A stretch of 64,000 nucleotides of DNA from positions 263,545 through 327,544 of the forward strand of contig RDEW01000046.1 in assembly GCA_011109175.1 (NCBI GenBank), written 5' to 3'. The translations under genes and the position numbers were made by a program. The notes under the pieces are model-generated. The model worked only from the letters and a program-made list of their open reading frames with translations, made no database searches and was not told where the DNA came from. Each line of letters begins with the position of its first letter. Position 1 is the stretch's first letter. The stretch is from Dicyema japonicum. Its lineage: Eukaryota > Animalia > Dicyemida. Below, one piece after another: positions 1 through 64,000 of the stretch.

Positions 1-2375
1 GTTTCAAGCACCCGGCAAGACACAGGACCACGTGGGTTGGTACCAGAAAAGGCAAATCTGGAAACACAGTCAATATATACAATCAGATCGACTATATTAT
101 CTGCAAGCAACATCAGAAGGCCCTCCTACAGGACTCGAGATCTTACGGTGGACTTGAAACAAGTAGCGATCATAAACTTGTGGTCGCCCGGCTAGTACTT
201 AAAAGAATCCATGGAATACACGGGAAACACAAAGGCCTTACCTCAGTACGTTTCGACACTGAGAGGTTACGCTACGAAGAATCCACCAAATGTCGTTATA
301 GTGCAGTTCTGAGAGATAGCATCAACAGTATTAACCAAAATCAGCCGACAAACAGCTTATGGGATGAAATAGTGGTTGCTATCCAAAACACAGCCTTTAG
401 TGTGCTTGGTCACATCACCAAATCTCGTCACAAACAATGTAATCCGGATATCGGACAACTCTCTGTAACACAGAAAGAGCTCAGACTCCGGATGGAAAAC
501 ACAAACGCTCCGGAAGATATCAAAGTACTGCGCACCCAGAGAGGGAGAGTCTTAACGAAGATCAAACAAATACAAAGATTCCTTGCCAAAAATGAAGCTG
601 AGGAGAAAATCTCAGACATATTAAAGTACAAGAACGGACCAAGAATGTTCAAAGCAATCCGGCTTCTTAGCAGAGAAAACTGTCCAATTTCGTTAACTGT
701 CCATGACAACCTTGGTCACGACGTTATCGGGACCATTAACAAAGCAAACGTTCTGGCATCCCATTTTGACCTTATGTTCAACAAACAGGACGCGGCTGAC
801 CAAGCAATGAAATCTCGGAAGTCTTACAAGTACACTCTAACTAGCCCTATTACCATATCCGAAACTCAACAAGCTATTAAAAAATTAAATACCGGAAGAT
901 CTGCCGGACCAGACTTCATTACTGCAGAACTTTTACAATACGGCCCGGAGGAGCTAATTGAAATGATTACTAACATTTTCAACCGGTCTCTCGAGGGTGC
1001 AGATGAACTGGAACTGGGAAAAGGGTGGCTAATTCCACTACAAAAACCGGGAAAAAGTAAAGGCCCCCCTCACAACTTCAGACCTATTATACTCCTAACC
1101 TCCATACGAAAAACATTATCCCTCATTGCTTTAAACCGAATAAAGGAGAGGGTGAACATATTTCTTTCGGACGGCCAAAGTGGATTCCGGACGGGCAGGT
1201 CCACGGCTGACGTGGTATGGGGGCACAGGTGGTATTGTGCCCTGTGCCAAAAATACAAAAAATCTATTGAGATACTTGGTATCGACATGTCCCGTGCGTT
1301 CGACTCGGTGGACCGTGGAAAACTTATGGAAGTGTTGGAGAGTTTTCTACTGCCTGACGATGTCAAAATAATACACTTACTCATGCGGAACACTCAACTT
1401 GCCGTCAAAATTGGTGACTCTACCTCTAACTTTTTTTCGACCTCACGTGGAGTTCCACAGGGGGACTCACTATCCCCGGTCCTCTTTATTGTCTACCTTG
1501 AGGCCGCACTAAGAGAGTTCAGACCCCTGGTTGGCAACAATTATAACGAGATAATCTACGCGGACGACCTGGACTTTGTTTCTGAGGATATTCAAGTACT
1601 TCAACACATGCTTAACGTTCTTCCACACGTATTCTCGAAATGGTTCTTAACCGTTAACACCGATAAAACAGAGTTCACAACACTTACACGCAATGATCGA
1701 AGATCGGACGAGTCTTGGAGAAAGCAAAAGAAGGTGGGTTCGCTTCTCGGGGACTCAGAAGATGTTTCTCGGAGGAAAATCCTCGCAATGTGTGCACTAA
1801 AGAAAGTATCGAATATGTGGGGTCATAAGAAGAGGATGGGATTAAACACCAAACTCAGAATATACAAGGCTTTTGTCATCCCCGTCCTGACCTACAATTC
1901 AGGCACTTGGGGAATCTCTAAACAAGAGATGGACCGTCTTGACGCTTTCCACAGGACACAATTGAAATCAGTAATCAAGATCAAGTGGCCTAAGAAGATC
2001 TCAAACAATGACCTCTACTCGAAGTGCAAATCTGGTATACTATCCGAGGAGATCTTCAGATCAAGATGGAGTCTCTTTGGACATATCTTACGTCTAAATG
2101 CTCAAGTAGCCGCGAATATCGCCATGGAAAACTACTTAATGCATACGGGAGCCGGTTTCCGTGGAAGACCAAGAGTCACACTCCCAACTATTTTGAATGG
2201 AGACCTGTCGGCTGTGGGACTGAAGCTCACTTCCGCAGACGACCTAGATACCTTAAGGGAACTGGCTCGAAGTAGAGGGTCCTGGAAAAGGCTGATAGAG
2301 AGGATGGCTAGAAATACGGCACAAGGGAGGCTTGATTAATTTTATGACTTCTCGGGAGTGCTTTAAATAATAATA
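1..2375 (+). mobile_element. RTE-clade non-LTR retrotransposon, 5' end outside the window, ORF intact
   Basis: The frame is open from nt 3 (FKHPARHRTTW...NQIDY...SDH, APE C-terminus) through RT motifs (GIDMSRAFD, QGDSLSP, YADD) and an RTE-type C-terminus (LTYNSGTW, RWSLFGHILR, GRPR). A (TAA)n tail follows at about 2365-2380. Confidence 0.9.
3..2339 (+). CDS. RTE ORF (APE endonuclease C-terminus + reverse transcriptase), 5'-partial
   Basis: The 719-aa track ORF extends upstream in the same frame to the window edge without stops. Confidence 0.9.
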   Translation, partial: FKHPARHRTTWVGTRKGKSGNTVNIYNQIDYIICKQHQKALLQDSRSYGGLETSSDHKLVVARLVLKRIHGIHGKHKGLTSVRFDTERLRYEESTKCRYSAVLRDSINSINQNQPTNSLWDEIVVAIQNTAFSVLGHITKSRHKQCNPDIGQLSVTQKELRLRMENTNAPEDIKVLRTQRGRVLTKIKQIQRFLAKNEAEEKISDILKYKNGPRMFKAIRLLSRENCPISLTVHDNLGHDVIGTINKANVLASHFDLMFNKQDAADQAMKSRKSYKYTLTSPITISETQQAIKKLNTGRSAGPDFITAELLQYGPEELIEMITNIFNRSLEGADELELGKGWLIPLQKPGKSKGPPHNFRPIILLTSIRKTLSLIALNRIKERVNIFLSDGQSGFRTGRSTADVVWGHRWYCALCQKYKKSIEILGIDMSRAFDSVDRGKLMEVLESFLLPDDVKIIHLLMRNTQLAVKIGDSTSNFFSTSRGVPQGDSLSPVLFIVYLEAALREFRPLVGNNYNEIIYADDLDFVSEDIQVLQHMLNVLPHVFSKWFLTVNTDKTEFTTLTRNDRRSDESWRKQKKVGSLLGDSEDVSRRKILAMCALKKVSNMWGHKKRMGLNTKLRIYKAFVIPVLTYNSGTWGISKQEMDRLDAFHRTQLKSVIKIKWPKKISNNDLYSKCKSGILSEEIFRSRWSLFGHILRLNAQVAANIAMENYLMHTGAGFRGRPRVTLPTILNGDLSAVGLKLTSADDLDTLRELARSRGSWKRLIERMARNTAQGRLD

Positions 2376-2679
2376 AATAACACAATTAAACTGCCAACTA
2401 GTTTGATCACGGATTCATACATGGTAATTCATTACCATCAGAGACACTTGTGATGGGTACACTAAGCAGAATTTTTAATAAAGAGGATCATCTCAAAATG
2501 CTTAAAAGGGCAACCAGTAAATTTTCATTGTCGGTAAATTCAAGGGACCAAGTAGACGGGTTCCTAGATAGAAGAGGTCGAAATTTTTATTTTTTTATTT
2601 TATCTTTAAAATGTGATTTTGGAGATGTTTGAACCAATTATGGCTTCAATGACTCTTGGATTATGTATCTTCTGACTGT

Positions 2680-2895
2680 CATGTATTATTATTTAAGCCA
2701 GAGAAACACCGTCTTAACCAATAACTAATATTCAGGTGATCCCGGCATCTCTCAATAATCGGGCCATTTTTTCTCGATGCTCCGACCGTGATCCCACGCA
2801 TTTTATATACGGACGGGGGTCTTTTTCCTTTCCTCTTCTGAAATTGCCTCCAGTTGCTTCTATGATAGACTCGAGTGCTCTGGGGCAATTTCTTT
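2680..2895 (-). mobile_element. 3' fragment of I/Jockey-like LINE
   Basis: Ends in GGGATCAC...taaataataata, like the other family 3' ends in the window. Confidence 0.55.
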
Positions 2896-3135
2896 ATCTG
2901 TATATTTTTCTAGTAATTTTTTTGCTCTTGAATTTTTGTTAGGTTCGTTGCCGACAGGTTAGATCCCCATGCAGCACATGCATAGCCTATGGTGTGGTGA
3001 ATTGAATTTCACATTCCCGCAACAACTCCAGCTTTCTAGCAACATTGAAATTTTTTTATAATTTATTTTTAATGTGACTATGGTCAACAAAAAACTGCAC
3101 TTAGCCATATTAGCAATATCTCTGTGACTCATGGT

Positions 3136-3438
3136 TTTTTAACAGCCTTTTCACGTGAGTCATAATATCTATAGCTCCGCATAGGCAGGACACACACTTT
3201 ATTTAAGTAAAGAACAGTTAATTTTTTTAACTAATCGTAGAACCAAGGAATGATCTTTATTTCTTTTTCTTGTGTGTGGGTCCTTTTTAAACTATCCAGT
3301 TCCGCAGTAAATATCCACTGATGACGGCGTCACTCGTCAAGCCCTTTTAGCATCGTAGATGCGTGGAATCTTCCACCAGGTGAACAGCAGCGAGAATCGA
3401 ACTCGTAACCTAAGCCACTTTGCCCCCACTATGCCACG
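3136..3438 (-). mobile_element. tRNA-derived SINE, full length, with 12-bp TSD
   Basis: Pol III A-box TGGCATAGTGG (3426-3436) and B-box GAGTTCGATTCTC (3392-3404) on the minus strand. Flanked by direct repeat GTGACTCATGGT (3124-3135, 3439-3450). Homologous copies at about 33174-33291 and 42640-42930. Confidence 0.75.
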
Positions 3439-3539
3439 GTGACTCATGGTGTGGTTGCAAAAAAATATTTCCCATTACATAATGTACTCTTACATTATGT
3501 AATTAATAGAATTAAAAATCTAAATTTGTCTATTCAAAG

Positions 3540-3850
3540 TATTCGTAAGATTTAATCTGAAATTCGGTTGCTACGCAATTAATGAAATCTGGGAACGGTA
3601 GCTTGGCGCTCGTCCTGTAACCGCTACATAGCAAACTATTTTTAGTTGCTTGAAGAAAGAAATAAGTTGCCTCTGTTTGGTACAAATGTAAGCAGTTTTC
3701 TCCAAAGCAGGTGATCCACAAGAAAATTATCTGGGATCTTCAGCTTTTGGCTGTAACGTTCTTGTTAGCCACCAGTTTTTTTTGCACACGAAGGGTCCGG
3801 GGGTAAATATGTAAATTGATATGAGACTCAGGGACCCTAGAGAACGAAGA
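3540..3850 (-). mobile_element. Degenerate LINE APE remnant
   Basis: YLPPDPSC resembles the NIYLPPPGSC motif of the 12.2-kb LINE endonuclease. Confidence 0.3.
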
Positions 3851-3973
3851 AGGTTTTCAAAACGCCTAATAATCATCATCGTTCAAGGTAACATCCATTA
3901 TCTATACAATTGAGCCTGATTTGTTTAAATAAGGATTAAAATTAAACAAGAATTAAATGTCTCTATAACAACC

Positions 3974-5085
3974 ATGTGGAATAAAGCAATGTCAGTTGCA
4001 TATTATGGATACAAATACAATAAACCTGAGGTTAGAACACGTCGACTAAAACTGAAAGATTATCTAAATTTAAATATTAGAAAAGATAATAAAATAATAA
4101 TTAAAAGTCTAAATAATAATCATTTTAGGTAGAAGGACTCAAGTTATTCAAGTTGAACAAATTTTTGAGTTTATTGAAGATCTTGATCGAATATCAACTG
4201 AATTGTTAAAATATTCAGTATACAAAAGGTTTTTACATTATTTTAAAATTTAAGTCAGAAACTAAAGACTCTCCATACAGTGACAGACCATTTTAAATCT
4301 GGATACCCACAAGCGATCGCTGTCTCTCCAAGAACTGGAAAAATTGCCGTAGTGGATCGTTTTCAAGGAAAGGTATCTTATTTCAACAGCTCTGTTATTT
4401 TTATTAATTCATTTGAAATTCCAAACAATGATTACAAATCAATATCTTTAACTTTTCTCATAAATGAGTCTTTGTTAATATGTATGAATTGTGGTTCAAG
4501 AAATCTGATTGTAATTATAATTTTAATAAGCAGATTCACGAAAATACAGAAAAAATAGACGAAATTGACTATTATCCACCACCACTTTGTGTTTCCTCAA
4601 ATAGTACTGTTGTTGCAATTCTTGACGAGTCATTGAAATTGACATTATTTAAAGAAACCCCCAAAAGCAATCCAATTATGTCAATATTATTTTCTGATAT
4701 ATTTACAACGTTTAATGATATTTTTAATCAATTCAGTTTGTGTTTAAATCAAGATATAATATATGTAGCAAGCAAAACAGAAAGTTTCATATGTATGTAT
4801 AAAATGAGTGATAAATCAATTCATAAAATTAAACTCAAAGTCGAGGATCTGACAATACGCCCCTCAGCAATTTGCTGTGATTTGAAGGGACATCTTATTA
4901 TTGCTGATTTATTTAATCACAGAATTTGGGAGATAAATTCAGATCATGTCATTATTATGGATGTTCAAAATGACATTCACGGAATAACAGGAGTGGCTAT
5001 TTCACCAAATAGTAATTTGATAATATTAGAAATATGGATTTGTCCACAAGTTGCATCAATCAAAGTAATCCTTAATAAATACTAA
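3974..5085 (+). CDS. NHL-repeat / beta-propeller-like protein, 4 exons
   Basis: Continuous frame after removing GT-AG introns 4107-4128 (22 nt), 4229-4254 (26 nt) and 4511-4533 (23 nt). NHL-like blades PQAIAVSPRTGKIAVVD, PSAICCDLKGHLIIAD and ITGVAISPNSNLII. Confidence 0.6.
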
Positions 5086-5301
5086 TCTGTGAAATTCTAA
5101 TAATTAAATTTATTTTACCAATAACAAAATCTTATGACTGGATGTAATTGGAAAGAATAAAAGTAGCACAAATTAAAGTGTTTACTCAAAGTTAGCCTTT
5201 TTTCCTAATTATCAATTATACACTGCTCACGGCCAGCTATCGATCACACAAATTGATAATGCTAAATTTACGAATTAGGCATTGATTAAATTATCAACAT
5301 A

Positions 5302-6530
5302 TTTTTTTAAATTTTTTTTAACTTTATTTAACAAAAAAGTAACAGTAACAACTGCTCTCATAATTGATGACGCATTTCCTCTGACGATTTGCAAAAAAAT
5401 GCGCTCAATGAGCCAGCTCCTTTCTCTCCGATCATTTTTTCTCTTCGCGATGAGCGAACCGATTCTATTTAGCAAGATCAGAGACCTGCTTCCTATAATT
5501 CCTGACATTTCTACTGCGACTGGTTCGAAAATGAACTGTCCACCAAGACATGCGTATTTCTTTACTTTAGAATCTCAGCCTTTTTTGAAGCAGAGCCTAG
5601 GTAGTTGCTGTCGTTGCAAGGTTGGAGGGAGAGAGGCCACCGACACAGGTGGCGTCCCAGGAAAGGTATTTACCACTTTCTAATGGGAAGAGAGTGGTTC
5701 CTTTTGGTCTTCGGTTTGCTTGAGCAAGCTTAAGCGACTGGTTCAGCGTCCGAACCGTTAATGTAGTGTAGGATCTGGCGTGAGACCACTAGAAGCATAT
5801 ATTGAAAATAGACAGGCCGGGATAAGCGTATTCCGATTCCTCCGTAGCGAAGAGGTAGTTTACATTGGATAAATCCAGTTTTATCAAAAGAAATGTTGAT
5901 CGTTTCTTTAACGGCAGTCCTCAGCTTATCGTTGATGGCTCTTAAAAAATTCATGTCCGTGAAACATGGGGCTGTCAGTATAGGAAAAAAGAGTAAGGTG
6001 AAAATTCCTGAGGAAGAATAAAGACATGTGGGAGTCCATGGTTTGTAAATTTAATGTAAATTGTTGAAATGATGTATTTTTTTCCTCCAGGAAAGTTGAT
6101 AAATTATTGCAGTATAGAGGAGAGCCAAGAAAAATTGCGTTTTCGAGTTGGGTGACCGATAAATCGCGGAGATAAGTAGAAATAGCAGCCACTGCACGGC
6201 CGAAGTCTTCCTCTCCGCAAACAACGTTTATAATTTTACATTTATATGGGTTCGGTTCCGCAAGTGCAGAGTTGGCAGACTCGACTTCCGCCATCACAAT
6301 ATCTCAATTACCTCCGACGGTCACGTCGTCCAGGTACCATAGGTTCAATGAAGTTCGCATCGTCGATGCTGCACAGTCGATACCCAAAGCAAAGAGCAAG
6401 GTGCCAAGAGGGTCACCTTGTTGAACTTCAGTCTTGGATTCGACGATGTGTTGCCAGAATATCAGCGTACATGGGAACCATAAACAAATTTTTATATTCT
6501 GTGATTTCCGGGATCCTGGAGATGCAAATA
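5302..6530 (-). mobile_element. CRE-clade (RLE-type) non-LTR retrotransposon, 5'-truncated and degenerate
   Basis: VQQGDPLG, WYLDD, CKLPLRYGGIGIR, YLSWDATC and the restriction-like endonuclease C-terminus (FEPVAVE...ERIFLQIVRGNA). A-rich tail at the 3' end. Confidence 0.8.
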
Positions 6531-6900
6531 ATAATAACAATATAGTTAATCAATTGACATCGCTTGTGCCGCACCCCGGATAATTCTTGCCGTCAGACGC
6601 TCCACGCTCCTCTTGAGATTGCGATTTTTTCTGAGGTCGTCTAAGTCATCAAGGGTTTCCAGTCGCATTTTGAAATTTTTAGGTCGTTATTTAAGGTCAG
6701 AGGAAATGATGTCCGTGGCCCCGAAATGAACCAGTGCTTAGGAAGTATAGTTCCATGATATCATTTGCGCGAGCAGGAGGAGGAGGTGATGACATCCTTT
6801 CTCTGGCACTATGTCTAATTCACACCCTCAGGAGATGCTAGCTTCTATGATTCTATCTTGCGACATAATTTATTGATTATTTGTTGGTTAAATAAAAATT
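6530..6900 (-). mobile_element. RTE 3' fragment with (TTA)n tail abutting the CRE 5' truncation
   Basis: ANDIMELYF...LNNDLK...LDDLDDLRK matches the C-terminus of the intact RTE. Tail ttattattatt at about 6528-6538. Confidence 0.7.
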
Positions 6901-7039
6901 TATTTATTAAATTATCAACATAATTTTTTGTCATCGCTTTGTATACTTCTCATGGGATCACACCATACAATGTTTATCTTTCCTATACAATGTGTTGTTT
7001 TCAGTTCTTAAGTCCCGATTTTAAATATATAAAGAATAA

Positions 7040-7290
7040 AATAGGGGATAGATATTAAGTTTTCTATCTTTGTTATGGGCTTGATGAATTTTAGCGCAAG
7101 AATTATAATACCCTGTCCCAACGGGAAAATGCTCCTATGTTTGATAATATCATTCATGATCAAAGTAATATCCTCAAAAATTTTATATGCCTCGTATTTA
7201 ATGAGTTCTGTTTTGAGTCCATTCGGGTCAAGACTTTTGTCATTTTTAAATTTTAAGCATGCCAGCTGTGCATGTTGGGAAGATAGAATC
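7040..7290 (-). mobile_element. Old RTE RT N-terminal remnant
   Basis: LKFKNDKSLDPNGLKTELIKY...LGQGIIIL aligns to LNTGRSAGPDFITAELLQY...LGKGWLIP of the intact copy. Confidence 0.5.
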
Positions 7291-8439
7291 TAGTCTAAGT
7301 ATCGCTTTTCAACAATAAATGATGTAATCTCATGACCATTTGATGTAAATAGCTACCTAAATATTTTTAACATCGGTTTGATCTTCCATAAAATCGAAAT
7401 CTTTGTCCTTTGCCTCTTTGATGAATCTGAAATGTATATTTTGACTCTTAATAATTGGTCTATTTCAGATGGCTACAGATTCTTCAGTTCTGTCAAGATC
7501 CAGAAAATCTATTTTGTTCATCCGCGGCACGACAGACATCTGCCCCCCCCACCGACTTCTTGTGTAGACACAAGCATGACAGTTTCTGGAAGTAGTTGGG
7601 TTCAATGATGACCACGGTATAATAATGGCAGGACGATAAGAAGAACTGAGATCACATAATTAGTTTGAAACCCGCTTGTCTATTTCCAAGGCAAATAAAA
7701 CCGATTGGTTAAAAAGTTCGATACTAATACTTTCTTTCTTGGTGTTTCCTCGAGTTATGTGAACAAATTAAAATTACATGTGGTCATGTGGATTCCGTGT
7801 TATTCATTTATTTCTGGTGTCACATAATACTAAACGGTATTACAAAAGAACCATATCCACCAACTTATTCTTTCTGATGGAAGTGTAATGAACATCTTAT
7901 ACTTTAAAGAGGTCAAGAAGAATTCATCTCAGTCTCATCTATGCAATTGTATATGTCAAAAATCATGGAATTACAGTCACTCCTATCAAAACATTATGTG
8001 AACGTTCCTGTTAACAAAAAGACTTAATCTTGTATCTTCAACTAAACCTTCCAAAGATACATCGTTGGAGAAAGGACCGTTTTGTACAAGGCGATAGGCT
8101 CATGAATATTAGCAACTCCATTATCGTATTCAGACATCGGATATCTATTTGGAAGAAGACAGACATCAGAACAACAAACTATAGCTTTGTAAAATAGCCA
8201 ATCACTCAAAATTTCGTAAACTGTTATATTTTTCTACTTGGATCATGTCCGAGTGGTTACTAGACTTAATGAACTCGGCCTCTTCAACAATGTAATTATC
8301 TTCAGTGACTTGAGCGCCAACAATGATTCAACAACCAAAACTTCGACATGAGAGGAAACCTAATTATTGATTCCATCGAAAAGCTGATGGTTTTAAAAAA
8401 TCCTAGCAATTAATTCATGACATTAATTCGACGTAATGG

Positions 8440-10035
8440 TAATTCAACCTCTCTGGGTCTACTAATATGCTAACCCAATTTATTATTAGATCACCGAGAA
8501 AGAAAGACAGAAAAAACGTCAGACAGTTTATAATCCCAGTTACCGCAATCAAACGAGCCATCCAACATCTGTGGTCTCCCATTGTTCCCACTACCGTGAG
8601 AAAGAGCCTTCTCTCATCCCACGTAGTATTCTACGTGGCCACTCCATTCCGAGTAAGCTTCTTAGTTGCCTTCTATGGAACGAATCCAGTTTCAAAGTTC
8701 GTTGAAGTAACTTCCCATGTCCCAGCGTTGTACAGTAGGATCGGTTACAGAAACGCGTTGTAAAGTCTGCATCTGATGTCAATTCCAAGTTTTTTGGCTC
8801 TTAGCCATCCTTTCTTCAGTTTAGCCATTTGCCAGTGTTTTTTTCCTTAGTACATCTTCAGCGTCTCCTAGTAGAGAGCCGAGCTTATTAGTACGTCTCC
8901 ATCTTTCATGAGTAATATCGTCTTCTCTTTTGATTTCCGCAATTTCAGTTTTGTTAACATTTACTCTAAGAAACCATTTCTCAAGCTCCGCAGGTGAAAG
9001 GACAAAACACCCTTCACATCAAAAACAAAGATGGAAAAATCGTGGGTAACCCGGAAGAAAAAACAGAATTGATTGCACGACATTTCGAAACACTATTGAA
9101 TAAAGAAAATAAGGACTTTCCCCTTTTCCAGGGAGAAGCAAAGGCGCTAAAAATTCCAATCACAGTGAAAAAGGTAAAATTAGCGCTAAATAAACTAAGA
9201 ACAACAAGAGTGCTGGGCCGGACAACATAAGATATTTCGAGTAGGTGTTGGAGTGCGGTCGCGTCCCGTGATACGAAATCCACATCATCCGCATAAGATG
9301 TTTCTTCTATGTCTCCTATATAGCATTTACGGAGATCGCGGAGTGCAGATTCAAGGTATATGGTGAATAGTAAAGGGGAGAGAGAATCACCCTGGGGTGT
9401 CCCAATCGTTGTTTTGAAACTGCGGGAAGTTGCTCCTTCTGTCCTCACAGATAGTCTTGTGTTCGCAAGTAGTAGTCTGATTATCCTAACGACGATTTAT
9501 CCAATATTTGTTCAAGCACATTCATCAGTTTCTGTCTGTTTATTGAGTCGAAAGCTCTGGAGAGATCTATTCCCAACACGGTCGTTGAGCTCTTGAATCT
9601 TTGGTGCGTTGCGCAGCGCCATCTGTGGCTTCATACAATGTCTGCCATAGACCTCCCTTCTCGAAACCAACTTGTATAGATCCGACACACCATTTATCAG
9701 ACTTAGTGCAATGTTTGCCAGCACCTTGCGCATCGAATTCAAAAGTATTATCGTTTCTCGTTTGTTTTACTGATAAATTTGTTAATCTCCTTGTTTAGTG
9801 TTATGTTATCCAAATATAGTCGATCTCATAAGCCAATTTTCACCAATCTCTCCGATCCGTCGCAAATTGGAGTAGCCTTGATATAATTCGTATTTGTTTA
9901 GTGTACGAATTCTTATTTATCTTCTTTTGACGGTATGTTTTTTTTCTTTAAACAGATTCTTTCTTTGACTAAATGTTTGGCTGTTGAATTGAATCGCCTG
10001 TTTGTCAGTTGTCTTCCCATTGGAATAAATAATTT
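8440..10035 (-). mobile_element. Degenerate RTE with internal deletion and an inverted, relocated linker segment (about 8998-9229)
   Basis: Minus-strand RT motifs (GIDLSRAFD, QGDSLSP, YADD) resume at 8994 (PAELEKWFLRVN). The plus-strand piece HIKNKDG...NKSAGPDNI sits between them. Confidence 0.75.
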
Positions 10036-10039
10036 TCTA

Positions 10040-12780
10040 GCGCCACGCGGCTATTTTTTTTCTCTCATCACCTGTCTCCAAACCTAAGGGTTTCAGTTTA
10101 TTTTATTTTTATTATTTTATTTAACACCCAAGACCACGGTAAAACCAAAAACTAACTATCACGTGATCCCGATGCGTTCCGCCAAAATCCTCATTCTTTC
10201 CCGGTGCTCCTCCCTTGTACTCACACAAGCTCTTACTGGGCGGATGACTATTTGCAGGGCCACCTTCCCGCATGCCGGAGTTTTGTTTAATGAGGGCCTC
10301 CAGAGTAGTCGGTCCGGTTCTGTGTCTCCCACAAGACCATCGATCCGTCATTCTGAAAGCCTTCTTTTGAACGTCCTCGATTTTCTTAGTGTTCGTCCAT
10401 GATAATAAAGGTCCCCACGAAGCACACGCGTACGAGAAGCATGGTTCGATGTATTGCTTGTAAATGTTCATCAAGACTGGGTGGGTACCTGTCTTCCATA
10501 TTTTCAGATAAACATTTTAATACATTGATCTTCTTCTCGCACTTCAGAACAATGCTTGTCACGTGTGGGGACAAACATAAGTGCGTATCCAGTGTCACGC
10601 CATGGATTTACTGAAGGGGATTTCAACGTTGTCCAATATTAACTTGACAGTCATCTTCCCCAACCTTTTGTCCAAAGTAAACATAGACGTGACCGACTTT
10701 CTGGAATTTATGGTGAGTGGGTTTTTCATTACCCAGACGTTGAGTCGGTCCAGGTTAATTTGTAATCTTTCTGTAGCATTTTGGATATCCCGATCATGCA
10801 AGGCCAAAACAATGTCGTCCGCATATGAGAGTAGAACATAGTTATTGGATTCCGGTGTCGGGAGGTCGGCCAGGTATAAATTGAATAAGGCGGGGGATAA
10901 AGGAGATCCTTGGGGGACACCGTTTGGGAGAAGACGTGAGACTGATTTCAGTCCTCCGAGGCATACACGTCCCCTCCGTCCACTTAAGAAATTTGTTATC
11001 CAAAGTTTAAGTTTCCCCGGATCTCGGACTGGAAAATTTTCTTTGATAATATTTTCTCGAAATAGAATCAAAAACCTTGTTAATATCAATGGAACATAAG
11101 ACTGTTTTCAAATGCCTTGGTTTGTTTGAAAATCTATCTCTAATGAAGTTGGTTAATTTCTGATGATGCCGGATCTTCCCTAGGTTTTCCAGGTTTCAGT
11201 ATAGGTCGGATGTTGGCTTGCTTCCATAACAACGGTATTACATTATAATTAATTTAATAGTTGAAAATCGACGTTAGAAAACAAACTCCCATATCTTCGA
11301 GGTTCTTCAATAACACTACTGAAATATTGTCGGGACCGGCAGAGTACGTTATTCTTGTAAAACGCAGCGCATTCTTCACGTCTTCATCCGAGAAGTAAAC
11401 TGGGTTAGAATCCTTCTTCAGTTTTCTGCGTGAAGCACTTCCGACTTCCTGTGTTTTTTGTACGAAATTTTTGTGTAGAATTTTATCAAATTGTTAACGT
11501 CTCGTTGAGTATAGTCATCCTCGGGGGAAGTTTCTTCTCCCTTTGCAACATTTCGGATGGCTTTCTACGGTTGCGATTTACCTTTTTAAGAATCCGATTC
11601 CACTTCAATTTCTGGGCCTTGAACTATCTCTGGCCTTTATTTCGTTGTTTAGAGCTCTGATCCGGAGTTTTGTTTTAATGTAATCCAAATAGATTTTTTG
11701 AGGTGATTTCTTTCTTTGATCAATGCCGACTTTTCTCGACCATTAGAGGAATTTAGACGATGCTTGGGAATAGCCAATGATCTTGCTTCTAGGATTGTGC
11801 AAGTAAAGTATTTGATTGCTTTTTCTAGCGATTTGAAGCTGTCCAAGTAACAATTCTTCAGTCTATCATCAGAGATTGCGCGATACAATTCCCAATTAGC
11901 AGCTTTGTAGTTATAACTAGCAGGTGTTCTCCTCACTCTGACTTTTCTCATGATCTTCATCACAATTGGATTATGACTGACCAATCAATTTTTGATGAAA
12001 GCGACGATGAGCAGAGTGTTACATCCGGTGAGGTAGGCTGATCCGTCTCTCTGAGTGGGGTCCTTATATTTTTCGTGGATCGTTCAGAATCGTTAGGGAG
12101 TCCGATTTCAATAACAATAGCCTCTCGTGTCGGCCTGTTGGGTTGACAACCATAATGGGTGCTTTGCGTTTAAATCTCCACATATGATGATCTCATCGTA
12201 GATAGCCAATTTTGATAGGTTTGGAATAACATAGTCCTTTGAACAGGAGCCGGGAGGAGGCAAGTAGATATTCACGAGGCACATACTTCCTTTCGTTGTC
12301 CCAAGCGAGATTCCAATTGCCTCAGTAACCTCGTCATTTCCAACAAGTTTTCTCACTTCCGAAGTAATGTCTCTGCATTTCAGGTTCTTTTTGAATAGAG
12401 TAAGTAATCCACCCCTCTTCTCTTTTGCGGTCCATCCTGATTGCCTCGTATCCAGGGAATGAAGTGGATCATTCATGCGGAGTTTAGTTTCTTTAATCAT
12501 GGCCACGTCGATCTTCTGATTTGCCAGGATTGAACGGAGTTCCCTGACCTTGCTTTTAATTCCGTTGATGTTCAATTGGAGAGCAGTAAATTTCCTTTCT
12601 CCACTGTGGGCTGAGGGTTTTCGCCGGGGGTCGATAATGACCCCGGAAGGAAGGGGTCTAATGGTCCTTTTCGGGAGGGCATTAGAAGCCCTCTGGGCGT
12701 TGCCAAATCCTTTTGAATTTTTTGAATTGCTGGACCACATAACGCCCAATCTAATTAAACTAATCTCTTTAAACAAAATA
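10040..12780 (-). mobile_element. I/Jockey-like APE-RT LINE, near full length, frameshifted
   Basis: APE (QLNINGI, ETKL, GDLNAKHPLW), RT (NGVPQGSPLSP, YADD), KILGVTLDTHL, and the conserved 3' stem-loop with A-rich tail. Confidence 0.85.
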
Positions 12781-12842
12781 TTTAAAAAATAATTTAAATA
12801 ATTTTAAAATAAAATTGTTTTTGAATTATTACATTAAATATA

Positions 12843-12852
12843 GCGCCATTTT
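12843..12852 (+). promoter_or_regulatory. YY1-like motif GCGCCATTTT just upstream of the HP1 ATG
   Basis: Matches the YY1 core CGCCATNTT, about 10 bp before the start codon. Motif match only. Confidence 0.3.
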
Positions 12853-12861
12853 CCGTTGTTT

Positions 12862-13350
12862 ATGGTGAGAGCTAACAGGAGTTATAAAAAAGAGATTGAA
12901 TACGAGGTTGAAGATATAGTCGATTCAAAAATCGACGAACATGGAGAAAAACTCTATCTCGTAAAGTGGGCTGGCTACTCATCGTAAAAATGTTATTTTT
13001 ATTACAGTGACGAAAACACATGGGAACCTCTCAGTAATCTTAATTGTAACTATCTAATAAATAAATTTGAAGACAAAGATGAGGGATGGTCATATTATTG
13101 TTATATTCTAGTAAACTCAAAAATGGTTGTACATTAAGTGATGAATTGCCAGGCTATGATTTAGAGTCTATAGAGTCTATTAATAATGAAGGTGGAATTA
13201 TTACCCTACAAGTCAAATTGTATTGTCGTTTGTTACTTTAAAAGCCGAAACGTCGAGGAAATACATAATATATCGTTAGATTACGCAAGAAATGCATGGC
13301 CTCAAGAGTTAATTAATTATTTCTTCAATCATATTGATTGGGATAGTTAG
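12862..13350 (+). CDS. HP1: Heterochromatin protein 1 (chromodomain + chromo-shadow domain), 138 aa, 4 exons
   Basis: Introns 12984-13007, 13089-13111 and 13220-13244. Chromodomain YEVEDIVD...YLVKWAGYSSDENTWEPLSNL with the Y/W/Y cage. Shadow-like end YARNAWPQELINYFFNHIDW. Confidence 0.9.
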
Positions 13351-13429
13351 ATTTTGTTACCTTTGATTTTGGTTTAATTTTTCACTTTTTGAGAAATGTC
13401 CTTTGTTTATTTTGGCTAAGTGACGTCCC

Positions 13430-15400
13430 TCAACTGCATGAATGCGTACAACACACCCCTGAGAAATCGTAATTGCGACATTCGACGTTAGAGTAATTTA
13501 ACACCGAAATTCTACCTAAAGATCGCTGGACCTTAGTCTCAAACGAATTTAAAAACATTGCACGGTCATTGTTACATTTACCTGAAGAAAGCCAGCATCT
13601 GCTCGTTTATATGATATTTTATTGAGAACACAAAAATTTTAAACTACGCATAGAGAATACAAAACATATAGAAAAGACAGTACTAAAATACAAAAGGAAT
13701 TCCATTACGTCATATAAAGACGAGGATAAGATTACTTCAAGTACGAACACTTGAACAGTATGCCAAAGAGGCTGTACACCTTAACTATGGTCCAAAAATA
13801 TTCAGAGTAATCCGACTACTAAACCTAAAGGAAATTAAATGACGACAATGGAAGGAAAATGTTTGACAAAAAAGAGATGGCCTAAAAATAACCGACTACT
13901 TTGAATTCCTTTTCTAAAATCATGATAATAAAAAAATATGATGAATAGTTACGTCAGTTTGTCGTAGATCCGAGATGTTTAAACATCCTAATAACTATAA
14001 CTGGGATACAAACGGCTTTGCAAAAACTGACTAACGGAAAAAGTCCGGGTATTCAAAGTATAAACGGAGAACTTCTAAAATACTCGCCCCTTCAGTTGCC
14101 TATCAGCTATGAAACATACTAAACGACATTTTTACTATACATGGGAGTTCCAATTGGACAAGGAGTCCTAATTCCTATATAAAAACAGTTGGGTCAGTTG
14201 AAAAGCAGACCCATACCTTTTCTAACGACTATACGAAAACTATTCTCGCTAATAGTCCATGATAGAATATCACCTACTGTGGACAAGTTCTTGTCGATGT
14301 TACAAAGTGGATTCAGAAAATGGAGGTCTACGGCGAATATCGTGTGAAAATTTGATGTGTGTGTGCTATGACGCAAAGGTTCGAGAAGTCAGTTTATATT
14401 CTGGCGATTGATTTATCGAAAGTTATTGATACTGTTAGTAGAGGAAAGCTCACGAGAAACGTTGGTAGATAAGGACAGTTTAAGGATGATACGGGTTCTA
14501 CTTTCAAGCACGAAATTGGAAGTCTGAGTTAGCTCAAAGCGTTCTAACAAATTTAAAACACATATTAGTACCCCAAAAGTGACTCATAATCACCAATTCT
14601 CTTGTTTACCTAGAAGCTTCCTTTTGGGATCTGAGAGCTAAAATTGGTCTTAATTCTACCTGGAATTAATATATGCGGATGAAGCGGATTTTTCTCTTAA
14701 TCATGCTCCCGGAGTATTTGGAGAGTGGTTTCTGAAAATGAACAAAAAACATATAGCTTGTTGCAATCAAACGAGAAAGCAAACTTAATGATAAGATATG
14801 GAGGAGAACAAAAAATTTTTTGCTTGTCGACCTGGAAGATGTCAACTAAGAAATATGTTGTCAACAAAAGCACTGAATAGACTAAATTCGACATGGATGA
14901 GATATGTGCAAGTTTCAAGATCAGCTAAAATACGACTAGACAATGATTTTGTCCTACTTATACTGCTCTACAACTCAGGAACGTGAGGAATTAACTCGGA
15001 GATGTGTTGATAACTTTAATGCTTTCTACAGAAAACAACTAAGGACTTTACTAAAGATTCACCATCCAATTGTGATCAAAAATCAAGCAACTACACAGCT
15101 TGCAACTCGAAGCACTTGGATGCAATTATTACCAAGACCCGATGGGGATTATTTGGACACGCATTACGGATCATGTCGTTCTGCTTACGATATTATGGAA
15201 ATCATACTTCCTCTGCTCCGGTGCTTTTAGACGGAAGTCACAACTTTGTCATCAATAATGAAGATCGACCTAAAACATGTTAAAATGGCATTAAAAGACG
15301 CAGATGATCTAGAAAGCCTCCGAAAAATCGCAATCTCGAGAAGAGCGTAGAGGAGTTTAACCAACCGGATCATCCGGGGATACTTTTGCTAAATTAAGCG
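13430..15400 (+). mobile_element. Degenerate RTE (linker, RT, C-terminus)
   Basis: Broken frames with QSGFRKWRSTA, AIDLSK, IYADE, LLYNSGT and DADDLESLRK. Confidence 0.7.
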
Positions 15401-15439
15401 AAAAAACCCCCCCAGTGATTAACACTAAAGTAACAACCA

Positions 15440-18190
15440 AACGTGGTCGTTCTCAGTAACATGGCTGCCATTAGCTCTCTTCCACCGGGAGTACATGTCG
15501 CCCCCGGTCGACGGATTACTGGTCTGGCTACAGCTTATCGGATTCAGAACCTACACAAGTCAAAGGACCGGATCTCCGTTATACAACTGAATGTGAACGG
15601 AATAAAAGGCAAAATTATTGAACTTAGAACTCTGATTGTTAAACTTAAAGCTGACATCGTGCTCATCTAAGAATCGAAACTATCAGCAAAAGATACTACG
15701 CCCCTTTTTCCCGGATACAACATAATACGTGCGCACTAAGAAACGTAGAGGAGGACTACTTACATTAATCAGAAAAGGCATAAAGTATGAGGACCATACA
15801 CTCGAAGCGAAGAAACTTTTGGGGAGTGATGAAACCACGGAGACAATCGGAATATCTGTTGGCACAACAAAGGAAGACTATATTTAGTAAACATGTATAT
15901 TCCGCCTCTGGGCTCATGTCCGAAACATTACACTATGCCGGACTTACCGACACTGGAGATTTGGAACGAAGTCGTGATTGCGGCGATTTAAATGCTAAAC
16001 ACCCTCTCTGGCTCTTAAATCAGTCTGCGAATACAAGAGGAAATTCGCTGTTGACGCAGTCTGGCAATCTGACAATCATCAATGACCCATCAAAAAACAC
16101 ACAAACACCTCAAAGAACTCTGACAATCCAACCACCCCAGATATCACACTCTGTTCACCACAGCTTTCAACAACGATTGATTGGTCCGTCATCTACGACA
16201 CCCGAAGTGATCATAACCCTATTCTGTAAAAATCAAAAGCGAAATTACCAGTGGAAAAAAAACCTGCATATATATACAATCTTGCAAATTGGAATTATTC
16301 CGATCAGTTACAGATCAACATTTGACTAACATACAGCTGGAAAACTTTACCTCCCTTTATAGTGGTCGTCAACGTCAACAAAGTCATCCTGGAAGCAAGA
16401 ACAATGGCTGTCCCTAAAAGATATGTCGTTTACACGAGAGAGTACGGAAAGAAGGCTCTGGTCAAGGAATGAAACCGTCTCAAAAAAGCAGGGATCCATC
16501 TAAAACTGCTGAACGAGAAAATAAAAGCCGATGGAATTAAAATACAGAGAGCAAATGGAAGATGGTCCTTACTCATTAAATCGTAACCGGTCAACATCCG
16601 AAGTCTGGAAGACAATTTGAAATATCTCGAAGGTGGATGAGAGGACACCCGGAAATGACGAATTCAGCCAAAAGGACCTAAACACCCTAATAAAATACTA
16701 CGCGAAAATCTCTCACAAAAACCACATGAGGACTGACCCACCCAAACCGCCGCTAAGAAGACCGAAAAGGGATCAATTAACTTATTTCACGGAAAAGGAG
16801 GTAATGTCATCTAACCAAACAAAAGTAACACATTCTCATGGTCCAGACGGAATTCCCATAATCCTCTGAAAAACCTAGGAAATGAAAGAATCGGTACTCT
16901 GACCAAAATCTACAACTGGTCGATTAATTATAACTCAATCCCAACGATATGGAAACTTGCAAACATTCGCCCAGTATTGAAGTCAGGAAAACCGAAAAAA
17001 GATCCGGCTTCTTTCAGGCCTATTTCTTTTATGCTCCATGTCAAAAATTCTGGAAAAGTTATCCTCGAAAAAATCACTGAAAGGACTCCCGATAAACCAT
17101 TCCAGCATGGTTTCAAAAAGGATCGGTCCACAACGAGCTTCCTCACATCCTGACTAACTTTATTCGCTCTGGATTTCAGTGCAAGCCAAGACACAAGAAA
17201 ACTGTGCTATGCTCACTGGACGTCCACAAACGCTTTCGACTATGTGCCGAGGAAGAACCTAACATGGAAAATTTACCAATCAGATATCACTGAAAACCTC
17301 AAACGCTGGCTGATGAACTTCCTTCGCGGACTAAGAGGTAGAGTGTGCATTGGAAACATTCATTCTGTTCCCGTTTATTCCCAAATGAGTACCCAGGGCT
17401 CGCCGCTATCACCATTACTATTCAACCTGTTTACGGCTGACATTCCGACGCCGAATGGAGAAGACGACCTGCTTCTAGCTTATGCAGACGATATCGTCTT
17501 AGCCTACGGGATCAGAACATCCAAACAGCGACGGAAAAATACAACCACATGGATCGACTACTCGAGTGGTTTAATGAAAATCGGATGTCAATCAATACCG
17601 AAAAATCTGTTACAACTCACTATACCTCGGACAAAAGATTGTCTAACAGGACAATAGAAGTTACTGCGGAGGGAAGAACATTGCCGTTCAGCAAATGGCA
17701 AAAAATATTGGGTCTGACTTTCTGCACATGAACTTTTCGAGACACGTCACTAACGTGCTGAACAAATGTGAGAAGAAAACCAACCTTCTGAGATGCCTAA
17801 CAGGTCTATGGAAAATTGGACATCACCCTATACTTAAAACCCTCTACTCACAGTACATCGAACCATGCATTTCATATGCGTGTACTTCATGGGGACCACT
17901 TGCCTCTTATACGAGCATCCAGAAAATCTCTGCAACCCAGAAAAGGGCCTTCAAGCTAACGGAGAGATGGTACACAGGGAAGACATTAAATCACCGACGC
18001 CAATTGAGGAACTAATCAAAAAAACAAAAATGGACACCAATGCCGAGAAAAAAGTGCTCGTCCGCAACGAACTTGTGTAGGCTCAAGGGATCAACACCGA
18101 GAAAAGATGAGAGCCTTGATCCAATTCGTCGGGATCACTTGGTTTAGTTTTTTTTGTTTAACAGTGGTCTTTGGAATTTAATTTAAGTAA
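15440..18190 (+). mobile_element. I/Jockey-like APE-RT LINE, near full length, degenerate
   Basis: QLNVNGIKGK, GDLNAKHPLW, QGSPLSP, YADD, YIEPCISYAC, and the 3' stem-loop at 18131-18171. Confidence 0.85.
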
Positions 18191-18204
18191 AGAAAAGAGA
18201 GTAA

Positions 18205-19790
18205 ATGGTCATATAGCGGCTGCCCTGACTGCGTCACTATTCCCTTTCAGATTGGCGAGCGAGATTCGCTCAAATAACCAGCAGCCCTCATAAGGGTCTC
18301 CTGATCGTGTAGCGATCCAATTCCCTAGACGACTCAAGAATTCCAGCGTGCAGGCTCAAGGGGACCAGACGTATCAACGATGAGTGGGAAAAACAAAAAA
18401 TCCTTGGGTAGGATCGCTTACATTTCCCGTTTCAAATTCTCGGCCTTCTAAGCGGCAGAACAGGCTCAAGAGGCAAACGTGTCGGTGCAGGTGACGTCCT
18501 AGACATGAAGTTTCCCGGCTTCAAAAGGAAAGATTGTCATCCCATCTGGTCATTTCCCCTCTCGCCTTCAAAGACCGACTGATTCGAGCATGGAGGTGGC
18601 GTCCAAAGCTTCCAAAACTTTCCTAACGACTTCATTCAAGGCCATGTGTCTGGGAAATCTGCCTGCACTCTTCCTGCAGGAGAGAGGGTGTAAGCCAAAA
18701 CAGTCGATTTGGTTTCCGATCGGCACGGATGTGGGCACAGACTTTTAATCCCAGTCGTAATGAGATCCCAATACGGACGCATTCATCATCCAGGTTACCC
18801 AAAACTCCATTGGTTACGGCGTTGAGCCAGGCACCGCTCTCGGAAGACGCCCCCGACAACAAACAGGCACGGCAATGTTGGCTAGATGACATTAGCAAAT
18901 CTTCGAAAGAATTCCAGCATATAGCATCGTCCAGGCCCCACTGAGAGAACGAGGAAGGCAGGGAAAGCTGATAAGTACGGCTCCAGGCCTCACGAGCATC
19001 GCCGACGTCTTGTCAATAGAGAATTCAGGGAGGGAGTGTAGAATCTCTTGACAAGGGTGTTACAGGCCATTAGAAACGATAAAATATGCAAGAGAGAAAA
19101 ATCTACAGGGTTGCGAATTCCAAACTCTTCGAGTCTCACTGGCAGCGTGGCTTGCTTCCATGAGTAGTCCTCTAACCGACGTTGAATACGCTCCGCTGTC
19201 GTACGGAAGATCCCGTTAATCTGTGCGAGTTGGTCACACTGGGAGAAATAGGGAGCAGTCCTCAATACGTATGCAAGCCTCTGTACGTTGAGACTATTTT
19301 TCAGAAGAAATAATGACGTATGCATGTCAAGTAGACACAAGCGGTCCAGAGTCTCTCCGAGTAACAGTCGTTTTTCACTCATTATGATTCGAGGAATATA
19401 AGGTCTTTATCAAGTATGGAAATACTTCCAGGCAGTAAATTTCCGAAAGATGGAAATGATTTTGAATACTTCTTCAATTGTAGATTTCGCATTTAGTGTA
19501 ATTTAATTCCAGTCCAGCATCCGACAGTGCAGGAATTATCACTTCCAAATCCCGGAAAACAGTGTCTGGGGGTCCTCCGAGGACCGCATCATCCAGATAC
19601 CATAGGTTGAAGGGCGAGCGCGGAAGTTTGGTGATTTTACAAGACAAAACAATAGGGCTCCAAGGGGATCTCTCTGTTGCACTCCAGAATACGAATGGAT
19701 TAGGTAGTCCTCGAAAAGTAAGGATGAAGGTAGGCTGTATGACTGATTCACAAATTCGAAAATATTAAGGCATCTCTCAACAAACGCCTC
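18205..19790 (-). mobile_element. CRE-clade retrotransposon, degenerate
   Basis: GVQQRDPLG, WKQATLPVRL, SGAWLNAVTNGVLGNLDDECVRIGISLRLG, and the RLE tail (WLFERISLA..KGN). Confidence 0.85.
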
Positions 19791-19809
19791 CAGGATATTG
19801 TCCCTTCTT

Positions 19810-19890
19810 TAAAAAAAAGAAAAAGTAAAAAATTATTTTTATAAAAGAAAATTTAAAAAGAAAAAGTAAAAATTTATTTTTATAATATAA
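19810..19890. repeat. Short imperfect tandem duplication (about 42-bp A/T unit, two copies)
   Basis: aaaaagaaaaagtaaaaa(a/t)ttatttttataa occurs twice, upstream of M1AP. Confidence 0.5.
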
Positions 19891-19920
19891 AACTAATTTT
19901 TTGGAGGGAATTTTTATCAA

Positions 19921-21223
19921 ATGTCATATCGTTTTGGTTGTCATTTTTAGTAATTTTATAGTGCAAATAGTGTTAATTGACAGTTTTCCACCAATAACTA
20001 TGAAAGATATATTTGAAATCAAAGCTTCCTTCGAACATGTATTGGGTCTATTGAGTAAATGCAATCTTCTTAATCATATTCCATTTATTGGATTCATAAG
20101 AATAAATAGACCACCAGATGTATTTTAATCGTTGTAAAAAGAAGATTATTCACGAAATTGGTGATTTAAGCCACAAAATTCCAATTATTTTAAATCTACT
20201 AAACAATGTTTTCGAGAATTTCTGGAAACCCACAGTTCGGGTAGAATCAGTCTTCTCAACCATATCCGACAATTTTATGGAAGCTTTGAGGATGATTGAT
20301 GACTTTATTTGTCGCTACCCCAAAGTAATATACTATTAATTGCAGCTTAAACTAATAGGGAGAATTCTGATAATAACAGCTCAGCCTATTAATTCTACTT
20401 TAAAACTGTTGTGTAAATCTATTTCCAATATGAACACTATTAACTTACGAGTGATTGCATAATTAAAGTTCAGGATATTCACGTGGCTTATTTGCGCGAA
20501 GAAAATGAATATAATGAAGTATTAATGATAGAGAACATAGAATTACTAACATTAACACATGTCAATTCTGGTTTATTAATATTAATATTATAGATAAACT
20601 TTCCATTAACTGCTTTTTGAAACGTTACTTTCTCATTACTCTCCCGCAAATGAAAATAAGTTTAATATTCCCAAATGAAAGTCCTATCATTTACTGTGAT
20701 AGCCAAGACATGCTAATTAATCCAAAGGGGTCACCACTTAATGGAGTCTTTACTGTTTCCCATAGATTACCACATGAAAATATTTGTGAGTCTTTGTTTT
20801 TTGGAAATGTGTGATAATTATTAATTGTTAGCCTTATATTCTTCAGCCATCAACAGATATACATTTGGGATTTGAGAAAATTAATAAAAACAAAAGTTTA
20901 TTTGCAGGTCTTTGTCATGAATTAATAATTCGGGTAAATTTAACATATAATCATAGAAAGAAGTAATCGTAATTCACGATGAAGCAAATAATGTGTATAC
21001 TATACTTCCATGTCAGGATATTGAATGTAAAAATAAGAAATTGGCTGTCCTTCTTCGTCGATTGGCAGTTGAGGATTATATATTTCCTATCAAAATACTA
21101 AATACTCAACAATCAGTCAATAAGGATATTACAAATGCATTAAATTCTGTATTCATTGGTTACATTTAGTTAAACAAATATGACTATTATGATCCTTTCG
21201 CTATCAATCACAGAAAAGAATAA
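19921..21223 (+). CDS. M1AP: Meiosis 1 arrest protein (M1AP)-like, 9 exons
   Basis: Eight GT-AG introns of 21-25 nt give a continuous frame. ICESLFFGNPYILQPS...NKSLFAGLCHELI...LLRRLAVEDYIFP and YDYYDPF match the M1AP motifs as I recall them (LCESLTYGLPFILRPT...NQQHFHALCHSL...LLVKAVATRELMLP, YNPL). Confidence 0.75.
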
Positions 21224-21235
21224 AATAATAATTAG

Positions 21236-22487
21236 TTAAATTTGGTTAACAAAGTAAAATCCAATTTGTTTTGCAGTTTTCAATAATGATACATTGTCAC
21301 GATTAGCCATAATACAGACGACTACACCATTAATATTTGATGGGATTAATAATATGATAGAACTACATCCAGCTGCCCCTCCTGTGTGGTAAATATATTT
21401 ATGTTGTTGTGGATGATCATATATAAACCAACCAAGACCAAAATATTTATTTGCATTATGGTTAAACTGACGAGTCCATAACTCCCTCATAGTTTCTTGT
21501 CCAAGATATCCATCTTCCTCAAAATATCCTCTAAGCATTTCATTACCAAATTTCACGATATCTCCAACCGTAGAAAGAATTCCTCCTCCAGCATATTTAT
21601 GTGTGGATTCTGAGTATGGTGAATTAACCATTTCCCGATTATTAAGACTATAGTATCTAGCACTATGATATAATGAAACCTTGTTTTATTTAGAATCAAA
21701 GGGTTATGATCATCTATATAAGTAGCGTCAATTCTAAAATCTTCGAAGAGTTCTCTGAGAAGAGTTGTAAACTTTTTTTGACTCATCGACTCACATACAG
21801 CTACTAATAGAGTCCAACCAAATGTGCTGTAGTTAGCTTTAGTTCCTTCAATAATTCTAATTGATAAAACCTGGATAAAAGAGAAGATCATCGTCCTTGA
21901 ATATATTCATAGCAGAAGAAATATCGTTGAACTTTTTTGTGATATAAAACTCCTCATCATTCTTATAGTGACGAATTCCACTTGAATGGGACATTATATT
22001 ACGACAAGTAATTACGCACTAATTATAATTATATTCTACTTCTTTTCCTTCAATAAATTTGGTTGGAAAATTAACATTATACTTTGAGATTGGATCATCT
22101 AGGGATAATTTTCCATTACTCCACAATTTAGCCACAATTGCTGTTGTGATTGATTTACTAATGCTAGCTATTCTATACACAGTGTCAGGACTACATTCTA
22201 CCAAATTTTCAACATCAGAGTAGCCAAAACCTAAAAATATCAAAAAATTCACCCTCAGTCCAAACAAGCTCACCATTCACTGAAACAGCTATGGAAAGAC
22301 CAGGAATTCCGTATTTAGCCTATTAAATTGAATAAATTAGTACTTTAATGTGCTTAAGTAGATTTGTCGGTTTTTCAATTTTGTATATTTGTTTTATTGA
22401 TTTATTTTGGTCTTCTGATTTGGGATAAAGTAAGTAAGCTGCTGAAGATGCGATTCCAACATTCAAAAAGTGTAGTCTGTAAGACAT
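21236..22487 (-). CDS. LACTB: Serine beta-lactamase-like protein LACTB
   Basis: Spliced frame intact. PDTVYRIASISK (SxxK), YST, YAGGGILSTVGD and HTGG motifs, with an N-terminal targeting-like segment. Confidence 0.85.
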
Positions 22488-22849
22488 TCTAAAATGTGGT
22501 TTTGACTGTTTATCGATAATTCACTATTAAATATGTAAAATAATAAATTAAATATAATATTATAGGCTGCCAGTAAGGAAAGTCTGTTTTGAACAAGGGA
22601 ATTATTTGTTAATTTTTCCTTTCATAACATAAAATTAGCAAATTTAAAAATAATCAACCGTTAACTGAAAGCTAATATTGATTTTTTAATTTTTATTTAT
22701 TGATGAATTAATGAAATATTAAATTTGAATATTGTGAATTTTACTAATTCGTATTTTCAGTTAAAAAATTCAAATTAAATATAATTATAAATTTTTATCA
22801 AATCAATAACTATTATTATCTATCATTCATACGTCACTAAATCTCAATG

Positions 22850-24370
22850 AACACTTGGAACCATTTGAAGGAATTCACAGACACCTGAATCAAAACATCA
22901 CGCATTACGAAGTCGTTTCAGTCTTGGGTAAGCTCAAGAATGGCAGAGCCCCTGGACCTGACAACATGGGTGCAGAATTATTGAAATACGCGTCAAACAG
23001 GGTGGCTGAATTAATCTGCACAGTCCTGAACAGGACGTTCAAATGTCACAGTCCATTTGATGCGAGGAATGGCACCTTGATTCCAATTCAGAAACCTGGA
23101 AAGGAAAGAGGCAATCTAAACAGTCTACGCACGATTACACTAATGAATACGATAAGGAAAATACTCTCCCTTGTGCTGGATCTCATTTCAGGACCCGTAA
23201 ATGAGTTCCTGAACCTAAGTCAAAGTGGATTCAGACCTGGAAGATCGACAGCAGACGTTGTATGGAACCACATATGGATGTGTGCAATGTGCCGAAACAC
23301 AAAGAAGAAATCTCAATCCTTGGAATTGACCTATCTAGTGCTTTCAACACTATCAACCGCAAAAAGCTAATGCACATACTGGAAAGTATTCTAGACGAGG
23401 ATGCATCACCTATGATCAGATTTTTACTCTCCAACACATCGCTATCAGTGTGCGTGGGAAATTATAACTCAATAAGGTTTAAAACCGATACAGCGCGCCA
23501 TAGGGAGAGTCGTTATTCCCGGTCCTATTCATAATATACATGGAGGCAGCTCTAAGACCTTTCCGGGAAAAGAACTGTTTCACTAACGTGATGGAAGTAA
23601 TCTCCGCCATGATATTGATGGAAACTATACTAAAAGTGATCCCTCAAGGTTTGGAGGACTGGTCCTTGATAGTAAACCCGGACAAAACGGAAAGAACTAG
23701 CATATCCCGTTGCACGACGAGAAACGAGGAAAAGTGAAGAACATGCAAGAAAGTTGGATCTCTCCTCGGGGACTCGGAGGACGTTATTCACAGGAAAGTT
23801 ATGGCGGCTGCTTCTTTCAAAAAATTGTGGGCGATCTGGATGCGACGAAAGTACATAGGTACTCGCCTTCAAATTCGGTTGTACAAATCCTTTATAGAAC
23901 TAATTCTACTTTATAACGCGGGGACCTGGGGCCTAACCACCAAATAACTGGAAAACCTCAACTCTTTCCACAGAAAACAACTGCGACTTCTTCTGGGAGT
24001 CTACTGGCCAAAACAGATAACCAACGATGAACTATATAGAATTACTCAAACAGTAAAGATTGGGAATAAAGCTATTTCTGCGAAATGGCAGTTCTTTGGA
24101 CATATCCTAAGAGCTTCGGAAATGACACCGGCCAATCAGGCCATGGAATAATACTTTTCTGTATTAAACAAAACAACGTATCGAGGTCGACAAAACTCAC
24201 TTCATAGAAAGAAAACTGAAAACAGGAGAGGATCTGGATGATCTGAGGGCGGTTGCGAGAAACAGGGGAGGATGGAAAAGACATACAGCCCGTACCCTGA
24301 GATGGAATCTCAAATTCTCAAATTAATTAACTTTTCTGGTTCCTCAGCATTGCTATTAATAATAATACGT
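22850..24370 (+). mobile_element. Degenerate 5'-truncated RTE
   Basis: LKNGRAPGPDNM, QSGFRPGRSTAD, GIDLSSAF and LLYNAGTW. (TAA)n tail at about 24355-24368. Confidence 0.85.
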
Positions 24371-24793
24371 CACGTAGAGATTTGAACATATTGACAAATT
24401 AGCAACATTTTTGTCAAAAACATACCTTTTACAAATCCTTCCATAATCTTAGGAACATTGCTTGAAGATTCAATGAATCTGAAAATTTTTTCCCACTATG
24501 ACTCCAGAGACTTTTTTGGAAATCCACTGTTCTGTCATTATATGAGGTTTTTTTCAAAATTTTCCTATGAAATAAATAGGCCTCACGCATAGGATGGTTC
24601 GACGTACTGTTTTTATATAGAATTCAGGAGTAAATGGTAATAAAGTCAATTCCGGTCAATTTCTTAATTTTTTTAAATAGAGTCATCTGAAGATTATAGG
24701 TGAAATGAGGGATCACTTAATTATTATTTCAAATTATTAATGTTTAATAAATAATTTGAAATAAGTTCCCGAGTTGATATTAGTTTGTGGTGA

Positions 24794-25953
24794 ATGGATA
24801 AGTTTGAATCATATCCCTGGTTGTCGAATATAATAATTAATAGGATAGAGAAATACAGACCTGACTTTTCAGAATTATCACTTCAATCCAATATAAGTCA
24901 CACAAGTATAATTATATATTACTTGAGTAAAAAAACTGATTGATAAAAATGAGTTACCTCATCTTCTCTTTTATGGACCATCGGGAACAGGAAAGACAAG
25001 CACAGCATTGGCTATTACTCACAGTCTTTTCTCTAATGAAGAAAGAAGTGGAATGACTTTAGAATTGAATGCTTCAGATGACAGAGGAATTGATGTTATT
25101 CGTAATGAAATATTCAGTTTTGTCAGTACAAAATCACTTTTTGGGTTATACTTTTTGTTATCTAAGTAATAAAATAAAGTTTATAATCCTTGATGAGGCA
25201 GATTCAATGACCAAAGACGCACAGAATGCTCTTAGACGAAGTAATATTTGATATAACTCAAAAGTAATCGAGGATTATTCCTCCAATGCTAGATTCTGCA
25301 TTTTGTGTAATTACGTCTCTAAGATAATTCCCCCAATTCAATCCCGTTGTATGCGATTTAGGTTTGGAAGGATCTCTCACCTTATTGTTAAGCAAAAACT
25401 ATCAAAAATATCCACCATGGAATCGTATTATAAATCATTTATATGCAGGGTAATTCTCATGGATAACGCGTATGATGCCATTGTACGACTCTCACAAGGA
25501 GATTTGCGAAAGGCTATTAATATTTTGCAGAGTGTCTGCATGTCTGTTTCAAAAGACTCTGAAATATCTGAGGATGATATCTACATGTGTACTGCACATC
25601 CAAGTCCAACAGAGATTACTAGAATCATGGGGATTATTCTGAATAAGAGTGTTACCTCAGCCTCCAGAGGTTATTTTGTTGCTCACATCAGAAGTTTGGG
25701 AGTGGATGACTCAGCAGAGTGTTTCTTTGGCTGACATTCTTTCTGAGATTTATATTTTCATGAAAAAAAGTATTATTGGGGTTATTTTAGTCAATTTGGA
25801 GAATAGTAAAAGAATTGATTTGAATGTAAAACTAAGTGAGATTGAGTTGTAGTTTGTATAATCTGTAGATACAGAGTGGCAATTGGGACAAATGATAAAA
25901 TACAACTTGGGTCACTTATTTCAGCATTTCAACTTGTTAGAAGTTTTGATTAA
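24794..25953 (+). CDS. RFC5: Replication factor C subunit 5 (yeast Rfc3 type)
   Basis: PWIEKYRP, HLLFYGPSGTGKT, LELNASDDRGIDVIR, ILDEADSMT, IQSRC and C-terminal GTNDKIQLGSLISAF. Seven micro-introns. Confidence 0.93.
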
Positions 25954-26095
25954 TTTGGTTTATTCAATAAAAGACTGTATTAATAAAACATGTCACTCGG
26001 GAGATGGGAAATTTCATTATTTTTTCTTACCTTGTAAATCTCCTCCAATCTTTTACTTTTATAGATATAAGGCCGTGTTTTCTCACTATTTGTTA

Positions 26096-27164
26096 TCATA
26101 AATGCAACCTGTCCGTGAATGCTTTGCATATTCCATCCCTCAAATTTTTATTCTTATAAATTTTATTTTTGTCGTCGTTTCCAGGCAGAAGCATTTTTGG
26201 GGAAGAACACATTGTTGGCATATTTGAATATTGATCACGTGGGTAGACATCAGTGAGGTTTTTCAAATATGGTCTTATGCATATAAAGAAATTACAGATT
26301 CATATTTTTCCTCCATGGTTTCCACGTAAGCCCTCTATAGTCTAGTGGATTTGTGCTTTTCCGAATGAAGGAATCTCAACAAGACGATCTCTTTTAGTGT
26401 AATCAACTTTTGGAATAGAACTTATTATTGAGGAAACGGCTTTACAACAAATTTTATGGTCTTATTAAGATAAATTGAACCTTTTCTTTTAAATTATCGT
26501 GTTTTGAGAAAATTTTCCTGGGAAATCATTTTTTTGGCCCTCCATACTGATATCCTTAAAATTCTAAGGAATTGTAAAATTGTACTTTTCGCAGTGCTGA
26601 TTTGAGAATATTTTTGCCAATTCCAAAGCATTATTACCAAAGTAATCTGTCTTAAGAACATTACAGTCAAGTAAAAGGAGTTTATTGATTATATTAAGAC
26701 ATCCTTCCATTGCTGCCTGATGTAAGGGGGTTGTTCCGTCAGAATTAATGCTAAGGTCACAAATAATTCAACCAGTAAGGATCAGCTTTGTTATCTATAA
26801 GAAAGTCGAAACATTTGTCAGCCATGTCACCAATTTCTGAATTAATACATAAATGAAGAGCTCTCCACTCACAAGAAGAAGCAATGTTTACATCAATTTT
26901 GTACTTATTTACGAAAAGATCAAGACAATTCAATCGTCCATTCAAGGCTGCAATATGGAATGGGTGAAATCCCTTATATGTTATTTATATAACAACATTT
27001 TCATCAAAAGTATTAAGTCTATGAGAAGGTTTAGTCCCTAAATATCGTTCAATCCAGACAGTATCTCCAATAGAGGCAGCCATAAATAGCTCCCCTCTCT
27101 CATCTGAGTCAAGTTTGTTGCTGTTTTTAACAGAAAACTTTGTCAAACGATTTAATTTGTTCAT
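26096..27164 (-). CDS. ANKRD53: Ankyrin-repeat protein, ANKRD53-like
   Basis: GFHPFHIAALNGRLNCL...KYKIDVN...ALHLCI...GTTPLHQAA...ELAKIF follows the ANKRD53 repeat pattern as recalled. C-terminal exon boundaries and stop are less certain. Confidence 0.65.
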
Positions 27165-27629
27165 CTATTAATAATATTATTACGTTGCCTTGGTGACAAT
27201 TTTATTATTTCTAATTTCATGTAAAATTTGTTGTCAATTTGAGTAACTCGAAAGTGACTCACAATGGAAGGAATTCAGGGTTGGCGAAACAACCAAATTT
27301 TGAAAGGCATTTTACTTAAAGTGAATACTAGTCTTTTTCTAATCTTAGTACCTTTTTTATTTTAAACTTTTTAGAAATCTACTTATCCCAAGCAAGCCGT
27401 TATAAGCGGCTAAATGTAACTAACTACGCGAAAAATTTAACACATATTATCAATATTTGTATACAATTCAAAAAGCAAAAGAATTTATAATTCATTTATT
27501 AACGAATATTTAAAATGAAATTGATTCACAAAATTTTACACTATATAAGGCATATTATTTGTTAAATAATACTAATTTAAGGAAGATTCTTGTAAAATTG
27601 GAGAATATGATGCAAAGGAATGAAAGCAA

Positions 27630-27800
27630 TTGTGGAATCAACAGAGAAGTAATTTCTCCCATTGTTAACGGAATTCCAGGCAACATCTTATGAAGTGGAG
27701 AACTCATTTCGATTCTTTACAAAATTTTAACGAAAGATAGAAAATTCCTACCCGAAAATGTAAAATTATCTAATTTTGTGTTTGAGCAAATAAAATCAAA
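27630..27800 (+). mobile_element. hAT transposase dimerisation-domain remnant
   Basis: WNQQRSNF..LLTEFQATSYEVENSF resembles W...FP.L...PATS..SER.FS, with stops. Confidence 0.4.
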
Positions 27801-27979
27801 TCAACTTTTCATTTTTAGGGCAATTTAATTGATTTTTAAGGTCAATTTTTTGATTCAAAAGGCAACTTTGCTGTTGTCTTAATGATTATCAAATTCTCTA
27901 GATTTAGCATGCCATTTTATTTTTGAACCATCCAGAATGTTTTTCATTCATATATATATATTTTAAGAATTTTGTATAA

Positions 27980-28970
27980 CCGTAGAGTGAATTCCATAAA
28001 AGCCATCGCGTCATTCTAGGTTCACCCTTCCGCTTCTCTGCAAGCCGTCCGATTAACCTGATAAACTAGAGATGCCCAATAAAGCTAGACGTCTCAACAA
28101 AAATCGACTGGAAAACGAATAGGTTTACGATGCCGTAGTACTTTCTCCTTTTCAAATCTTCAGCAGTGCTCGCTACAGAACCCGGGCGCAACGATGACTT
28201 GAGCAAATTACCATTATAGAAAGTGTCCGTGCACGTTGAATCCCAAGCAAGCCACCTCCCTTGGCTCCATAATCGAGGCGTCTTCACCAATCATTCTGTC
28301 ATCGTATTAAGAAGGGCCGAGATAACGTGGTCAATAGTAATGGGGAAAAGGAGAGGTTCAGACAGATCACCTTGCTGAAAATTAGACGAAGATTCGAAAA
28401 CATGTTCACCGAAGACAACCGAACTTTCAAATCCGTAAGAAAGATAGACAAATTTGGCTATTTTAGGTGTCCCAGAAACGCAAAACTCCAGCATGCAGAC
28501 ACGCCTGATAGAATTAGCTTCACAAGTAGTTTGCGCTCTCTGGGATTACAGAAAAAGGCAAACAAGCGTGTGATAAATGGTAGCCTCACATCGATGATGG
28601 ACATAAATTACCATTTAGGTTGGAAACATAGCCTCACTCAACAATTACATACAAGTTTCACTAAAATTTTTGATGCTAAACGTTTGAAGAAATTTCCAAT
28701 GGCAATTGGATGAATACCACCGTTCGGTTTGTTAAATGCGAGTAAAAGAGCACTGAAGAAAAGGTTCCTCGTGAAATGGTTGATGGCACCACTGATTAGT
28801 CTGTTGACCAAATTTGTAATAGATCTTATTAATTTTCTATTAAGTTTTAAGATGAGATCTTTTACAAGCTCAATCGTAAACCATCAATCCCGCCGCTGCT
28901 GGAGCTGCGGAAAGATTGAATTTTGTTAATAACTGACTCCTTTGAAATAAAAGTCACGGAAGACTATTTC
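27980..28970 (-). mobile_element. CRE-clade retrotransposon remnant with internal deletions
   Basis: GAINHFTRNLFFSALLAF, QQGDLSEPLLF and WLAWDSTCTDTF...AEDLKRRKY. Confidence 0.8.
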
Positions 28971-29157
28971 AATGAGCTTTCATTCTATGTGGAAACCCCT
29001 CCAGTGGAGTGGGGGAGAGCAAATGATCCTTTTTCGCGCCGACCTGGCACTGGGCGCCACCTAGACAGGTGGATCACGTGACGCCACTCTAATAGGAAGA
29101 GAGGAGGAACAGACGAGTAAAACAGAAACTTCAATCAATTAGCCACGAAGCACACAT

Positions 29158-29845
29158 GGCGCCACGCGGCTATTTTTTTCCTCTCTCATCACCTGTCTCC
29201 AAACCTAAGGGTTTCAGTTTATTTTATTTTTATTTTATTATTTTATTTAACACCCAAGACCACGGTAAAACCAAAACTAACTATCACGTGATCCCGATGC
29301 GCTCCGCCAAAATCCTCATTCTTTCCCGGTGCTCCTCCCTCGTACTCACACAAGCTCGTACTGGGCGGCTGACTATTTGCAGGGCCACCTTCCCGCATGC
29401 CGGAGTTTTGTTTAATGAGGGCCTCCAGAGTAGTCGGTCCGGTTCTGTGTCTCCCACAAGACCATCGATCCGTCATTCTGAAAGCCTTCTTTTGAACGTC
29501 CTCGATTTTCTTAGTGTTCGTCCATGATAATGAAGGTCCCACGAAGCACACGCGTACGAGATGCATGGTTCGATGTATTGCTTGTAAATGTTCATCAAGA
29601 CTGGGTGGGTACCTGTCTTCCATATTCCAGATAAACATTTTAATACATTGATCCTCTTCTCGCACTTCAGAACAATGTTTGCCACGTGTGGTGACAAACA
29701 TAGGTGTGTATGTAGTGTCACACCCAGGATCTTCTGACATTTGGTGAAGGGGATTTCAATGTTGTCCAATTTTAACTTGACAGTCATCTTCCCCAACCTT
29801 TTGTCCGAAGTAAACATAGACGTGACCGACTTTCTGGAATTAACC
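29158..29845 (-). mobile_element. 5'-truncated LINE, near-identical to 10040-10710
   Basis: Near-identical nucleotide run, including the 3' stem-loop, the tail and about 57 bp beyond it. Confidence 0.9.
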
Positions 29846-29970
29846 AGGGAGTGTGGGTTCTGAGGGCTCGTTACATTTATAAATGACTGTATTAAAATGT
29901 TGTTTTTATTAACTTTAATATTTTATTAAATAACAAACATTGCAAAATTAATAGCGTGGTGTAGTTAGCA

Positions 29971-31110
29971 ATGGTTGACAGTACTAAACAAACTAGTTCT
30001 GATATGCTTCCAACAGTTATCCTCGTTGTAGGAATGGCTGGATCTGGAAAACTACATTCATTAATGTTTGTTCAATTTAACAATTTCAGATGTTGAGCGA
30101 CAAGCTTACACTAGAAGAGAAATCTCCTTATATAATAAATTTGGACCCTGCCGTATTAACCCCATACACTCCTATATTGGTGAAATAGCTTGTTTATCTT
30201 AGACATTCGTGACAATGTTTCATACACTAAAGTTAGACAAGACTACAACTTAGGTCCAAATGGAGCTATTGTTACTTCTTTTAAATTTATACGCTACAAG
30301 ATTTGATCAGGTTTATATTATATTATTGTTAGATTATAAAACTGATTGAGGATAAAAAGGGAAAATATAAGTATTTGTTGTTGTCATTTTGATATGTTTT
30401 GATTGACACTCCTGGACAGATAGAAGTCTTCACGTGGTCTGCTTCTGGGACAATAATTACTGATCTGCTAGTACTATCTTAATAATTTAGGCCTTTTCTT
30501 TCCCTACGTGTGTATTTTACATAACTGACTCTCGAATGAGCAGTAACCCAATAACATTTATGAGTAACATGTTGTATACTTGCTCGATTATGTATAAATT
30601 TGGTCTACCTTTTCTGTTGTGTTTAAATAAAGTTAGTATTATGTGAATTGTAGTGTGACTTGGCTGGCAGTGAGCTGGTCTCTAAATGGATTAAGAACTT
30701 TGAATTATACAGTGATGCTTTGGAAGAAGATCCTTCCTATGCTGCAAACTTAAGTAGATCACTTAGTTTTGTCTTGGATAAGTTTTATGAGGCTGTGGAG
30801 GTATTAATTTGGTTATTATTAGACTGTTTCTGTTTCTTCCACTGTAGGAACTGGTTTTGAGGATATAGTCTTTATCATTGATAAACTCAGACATCTTTAT
30901 TTTTCGTTATTGCTTATCTTTATTGTAGTGAATATGTTCCTCATTACAAAAAAACAAAGATGAATAGAAAGGGCATGGGTTTTTCTTATTTATATTTCAG
31001 TGGACTCTATTGAGGTTGGAGGCGTTGACGAGGATGAGTTTGAAGGAGTTAATGAAGACCAAGATGATGTTTTGGATTCTCAATTTGAAAAGAGAATGAA
31101 TTTAAATTGA
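29971..31110 (+). CDS. GPN1: GPN-loop GTPase 1; this sequence carries three small lesions
   Basis: [46 protein letters not shown] and acidic tail. Lesions: frame slip near 30174, extra T near 30281, acceptor reading TG near 30391. Confidence 0.9.
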
Positions 31111-31339
31111 TTTTTAATTTTGTTTAATATGTCAAACCTTTATTGTTGTTCATGAATTTTGTAGAGGATGCAAAATCCGAGAATTTGGTTGTCTTATATA
31201 CTTTGTCGCATGTAGGGACAAATGACTACAATGGATTTTGAATAAAGAAAAAATATTTATTATATAGAAATAACAGGGCGACCACGTCGATTCTCTTGAG
31301 TATTAGTTTTGTTTTCCAATGAAAAAATAAAATTCCTCA

Positions 31340-31420
31340 CCTAAGATGATGGCTTGTTGAGCGCATTTTCATACAAATTGTAAAAGGGATCGCGTTCTCA
31401 ATCACAAGAACTGCACATTA
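31340..31420 (+). mobile_element. CRE C-terminal tip
   Basis: WLVERIFIQIVKG matches WLIERIFLQIVRG of the copy at 5.4 kb. Confidence 0.5.
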
Positions 31421-31474
31421 TTTTATGACGCATTGGAATTTAATAAAAAATTTGATATTCCAAAAACATAAAAT

Positions 31475-31630
31475 TGCATAGACCACGGTAACACCAAACT
31501 AACTACTTACGTGGTCTCGGCACGCCTCAACAGAGAACTCAACTTGACCCGATCTTCCTCCTTCGAGCCCACAAAGGCACATATCGACCATATAACTGGA
31601 TGTTCTTGATTGTGGTAACACTGGTAATAT
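31475..31630 (-). mobile_element. Short LINE 3'-end copy
   Basis: GAGACCAC...GTGGTCTA stem with the family loop (tagttagtttggt). Confidence 0.6.
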
Positions 31631-31705
31631 TCAACAAATTTATTTTTCTTCACATGTTCGATTAATTTTTAAGTTTAATAGAATAATTAGTTTATTAATA
31701 ATTAG

Positions 31706-32289
31706 TTATTGTTGGACCATTCGTTTCTTACGGTCATTAAGTTCTGATTGGTAGCCATCCTTCATAGTATCAGTCATGTAACATAGAATAGCATTCCAAG
31801 CCTCTTTTGTTGAATCGTTATAATTTTCCTTCAATTCATGTCGCCACACAAATTGAAAAGCTTCAATAAAGACATCCCAATATGCTGGTTTGAATCCTTT
31901 AAAATCAACATGTCTCCTTCCTAATCCGAAAAGTAGAGGTCTCAGAGTAGCATCAAGGTCATTAATATTAACCACAGCTGCATTGACTGCCTGCATGAAT
32001 CTTGAAGCGTGAATTATGAATTCATCGTCAGAAGCCAAATCCCCCTCACCTTTGAAAGAAAATAAAGTTTTGAACTCTGGTCTGATTTCAAAAATCCTCA
32101 AAAATATTTTAGTCCCTATTTTTAATAAATCCTTTGATAAATAGGACCATGTTTTGTGGACAATCTAAATTATTTATTTGTTTATACTTTGACTTGTTTT
32201 TCATTAAAGTTCTTTTGTGTTTTTTGATCCCCCATTTTTGGACGTTTCACATGATGGATTGACATATCTGAAGACTGGCTACATCCCAT
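31706..32289 (-). CDS. Globin with N-terminal MGC acylation motif (globin X-like), 2 exons
   Basis: Intron 32165-32187 (23 nt). MGCSQS start, CD1 Phe (LFSF), distal His (HASRFM) and proximal His (LGRRH). Confidence 0.88.
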
Positions 32290-32434
32290 TTAAATTAATC
32301 CTAAATTGTTCACTTAAATAACGTATAATTAATGCTTATTCAAATATTAACAATGTCCAATTTCGTATTTCTTTACAAATTAATTTCATCCTACTATAAT
32401 AATACAAGACGAATGTAAATAAATTATCTAATTT

Positions 32435-32761
32435 CTATTTAAGATATTCATCATAACCAATGGAAATCACCCTCAATTCCTTACAGCAGTTAACTGATAT
32501 CCTTATACTCTCCATATCAAAGTCAGTTGTCTCTTCTCTTCTCCCATCCAATAGGATGCCCTTGGAGCTACCACATGCCAGTTTTACAAGTTGATTGGAA
32601 ACAAATATGAACTTTTTAACACCTTTATCACATGTTTGTGTTTAATTACCGTATTCTCCAGAACTTTCCTCTTGATTAAATTTGATTAATATTGAATCAA
32701 ATAAAAGTTTCCAGATTTGATTCTTCAGCACACTTAATAATAAAAATGTAATCATCTGCAT
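32435..32761 (-). CDS. Putative 99-aa orphan protein, 2 exons
   Basis: One 27-nt GT-AG intron (32623-32649) joins two open frames exactly. No family recognised. Confidence 0.35.
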
Positions 32762-32799
32762 CTTATCATATTTAATAGATCACTTTTAAAAGTTACCAA

Positions 32800-33480
32800 A
32801 GTCAGTCCTCTCCAAAAATTATTTTTGTTAAATACAATCAACAGGATTAAGATGTAACAGGGATGGTCCTTTGGTTGTAAGAAAAAAACAGTGATGGAAA
32901 GCTCAAGAAGAAGCTATCTGACGGCCTTGGGGTAAAGTACTTCAAAAGAGATAATTACTTCTTCTCTAAGAAGGGACAAGCTTGGTGTCTTCTTGATTTC
33001 TCTACTATTACAGAATACGCGGATGTACCGATTTATCTACCGGATATTGGTAGAGACCACATTCCGCTAATATACGTAAATCTGAGAATGATTAAGGAAC
33101 CTGGAGTCTTTGCCGGGTACGACATGAAGAACATAATTTGGCATCACTATAAGATGTTCATTGCAAAGGAGTTGATTCCTTGGTTCTACGATTAGTCAAA
33201 ATTAACTGTACTTTACTTAAATAAAGTGTGTGTCCTGCCTATGCGGAGCTATAAATATTATGGCTCTAGTGAAAAGGCTGTTATTATTATTGAGCTCAAG
33301 ACTCGTCTGGAAATTGATAAAACATGTAAACGAATAACGTACCTGACTTTATACTATCTGAAAAGTTTTGCAAGAAAAATATACTCAAGAACGATGTTGT
33401 CTCTATTCCCTGGCACATCAAGAAGATTGTGTTGAAAAGAAATAATCTAAGGACGCAACTTCATAGTAGTATGCAGTTAA
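32800..33480 (+). mobile_element. Old LINE remnant (APE end and linker) interrupted by a SINE copy
   Basis: DIGRDHIPLI and IPWHIKKIVLKRNNLR. Confidence 0.45.
33174..33291 (+). mobile_element. 3' part of the tRNA-SINE
   Basis: ttccttggttctacgattag...gtgtgtgtcctgcctatgcggagctata...gtgaaaaggctgtta(tta)n matches the reverse complement of 3136-3250. Confidence 0.8.
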
Positions 33481-33499
33481 GTTAATATCATCAAATTCT

Positions 33500-34450
33500 A
33501 ATTGAGACTTTTAGTGGTCAATCGGAAAGGGTTTTAGTCATCTTGTAATTGTTTTTAGGACTGACTTTATTCTTGTATTTTCCGAGTTTTATTTATAAAC
33601 AAGAATCTTAGGCAAAAACACCATAGTTTATCGTTGTTCTGATAAATTTTCTGTTGATAATTGTTAAGTCTCCTTACTCAGATCAAATAGCGTATTCTTC
33701 ACGGCCTGGAAAAACTTGAGCTTTTCTGAGATTATTTGGATACGTATGTAACATGTTTTGTTGGCTTTAGATTCAACTGACAAGAATCAGTAGTTAAGAG
33801 AGTTGAGGTAATTAAGGTCCACCCAGATAGAAATATTATCAAAGTGTGTTTATAGAATTGAAGAAGCAATGACAACACCATGATGACGTGAAGCAAACAT
33901 AATTTTAGCACATAAACGCAATAGTGTATTTGAGTCAGTTGACAAACTTGATAAGTGTAGGTTGAATGAAGGAGAACAGAGCCTTAAAAAACAGTAGTTG
34001 GATATAAAACAAGATTTTCATTTAAATGATCTTCTTACTAAAAGTTTTTGTTGGTGTTCTGTCGAACGGCCTTTTTTGAGACAAAAATTGTTCGCTTTGG
34101 AGGTTTGTGGTTATTAAATCCATTCTTTTAAAATGAGTAAGTTTTAAAAGTCAGTTGTTGAATAGTAAAGAGCACAAATCTCGTGTTGGGATTCGACAAA
34201 TGGAGGGTGCGGTTCGATGAAATACTATTTCCGAACTTTTTGAAACAAAAGGAACATAGAACGGGAAAAGGATGGATCGGAAAGATCGTGTATAGGTTTT
34301 AAAATATCAATTATCGTTGATTTTTTTTCAGAGAATAGGTACCACCGATCCTTGAGTAATTTGGTTTTTGGTTGGTTAAAGCAAAAAAACCCGTTCGGAG
34401 AGAGATTTTTTCAAATTATTATTTGACTAGGTCGTTTAGATCTCTACATT
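33500..34450 (-). mobile_element. Highly degenerate LINE RT remnant
   Basis: Residual KKGRSTEH and HFDNISIW motifs. Confidence 0.35.
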
Positions 34451-34479
34451 CAAGTTTCGAGAGTTAGCAACAAGTTGTA

Positions 34480-35630
34480 TAATTAGGGACATGGAAAATA
34501 TGACTCGTTTATGTTATCGTCAAGTGGTTCTCCTGGAGGCACTCAATGCCAATAGGCTTTAAAAAAGACCATTCTCTCCCCTCCTCGTCACATCCTTGCA
34601 TGGGGTAACTCCTATTATCCTCGGACCAGCTGACTCTCAAATATGTTTGAGATGTTTAGTGACAATTACTCCCGATCTGCCTTCGCCGTTTTTTCAACGT
34701 AGCTTTCTAACTGTAGATCCTCCAAAATGTACCTGAAAAATATATCCCAGTTTATCATGGCTTTAATGCATCAGGGCCCATATGCGAGAAGGAGTTGATT
34801 TTCCATCGATATTCAGAAGGCTTTCGACTCGGTCTCAAAAAATCACCTTACAAAAAAGATCTTTGACTCTAATATTCACCCGAATTTTTAAACTCTGTCT
34901 GGAAAACTTCCTGTCAGGATGTCGTGGAAGCGTATTCCTGGCGAAAAGAGAGATCACGACTGTTTCCAAAAGGAGTTCCACAGTGCTCTCCGCTATCAAT
35001 GGCATTATTTAGTTTTTCCTTGACGATGTCTGACAGATTGACGCCCCAAACAAATTACTCTTGCCCCATGCAGATGCTATCGTCCAAACCTCAAGGAACC
35101 GTTCCACCTCCGTGGGGACCGCAGTAATCCAAGTGTACCTGGATCGTATGATGAATTAGCTCTTATGGAATAAACATTTCTGTGTCATCATCAAAATCTA
35201 CTCTATTCACGTCTGATCGCCTGCTACAAGGATGTTCCCGAAGTATGCCTGGGACATGTGCCTATAGCTGATTCGAAGAACTCTAAAATCCGTGGCATGA
35301 CAAATGAATCATTGATGACCTTCACAAAACATTCCGACCGAATACTAACTAAAGGACTTCAGAAGTTGAATTTCCTCCAGGCAATTGTTGTGAAGAGCCC
35401 TCACCAATTAGAAGATTGCATATGCAAATTATAGTCAAACTATCGTTCCCGCTATAGAATATGCTTGTGTTTCATAGAATTATGCACTCTATGTTGTCGT
35501 TGGTTCCTACAAGAGAAGACAAGGCTTCAAGTGGCAATGGTGGCTTTTTCCGGCTAGCCTCGATCTTCAAGGCATTCGTCCAAGAGATGGATGGGCCCTA
35601 TATACCACATGCATAAGAGATGCACGGTTC
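34480..35630 (+). mobile_element. Degenerate I/Jockey-like LINE RT region
   Basis: DIQKAFDSV and GVPQCSPLS. Confidence 0.6.
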
Positions 35631-35640
35631 AATTAATTGT

Positions 35641-36250
35641 TTAGCTCAAAACGAAATGCTTTTCGATCTTCCATAAGTCTGTGAGGCATTTCAGAACATT
35701 AGTTTTCTTTTCGCATTTCGTAATTGCGTTTTCAACATGGGGGGAGAATGACATATGCATGTCAAAAGTCACTCCAAGGATCCTTTGGGATTTTCTGAAA
35801 GGAATAGCTTCACTGTTTGCCTTCAGTTCGACCGTCCGTCTTCCCAGTCTCTTGTCTAAAGTAAATAGGGTTGTGACAGACTTTACACTGCTGGAAGTTA
35901 GGCGATTCTTCGATAGCCATTTATCAAGACGGTCCAGGTTTTCTTGCAATTTCGAAGTGGTAATCAGGATGTCCTGATCGCGTGACGCAATGAGCCTGGA
36001 CATAATCACCAGTATTAACTGACTTTTCAATGCACATCTCACGTCGTTTTCAGTGAAGTGAATCGTATCCGGTTGTTCTAACTTATGCCGACGACATCGT
36101 CATTGCGTCACGCACTCGACCAATACATGCTTGTGTGGAGTCGAGGGAGAAGCATCAGGCCAAGATGAGGTCCCTGCTAGATCGTGCTGGGATCACGTGA
36201 TTAGTTAGTTTGTGTAATCGTGGTCTCTGGTGTTGTTATTATTAGGACAA
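35641..36250. mobile_element. Rearranged LINE: inverted RT segment, 28-bp foreign patch, plus-strand YADD segment and 3' end
   Basis: Minus 35641-35992 encodes IASRDQDI...KCLTDLW. Plus 36021-36113 encodes LTYADDIVIASR. Plus 36114-36245 is the 3' end with stem-loop and tail. Confidence 0.75.
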
Positions 36251-36259
36251 TTTCCACCC

Positions 36260-37060
36260 TAATGATAAGATATTTCTCCGTGGACAGTTAATATACCCTC
36301 GAATACGACGCAATAATGTTCAGCCTGATCTTTGGGATTTGTTAAGAATCTTCCATTCACATCATAGAGTTTAAGTTTGTTTGTTTTTTTCTGTTAAGCA
36401 GGCGAATTGCAGTGAACCTTTTTGATGAGTCCTTGAGCTATTCAACTTCTGCAACTCTTAGATCAAGTAGGTTAGTGCCGTGATTCTTATTCAAAATCTT
36501 TAAAGTTTTCTGGGTGGATGTTCGTATAGACTTCAAGATTTGTTTCTTGTTCAGATCTGACGTATTTTCCTGTTGTAGTCTTAGTTCCCTTTGTTATTTA
36601 ACGAGTGCGGGGACATCTGGACATTTTTACATAGTGCTGGGAACCACATTCAGATACTTTCATTTGCTCCCGAAAGGATCCCTTTCATTGTCTCGGCCCA
36701 GATGCCTCCTGGAGGAAGTCCGGCATCCAGGTTTCGGAAGATTCGTAATTGACAGTTGCTAGTTGTCCCTGATCAATGTAGAGCAATACAGTTGTTCCAT
36801 TTTGTAGCTTCTTTTTACATCTACGTTTAGCTCTCTATCGTAGGTCAGTTGATGTCCTTGTAGTGAACTTGGCAGAGACTATCTAGTGATCACTGTCAAT
36901 AACTGCACTTCCGTAAGACCTCGAGGCACGTAGGAGTGATTTTTCTTTGATTCAGCAGATGATCTATTCAATTTAGTTGAAAATGTTAATAGAGCCTTCG
37001 GTAGGTAAGAATCGTTGGCCTGTCCATGTCGTTTATGACCAACATGAAAGCTATTGTTTT
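36260..37060 (-). mobile_element. RTE fragment (APE C-terminus and linker)
   Basis: QRELRLQQENT...LKDSSKRFTAIRLL aligns to the intact RTE linker. Confidence 0.6.
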
Positions 37061-37171
37061 TGATGGAATTGGAAAAAATAAAATTAATACAATAGATAAA
37101 AACTAAAAATAAAAAAAGAATTATATATTTAAAAAACAATAAATTACGTGTTCTGTTTCGTATTAATCAAA

Positions 37172-37797
37172 ATGGCTCAGAAAAAGTCTAACGGTGATGA
37201 GACAAAGCAAGGAGAACTGGATTATAACTTTAACGTTTCAACATCATTTAAAGATTACTTAATACTCGTATTCTTTGCCTGTCTTGTTTCGGCATCCCCA
37301 CTATGTACTAAACATAATATTACTATAGGGTATTACTGGAGTATTCTAATAGTTGATTTGACTTCTCTATCAAATTATTATCTAATTCCCCTCGCTTGTA
37401 GTTCCGTTGTCTTAATCCTCTCCTATGTGAGATATAAGGCAAAGTGGAGAGTATATATGTACAACAAACGACTCAATTCTGTTAGTTTGACTATTAAATC
37501 AAAAGAGGACTTTTCTGAATATACTCCTGCTATCAAACGGGAAATGTTTAGTTTCATTTTATTATAGGGTTTTGAGAAATGTCAATGTTGTAGTCTCTCA
37601 TGAAGCTTTTTATGCCTCAATTTTTTATTGTAATCTCGGATTTTATATAACCCACGTGATTATATCATACTTTGTTTTGTTCAATGCTGATCCAAAATTG
37701 TATGTAAATATTTTAATGAATTAGTAACTTTGTAGTGTCATACTTAATATCCCCATGTATTTCACTATTTCTGACTACAGGGACTGCAAAAGAATAA
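37172..37797 (+). CDS. SSR3: Translocon-associated protein gamma, 4 exons
   Basis: Spliced protein LVSASPLWYYW...EAFYASIFYCN...FNADPKFNFVVS...LTTG matches TRAP-gamma. Three micro-introns. Confidence 0.85.
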
Positions 37798-37845
37798 CAT
37801 AATTAATAATTGATTGTTATTTCTAGATTAGTTAATTATTGTTGG

Positions 37846-40679
37846 TTAAATTTTGGACTGGGGGTTAGGTAGTTTAGCCATAGAGGGGTTGACACCCCAA
37901 ATTTCATTAGCATACTGAAATATTGAACGATCAGAGGAGAAATATCCAGCAGAAACAATATTCTTAAAACACATACTATTCCAATGATCAGTTTTCTAAA
38001 TAATAATAATGGGTCAACCAAATATGATTCCTCAATTTTAAGTTGTACTCTGATATAATCGTCATAATCAGCCATAACCATAAATCTATCGTGGTTCAAG
38101 ATACTATAAAAAATTTCATGGAAAAGAGTAGGGTCATCTCTACTAAAGAATCCATCTCTTATTTGATTAAAGCACTCTCTGAGTAATGGATTATTATCAT
38201 AATAGGAACGAGGATTATATCTATGATTATCAGTATAAAACTACCCTGATGAATATTTTGATTTGACATCATCTATTTTCATTCCGAATATAAATATATT
38301 CTCCATTCCAACCTGTTCTGCCATTTCCACATTAGCACCATCCAAAGTCCCAACTGTTAAGGCTCCATTTAGCTTAAATCATAATTATAATTACCATAAA
38401 CTTCATATTTCCTGTTCCTGATGCTTCAGTGCCAGCTAACGATATTTGTTCACTTAAATCAGCAGAAGGAATAATTTTCTCAGCTAATGATACTTTGTAA
38501 TCTGGTAGAAATAAAACTCTGAGATCATTATTTGTTTCAGGATCATTATTAATGACATCAGCAACATTGCATATCAATTTAATGATTAGTTTGGCCATCT
38601 TATAACCAGGTGCTGCCTTTCCTCCAATAATGACAGTTCGTGGGACTACAGTATATTCTTCTAACCCAGATTTGACTCGTTTTAGTCTGTTATACAAAGT
38701 AATAATATGAAGGCAGTTTAATAGTTGTCGTTTGTATTCATGAATTCTCTTAACTTGAACATCAAACATGCTTGAAGGATCAATTGCCATTCCATATGTT
38801 TTCTCAACATAAGCAGCAAATTTTCGTTTATTATTCTTAGATTACAAGTAATCATACCTGTTTTATGACTCCAATTTCGTCCATGATAAGTCGATTATCA
38901 CAAAGGTGAGAGAGTTGTTTCAAATGACTTAAATCAGTAATAAACCCATCTCCAATGTGCTGTAGTAATAAACATTATAAACAGAATGAATAAAGTCAGT
39001 CAAAGCTGGATTACAGTACACCAGCCAACGTCGAGGAGTTATTCCATTTGTTTTGTTTTGAAACTTTTCAGGAGTCATTCTAAAAAAGTCAGAAAAGCTA
39101 AGAAATAACAGCAAAGTCATACATGTCTGTTTTTATAAGTTCAGAGTGAAGTTTGGCAACTCCATTAACCGCGTATGACCCAATTATTGCTAAAAATGCC
39201 ATATTCACCCGTTTATTACAATCCTCCTCAATAAGACTCATTCTACGAACGATCTCAAGATCACGTGGCCATAATGTGGCGACATTCTATAATACTATAA
39301 TAATAAACACCTGCAAATGAATAAAATTAATTTTGAAAATAATTTGTAATATACGAGGAATTACAACACCAAGCATTGAAACAGGCCAATGTTCCAATGC
39401 TTCAGGAAGTACAGTATGATTTGTATAGCTAAATGTTTTGGTGCAAATCTTCCAAGCATAATCCCAATCCAGTCCTTCCACATCCACAAGTATTCTCATC
39501 AATTCAGGGACTGCCAATGAAGGATGGGTATCATTTAATTGAATTGCAACCTAAATTTTAATATAAAGTAGTGCTTTATCGGGAAATTGATCAAACAAAG
39601 TCCTGGGCGTCTTTGATGACTTATATCGACGAATAATATCTTGTAAAGTAGCTGCCACGAGAAAATATTCCTGTTTAAGACGGAGTTCCTTTCCTTCAAA
39701 TCTCTAAAAGTAAAATAATATAAAACATCATCATTTGGGTACAAAACACGAGTTATTGATTCTGCAAGGTTTGTGTCTATCATAGCCTGGACATAATCAC
39801 CAGTGTTAACTAATACTTAATCACATAAATACAGCATTCTAACAGAAACCCAGCTGAAGGTTTAGCAGCCCATAACCTCATTGTGATGACGTGGTTATTT
39901 CCATAACCAGGAACAGGAGTGTCATAAGGCATTGCGTAAACAATTTGAGTATCGATCCAATTAACTTTCCCATCAACTTCATCTGTTCTTCCATAAAAGT
40001 GAATAGGAAGAATATATTCATATCTACATTTTTCCCACGGATTGCTGTATTTAAGCCAATTATCAGCCTCTTCTCTCTAAATATTGAATGATTTGTCAAT
40101 AACTTGATAACCATCATATATGCGTTGCGTGAAGATTCCATAATCATAACGGAGTCCATATCCCATTGCTGCCAAACCTAAGGTTGCCATTGAATCGAGA
40201 TAACAAGCAGCCAAACGCCCAAGTCCCCCATTCCCAAGTCCAGCATCTGGTTCCATTTCCTCTAACTCCTCCATATCAAGTCCCAACTTTATGTGATTAT
40301 TCACCATTACCTGATAAATAGCTTCCTCACATTCACCTTCAATACCAATATTTATCATAGAATTGCTCAAAAGTCGACCAACGTAGAATTCCATAGAAAG
40401 ATAATAAATTCTCTAAACGTGAATGGACAAGTAAACTTTTGAATCTCGTTCATAGTGGTACTGGTGAGATCTAATCCAACGGGATGCCATTTTGTCGCTT
40501 ACAACGTATGCGAGAGAGAAGTAATAATCTCGTCTAGTGGCAACATTTCTATCCTTGCACCGAGAGTAGTGAAGATGTCGATTAAAACTTTGTTTGATAT
40601 CTTTTACGTCGTCGGCTCCAGGAATACTGCGGACACTAATTTGTTTTCTCCTTTCAGAATCAGATATGGGAGAGGCCAT
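37846..40679 (-). CDS. PYG: Glycogen phosphorylase, 14 exons
   Basis: [39 protein letters not shown] and [11 protein letters not shown] (PLP lysine). Thirteen introns of 22-27 nt; frame intact throughout. Confidence 0.97.
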
Positions 40680-40789
40680 TAACAAGTTAATTCAAATTAA
40701 AAAAATAAGATTATGATTTGGATAAATATTATTATTATTAGCAATATAATATAAATTTATATAAACTACAGTTCAAATGGTTCCTATCC

Positions 40790-41100
40790 TTAAAAGACAG
40801 AATTGTCCGGATCAAACAGATGGAGAAACGAAAGATGGAGAAAATTTACAAAACTCGGTTCCTTTCTTGGGATTCTGAAGAAATCGCCAGGAGAAAATTG
40901 TTATTGTCAAGTAACTATGACTAAATTAACCAAATAATGGATTGAAGGACGTCATGTTTATAAATATTTGGGGGAACAATGCACAAAAGCATCTCGAAAA
41001 ATCAACATACTGAAAACTGTGTCAGGTCTTTCGGCCAAAGCAATGGGAGCCGAACCATCATATATAAACAATTAATTCGAATCACAATTAACCATGCAAG
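40790..41100 (+). mobile_element. Mixed short RTE and LINE remnants
   Basis: WRKFTKLGSFLGDSEEIARRK (RTE) and RKINILKTVSG (LINE). Confidence 0.45.
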
Positions 41101-41570
41101 TCCTTGTTGACCTCTATCTCCCTTAATTCTATCGACATTCTACAAAGTCTAAAACTCTAACAATTACTGGATGTCTCAAATAACCCCTATTGGTCATCTT
41201 CACTGGGAAACAAAGATCCTCCCAATTGGAAACCTTTTGGAAATGAAAGTTCTGTACTCCCAAGCCTAAAATTTGCAGGCATTGAGCACGCAATTGGGAG
41301 TTACCTCTTATGATCGCGAGCCCATTGTTTTGCAAGATTTTAGGCTCGCCCTTCCACAGCCCTGAAAGCCGTCCGATTAGCCTATAAAATCAGACTTCTC
41401 AACAGAGATCAGCTAGAAGGCGCACCGTTACCAATGTCACAGTACTTTCTCCTTTATAAGTCTTCAGCAGTGCTCGCTGCTGAACCCGCGCGCATCGATG
41501 AATTGAGACAATTTTCATTAAGGAAAGTATCCATGTTGTTGAATCCTAAGCAAAACACCTCACTTTGCTC
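41100..41570 (-). mobile_element. CRE 3' remnant
   Basis: Similar at nucleotide level to 28066-28270; encodes LAIIRGNSQ. Confidence 0.65.
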
Positions 41571-41599
41571 CATGAAAAATAATTATAAAAATTATTAAC

Positions 41600-42100
41600 A
41601 TAAAGATAAGTGACCACATGTCAAAAAACTTGGTTCCCTTCTAAGAGAAAGTGCAGATATTATACGAAGAAAAACCTTGGCAAATAAGGCTATGTGTAAA
41701 TTAAAAAAATTATGGCTTGAACCAATACTATAGAATTTAGGATACTGCTATAAAACTCGCTTATAAAACCTATACTGCTATATAATGCTGGGACCTGGGC
41801 TACCTCAAAAAAGAAAGTGTAGAGGCTGAAACTGTTTCCAAATGAACTACATGAGAAAATAACAAATGAGATGGTCGATCAGGATCTCATGCAAAGTAAT
41901 TTATAAGAAATGCAGGAGTAAGCATGAAGATAATGGAATCTCGTTGGTGATTATTCGGGCATATCCTGAGGATGAAGTTGCATCCCTGTCCAACAGAGCA
42001 ACGGAAGACAACTATGCTTGTAAGAGGGAAGTTATTAAGAACCCTAATAATAGAGGTGTATGGAAGAGACATTCTACAAACATTATGCTCCTGTAAAGTG
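41600..42100 (+). mobile_element. RTE 3' remnant
   Basis: LGSLL..ADII, ILLYNAGTW and IIRAYP. Confidence 0.6.
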
Positions 42101-42639
42101 CTCATAACAAATATTAATTTTGAGCCTAAATTTAATAAAAGTAATCACAAATTGCGGTAGATAAGATTCAGATAGGAAATAAATTGATTTTAATCTCTAT
42201 ATCCCCACTGAATAATGATGTAATTAATTTTCATATAGTCCGCAATGAAGCAAAGACCATTGAAACAGTCACGATTATAATCCCAAATGTTCTTAGTTCG
42301 ACCAATACTATTAAAAATTAAATTTTCGTAATTCTATTTTAAGTCTATTTGTAACATAAATTACAATTATAGTCAATATATCAATTGCACAATCAATTGC
42401 ACTTAATTATATAGTTAATGACCCAATAATAGCTGTTGTGATTACTTTGTCAATAAATAGTAACTTTGGTTTATAAACTTGCGAAATTTATACTAAATGT
42501 AAAAAATCAATAAATGGTTATCTCGGTTACTATATTCCATTTCGATACCTCCAACCTCTTAATCTCATTGACAACTTTTGTTTATAATATTTTCTTATCA
42601 AAATTATTATTAATTTATTTTTTTGAAGTGTTTTTCTTA

Positions 42640-42930
42640 ATAATACTGCAGTTTATGAAAGTCGTATTAATTATAGCTCCTCCCAGGAAGGACACACATA
42701 TTAGTTAAATAAAGAGTAGTTGTCATAACTAATCGATGATAACCAAGGAATGCTCTTCACTTCTTTTTTCTTTATGTTGGGTGTGAATCCTTTTGTAGAT
42801 AATCCGGTTCAGCAGTGCGCTGTTCACTGATGACGACATTACTCATCAACCAAAGCATCGTTGATGAGTGGAACTTTCAACCAGAATGTACAGCAGCTAG
42901 ATTCTAACTAGGGGCTATCAGGTCTTTTTT
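42640..42930 (-). mobile_element. Older diverged copy of the tRNA-SINE
   Basis: Colinear matches to 3160-3405: atagctcc..ggacacaca, aaccaaggaatg, cactgatgacg, agcatcgt.gatg.gtggaa and acagcagc.aga.tc.aact. Confidence 0.65.
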
Positions 42931-43129
42931 TCTGGTACTCGTTACACTGAAGCAACATGTTTTTTCTCAAATATCTTACTTTTTAATGGAATTTTCCATT
43001 CTTCAGTAGAAATGTGTTATTCATTATTTTTAATTTTATAATTATATTTAACCATATCCATTGGTAGGACTTATTAGACCTCCAACAATTTTATTATTTC
43101 TGGAATAGAGGGTTAATTTTTTCATTTAT

Positions 43130-43430
43130 TAATTTATTAACCCCGGATACACCGAGAAAAAGTTAAAGTATACTCAATTCCAAAGACTACAAGTAAATAC
43201 TAGAACTAGATCACTATGTGATCCCAACACGTTTCAGCAAATCCTTTAGTGGTTCGGTGTTCCTCTCTTCATCCCACACAAATCCATGGTGGTCGGTGTA
43301 ACGGTTGCCATGAACCGCTTATGCAAATTAAGGTTACCAGGATGTTTTGTGGATCTCCAATAAACCAATTTCCGGTCACCCTCTTCTGCCGTGATCTTTT
43401 GGGCATTCGTCCAATAACAATCTAAATAGT
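43130..43430 (-). mobile_element. LINE 3' fragment
   Basis: GGGATCAC stem-loop variant and ggggttaataaa end. Confidence 0.55.
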
Positions 43431-43501
43431 CTACTAGAGATTGACACAAAATTGTCAATTAAAACCAACTTTTCTCAATTTAACCACAAATATGTTAATA
43501 A

Positions 43502-43920
43502 TTAATATGTAGCAGTAGCATCAACAGTGAAATAAACTCCCTCTTTAATGCAGTACATTGCCTTCTTATATTCAGGGGGAGCCTCATCAGGGTTAGACAT
43601 AAATTCTGCATTGCTGAAAGAAGGAGGAAGACTTTCGAATGACACATTGTTTCTAATATTTTTAAGCATATTCTGGATAAGTAAATAAAACTACATCATT
43701 GATTATATTTATTCTGTACAATGTCCAGTATTTAGCTGACACAACACAAAACACAAGAGAAATAATCATCAATAATGAAGACAAATGCGAGTATTCTGTC
43801 AAATATATTCCTATTATTAAGACAATCAAAACCAAAAAATAATAACCCCATAATCCCACAAACAATGCTTATGCTTGTAAAAAATAAAGCCCTCAAAAAA
43901 TAGTTCCTATTTTGACCCAT
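43502..43920 (-). CDS. Putative small membrane protein with PPxY motif; needs a 1-nt correction in a T-run
   Basis: Hydrophobic N-terminal half, one 22-nt intron, then LPPSF...APPEY. The first two segments join only with a frameshift near 43840. Confidence 0.4.
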
Positions 43921-43989
43921 ACAATTGTTTTATTTTTTAAAAGTATTAGAAATTTTTATTAATATTTTTTTACAAATTCTATTGAAATT

Positions 43990-44140
43990 TATTGATTTTA
44001 AATTCTACCTTTCCGTTTGTGGAAGACCAGGAACAACCCTCCCGGTCCTTTTACAAGGCTATCTGAAAGGCACAAAGAAAACATTGGCATCTGCTGACGA
44101 CATGGACACACTGAGGGATCTGGCTAACTCTTTCTCTTAT
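43990..44140 (+). mobile_element. RTE C-terminal tip
   Basis: GRPGTTLP...SADDMDTLRDLA. Confidence 0.6.
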
Positions 44141-44214
44141 ATTTTTGCTTCACATGCTATAAATATTAAGGCTCTCGTGAAAGTGCTAATATTAATAATA
44201 AACATTTCCGTTTT

Positions 44215-44525
44215 TTTAAATATACAAAGACTACAAATAAATACCAGAACTAGATAACTATGTTCAACAATTGTCAACGATCACAGAATGGTTATTGCCA
44301 CCTTTGGTCGGGCGAAACATGGTATCAAGCATAAGAAACATAACAACATTACAAACAATAGTAATGAGAATACAAGAAATGGATACGTAACGGGAAAACT
44401 GATCTCTCATCCAGACACAGTCAAAAATTACCAAAATACATCTGCTCTTATCTGAAAAACCCAACAGTAGGAATTTCGTGGGATCGCAAAAAGAATATAA
44501 TAAACGAAGCAGCAAACCAGTACCT
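44215..44525 (-). mobile_element. LINE 3' fragment
   Basis: 3' end similar to 43185-43225. Confidence 0.4.
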
Positions 44526-44529
44526 TGGT

Positions 44530-46300
44530 ACGCGGGAGATAGTCAATATGGGTGGACGATACATACAGAACTAGCAAAGAGTTAGCAAAGGAGTTAAAAG
44601 AAATCCATACAAAAAAAATAAACGAAAAAAACTATATCATGAGAAAAGCCCTTCAGGGGCAGATGGACCAAATCCGTAAAAAAATCAGGAGACTGAACAA
44701 GACACTACACCAAGAAGAACTACTTCGCAAAATCAACGAAGTATCCAAACTCAAAGATAATTCACAAATGTATTTGGCCGCTCGTTTACTACGCCACACA
44801 ACCCGGAAGGAACGAATAATCATCAAAGACAAAAATGCCAAGACATTACTGAATACTGAAGAGCAAACGGAAGTAATTGCAGCACATTTTGAGAAACTTT
44901 TCAATGTGACTACAGCAATCCTCCCATTCAAAGGAAAACCTAGACCCTTGAAAAAATCAATTACAATTTTGGAAGTAAAAACAGCATCAAAAACTAAAAA
45001 TAACAGAAGCCCTGGACCAGATACGATAAACCCAGAATAACTGAAATACGGCTCTGACCCCTTTTTGAAAAAATCGCTACACTACTAAATGAAATGCTTT
45101 CAACTAACTAACTTTACCCTGAGAACGGATTACTAATACTTATACAAAAACCAATAAACCAAAGGACCGGTTGAAAACTCACAACCTATTATATTATCAA
45201 ATTCTCTACGGAAAGTCTTAGCTAACATTTTATTGGAACGAATAAAACGACCCGCCTATGAATACCTACCCGAAAGTCAAAGTGGGTTCAGAGAAGGAAG
45301 ATCAACAGCTGATGCAGTCTGGAGTCACAGATGGAGATGTGAACACATAAAAGATATTGCAATGACATCCACATTCTGGGAATAGATTCTATCAAAAGCC
45401 TTTGACTCGGTTAATAGGAAAATTGATGACAGTGCTGGAAGGGTTTATTGACGAATCGAGTCTAAGAATGATTCAAATCCTTTTATCTAACACAGAGCTC
45501 CTTGTGAGAGTTGGAAAAAACCTACTCAAGAAAATTTGAATCAAACACAGGCACTCTCAAGGAGACTCCCTCTCTCTGCTACTATTCACAATATACTTGG
45601 AGGCTGCTATGAAGGAACTGAGACCATTATACCAAGGAAAAATATAAGAAGTGATTTATGCTGATGTAGACCTAATTTCTGAAGACAAAGAACTCCTGGA
45701 GCATGTACTAGAAAAGCACCAGATATACTTGGCAATTGTTTCTCACCGTGAACAGGGAAAAAACAGAACAGACAAGATAAGACGAGTAAACAACTCACTC
45801 GAAGAAAAATGGAGACACATAAAGAAACTTTTCTCTCTACTAGGAGATAGCGAAGACATCATACGGAGAAAAACATTGCAAATGCGGCATTAAAGGTTAA
45901 AAATCTTTGGCTAAAACGGAAAGGATTTAACATAAAACAAAGGATTATGTTATACGACACTTCATCAAACCAATTCCTACTATACAACTCTGGGACCTGG
46001 GCCACCTCTAAATAAAAATTGGAGAGGCTAGACTCATTTCACAGAATCATCTAAGAAACAAGACTGGAATGTCATGGCCATCCAAGATCTCGCGGAATGG
46101 ACTGTACAATAAGTGTGACTGTATACCATTAAGCCACGAGATCATTAACTCTCGTAGGAGACTTTGGACACGTCACTATCTGACTATCCTCAGCAACTCC
46201 AGGAAGCCCCACCATGATAAGAAAAATGAATTGGTCATTCGACGTAAGGATCACAAAACCACATGAATCAGACAATAATTCTAAACGTCGTCCATCCTGA
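44530..46300 (+). mobile_element. Degenerate RTE (linker to C-terminus)
   Basis: KNNRSPGPDTI, QSGFREGRSTAD, QGDSLS, IYADVD and LLYNSGTW. Confidence 0.85.
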
Positions 46301-46329
46301 TTTGTCTTGAAACAACCATAACTAGTATT

Positions 46330-47330
46330 CTTTTAATTAAGATCGCTAATTAGATAGTACAGGGATTCTTGTTGTATTACTCAGAGATATCTGTAGAACA
46401 AGTCTCAAGAGTTTTGGATTATAGACCACCAACACTAATCCATACTCCGTCGCAACAAACGTCCATGCTTACAAATTCACAAAATACATCACAAACAACT
46501 TTAGGATTACGAATTCAGGAGCAGTCCCGGTAGAAAATAGACGTTCCCGTACCTGCAACTGCTCCAGCCTTCCATAAAACGTCCACAGTATCAATATTAC
46601 TCTTCGCTTTTTTTAATTTTGTCTTATTGACCACCAACATGTCGATCTTGGAGGCACTCGCAAGTAGTGTTAGTACATTATGCCTTTTCTCTAAGGATCG
46701 GGTATTCACTAGCACTATTTTTAGCCCTTGCTTCAAACATTTGAGTGACCTTTTTTTCGAACCCAAGTTCACCATCTCCATGTAATCCACATATGCAATC
46801 GAGCACAGATAGTTTAGTCGTGACATAATTTCCAATATTTCTGTGTATACATTCTAATACGGTCGTCCACCTTTGTAGAAGGAATAGCGGATCTCCAGGC
46901 AAAACAGGCATATTCAATCTGCTGAAGCCATGTTGAAAATCAGGAAATTGTAGAACAGGGGAGATTAACATTAGTACAAACTTCTTCAACACTTTTGACA
47001 AGTTATGGACTCTTGGTCCAGGTTTTGTCTTTTGTCGGATGTGTGATTTTCCATATTTTTTTGGAGACATGTGTCAGCGGTTACTGCATCAAGTAATGAA
47101 AAAGTTTGATGGTTTTGGTCAAGCGATTTTCTGAGATATTTTAAGCCCTTTATTTTAAAATGGTCACCCAAAGGCAGGATTTTCGACTACCAATGTAAGT
47201 TCCCGACAGGAGGTGATTTTAAACAGACCGTAGTAGCTCTCAATTCTGAATTTAGAAGCTGCCGCAGATTTTAATAAGAGAGAGTGTTATGATTGGAGCC
47301 CAGCTTGGGGAGGGATAATTCAGTGTCTTG
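46330..47330 (-). mobile_element. 5' remnant of a CR1/L2-like LINE: PHD-like Cys cluster followed by APE N-terminus
   Basis: ITCQKC...ICLFC, then KIVLVNTRSL...KIDMLVVNKTKL. Confidence 0.45.
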
Positions 47331-47427
47331 AATTGCTCGTACAGAAACGTTAGAACTTGACTAAAGAGTTTCCACGAAGAACAATGAAAGTAATAAAGAA
47401 ATTTTTTATAATATTACAAATATAAAA

Positions 47428-48106
47428 TTATGAGTCAAGTAAATGATTAAGGGCAGAATGATAATATTTCATTTTCTTAACAACATTGAATGCATTCAAT
47501 AATTGTCTATTTTCATAAAAATAAGCAAATTGTTTGCATAAATTATTTATTTCATTTTCTATTTCTTCTTTAATTTTATTTCTATTGTCATCAGTTTTCG
47601 AATCCTGAATCCTTTCATTTAATTCAAATATATTAAGCAAAAAATCATCACTCCCCTCTTCCTTATCAGTTAAAACAAGTCCACTGAGAGAGAGGATGTA
47701 TTCTGACCTCAATACAGAATCCTTTAGAACGTTGTATGCATCGTTTATAAATTTTGATTGATCTACCGAGTACTTTTTTTCTCTCTATAATATTAAATAC
47801 TTTTAATACGTCACAATTAGAAAAAGTGATGTCCGGATGGATAATCTGCTGATATTTTCTTCTAATTTCGGAGAGTCTCAAATAATCCACATTTGGTGAT
47901 ATTGGAAGATTAAATAGCGTAAAGTAATCGATGTGAGAACATTTTGGTTGGATGGCTTTACAAGAACAGAAAATGAACTCTCCAGTCTTCATTCTACGAC
48001 CACATTTCCAGCATCGATTCAAACATTTCTGTGAATATTCTTTAAATTGATTTAATTTAATAAATTTAAAATTCACTAATAATCGATTCATTAACAACAA
48101 ACTCAT
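47428..48106 (-). CDS. HSCB: Fe-S co-chaperone HscB/Hsc20, 2 exons
   Basis: CWKC...FCSCKAIQP, DYFTLF, HPD, INDAYNVLKD..LRSEYIL. One 25-nt intron. Confidence 0.92.
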
Positions 48107-48229
48107 GTAACCACAATTTTTAAATTTATATTATGTAATTTATTATTTATACAAAAAAATAAATACATAAAATAACTATATTATTATAAAAAGATCAATT
48201 AATAGATTTTCTATTAATTGGTTAAAAAT

Positions 48230-48780
48230 TTACGCTTATATAATGGATTTGCTTTTTCGATTACGCTTATATAATGGATTTGTCCGACCAGTCCTCATAT
48301 ACAACGCAGGTACTTGGGGAACATTAAAGAAAGATATGGAACAACTTGACTCGTTTCACAGAAGTCAACTAAGAAAACTCCTTGGAAACTCTTGGCCAAA
48401 AAGAATCTAAAACAATAAATTATGCTGACTGGTGGGACCAATAAACCTGAATGTACTTGAAGCCCGCTGGCGCCTTTTTGGACAGATTCTACGGATGGGT
48501 GAACATACCCCATGCAATGCCCCCATGGAAGAATTTTTCGACCATACTGTATCTCCTGCATTCAGAGGACTTATAAGAAGTTGTCTTCCAAGTACACTTG
48601 CGGAGGACTACGCAGTGATTGAAGGCCGACTGATGGATACGGACGAAATCAGGAAACGAGCACGACAGCGAAAAGGATGGAGAAGACTAACGGGAAGGAT
48701 GATCTAAAAACATGGCACAAGCGAAATCATAAACAGTGTTTACTGGTAACGCGAATGGCTTTAAATAACTAACTTAAATA
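48230..48780 (+). mobile_element. 5'-truncated RTE with a duplicated 22-mer at its 5' junction
   Basis: LRLYNGFVRPVLIYNAGTW and ARWRLFGQILRM. ttacgcttatataatggatttg occurs at 48230-48251 and 48261-48282. Confidence 0.8.
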
Positions 48781-48999
48781 TCTTCCCTTTGATGTCATTA
48801 GTTCCACCTTACTAAGGAGACTCCCAATGTCTGGCCCGTATTCAAAAGGATTCTCTTATTCTTTCAATCGGGAGACAATTTCGTTAGTTGGAGACAAGTT
48901 CTGGAATCCATATAACGTGTCAGGTTCGATGAGTTAGTTTGGTTTACCCAATGTCTTTGAAATAATTTTATTTTACTTATTACCTGCATGCCTACTATC

Positions 49000-49700
49000 T
49001 ATAAGCTGATGACCAAACTGAGGTCAAGAGCTTTGTAGAGGCCAATGGAATACTCTTCGAGAATCAGTTGGGCATGTGCGAAATTGTAAGGGAGCAAAAT
49101 AGCAGACTTTGGTCAACAAGTGCCTGGTTCAACGCCACTCTTAATGGAGTTTTGGGAACCTTTCTGGAATATGAATGTATCCGTATTGGGATCTCGTTAC
49201 GACTCGAATTAAAAGTCTCTGCAAAAACTAGATTGACTGTTTTTTCTTGGACCCTCTTTCCTACAAATTTCCCAGACAAGTGGTCTTGAACGAAGTCGTT
49301 AGACGAGCTTTTGGACGCAATAAACTATCAAAACATTGGATCCCAAGCTTTCGCTTGTTATTCCAAAGACAATTATTGTAGGTGATATCTTCCTTAGTAA
49401 TGTAGTCCTCGTAAACTGGCATCATGCTCTAAAATCACAACTTCAATAAGCAGAAATTACTTTAAAGGATTCATCACGTTATTTAAACGAGGAAATAAAA
49501 AAATGGGATAGAATATGATAGAATAGGTATCGAGGTCAAAAATGGCAAAGTACGCAGTCATAGCCGAAGAAATCAGATTTCTGCAAGAACAGGAGATCCC
49601 TGTGAGCGCTGCTGGTTATTTGTGAGAATCTCGCTCGCCATCCTGAGAGGGAATAACCACACACCCATGACGGTCGCTGTATGACCTTTTTGTCTATTTT
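49000..49700 (+). mobile_element. CRE remnants
   Basis: SAWFNATLNGVLGTFLEYECIRIGISLRL and WLFVRISLAILRGN. Confidence 0.75.
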
Positions 49701-49978
49701 GCATTAATAAAAATTAATTTATTAAAAATTTTTAAAATTGTTAGAAACTCTCTTTTCTTATTTATGGGGATCTGCATTTGTTTAAAACTAATATGGTGAT
49801 AAGAAAAGAAAAGTTAAAACAAATTAGTAATTTTAAATGGATTCCTGTTCTGAATGAGTAATATTTGGTTGATCCCTAATTACAGATATGGCCAGTACTG
49901 CGAAAGATCCGATGCACATTAAAATAGACGATATTATGCTCAATTTACTTACAAAATAATCTAATCTATTTATTACAA

Positions 49979-50632
49979 TTAAATACGGCAATTTTCATCA
50001 CTTCCGTCAGGACAGTTGAATTCCCCATTACAATGGTTCTGACTGAAAATACAGATAGATTCGTTTTTACAACGAAAGTCCTCAAATCCTTCACAATTTC
50101 CTAAATAAAAATATTCGATAAACCAATGCGAAAAGGGGTTATAACAAAACGGAATCCTCGACTGAATTTTGAGCCATTTTCGCTAGTAAAAACTATTTTT
50201 AAAAATCCAAGACTTGTTGTCCATCCAGAATGCCCACTTGACCTTCCACAGAGTCCTAAAAGAATATTTCAAGGATTAACTCAAAATATTCGATTTTCCG
50301 TCATTCAATTCTATAATTTGGCTGCTAGTTTGCGGTACACAATATTTTGAGTATGAAAGATCAATAAATTCAATGTTAACAACGAATTTAATATCCTCTG
50401 GAAATTCCGAAGTAATCTCTAATATGCAGGGGGACTAATACTATTCAGAGATTAATACCAGAGTTGAAGGATATCCCGAAGTTTCTGAATACATAAGCTC
50501 CATTGAATCGATGTAAGACATAAGGATTGTAGAATTACAGCGAGAACTCATGTAGACTTATTTTAGATCATTAAACAAACTTTTCATATTCAAACTTATA
50601 GATTTGCAAAAAATCATCATTATGACAAACAT
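49979..50632 (-). CDS. Secreted CUB + LDL-receptor class A domain protein, 5 exons
   Basis: Hydrophobic N-terminus, CUB (CILEI...LCG...LKIVFTSE...GFRF) and LDLa (CEGFEDFRCKNESICI...CNGEFNCPDGSDENC). Four 23-25 nt introns; absent from the ORF track because the exons are short. Confidence 0.85.
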
Positions 50633-50733
50633 TTGTTATAAAAATCGTTAGAGAAATTAATTCAATTACTAGAACAGCTGTCATCCAGAATATAGATCCT
50701 TACAACTATCAATGCCACTAAATTATATGTTGG

Positions 50734-50845
50734 TTATAACTCGATCACTTTGCCCTGAATAGGTGGGGTATAATTATAAGCTCGATCACCTTGCCCTGAA
50801 TAGGTGGGGTATAAGTTAATTATAAGCTCGATCACTTTGCCCTGA
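50734..50845. repeat. About 40-bp tandem repeat, 2.6 copies
   Basis: ttataa(g)ctcgatcac(t/c)ttgccctgaataggtggggtataa at 50734 and 50774, with a partial copy at 50820. Confidence 0.85.
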
Positions 50846-51465
50846 CGTGACCGCCATTCTGGCCGCGGAGGTTGAGTCATCACACTTATCATGAAGGAAA
50901 TCCCTATCACGGAAAGAGTGCACCTTCACTTCCCCCTCCAATTGAATACTTCACAATTTCAACCAATACCTCACTGTATTGAACATGTATGTACCTCATC
51001 CCAGTTCGTGCCCAAAAGGATTCAGTTTCTCACTGTCAGATGTCGACCAATCCAATAACCTGCTATTATGTTGAGACCTGAACGCGAAGCATCCAATGTG
51101 GTTCAAAAACCAGCCGGAAGACGCTAGAGGAATCCACTTACTATCAGAGCTGAACCATCTTGTAATATTATACAACCATATATTCAATACAAGAATTCCT
51201 TACAGAGCAAACGACAGGAGGTCCCCCGACCTGACGCTTGCCTTCCCAAAAGTTGCCGCTTTAATCAATTGTTCAGTATCATACGACACTACCAGTGACC
51301 ATAACTTAATTATCATTGCTTTCAAAGGAAGAGTGTCCATCGAAAGATAACCAATGTTACGGCAGACTACAAAAATGTCAATTGGAGATTGTTTACATAC
51401 TTCGTCAACTACAACTTGTATGGTTTTGACCCTAACAACTTCAACTCCTTCGATAACGCTTTACA
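50846..51465 (+). mobile_element. LINE APE fragment
   Basis: RDRHSGRGG, DLNAKHPMW, PDLTL and SDHNLI. Confidence 0.7.
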
Positions 51466-51469
51466 CTAC

Positions 51470-51790
51470 TTCAATGGTGTAGTTTCACAACCTCGTCAAT
51501 TTTGAGATCATCAGTTTCAACGACCACGGTTAAAAATAGATTTATAATCCAGTCGTTAACCGGATTTGGAATCGGAAAATATTTTTCGAAAGTAGTACTT
51601 AAATTTTCCAGGTGTTGATCGATCACATTTAAAATTGAAAGATCTGGGAAATCATTTCCCAAGTATAATTCAAGCAAAGGAAACATTGCAATGATAGACT
51701 TAGAAATTTTCTTTCCTTATAAAACAGTTTTATATTTAAATGCGTCGATCTTTTCATTAACAATAATTTTGCATACATTTTTACCGAGTA
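51470..51790 (-). mobile_element. hAT (Buster/Charlie-like) transposase fragment
   Basis: EKIDAFKYK..MFPLL...HLENLSTTFEKYFP...WIINLF. Confidence 0.7.
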
Positions 51791-51819
51791 ATTTAATTAT
51801 TATATACCTTACTTGCATT

Positions 51820-54110
51820 GATTATTATTACCCCCAGGATCACTGGGTCAAAGAAAAAGAAATAATAGTTTTCAACCAACTAAGTGATCCCAGTCCGACA
51901 AAGGAAAGGACGAGTGCGGCGGGGTCGAGAATCCTGAACAGCTCTTCTCATCGGACATGGAATCGACTCAAAATTTCTGTATGATTGTATATATTTCGAT
52001 AGTGCATGGAATAGAAGGCAGCTCGGTGAACTAGCCTCCTTTAAGAGTTTCCGTTGTAATTCGATTAAGAAATTTTCAATGGGCTGGATTTTGTGTTCTG
52101 GTCCAATTAACCTTATTGCAGTCTCCTCGATTGCGGATAGTTTCAATGAGGAGGATCGTGAAATCTGCATTGCCCATAAAGGACTTGCATACGTCATCGT
52201 TGGTCGGATAAATTGTTCATAAATCATGACAAGGCCACCAGTTTGGTCTCTAAGTGTTTTGAGAGCACTTTTAAAATTCTCATTTTCTTCAGAGCAGAAA
52301 TTACTTTGTTCTCAACATGTCAGATAAAGGTGAGTCCCTGATCAAAGGTGAATCCCAGAATCTTTGGTGTTTTGTTAATAGGAATAGCCTCGTTCTTCAT
52401 AAGATTTTTGGTTGGACACAGAGCTGTCTTTTGTAAGTGGTAAACAGCGTGACTGAGGACTTTGTTGCTGATGCGTCGAGTCTCCGCTTCGAAAGCCATA
52501 GTTCCAGGTTGTAAAGCATTTGTTGAGTGGACTGAGTCGCTGATTGAATGCGTCTGTTCTTGGAGGCAAGAATGATATCGTCGGCATAGGAGAGGATTAG
52601 ACAGTTTTCATTACAGGTTTGTGGCATGTCGTTTATGTAGAGATTGAAGAGTTGGGGTGATAGTGATGAGCCTTGAGGGACTCCATTTTGAAAGTAGCGA
52701 GATCTTGATTTGATGTTGTTGCAGAGTACTTGTGCTCATCTTCCATTTAAGAAGTTTCCAAGCCAAATATTCAAGTTCGAATGGATGTTGGTTTCGTATA
52801 TTTTCTTTGTTAGGAGTTTCCTGGGGAGTGAGTCGAACGCTTTTGTGATGTCCACGAATATAAGTACTGTCCTCTGATGGGGTTTGGGGAGTTAAATCCT
52901 TCCGCAATGAATTGTGTGAAGGTTGTGAGGTGTGTTGTGGTCGAATAGTTGTCCCGGTATCCGTGCTGGGTCGGAGGTATTGAGATTGAGTCTTCTATTT
53001 TTTCCAAAACAAGCCTTTCAAGGATCCTTGAGACCGGACTTAGAATAGATATTTGGCGATAGGAAGATGGTTCATCTATTGGTTTGTTGGGTTTTCGGAT
53101 AGGCCTGATTAGAGACTTCTTCCATATTTCAGGGATTGTATTTGTGTTAATGGATAGGTTGAATATATAGGCTAATAGTTCCAGGGCTCGATGGCCTAGG
53201 TGCTTCAGTTCACATGTGGTTATGTTGTCTGGTCCCTTGGCCTCTGAGTTGTTGCCCTTGAATACGGCTCTGAGAATATCCTAACTAGTAAATAGGATCC
53301 AGTCATCGGAGCGTTTCGATTCAATCTTTTTCAAGAAATACTTGGTGCTCTATTGAAAACTTCTTGTAGGAGATTGACGTATAATATTTTATCAGAGTGT
53401 CTGGTTTTATGTAGACTTCAACTTTTCTCCCTGGGGAGGATCTTTTGATGTTCTTGATCCACTTCCAGATTCTCTGCATTGAAGGGTTTTTGCAGAGAGC
53501 CTTTGATAGTCTTGTCCATCTATTTGCATTTTCTGCCTTTATGTTGTTGTCGATCTCTCTGTTCAATTCTCGTATTTTTTTTGGCGATTTTACCATCTTT
53601 AGATTATTTCGTTCTGATCAGATGTTTCGTCGTTGTGTTGAACCGTTTTGATAACGTAGGTTGCCTCCCCATAGGAATGTACTTCCTTTTCGCACTTAAT
53701 GGAGTTGAACCATTTCACTAATTGTTCGACGGAGGGAGGAGTGGGGAAATCTAATAGTTCAATGAAATTATCGACGTAATCCTTGAATCCTCCTTTAATT
53801 CGCAAGACTGTAGTTAGTTATCGTTGGGATTGTCCTTTTATCCGTGACCTTGTTTTGACCTCCAAAAATATTGGTGCGGGCACTTCCTGGTGTCATATTC
53901 ACTGACCAGTCAATAAGGGGCCAAGGACGGTGATGACAGTGAGATGTCGATAGAAGGTTTATCGTTACGTCGAGTAGTTGTTCTTGTATGGGATGCAGGA
54001 TCGTTGAGTATACATAGGCTGTGGTCCTCAATTATCATCTTCCCCCTTTTGTGAAGATAGGGGATAGTGTGGTTCTTTTCATCCAAATACCACCACGTCG
54101 TCGGCGAACC
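51820..54110 (-). mobile_element. I/Jockey-like LINE, 5'-truncated in APE, degenerate
   Basis: IDISL, QHGYR, LSYADDII, IYEQFIRPTMTYASPLW and the 3' stem-loop at 51836-51891. Confidence 0.85.
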
Positions 54111-54212
54111 ACATGACATTTTTTTGTAATCCTATGAACTTTATATTTTTAACTATTTGGTGTTTGAACAAAAGATTTTGATTAAATAATTTAAATTTTA
54201 TAAATTCAAATA

Positions 54213-54771
54213 ATGTGTTTGCTTCGTGGTGTTTCTTTGTGGCACATTTCTACACGTTATAGAACTTCAAAAAAATACCACGTGGTATATTAAAATAAAA
54301 ATTAAATTTAATAGAAAAAGTCTCATTTTCTAACTATCCGTATATACCACCTAAAACTGTATCATCCGTAGAGAAATTTAGCATCCAAAAATATAGCGAA
54401 CACTTAATAAAACTCGGAATAACGAAAGTCGAAGATAAAGTCACGGGCATGGAATTATTTTCGGATACAGAAATTCAATATAAAACCACAAGAATCCCAT
54501 AAAAGGTGCATAATATGTAAGTATGATATTCCATTAGACTATAAGGTGGTTTTTGAGTTCATTCTAGAATTCACGTCTTCTTAGCCAGTTTGTATCGTCT
54601 GAGAGTGGGCGGATTTATGGGAGACATATTACTGGATTATGCATTCCAATGCAGAGAGAAATTACAAGAGTGATAAAGAAGTCCAAGCGATGTGGATTTA
54701 TGCCCATGTACTCTAAAGACCATAGATTCTTTAAGGACCCTATAATTTGCAATACTTTTCCCTCTATGTAA
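54213..54771 (+). CDS. MRPS18C: Mitochondrial ribosomal protein S18C; exon 1 needs +1 nt in an A-run
   Basis: CIICKYDIPLDYKNSRLLSQFVS..GRIYGRHITGLC...GFMP...KDP. Introns of 30, 31 and 22 nt. Confidence 0.85.
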
Positions 54772-54999
54772 TTTTACTTTACGTTTATTTATCTTTATTG
54801 AAGTATTGGTTATGGGTTCAAATCCTAAAATCTACTTTTTCTGCTTAGTTGTAACTTGTTTGGTAAGCTTTTCGGTCAGCTATAGGGAAAACGACTGTAC
54901 ACTAAGAGAATGTGTCTAATTGAAGTGCATACATTTTCCTAAAGAACAGCCTAAACTTACAAAGACTAGCATATATCCTGATAACTGCTCCCTACTTCA

Positions 55000-55600
55000 T
55001 CCAATGTGACCAAGACGCCAGTCATGTTCGTGAGGCCAGGAGCCGTACCTATCAGTTTTTTATACCTTCCATGTTCTCTCAAAGGGGTCTGAACGATGCT
55101 GTATGCCGAAAGTCTTTTGAAGATTTTCTGGTTTCATCTAACCGACATCATCGTGCTTGTTTGTTGTCAAATGGCTTCTTCCGATAGCTAAGCCTGGATC
55201 AACGCCATTCCTAATGGAGCTTTACTGGTGGGTACCTTTCTGGATGATGAATGCTTTCGTATTGGGATATAATTATGACTCGGATTAAGAGTCTCTGTGC
55301 CGCATCCGTCCCGATACGGAAACCAGATCGACTGTTTTGGCCTACATTCTCTCTCCTGCAATAAGAGTGCAGACAGAACTCCCAGACTCCTCTATGCTTT
55401 AACCAGTCGATCTTTGCAGGCTTGACGGGAAACGACCAGATGGGATGACCATTTTGAAGTCGGGAAACCTCTTATTTTTGACGTCACTTGCACAGACACC
55501 ATTGCACATAAAAATAATAGTCCCTCTGAAGCCTTTCGGCATCTGAGAAGTTGAAACGGCCAAAGTACGAGGACCAAACCAGGGATTTTTTGTTTGTTCC
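55000..55600 (+). mobile_element. CRE remnant (zinc knuckle and RLE region)
   Basis: AWINAIPNG...LDDECFRIG, HSLSCNKSA and KPLIFDVTCTDT. Confidence 0.8.
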
Positions 55601-55609
55601 ACAGGCCGT

Positions 55610-56330
55610 TAAAACGTCTGCCATCTATGGCTACATACAATGTCCGCTGTAGACCTCCCTTCTTGAAACCCACTTTTACTTGCTGGTATTCCGCAACCTT
55701 CTCAGATCCGCCACACCCATTATCCGAATTAGTGCTATGGTTGCCATTACCTTGTGTATCGAGTTCAGAAGTATGATCCGGGGAAGATTTTCTACTGTCC
55801 TTTTGCTCTATTCGGTTTTTGTATGGGTACTAATAATCCATTTCCAAGTCCTAGATCGGTATTAGTTTTAAAGATGTCATTTAGGATTTTTGCTATTGTT
55901 TCACTAAGTATTTTTGGCCCATATTTTAAAAGCTCAGGGCTCATGTTGTCTGACCTAGCACTCTTGTTATTCTTCAGTTTTTTTAGAGCTGAATCAACAT
56001 CTTCCACTGTGATGGCATTCATTAATGTCCTCGTTTATCCTTGAAAGGGGGAAATTCCTCATTGTCTGTATTCAGCACATTTCAGTGACATACCAGCCGT
56101 AGAGTCGCAAACATCCTTGAATTGTCCTTTAGGCATTCCACATCATTTAATAGGGATGTAATTTTCCGTGAATGTTGTTTGTTCGTCTTTTTGATTTTCC
56201 ATTTTAGTTCCCTTTGTTGAATTTTAAGCTCTTTTTTATACTCTCCTCTGACAAATTTTTGTCCCGGAACAAGATAAATTCCCATTCTCACGTCAATGTA
56301 TCTTGGTAGCTGGTGGCTGATTTGTTTCTT
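55610..56330 (-). mobile_element. RTE fragment (linker and RT start)
   Basis: LKDNSRMF, LKNNKSARSDNMSPELLKYGP and SGFQEGRSTAD. Confidence 0.8.
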
Positions 56331-56369
56331 TTATCTAACAATGAATTTGATATTTTTATTTATCAATTT

Positions 56370-56480
56370 CGCTACCAAACTAACTAATCACTTGATCCCG
56401 TCACTTTACAGCAGGACGATGCTCATCTCTTGAGCCCACACAAGTCGTACAGAAAACTTAAAATGAGCAGCTTGCCTCCA
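56370..56480 (-). mobile_element. Short LINE 3'-end copy
   Basis: gggatcaagtgattagttagtttgg. Confidence 0.5.
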
Positions 56481-56767
56481 ATTTAAACTAAATTAATTTT
56501 TTACCAAACAAATTATCATAATTTTTGAAATTAAAGGTATTGGGGAAAAATCTTGTCTCCTGGTAGCATTTTTAACTTTGACGTAAATTATTAGTGAATT
56601 GACAAAAACTCCAGAAATAAAAGACCATAAATCAAAGGTGCATAATCGTGGTTGTAAGACCTAGTTTTCGTAATATTTGTTATTATAGCCACTTAATATG
56701 AAAATAAACCATTTCCATTCTAAATAATTGAAGCTTAAAATTTGATATTTTTAAGAATGATTAGTTT

Positions 56768-56962
56768 TGGATAGTTGTGAAGTTGTCACATTGATAATAA
56801 TCCCTATACGATGAGATATGTTAATCCAATTTGATATGTATGATTCACTCATAATTGGGCAATGAACATGATTTATCAGAACTTCATCTTGAATTATTGC
56901 GAAAGGTTATATCAAAAACTTTATCTTGAAAAAACTGCTATCCTATAATCTTTGCTTTTCAT
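56768..56962. repeat. 195-bp block duplicated at 59483-59676
   Basis: Direct repeat differing by one substitution and three 1-nt indels. Confidence 0.95.
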
Positions 56963-57229
56963 ACTCAACGAAACTTGGGTCTTTAACTCGATGGATTTTA
57001 AAATAAAATAAAATAGTTCTTAACTTCGAGATAAAAATATATAAAAGTGATTTTTCCACTGACAATGGACGTGACAATACCATCCATAATTCTATCCACA
57101 TTGGAACACAATTATAATCTCTTTTGACATATTCTTTATGAATTTCTTTGCTTTGAGTTTATTATTAGCTAATATGTCGGTTGAGTGGTAACTTGGCTCT
57201 GCTACACATGTCTAAAAACACTCATTATA

Positions 57230-57980
57230 CAATCGAGAACTCAGGTCAATGACGTTTAACGTACGTGGAATATCGAAAGATTGGACAAGGAAAGCACTTT
57301 GTAATTGATATCTATTGGCTGCCTACAAGAGACGAAAATCGAAAATGGACGCGATGAAACATGGAACAACTACCGACTGATTCTCTTCCCGACTGAATGC
57401 AAGTACTACGGGATAGGATTTTCCATACACGTGGATTACCTCAAAAAACTACATCGCTATTGGAGAGTCAACGACCGAATATGTGTCCTACAAAGTCAAA
57501 CTAAATGATTTATGCCCTTCCAAGAGTCTATTAAGTATCATAAATGTCTATGCACCACGTTGCAAGCGAGTAATCAAGAACGCTGGTGAGCTCGAGGAAT
57601 TCTACTCAGAACTATCAATCGCATATTCGAATAATGCTTCATCGTCCCTTGTCTTTGTTACGGGAGATATGGATGCGAAGGCCGGAATGCGAATGGGACC
57701 TGAAGAATCCGCTATTGGAAGACACGGGTGGAAAGAAGAAATGCATCTGGAGCCTCTTTGGTGAACTTCTGAGAGTCAAATAGCCTATCTCCTTCATACC
57801 TTCACGCACTCAGCTCGCCACAAGACGACATGGCATGGACAAAGTAAAAACTCTGTTGGGGAGACCGTGAATATATAATCAAATCGACTAGATTATCTGC
57901 CGAAAGTCTGATAAACACTTGCTAAATGATGCACGTTCCTACCAGAGGACAACAACTGAAAGCGACCATTGGATCTTTAT
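57230..57980 (+). mobile_element. RTE APE domain remnant
   Basis: TFNVRG, CLQETK, INVYAP, GDMDAK, NQID and SDH. Confidence 0.8.
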
Positions 57981-57999
57981 TTAAGCACTTCACGAGAGC

Positions 58000-59900
58000 C
58001 ATACTAATTATAGTCCCGCATGTGCAGCAAAAGAAACAAGGTTATGTGTCATCTTTTCCATGCTCCCCTGCCAAGGCTCTCATGTTGTCCAGGTCGTTTT
58101 TAGATTTCTTTTGATATCGACCAGGTCTTTTTGGCAGTGTTGTTCTAGGTCTTCCACGATAACGGCATTCTTGACCAACATAGTATGTTTACATAGATTT
58201 GTTCAGGGGATGTTAATTCCATGTTCAGCACGTGTCCGAAGAGCTTCCATCGGGATTCCAGTACTTCTAAACTGATGGGTCTATATAAAGCATTTCTTGA
58301 TATTCTTCGTGTGCCAGGTAGTTCCTGTTATTTTTCTCAGCTGACCTCTGTGGAACGAGTCTAGTTTTTCCATATCCGCTGATAAGGTCGCCAAGTTCCA
58401 GCGTTATATAAAAGTACAGGTTCAATGAATGAGTCGTATAATAGGATTCTCATCAAATTTTATTGAATAGGTCTTTCCGACTCTCACAAGGAGCTCAGTG
58501 CTCGACTCATCAAGAAATCCGCTCAGTACCCCCATTAATTTGTTCCTGTTAACCGCATCAAAAGCTCTTGATAGGTCAATTCCCAGGATATTGGTGCGTT
58601 ACGGTTACTTTGATATGTTGCACACCTCCATCTGTGACTCCAGACCGCATCAGCTGTGGATCTTACTTCTCGAAAACTACTTTGACTATCTGATAGGTAT
58701 TTGTAAGCAGATCCTTTTATTCGTTCAAGCACAATGTTGCTAAGAATTTGCATAATGAATTTAGTGTATGATGAATCGCGAATCTTTGAGCGGTCCTCTG
58801 GTTTTGTTGATTTTTTGTATGGAGATTTGTAGTCCCGTACACAGAGGTAGAGTGCAATTGGTAGAAAACTTTCCATTTATTGCAATTTTGTCTTACAGGC
58901 AGTGGGGTCCGTATTTTAGTAGTTTGGCATATATTTTGTCTTGTCTAGGAATTCTGTTATTCTTGAGTTTTCGGCAGGCCGTTTTGATTTCCTCGGCCGT
59001 GATTGGTATCTCCAGGGATCTTGGCCTTCCATCAAATGGGTGGATTTCTATGGTTTTGATGTTGAAAAGCTTCTCAAAGTGAGCCGAGATGGCTTCAGTT
59101 TGTTCTTCGGTGTTCAGTATCAGCTTACCGTTCTCGTCTTTTATGGGTAGTCGACTTTGGTTGTTCGCCGCAGGAAACGGGCAGCGACGTACACCTGTGC
59201 GTTGTCTTTCACTTTGTTTACCTTTTCTATACAGGAAGCGATTTCTTCTAGGAAAAGCTTACTTGCTCAGACCTTTATTTTTCTTCTTGTCTTTCGCTCT
59301 GAAGGACTTTTCTCGTATTAGCGTCAGTGGCATTTGATTTTCTCATATTTATTTCTTTTAAACTTTTCGCATGCTCAGAAACATCTGGATGAATAGCCTT
59401 TATGTGCATTTTACTATTCTCCCTTTTGCCAGGACATGCCTCAGCAGTTTCATTGATGGTGTCATATGTGCGTTTCCAGGCATGGATAGTTGTGAAGTTG
59501 TCACATTGATAATAATCCCCTATACGATAAGATATGTTAATCCAATTTGATATGTATGATTCACTCATAATTGGGCAATGAACATGATTTATCAGAACTT
59601 CATCTTGAATTATTGCGAAAGGTTATATCAAAAACTTTATCTTGAAAAACTGCTATCTATAATCTTTGCTTTTCATCGCTACTCTGTCGGATCTTTCGCT
59701 ACTCTCCCGCAGTGTGGCGGCATAAACATTTATAATTGTCAAAAAGCACTTGACTGGGAAAAAATATATTGAAAACGCGAAGAAGGCGAGACAAAGGCCA
59801 AATACTTTAGACAGACAAGTTACCGTCTGGCCCATGCGAAACCAGTCGACTATAACCTTTAAAATACTCCCTTGTATTTTAGAAGTCGTTGCGTAAATCC
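58000..59900 (-). mobile_element. Degenerate RTE carrying the 195-bp foreign block
   Basis: INVYAAT, then the block, then linker, QSSFREVRSTAD, GIDLSRAF and LLYNAGTW. Confidence 0.8.
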
Positions 59901-59979
59901 CTTGGAATTAATTTTATATTTTATTTCGAAATTTATGCTCCTTCAGACAATTTTTGAAGTTGGAAATTTAAATACGAAA

Positions 59980-60380
59980 AAACTTCAATAATCCGAATAT
60001 TTTACTAAGTTTCCATACAAACAGGCTTCAATAAACCGAAACTTCATAATCCGCAATCCGAAAGACATTTATTAAAAATTTCGGATTAATTTATTTTGTA
60101 TTTTGTATATATTCTAACTTTTTAATGTTTCATCAGCTATTGATGAATTAAAATGTTACGAAAAAAGTTTTTTACTATTTTTTATTATACGGAAGCTCTT
60201 GATTTGGAAAAAGAATTTTTTGTGAATTTACGGAAGGTGGTACAAGGCAATTAAATGTCTTGATTAATTTGCTAATGAAGATATCATGCAAGATTCTGTT
60301 AAGTGAGAACTGAAAGAACTGGAAGAACTTTCTAATGAAGGAGAAATAACTCAAATGCTCAACGAGAACGAAATCGTCAT
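59980..60380 (+). mobile_element. Possible pogo/Tigger-like remnant
   Basis: Repeated ttca(a)taa(t/a)ccg(a)a subterminal-like motifs with one inverted copy, and ELEELSNEGEITQMLNENEIV. Confidence 0.3.
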
Positions 60381-60640
60381 TTTTTTAAAGATATAATGTC
60401 AATGAGGAAACTATTAATGCTGAAAATGGAGAGATTATTATATATGAACTCGAACCGGACCTCAAACTATATATGGAAGCCTGCCCGAGATATGAGAAGA
60501 AACTTTCCCCGCTTTGAGGATTAATCCAGGACTCCGAAACTAACCGCAGGAAGAGTACTGGTATGGACACCGGAATCACTTAATTATACGATAACTTTTA
60601 TCCTCTTTCTAGTATTTCGGGGTTAATAAATTAAATTAAA
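60380..60640 (+). mobile_element. LINE 3' fragment, tail-to-tail with the next RTE
   Basis: ggaatcac...cggggttaataaattaaattaaa. Confidence 0.5.
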
Positions 60641-61700
60641 TCAGGACTATCAGAGGTCTAGAGTGCATCCTTTGTACATGCTCCACTCCTTGCATTGGCC
60701 ACTTTAATCTCAAGAAAGATCGAAATTGATTTGTATGAAGGAGTCGAGCCTCTGTCCGTCGGTTTTCGAGATTACCCATGCTCCAGAGTTATACCTAAGG
60801 ATCGGTTTCACGAAGGCCTCATACAACCTGAGTTGGAATGACAGGCAAAGGGACGCCTTTGGATCCTATCTAAAGTTCTTTCATGGTCAGCGTAGATAAT
60901 AATTTTCTCCTGGCAATGCCTTCGGACTCACAAGAAGGAGCAAGTGTTATGGTCTTCTTCGGTATTGCGTGGTTTCATCCGTTTGATCTCAACGATGTTC
61001 CTTAATAGAGACTATTTATCCAAGTGGTCTAGTCTACCTCCAGGAGACGTCTAAGTGCATCTTTGCTACTTGACACAAAGTCAACATCATCGGCTTAAAC
61101 AATTTCCATAATATCGTCGCTGTAATACTTCCGGAATCTCGTAGAGCAGATTCAAGGTGCTGGGCCAAATTTAACAATTTTAAGGATATGTTGTATGGTC
61201 CCGGAGAGAGACCAAATTTGAGCACCTTTATCGTTATGGAAACCTCCTCCGGTAAGATGATCTACTCGAGTTTACAATCTTCTGGCATGAAGTCCGATTT
61301 CTCTCCTTTCACAAAGAACGTGTGATGCGACGAACTCTGTCTGTTCGGCAGCAATTCCTGTTGTTTTTCCATTTTTGTCGTGCAAAATAAGCTTCCCTGA
61401 TTGGTCCACATTGGTCGCATAGCCATGTTGCAGCGTTGTTTTTAAGTTGATCGACTTCTTTAACCATTTTTTCCAACAGGATGGTATGACGTTGATTTTT
61501 TAGAGTTTGTTTATTCTCTCGAATTGCCATTGTTCTTGTTTAAGTTTGAAAAAGTGCGGATCCATTTTCGTACAAGACAGGTTCAATACGGCTGGCACGA
61601 CTGGGTGGAGTTAAGGATTCCCAGGCTTTCTCGTTGGAAGATCTGTTCCTATATTTTTCACACTCTTAGTAATCACCTCAGCCGAAAACAGAGATAATAC
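60640..61700 (-). mobile_element. Internally deleted RTE
   Basis: SPGPYNISL is fused directly to HLESALRD; LYEAFVKPIL follows. Confidence 0.7.
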
Positions 61701-61782
61701 TCATCTCATCAACCACAGAATAGTTGAAGATAACACCAAAAGTTAAAAGGGAAGAAAGGTTAGGAAAATATAATCAATTAAA

Positions 61783-62997
<1,215 letters not shown>

Positions 62998-63024
62998 TTA
63001 TAACGCCGCTAACGGATTGCTCAA

Positions 63025-63056
63025 TTTATAATATGAAAGAAGGTTGCCTAATTTGG
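63025..63056 (-). promoter_or_regulatory. Actin promoter: CArG box CCTAATTTGG (63047-63056) and TATAAA (63025-63030)
   Basis: Exact CC(A/T)6GG match upstream of TATAAA and about 56 bp from the ATG, in the expected order. Confidence 0.65.
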
Positions 63057-63339
63057 AAATTTTTGGACATGCCGGTATCGATTTGAATTGCCCATTCAAT
63101 AGAAGAGTATAATCGATTAGTCATACTAAATTTATTGGCGAATAAGGATTGTAGTGCATTCCATTGATTAGATTTATCATGGGTCACTTATCAGTAATTT
63201 GATTAATATCGATTTGTGCTGAGTTTTAAAATATTTATTATGTCCATACAATAAGGACAATTGTCTTTTCAACGATATAAACAGTTTAACTATGGGTTCT
63301 CAACAGATAATTGCTATAAATTGATGAAAATTAAAATGC

Positions 63340-63990
63340 TTCAATTATAATGAAACCGATTAACCTGATAAAATCTGACGTGCTCGGGCCAATAAAGCCA
63401 GACGTCTGAACGGAGATCGGCTGGAAAACGAACCGGTACATGATGCCGTGGTACTTCCTCCTTTTCATATGTTCGATGTGATCTCTGCGGAACTCGCAAC
63501 GATGATTTAATTAAATTCCCATTAGAGAAGGTGTCTATGCATGTTAAATCCCAAGCAAGACACCTCCTTCGGCTCCGTGGCATGGTTGTTACGCCACCCG
63601 GCATCTTGCTATCGCCTCTATCAAAACCGACATTGTTTGGTTAATGCGTGTAAAAGTGCACTGAAGAAAAGGTTCCTCGAGAAAGGGTCGATGGCACCAC
63701 TGATTAGTCTGTTGACCAAATTTTTAATAGATCTGATTAAGTTCTGTCCCGCCTCTACAGTGCTTCCAGAGATGAGATCTTTTACATGTCCAGTCAGTAA
63801 ACCATCAATGCCGCTCTGCTGGAGCTTCGAAAAATCGAATTCCGTTAATAACTGCTCATCTGAAGTAACAAGCATAAGAAAACTGTTATGTAGGACAACA
63901 TAAATATGGCCTGGCGGCCTTGGAGGTGTTTCCTAGCAATCGTATCCAATGTTGAGGCCGAATAGGGAAAATAATGTCATTTTACTCAAC
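63340..63990 (-). mobile_element. CRE remnant
   Basis: GAIDPFSRNLFFSALLHAL and CLAWDLTCIDTF; similar to 28066-28930. Confidence 0.8.
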
Positions 63991-64000
63991 AACCCCGAGG

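Follow-up and report, generated by a model that had tools for sequence, protein, structure and literature searches.

We analyzed a 64-kb stretch of the Dicyema japonicum genome (the window) that contains the gene for glycogen phosphorylase (PYG), located on the minus strand at about 37800-40700 and recognized by exon-by-exon alignment with solved vertebrate enzymes. Fragments of three unrelated retroelements are piled up in the 3 kb downstream of PYG: an old LINE fragment of family O, a mosaic of LINE family N, and a truncated copy of repeat R (Table 1). Introns in the window are 23-40 nt long and GC content is about 36%; for the whole genome, a GC content of 36.7% and introns of 38 bp on average have been published (PMC6736024). 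Elsewhere in the window, 56768-56962 and 59483-59676 form a local direct duplication of 195 nt at 98% identity, 2.7 kb apart, whose only other genomic copy is on contig C367 at 87% identity. At 94% identity or above, the 64 kb contain no duplications other than this 195-nt pair, one LINE pair, and a 28-nt match between the family N mosaic and PYG.

Table 1. Features of the family N mosaic, its flanks, and the PYG source of its 28-nt patch (window coordinates)
Feature	Position	Strand	Description
Left flank, old diverged LINE RT fragment, family O	34716-35519	+	52 matches, 65-85% identity; RT motifs in translation
Inverted LINE N block	35520-35993	-	L027 5976 to 5454; 40 genomic copies, 86-91% identity
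28-nt patch	35993-36020	+	Same orientation as 39784-39811; antisense to PYG
Second inverted LINE N piece, ~50-54 nt	36021-36074	-	L027 4491 to 4442
Forward LINE N piece, 41 nt	36073-36113	+	L027 5427-5467; encodes ..LTYADDIVIASR
Forward LINE N 3' end	36113-36243	+	L027 6024-6153; last 29 codons, ~43-nt 3' UTR, (ATT)n tail
Right flank, 5'-truncated repeat R copy	36262-37039	+	
Patch source	39784-39811	-	PYG exon start and intron acceptor AG

The part of PYG that concerns us is an exon border. The exons were searched one at a time; the upstream exon aligns with residues 228-258 of brain phosphorylase, and the downstream exon begins at residue 262 of the same chain. Between them we place an intron at 39810-39832, because both flanking exons align to solved glycogen phosphorylases and only a 23-nt GT-AG intron restores frame and length. 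A 40-nt intron model contained an in-frame stop and was discarded in favor of the 23-nt GT-AG intron given by the PDB alignments. This is a micro-intron, with a canonical donor and homology on both sides. Its acceptor AG is 39810-39811, and 39784-39809 are the first 26 nt of the coding exon (F-NTGDYVQA).

LINE family N encodes apurinic-type endonuclease motifs and a reverse transcriptase with a Pfam RVT_1 match, and has a short 3' UTR and an (ATT)n tail, features that we take to be RTE-like. A word-based protein search and a PDB search gave no clade for the family, and an atlas search returned generic eukaryotic RT clusters only. Among 30 fetched loci of the family, internal deletions without inversion are common. 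Copies L056 (the same as L023; G000:C312:907347-911079) and L049 (G000:C323:350724-353773) are each made of four or five collinear segments that join, without filler, at overlaps of 0-2 nt where internal deletions have removed sequence. Family N often shows forward jumps or microdeletions. Two copies on different contigs, L051 (G000:C57:735170-738219) and L055 (G000:C328:25141-28190), have the same deletion of L027 4763-5500 and the same 3' limit at 5732, which suggests that they stem from a deletion derivative that was itself copied. Copy L027, our coordinate reference, carries at 5100-5415 a nested insertion of ~310 nt of another short repeat, which occurs alone in L004, L036, L039, and L041 and beside a truncated family N copy in L028, and which may be a SINE-like element.

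We mapped the mosaic by blastn to copies L027, L028, L029, L030, and L031, and also searched the flanks against the assembly. All pieces other than the 28-nt patch are family N, and both orientations lie adjacent: 35520-35993 and 36021-36074 are antisense, and 36073-36243 is sense. The piece map was identical against three independent reference copies, the normal-order copies L027, L029, and L030. The inverted block, which encodes the RT region directly behind the YADD motif, lacks ~42 nt (L027 about 5914-5950) in a deletion specific to this copy, absent from all reference copies and lying between two GG[T/A]GGCT direct repeats at 35542-35545 (window 35538-35550); this may be either another template slip or a later microdeletion. 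The second inverted piece comes from the N-terminal region of the RT; 40 genomic copies match it between the same boundaries at 88-98% identity, and 13 copies were aligned. In typical copies its source is ~650 nt upstream of the YADD region, as against 936 nt in L027, the difference being due to the nested insertion in that copy. In the forward 3' end the stop codon is at 36199-36201, and the 3' terminus is the same as in 14 other copies.

The inversion joint thus holds three short templated patches, of 28, about 54, and 41 nt, the latter two from LINE N. The sequence-only reading had put the 28-nt patch exactly between an inverted and a forward LINE segment, which proved incorrect: its right neighbor, 36021-36074, is itself inverted LINE, and forward sequence begins only at 36073-36075. 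The forward part lacks 5468-6023 of the element, and the inverted block carries 5454-5976. Since the block starts at 5976 and the sense 3' end at 6024, 47 nt of element sequence are lost between them. The 13-nt inverted repeat previously noted at 35980-35992 and 36101-36113 is real and one base longer, with 14 nt at 35980-35993 and 36100-36113 that are 100% complementary. It arises because both arms copy L027 5454-5467 in opposite orientation. As the stretch missing from the forward part is almost exactly the one that is present inverted, the shared 14-mer is read as a 14-nt duplication, like those at the inversion points of twin-primed insertions, and not as a separate feature. The mosaic is non-coding debris, and nothing points to a function or to an influence on PYG.

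The patch matches PYG at 27 of 28 positions in direct orientation, with a spacing of 3791 nt, confirming the match that the sequence-only reading had placed 3.8 kb away. In 100 dinucleotide shuffles of the window there was no match to the 28-mer at up to 3 mismatches. The genome-wide search that had been proposed, run at the same threshold over the whole 67.5-Mb assembly (67,542,437 bases in 377 contigs), found only two sites, the patch and its PYG source. The shuffles and this genome-wide uniqueness rule out a chance match. Nor is the 28-mer a component of the LINE, as had been suggested for checking: for either flanking LINE segment, over 40 copies are without it. A decayed PYG pseudogene fragment is likewise ruled out, as LINE homology reaches both ends of the patch. 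Positions 35994-36019 are derivable from PYG only; the A at 35993 is common to the left LINE block and the patch, and the T at 36020 to the patch and the right LINE piece. The sole difference between patch and source (36014 A, 39805 G) is an AAC/AAT change that is synonymous in PYG, and so gives no clue as to which copy changed. For a randomly drawn source, such proximity would have a chance of about 1e-4. We conclude that the patch is a copy templated from the nearby PYG locus and set into a LINE inversion joint.

Microhomology is only 1-2 nt at every junction. The left block and the patch share 1 nt (A at 35993). The patch and the ~50-nt piece share 1 nt (T at 36020); just before it, PYG GTGTTAAC and LINE GTTTTAAT match imperfectly, at 6/8, and the family N variant L013 then has TGAC, like the window. 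The ~50-nt piece overlaps the forward 41-mer by 2 nt (TT at 36073-36074), and the 41-mer and the 3' end share 1 nt (C at 36113).

The left edge of the insertion is sharp. Family O homology to other copies stops at about 35503, and leftward of 35520 there is no LINE N homology to extend the inverted block, even at word size 7. Compared with the element sequence beyond 5976 in L027, used as a stand-in for the source copy, the left flank (..GAGAAGA) shows no microhomology. On the right, an 18-nt stretch (36244-36261) separates the LINE N tail from repeat R, and the upstream part of repeat R, sought left of the insertion in order to rebuild the empty site, is absent there. No target-site duplication surrounds the whole insertion. 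This is uninformative rather than contrary, as 14 ordinary family N copies also show no consistent target-site duplication.

What served as template for the patch can be judged from its right end. Read on the plus strand, a spliced template would give ..gttaa+ag, whereas the patch has ..attaa+ct. The sequence-only reading had counted 2 nt of PYG intron here (36019-36020) and deduced a genomic or unspliced template. The C at 36019 does match the intron and not the spliced junction, and is the sole diagnostic base; the T at 36020 also fits the next LINE piece, so that the case for an unspliced template stands on one or two bases, not on a robust stretch. With at least one intron-derived base in the patch, a spliced, diffusible mRNA is an unlikely template, and the 3.8-kb proximity of the source likewise disfavors it. 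The template was probably local and unspliced, either the genomic minus strand or nascent pre-mRNA tethered at the locus. With its 1-2 nt of intron, the patch shows no sign of splicing or of other RNA-only features, and nothing in it points to RNA over DNA as template. Taken together, a close source, an unspliced template, and a 28-mer unique in the genome suggest that, whichever polymerase was at work, the template of the patch was kept close to the break.

Antisense to PYG, the patch shares its strand with the antisense LINE pieces on either side, a polarity that serial copying of sense RNAs by a single cDNA would produce. On the transcribed strand, the insertion site follows the PYG stop at a distance of ~1.8 kb, so that, speculatively, a read-through polymerase could have held unspliced RNA there. 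That the 28 nt were indeed reverse-transcribed from a nascent, unspliced PYG transcript held by polymerase past the gene end is nevertheless distinctly unlikely in our estimate.

The five pieces are ordered: the antisense pieces come first, with falling coordinates, and the sense pieces next, with rising coordinates, ending in the tail. By our own counting this polarity and order would arise by chance about 1 time in 8 if the pieces were random, and they fit RNA-templated synthesis at both ends of a break at least as well as they fit later break repair. We suggest that the mosaic is probably the result of a single family N insertion that went wrong in twin-priming fashion, with each of the two cDNAs jumping templates. 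The order of events given here is read back from one end product. A first cDNA would have been primed at the bottom-strand nick on the 3' end of the element RNA and would have copied 6153 to 6024. A second cDNA would have been started within that RNA, near 5976, by the 3' end of the top strand, and would have run down to 5454. The first enzyme, blocked by the RNA:cDNA hybrid, would then have skipped it, resuming at 5467 for another 41 nt; such a jump would explain why the forward part lacks nearly exactly what is inverted, with a 14-nt overlap. The second cDNA, having quit the LINE RNA at 5454, would have taken 28 nt from a local PYG template, spanning the border of intron and exon, re-annealed through the imperfect GT.TTAA to LINE RNA ~650 nt further upstream, and copied ~50 nt before the two cDNA ends were joined at the 2-nt overlap. 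Either the LINE RT or a host repair polymerase may have synthesized the patch, as the sequence fits both. The earlier proposal of a templated insertion made during break repair or aberrant integration therefore stands as far as the PYG-templated insert at a LINE inversion joint is concerned; as to the enzyme, the sequence gives no means of telling polymerase theta from the RT of the LINE. Against a single event, copying of the same 14 nt of one RNA by two enzymes needs strand displacement or two RNA molecules. Also, no inverted adjacent piece was present in any of the 30 fetched family N loci, so that twin priming is not established as usual for this family. Since internal deletions without inversion are common in it, the 5467/6024 junction could be a later deletion.

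The most serious alternative, which we consider unlikely though by no means negligible, is that an ordinary 5'-truncated plus-strand copy (~4442-6153) was scrambled later by serial template switching during replication (FoSTeS/MMBIR type) or by break repair of the polymerase-theta type, with the 28 nt taken directly from PYG genomic DNA 3.8 kb away. A source that is near, in cis, in direct orientation, and includes intron sequence is natural for a DNA template; patches of 28-54 nt with 1-2 nt of microhomology fit alternative end joining; deletions are frequent among family N copies; and the window holds a second local direct duplication, the 195-nt pair. Later scrambling asks for much, however. 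The inverted block abuts a non-N flank, so that the left inversion breakpoint must equal the 5' end of the original copy. Also required are an inversion, the loss of 962 nt with filler in their place, a further deletion of 47 nt, and re-insertion of 41 nt in forward orientation. It also leaves the strict antisense-then-sense polarity and the monotonic coordinates without a reason.

We consider it very unlikely that the mosaic is an assembly artifact, made by merging or gap closing within repeats, even though the region is made of repeats and the published assembly merged Platanus and Falcon outputs and used GapCloser. Mis-joins in an assembly graph need shared k-mers of tens of bases, and the junctions here share 1-2 nt; the patch differs from its source at one base, which argues against a simple read mix-up; and the four junctions all fall within 120 nt, less than one MiSeq read. 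A chance meeting of independent LINE N insertions, at least two and oppositely oriented, with the 28 nt as filler at one 5' junction, would suit a region where fragments of O, N, and R are piled up, and L028 is 5'-truncated at 5456, close to the breakpoint here. This reading is highly improbable all the same: the inverted block lacks the 3' end that is obligatory for target-primed insertion and so is no ordinary independent insertion, its extent matches what the forward copy lacks, and its 5454 end falls within 14 nt of the start of the forward deletion at 5467, a coincidence of ~1%.

Twin priming, and the 5'-inverted LINE-1 insertions attributed to it, were reportedly described by Ostertag and Kazazian in 2001. 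As in a twin-primed L1, two parts of one element are here opposed, the sense part has the 3' end, and the 5' flank directly adjoins the inverted part; at the inversion point a little element sequence is lost (47 nt) and a little duplicated (14 nt), with 1-2 nt of microhomology at the joint. In human L1 experiments, 5'-inverted insertions have deletions or duplications of 1-10 bp at the inversion point, and templated insertions at insertion sites were found as well, with an example of a "secondary RT template switch" (PMC11702581); "filler" in twin-primed L1s has also been noted (PMC2837659). The mosaic differs from these in that its element is a dicyemid LINE with an (ATT)n tail and no target-site duplications, in the three templated patches at the joint, in a forward part that picks up again, for 41 nt, upstream of the inverted block, and in an inversion seen in none of 30 other family N loci.

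Chimeras of L1 with cellular RNAs, made by template switching or twin priming, have been catalogued (PMC13174262). Like U6/L1 and mRNA/L1 chimeras, the mosaic joins a non-LINE stretch to LINE cDNA with little or no homology, and its polarity is consistent with one cDNA serially copying sense RNAs. Unlike them, it has a foreign piece of only 28 nt that sits inside the insertion and not at its 5' end, it goes back to LINE RNA after that piece, and the source of the piece is an unspliced neighboring gene instead of an abundant small RNA or mature mRNA. The resemblance to polymerase-theta templated insertions lies in inserts of tens of nucleotides, a nearby template on the same chromosome, several patches in a row, and a patch entered at 1 nt (A) and left at 1 nt (T) plus the imperfect GT.TTAA; two of the three patches, in contrast, need a LINE RNA or cDNA template. 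FoSTeS/MMBIR products similarly join short segments of mixed orientation at microhomologies, with templates within a few kb, whereas here everything lies within one retroelement insertion, one breakpoint is the insertion's own end, and the polarity follows the rule for cDNA. On these comparisons, the mosaic appears to belong to a known class of aberrant LINE integration products.

This is a single case, and its value is illustrative rather than conceptual. The mosaic would be a nucleotide-level record, outside mammals, of an aberrant retrotransposon integration with two opposed cDNAs, several template jumps, and a patch from unspliced sequence of the nearest gene. It would carry outcomes seen with human L1 over to a LINE very distant from L1, in an animal whose genome is highly reduced. 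Should the nascent-transcript reading be true, the joint would record a LINE RT at its integration site sampling the chromatin-tethered pre-mRNA of a neighbor. If local patches recur in LINE copies of this compact genome, they would point to a general, proximity-driven process of template switching.
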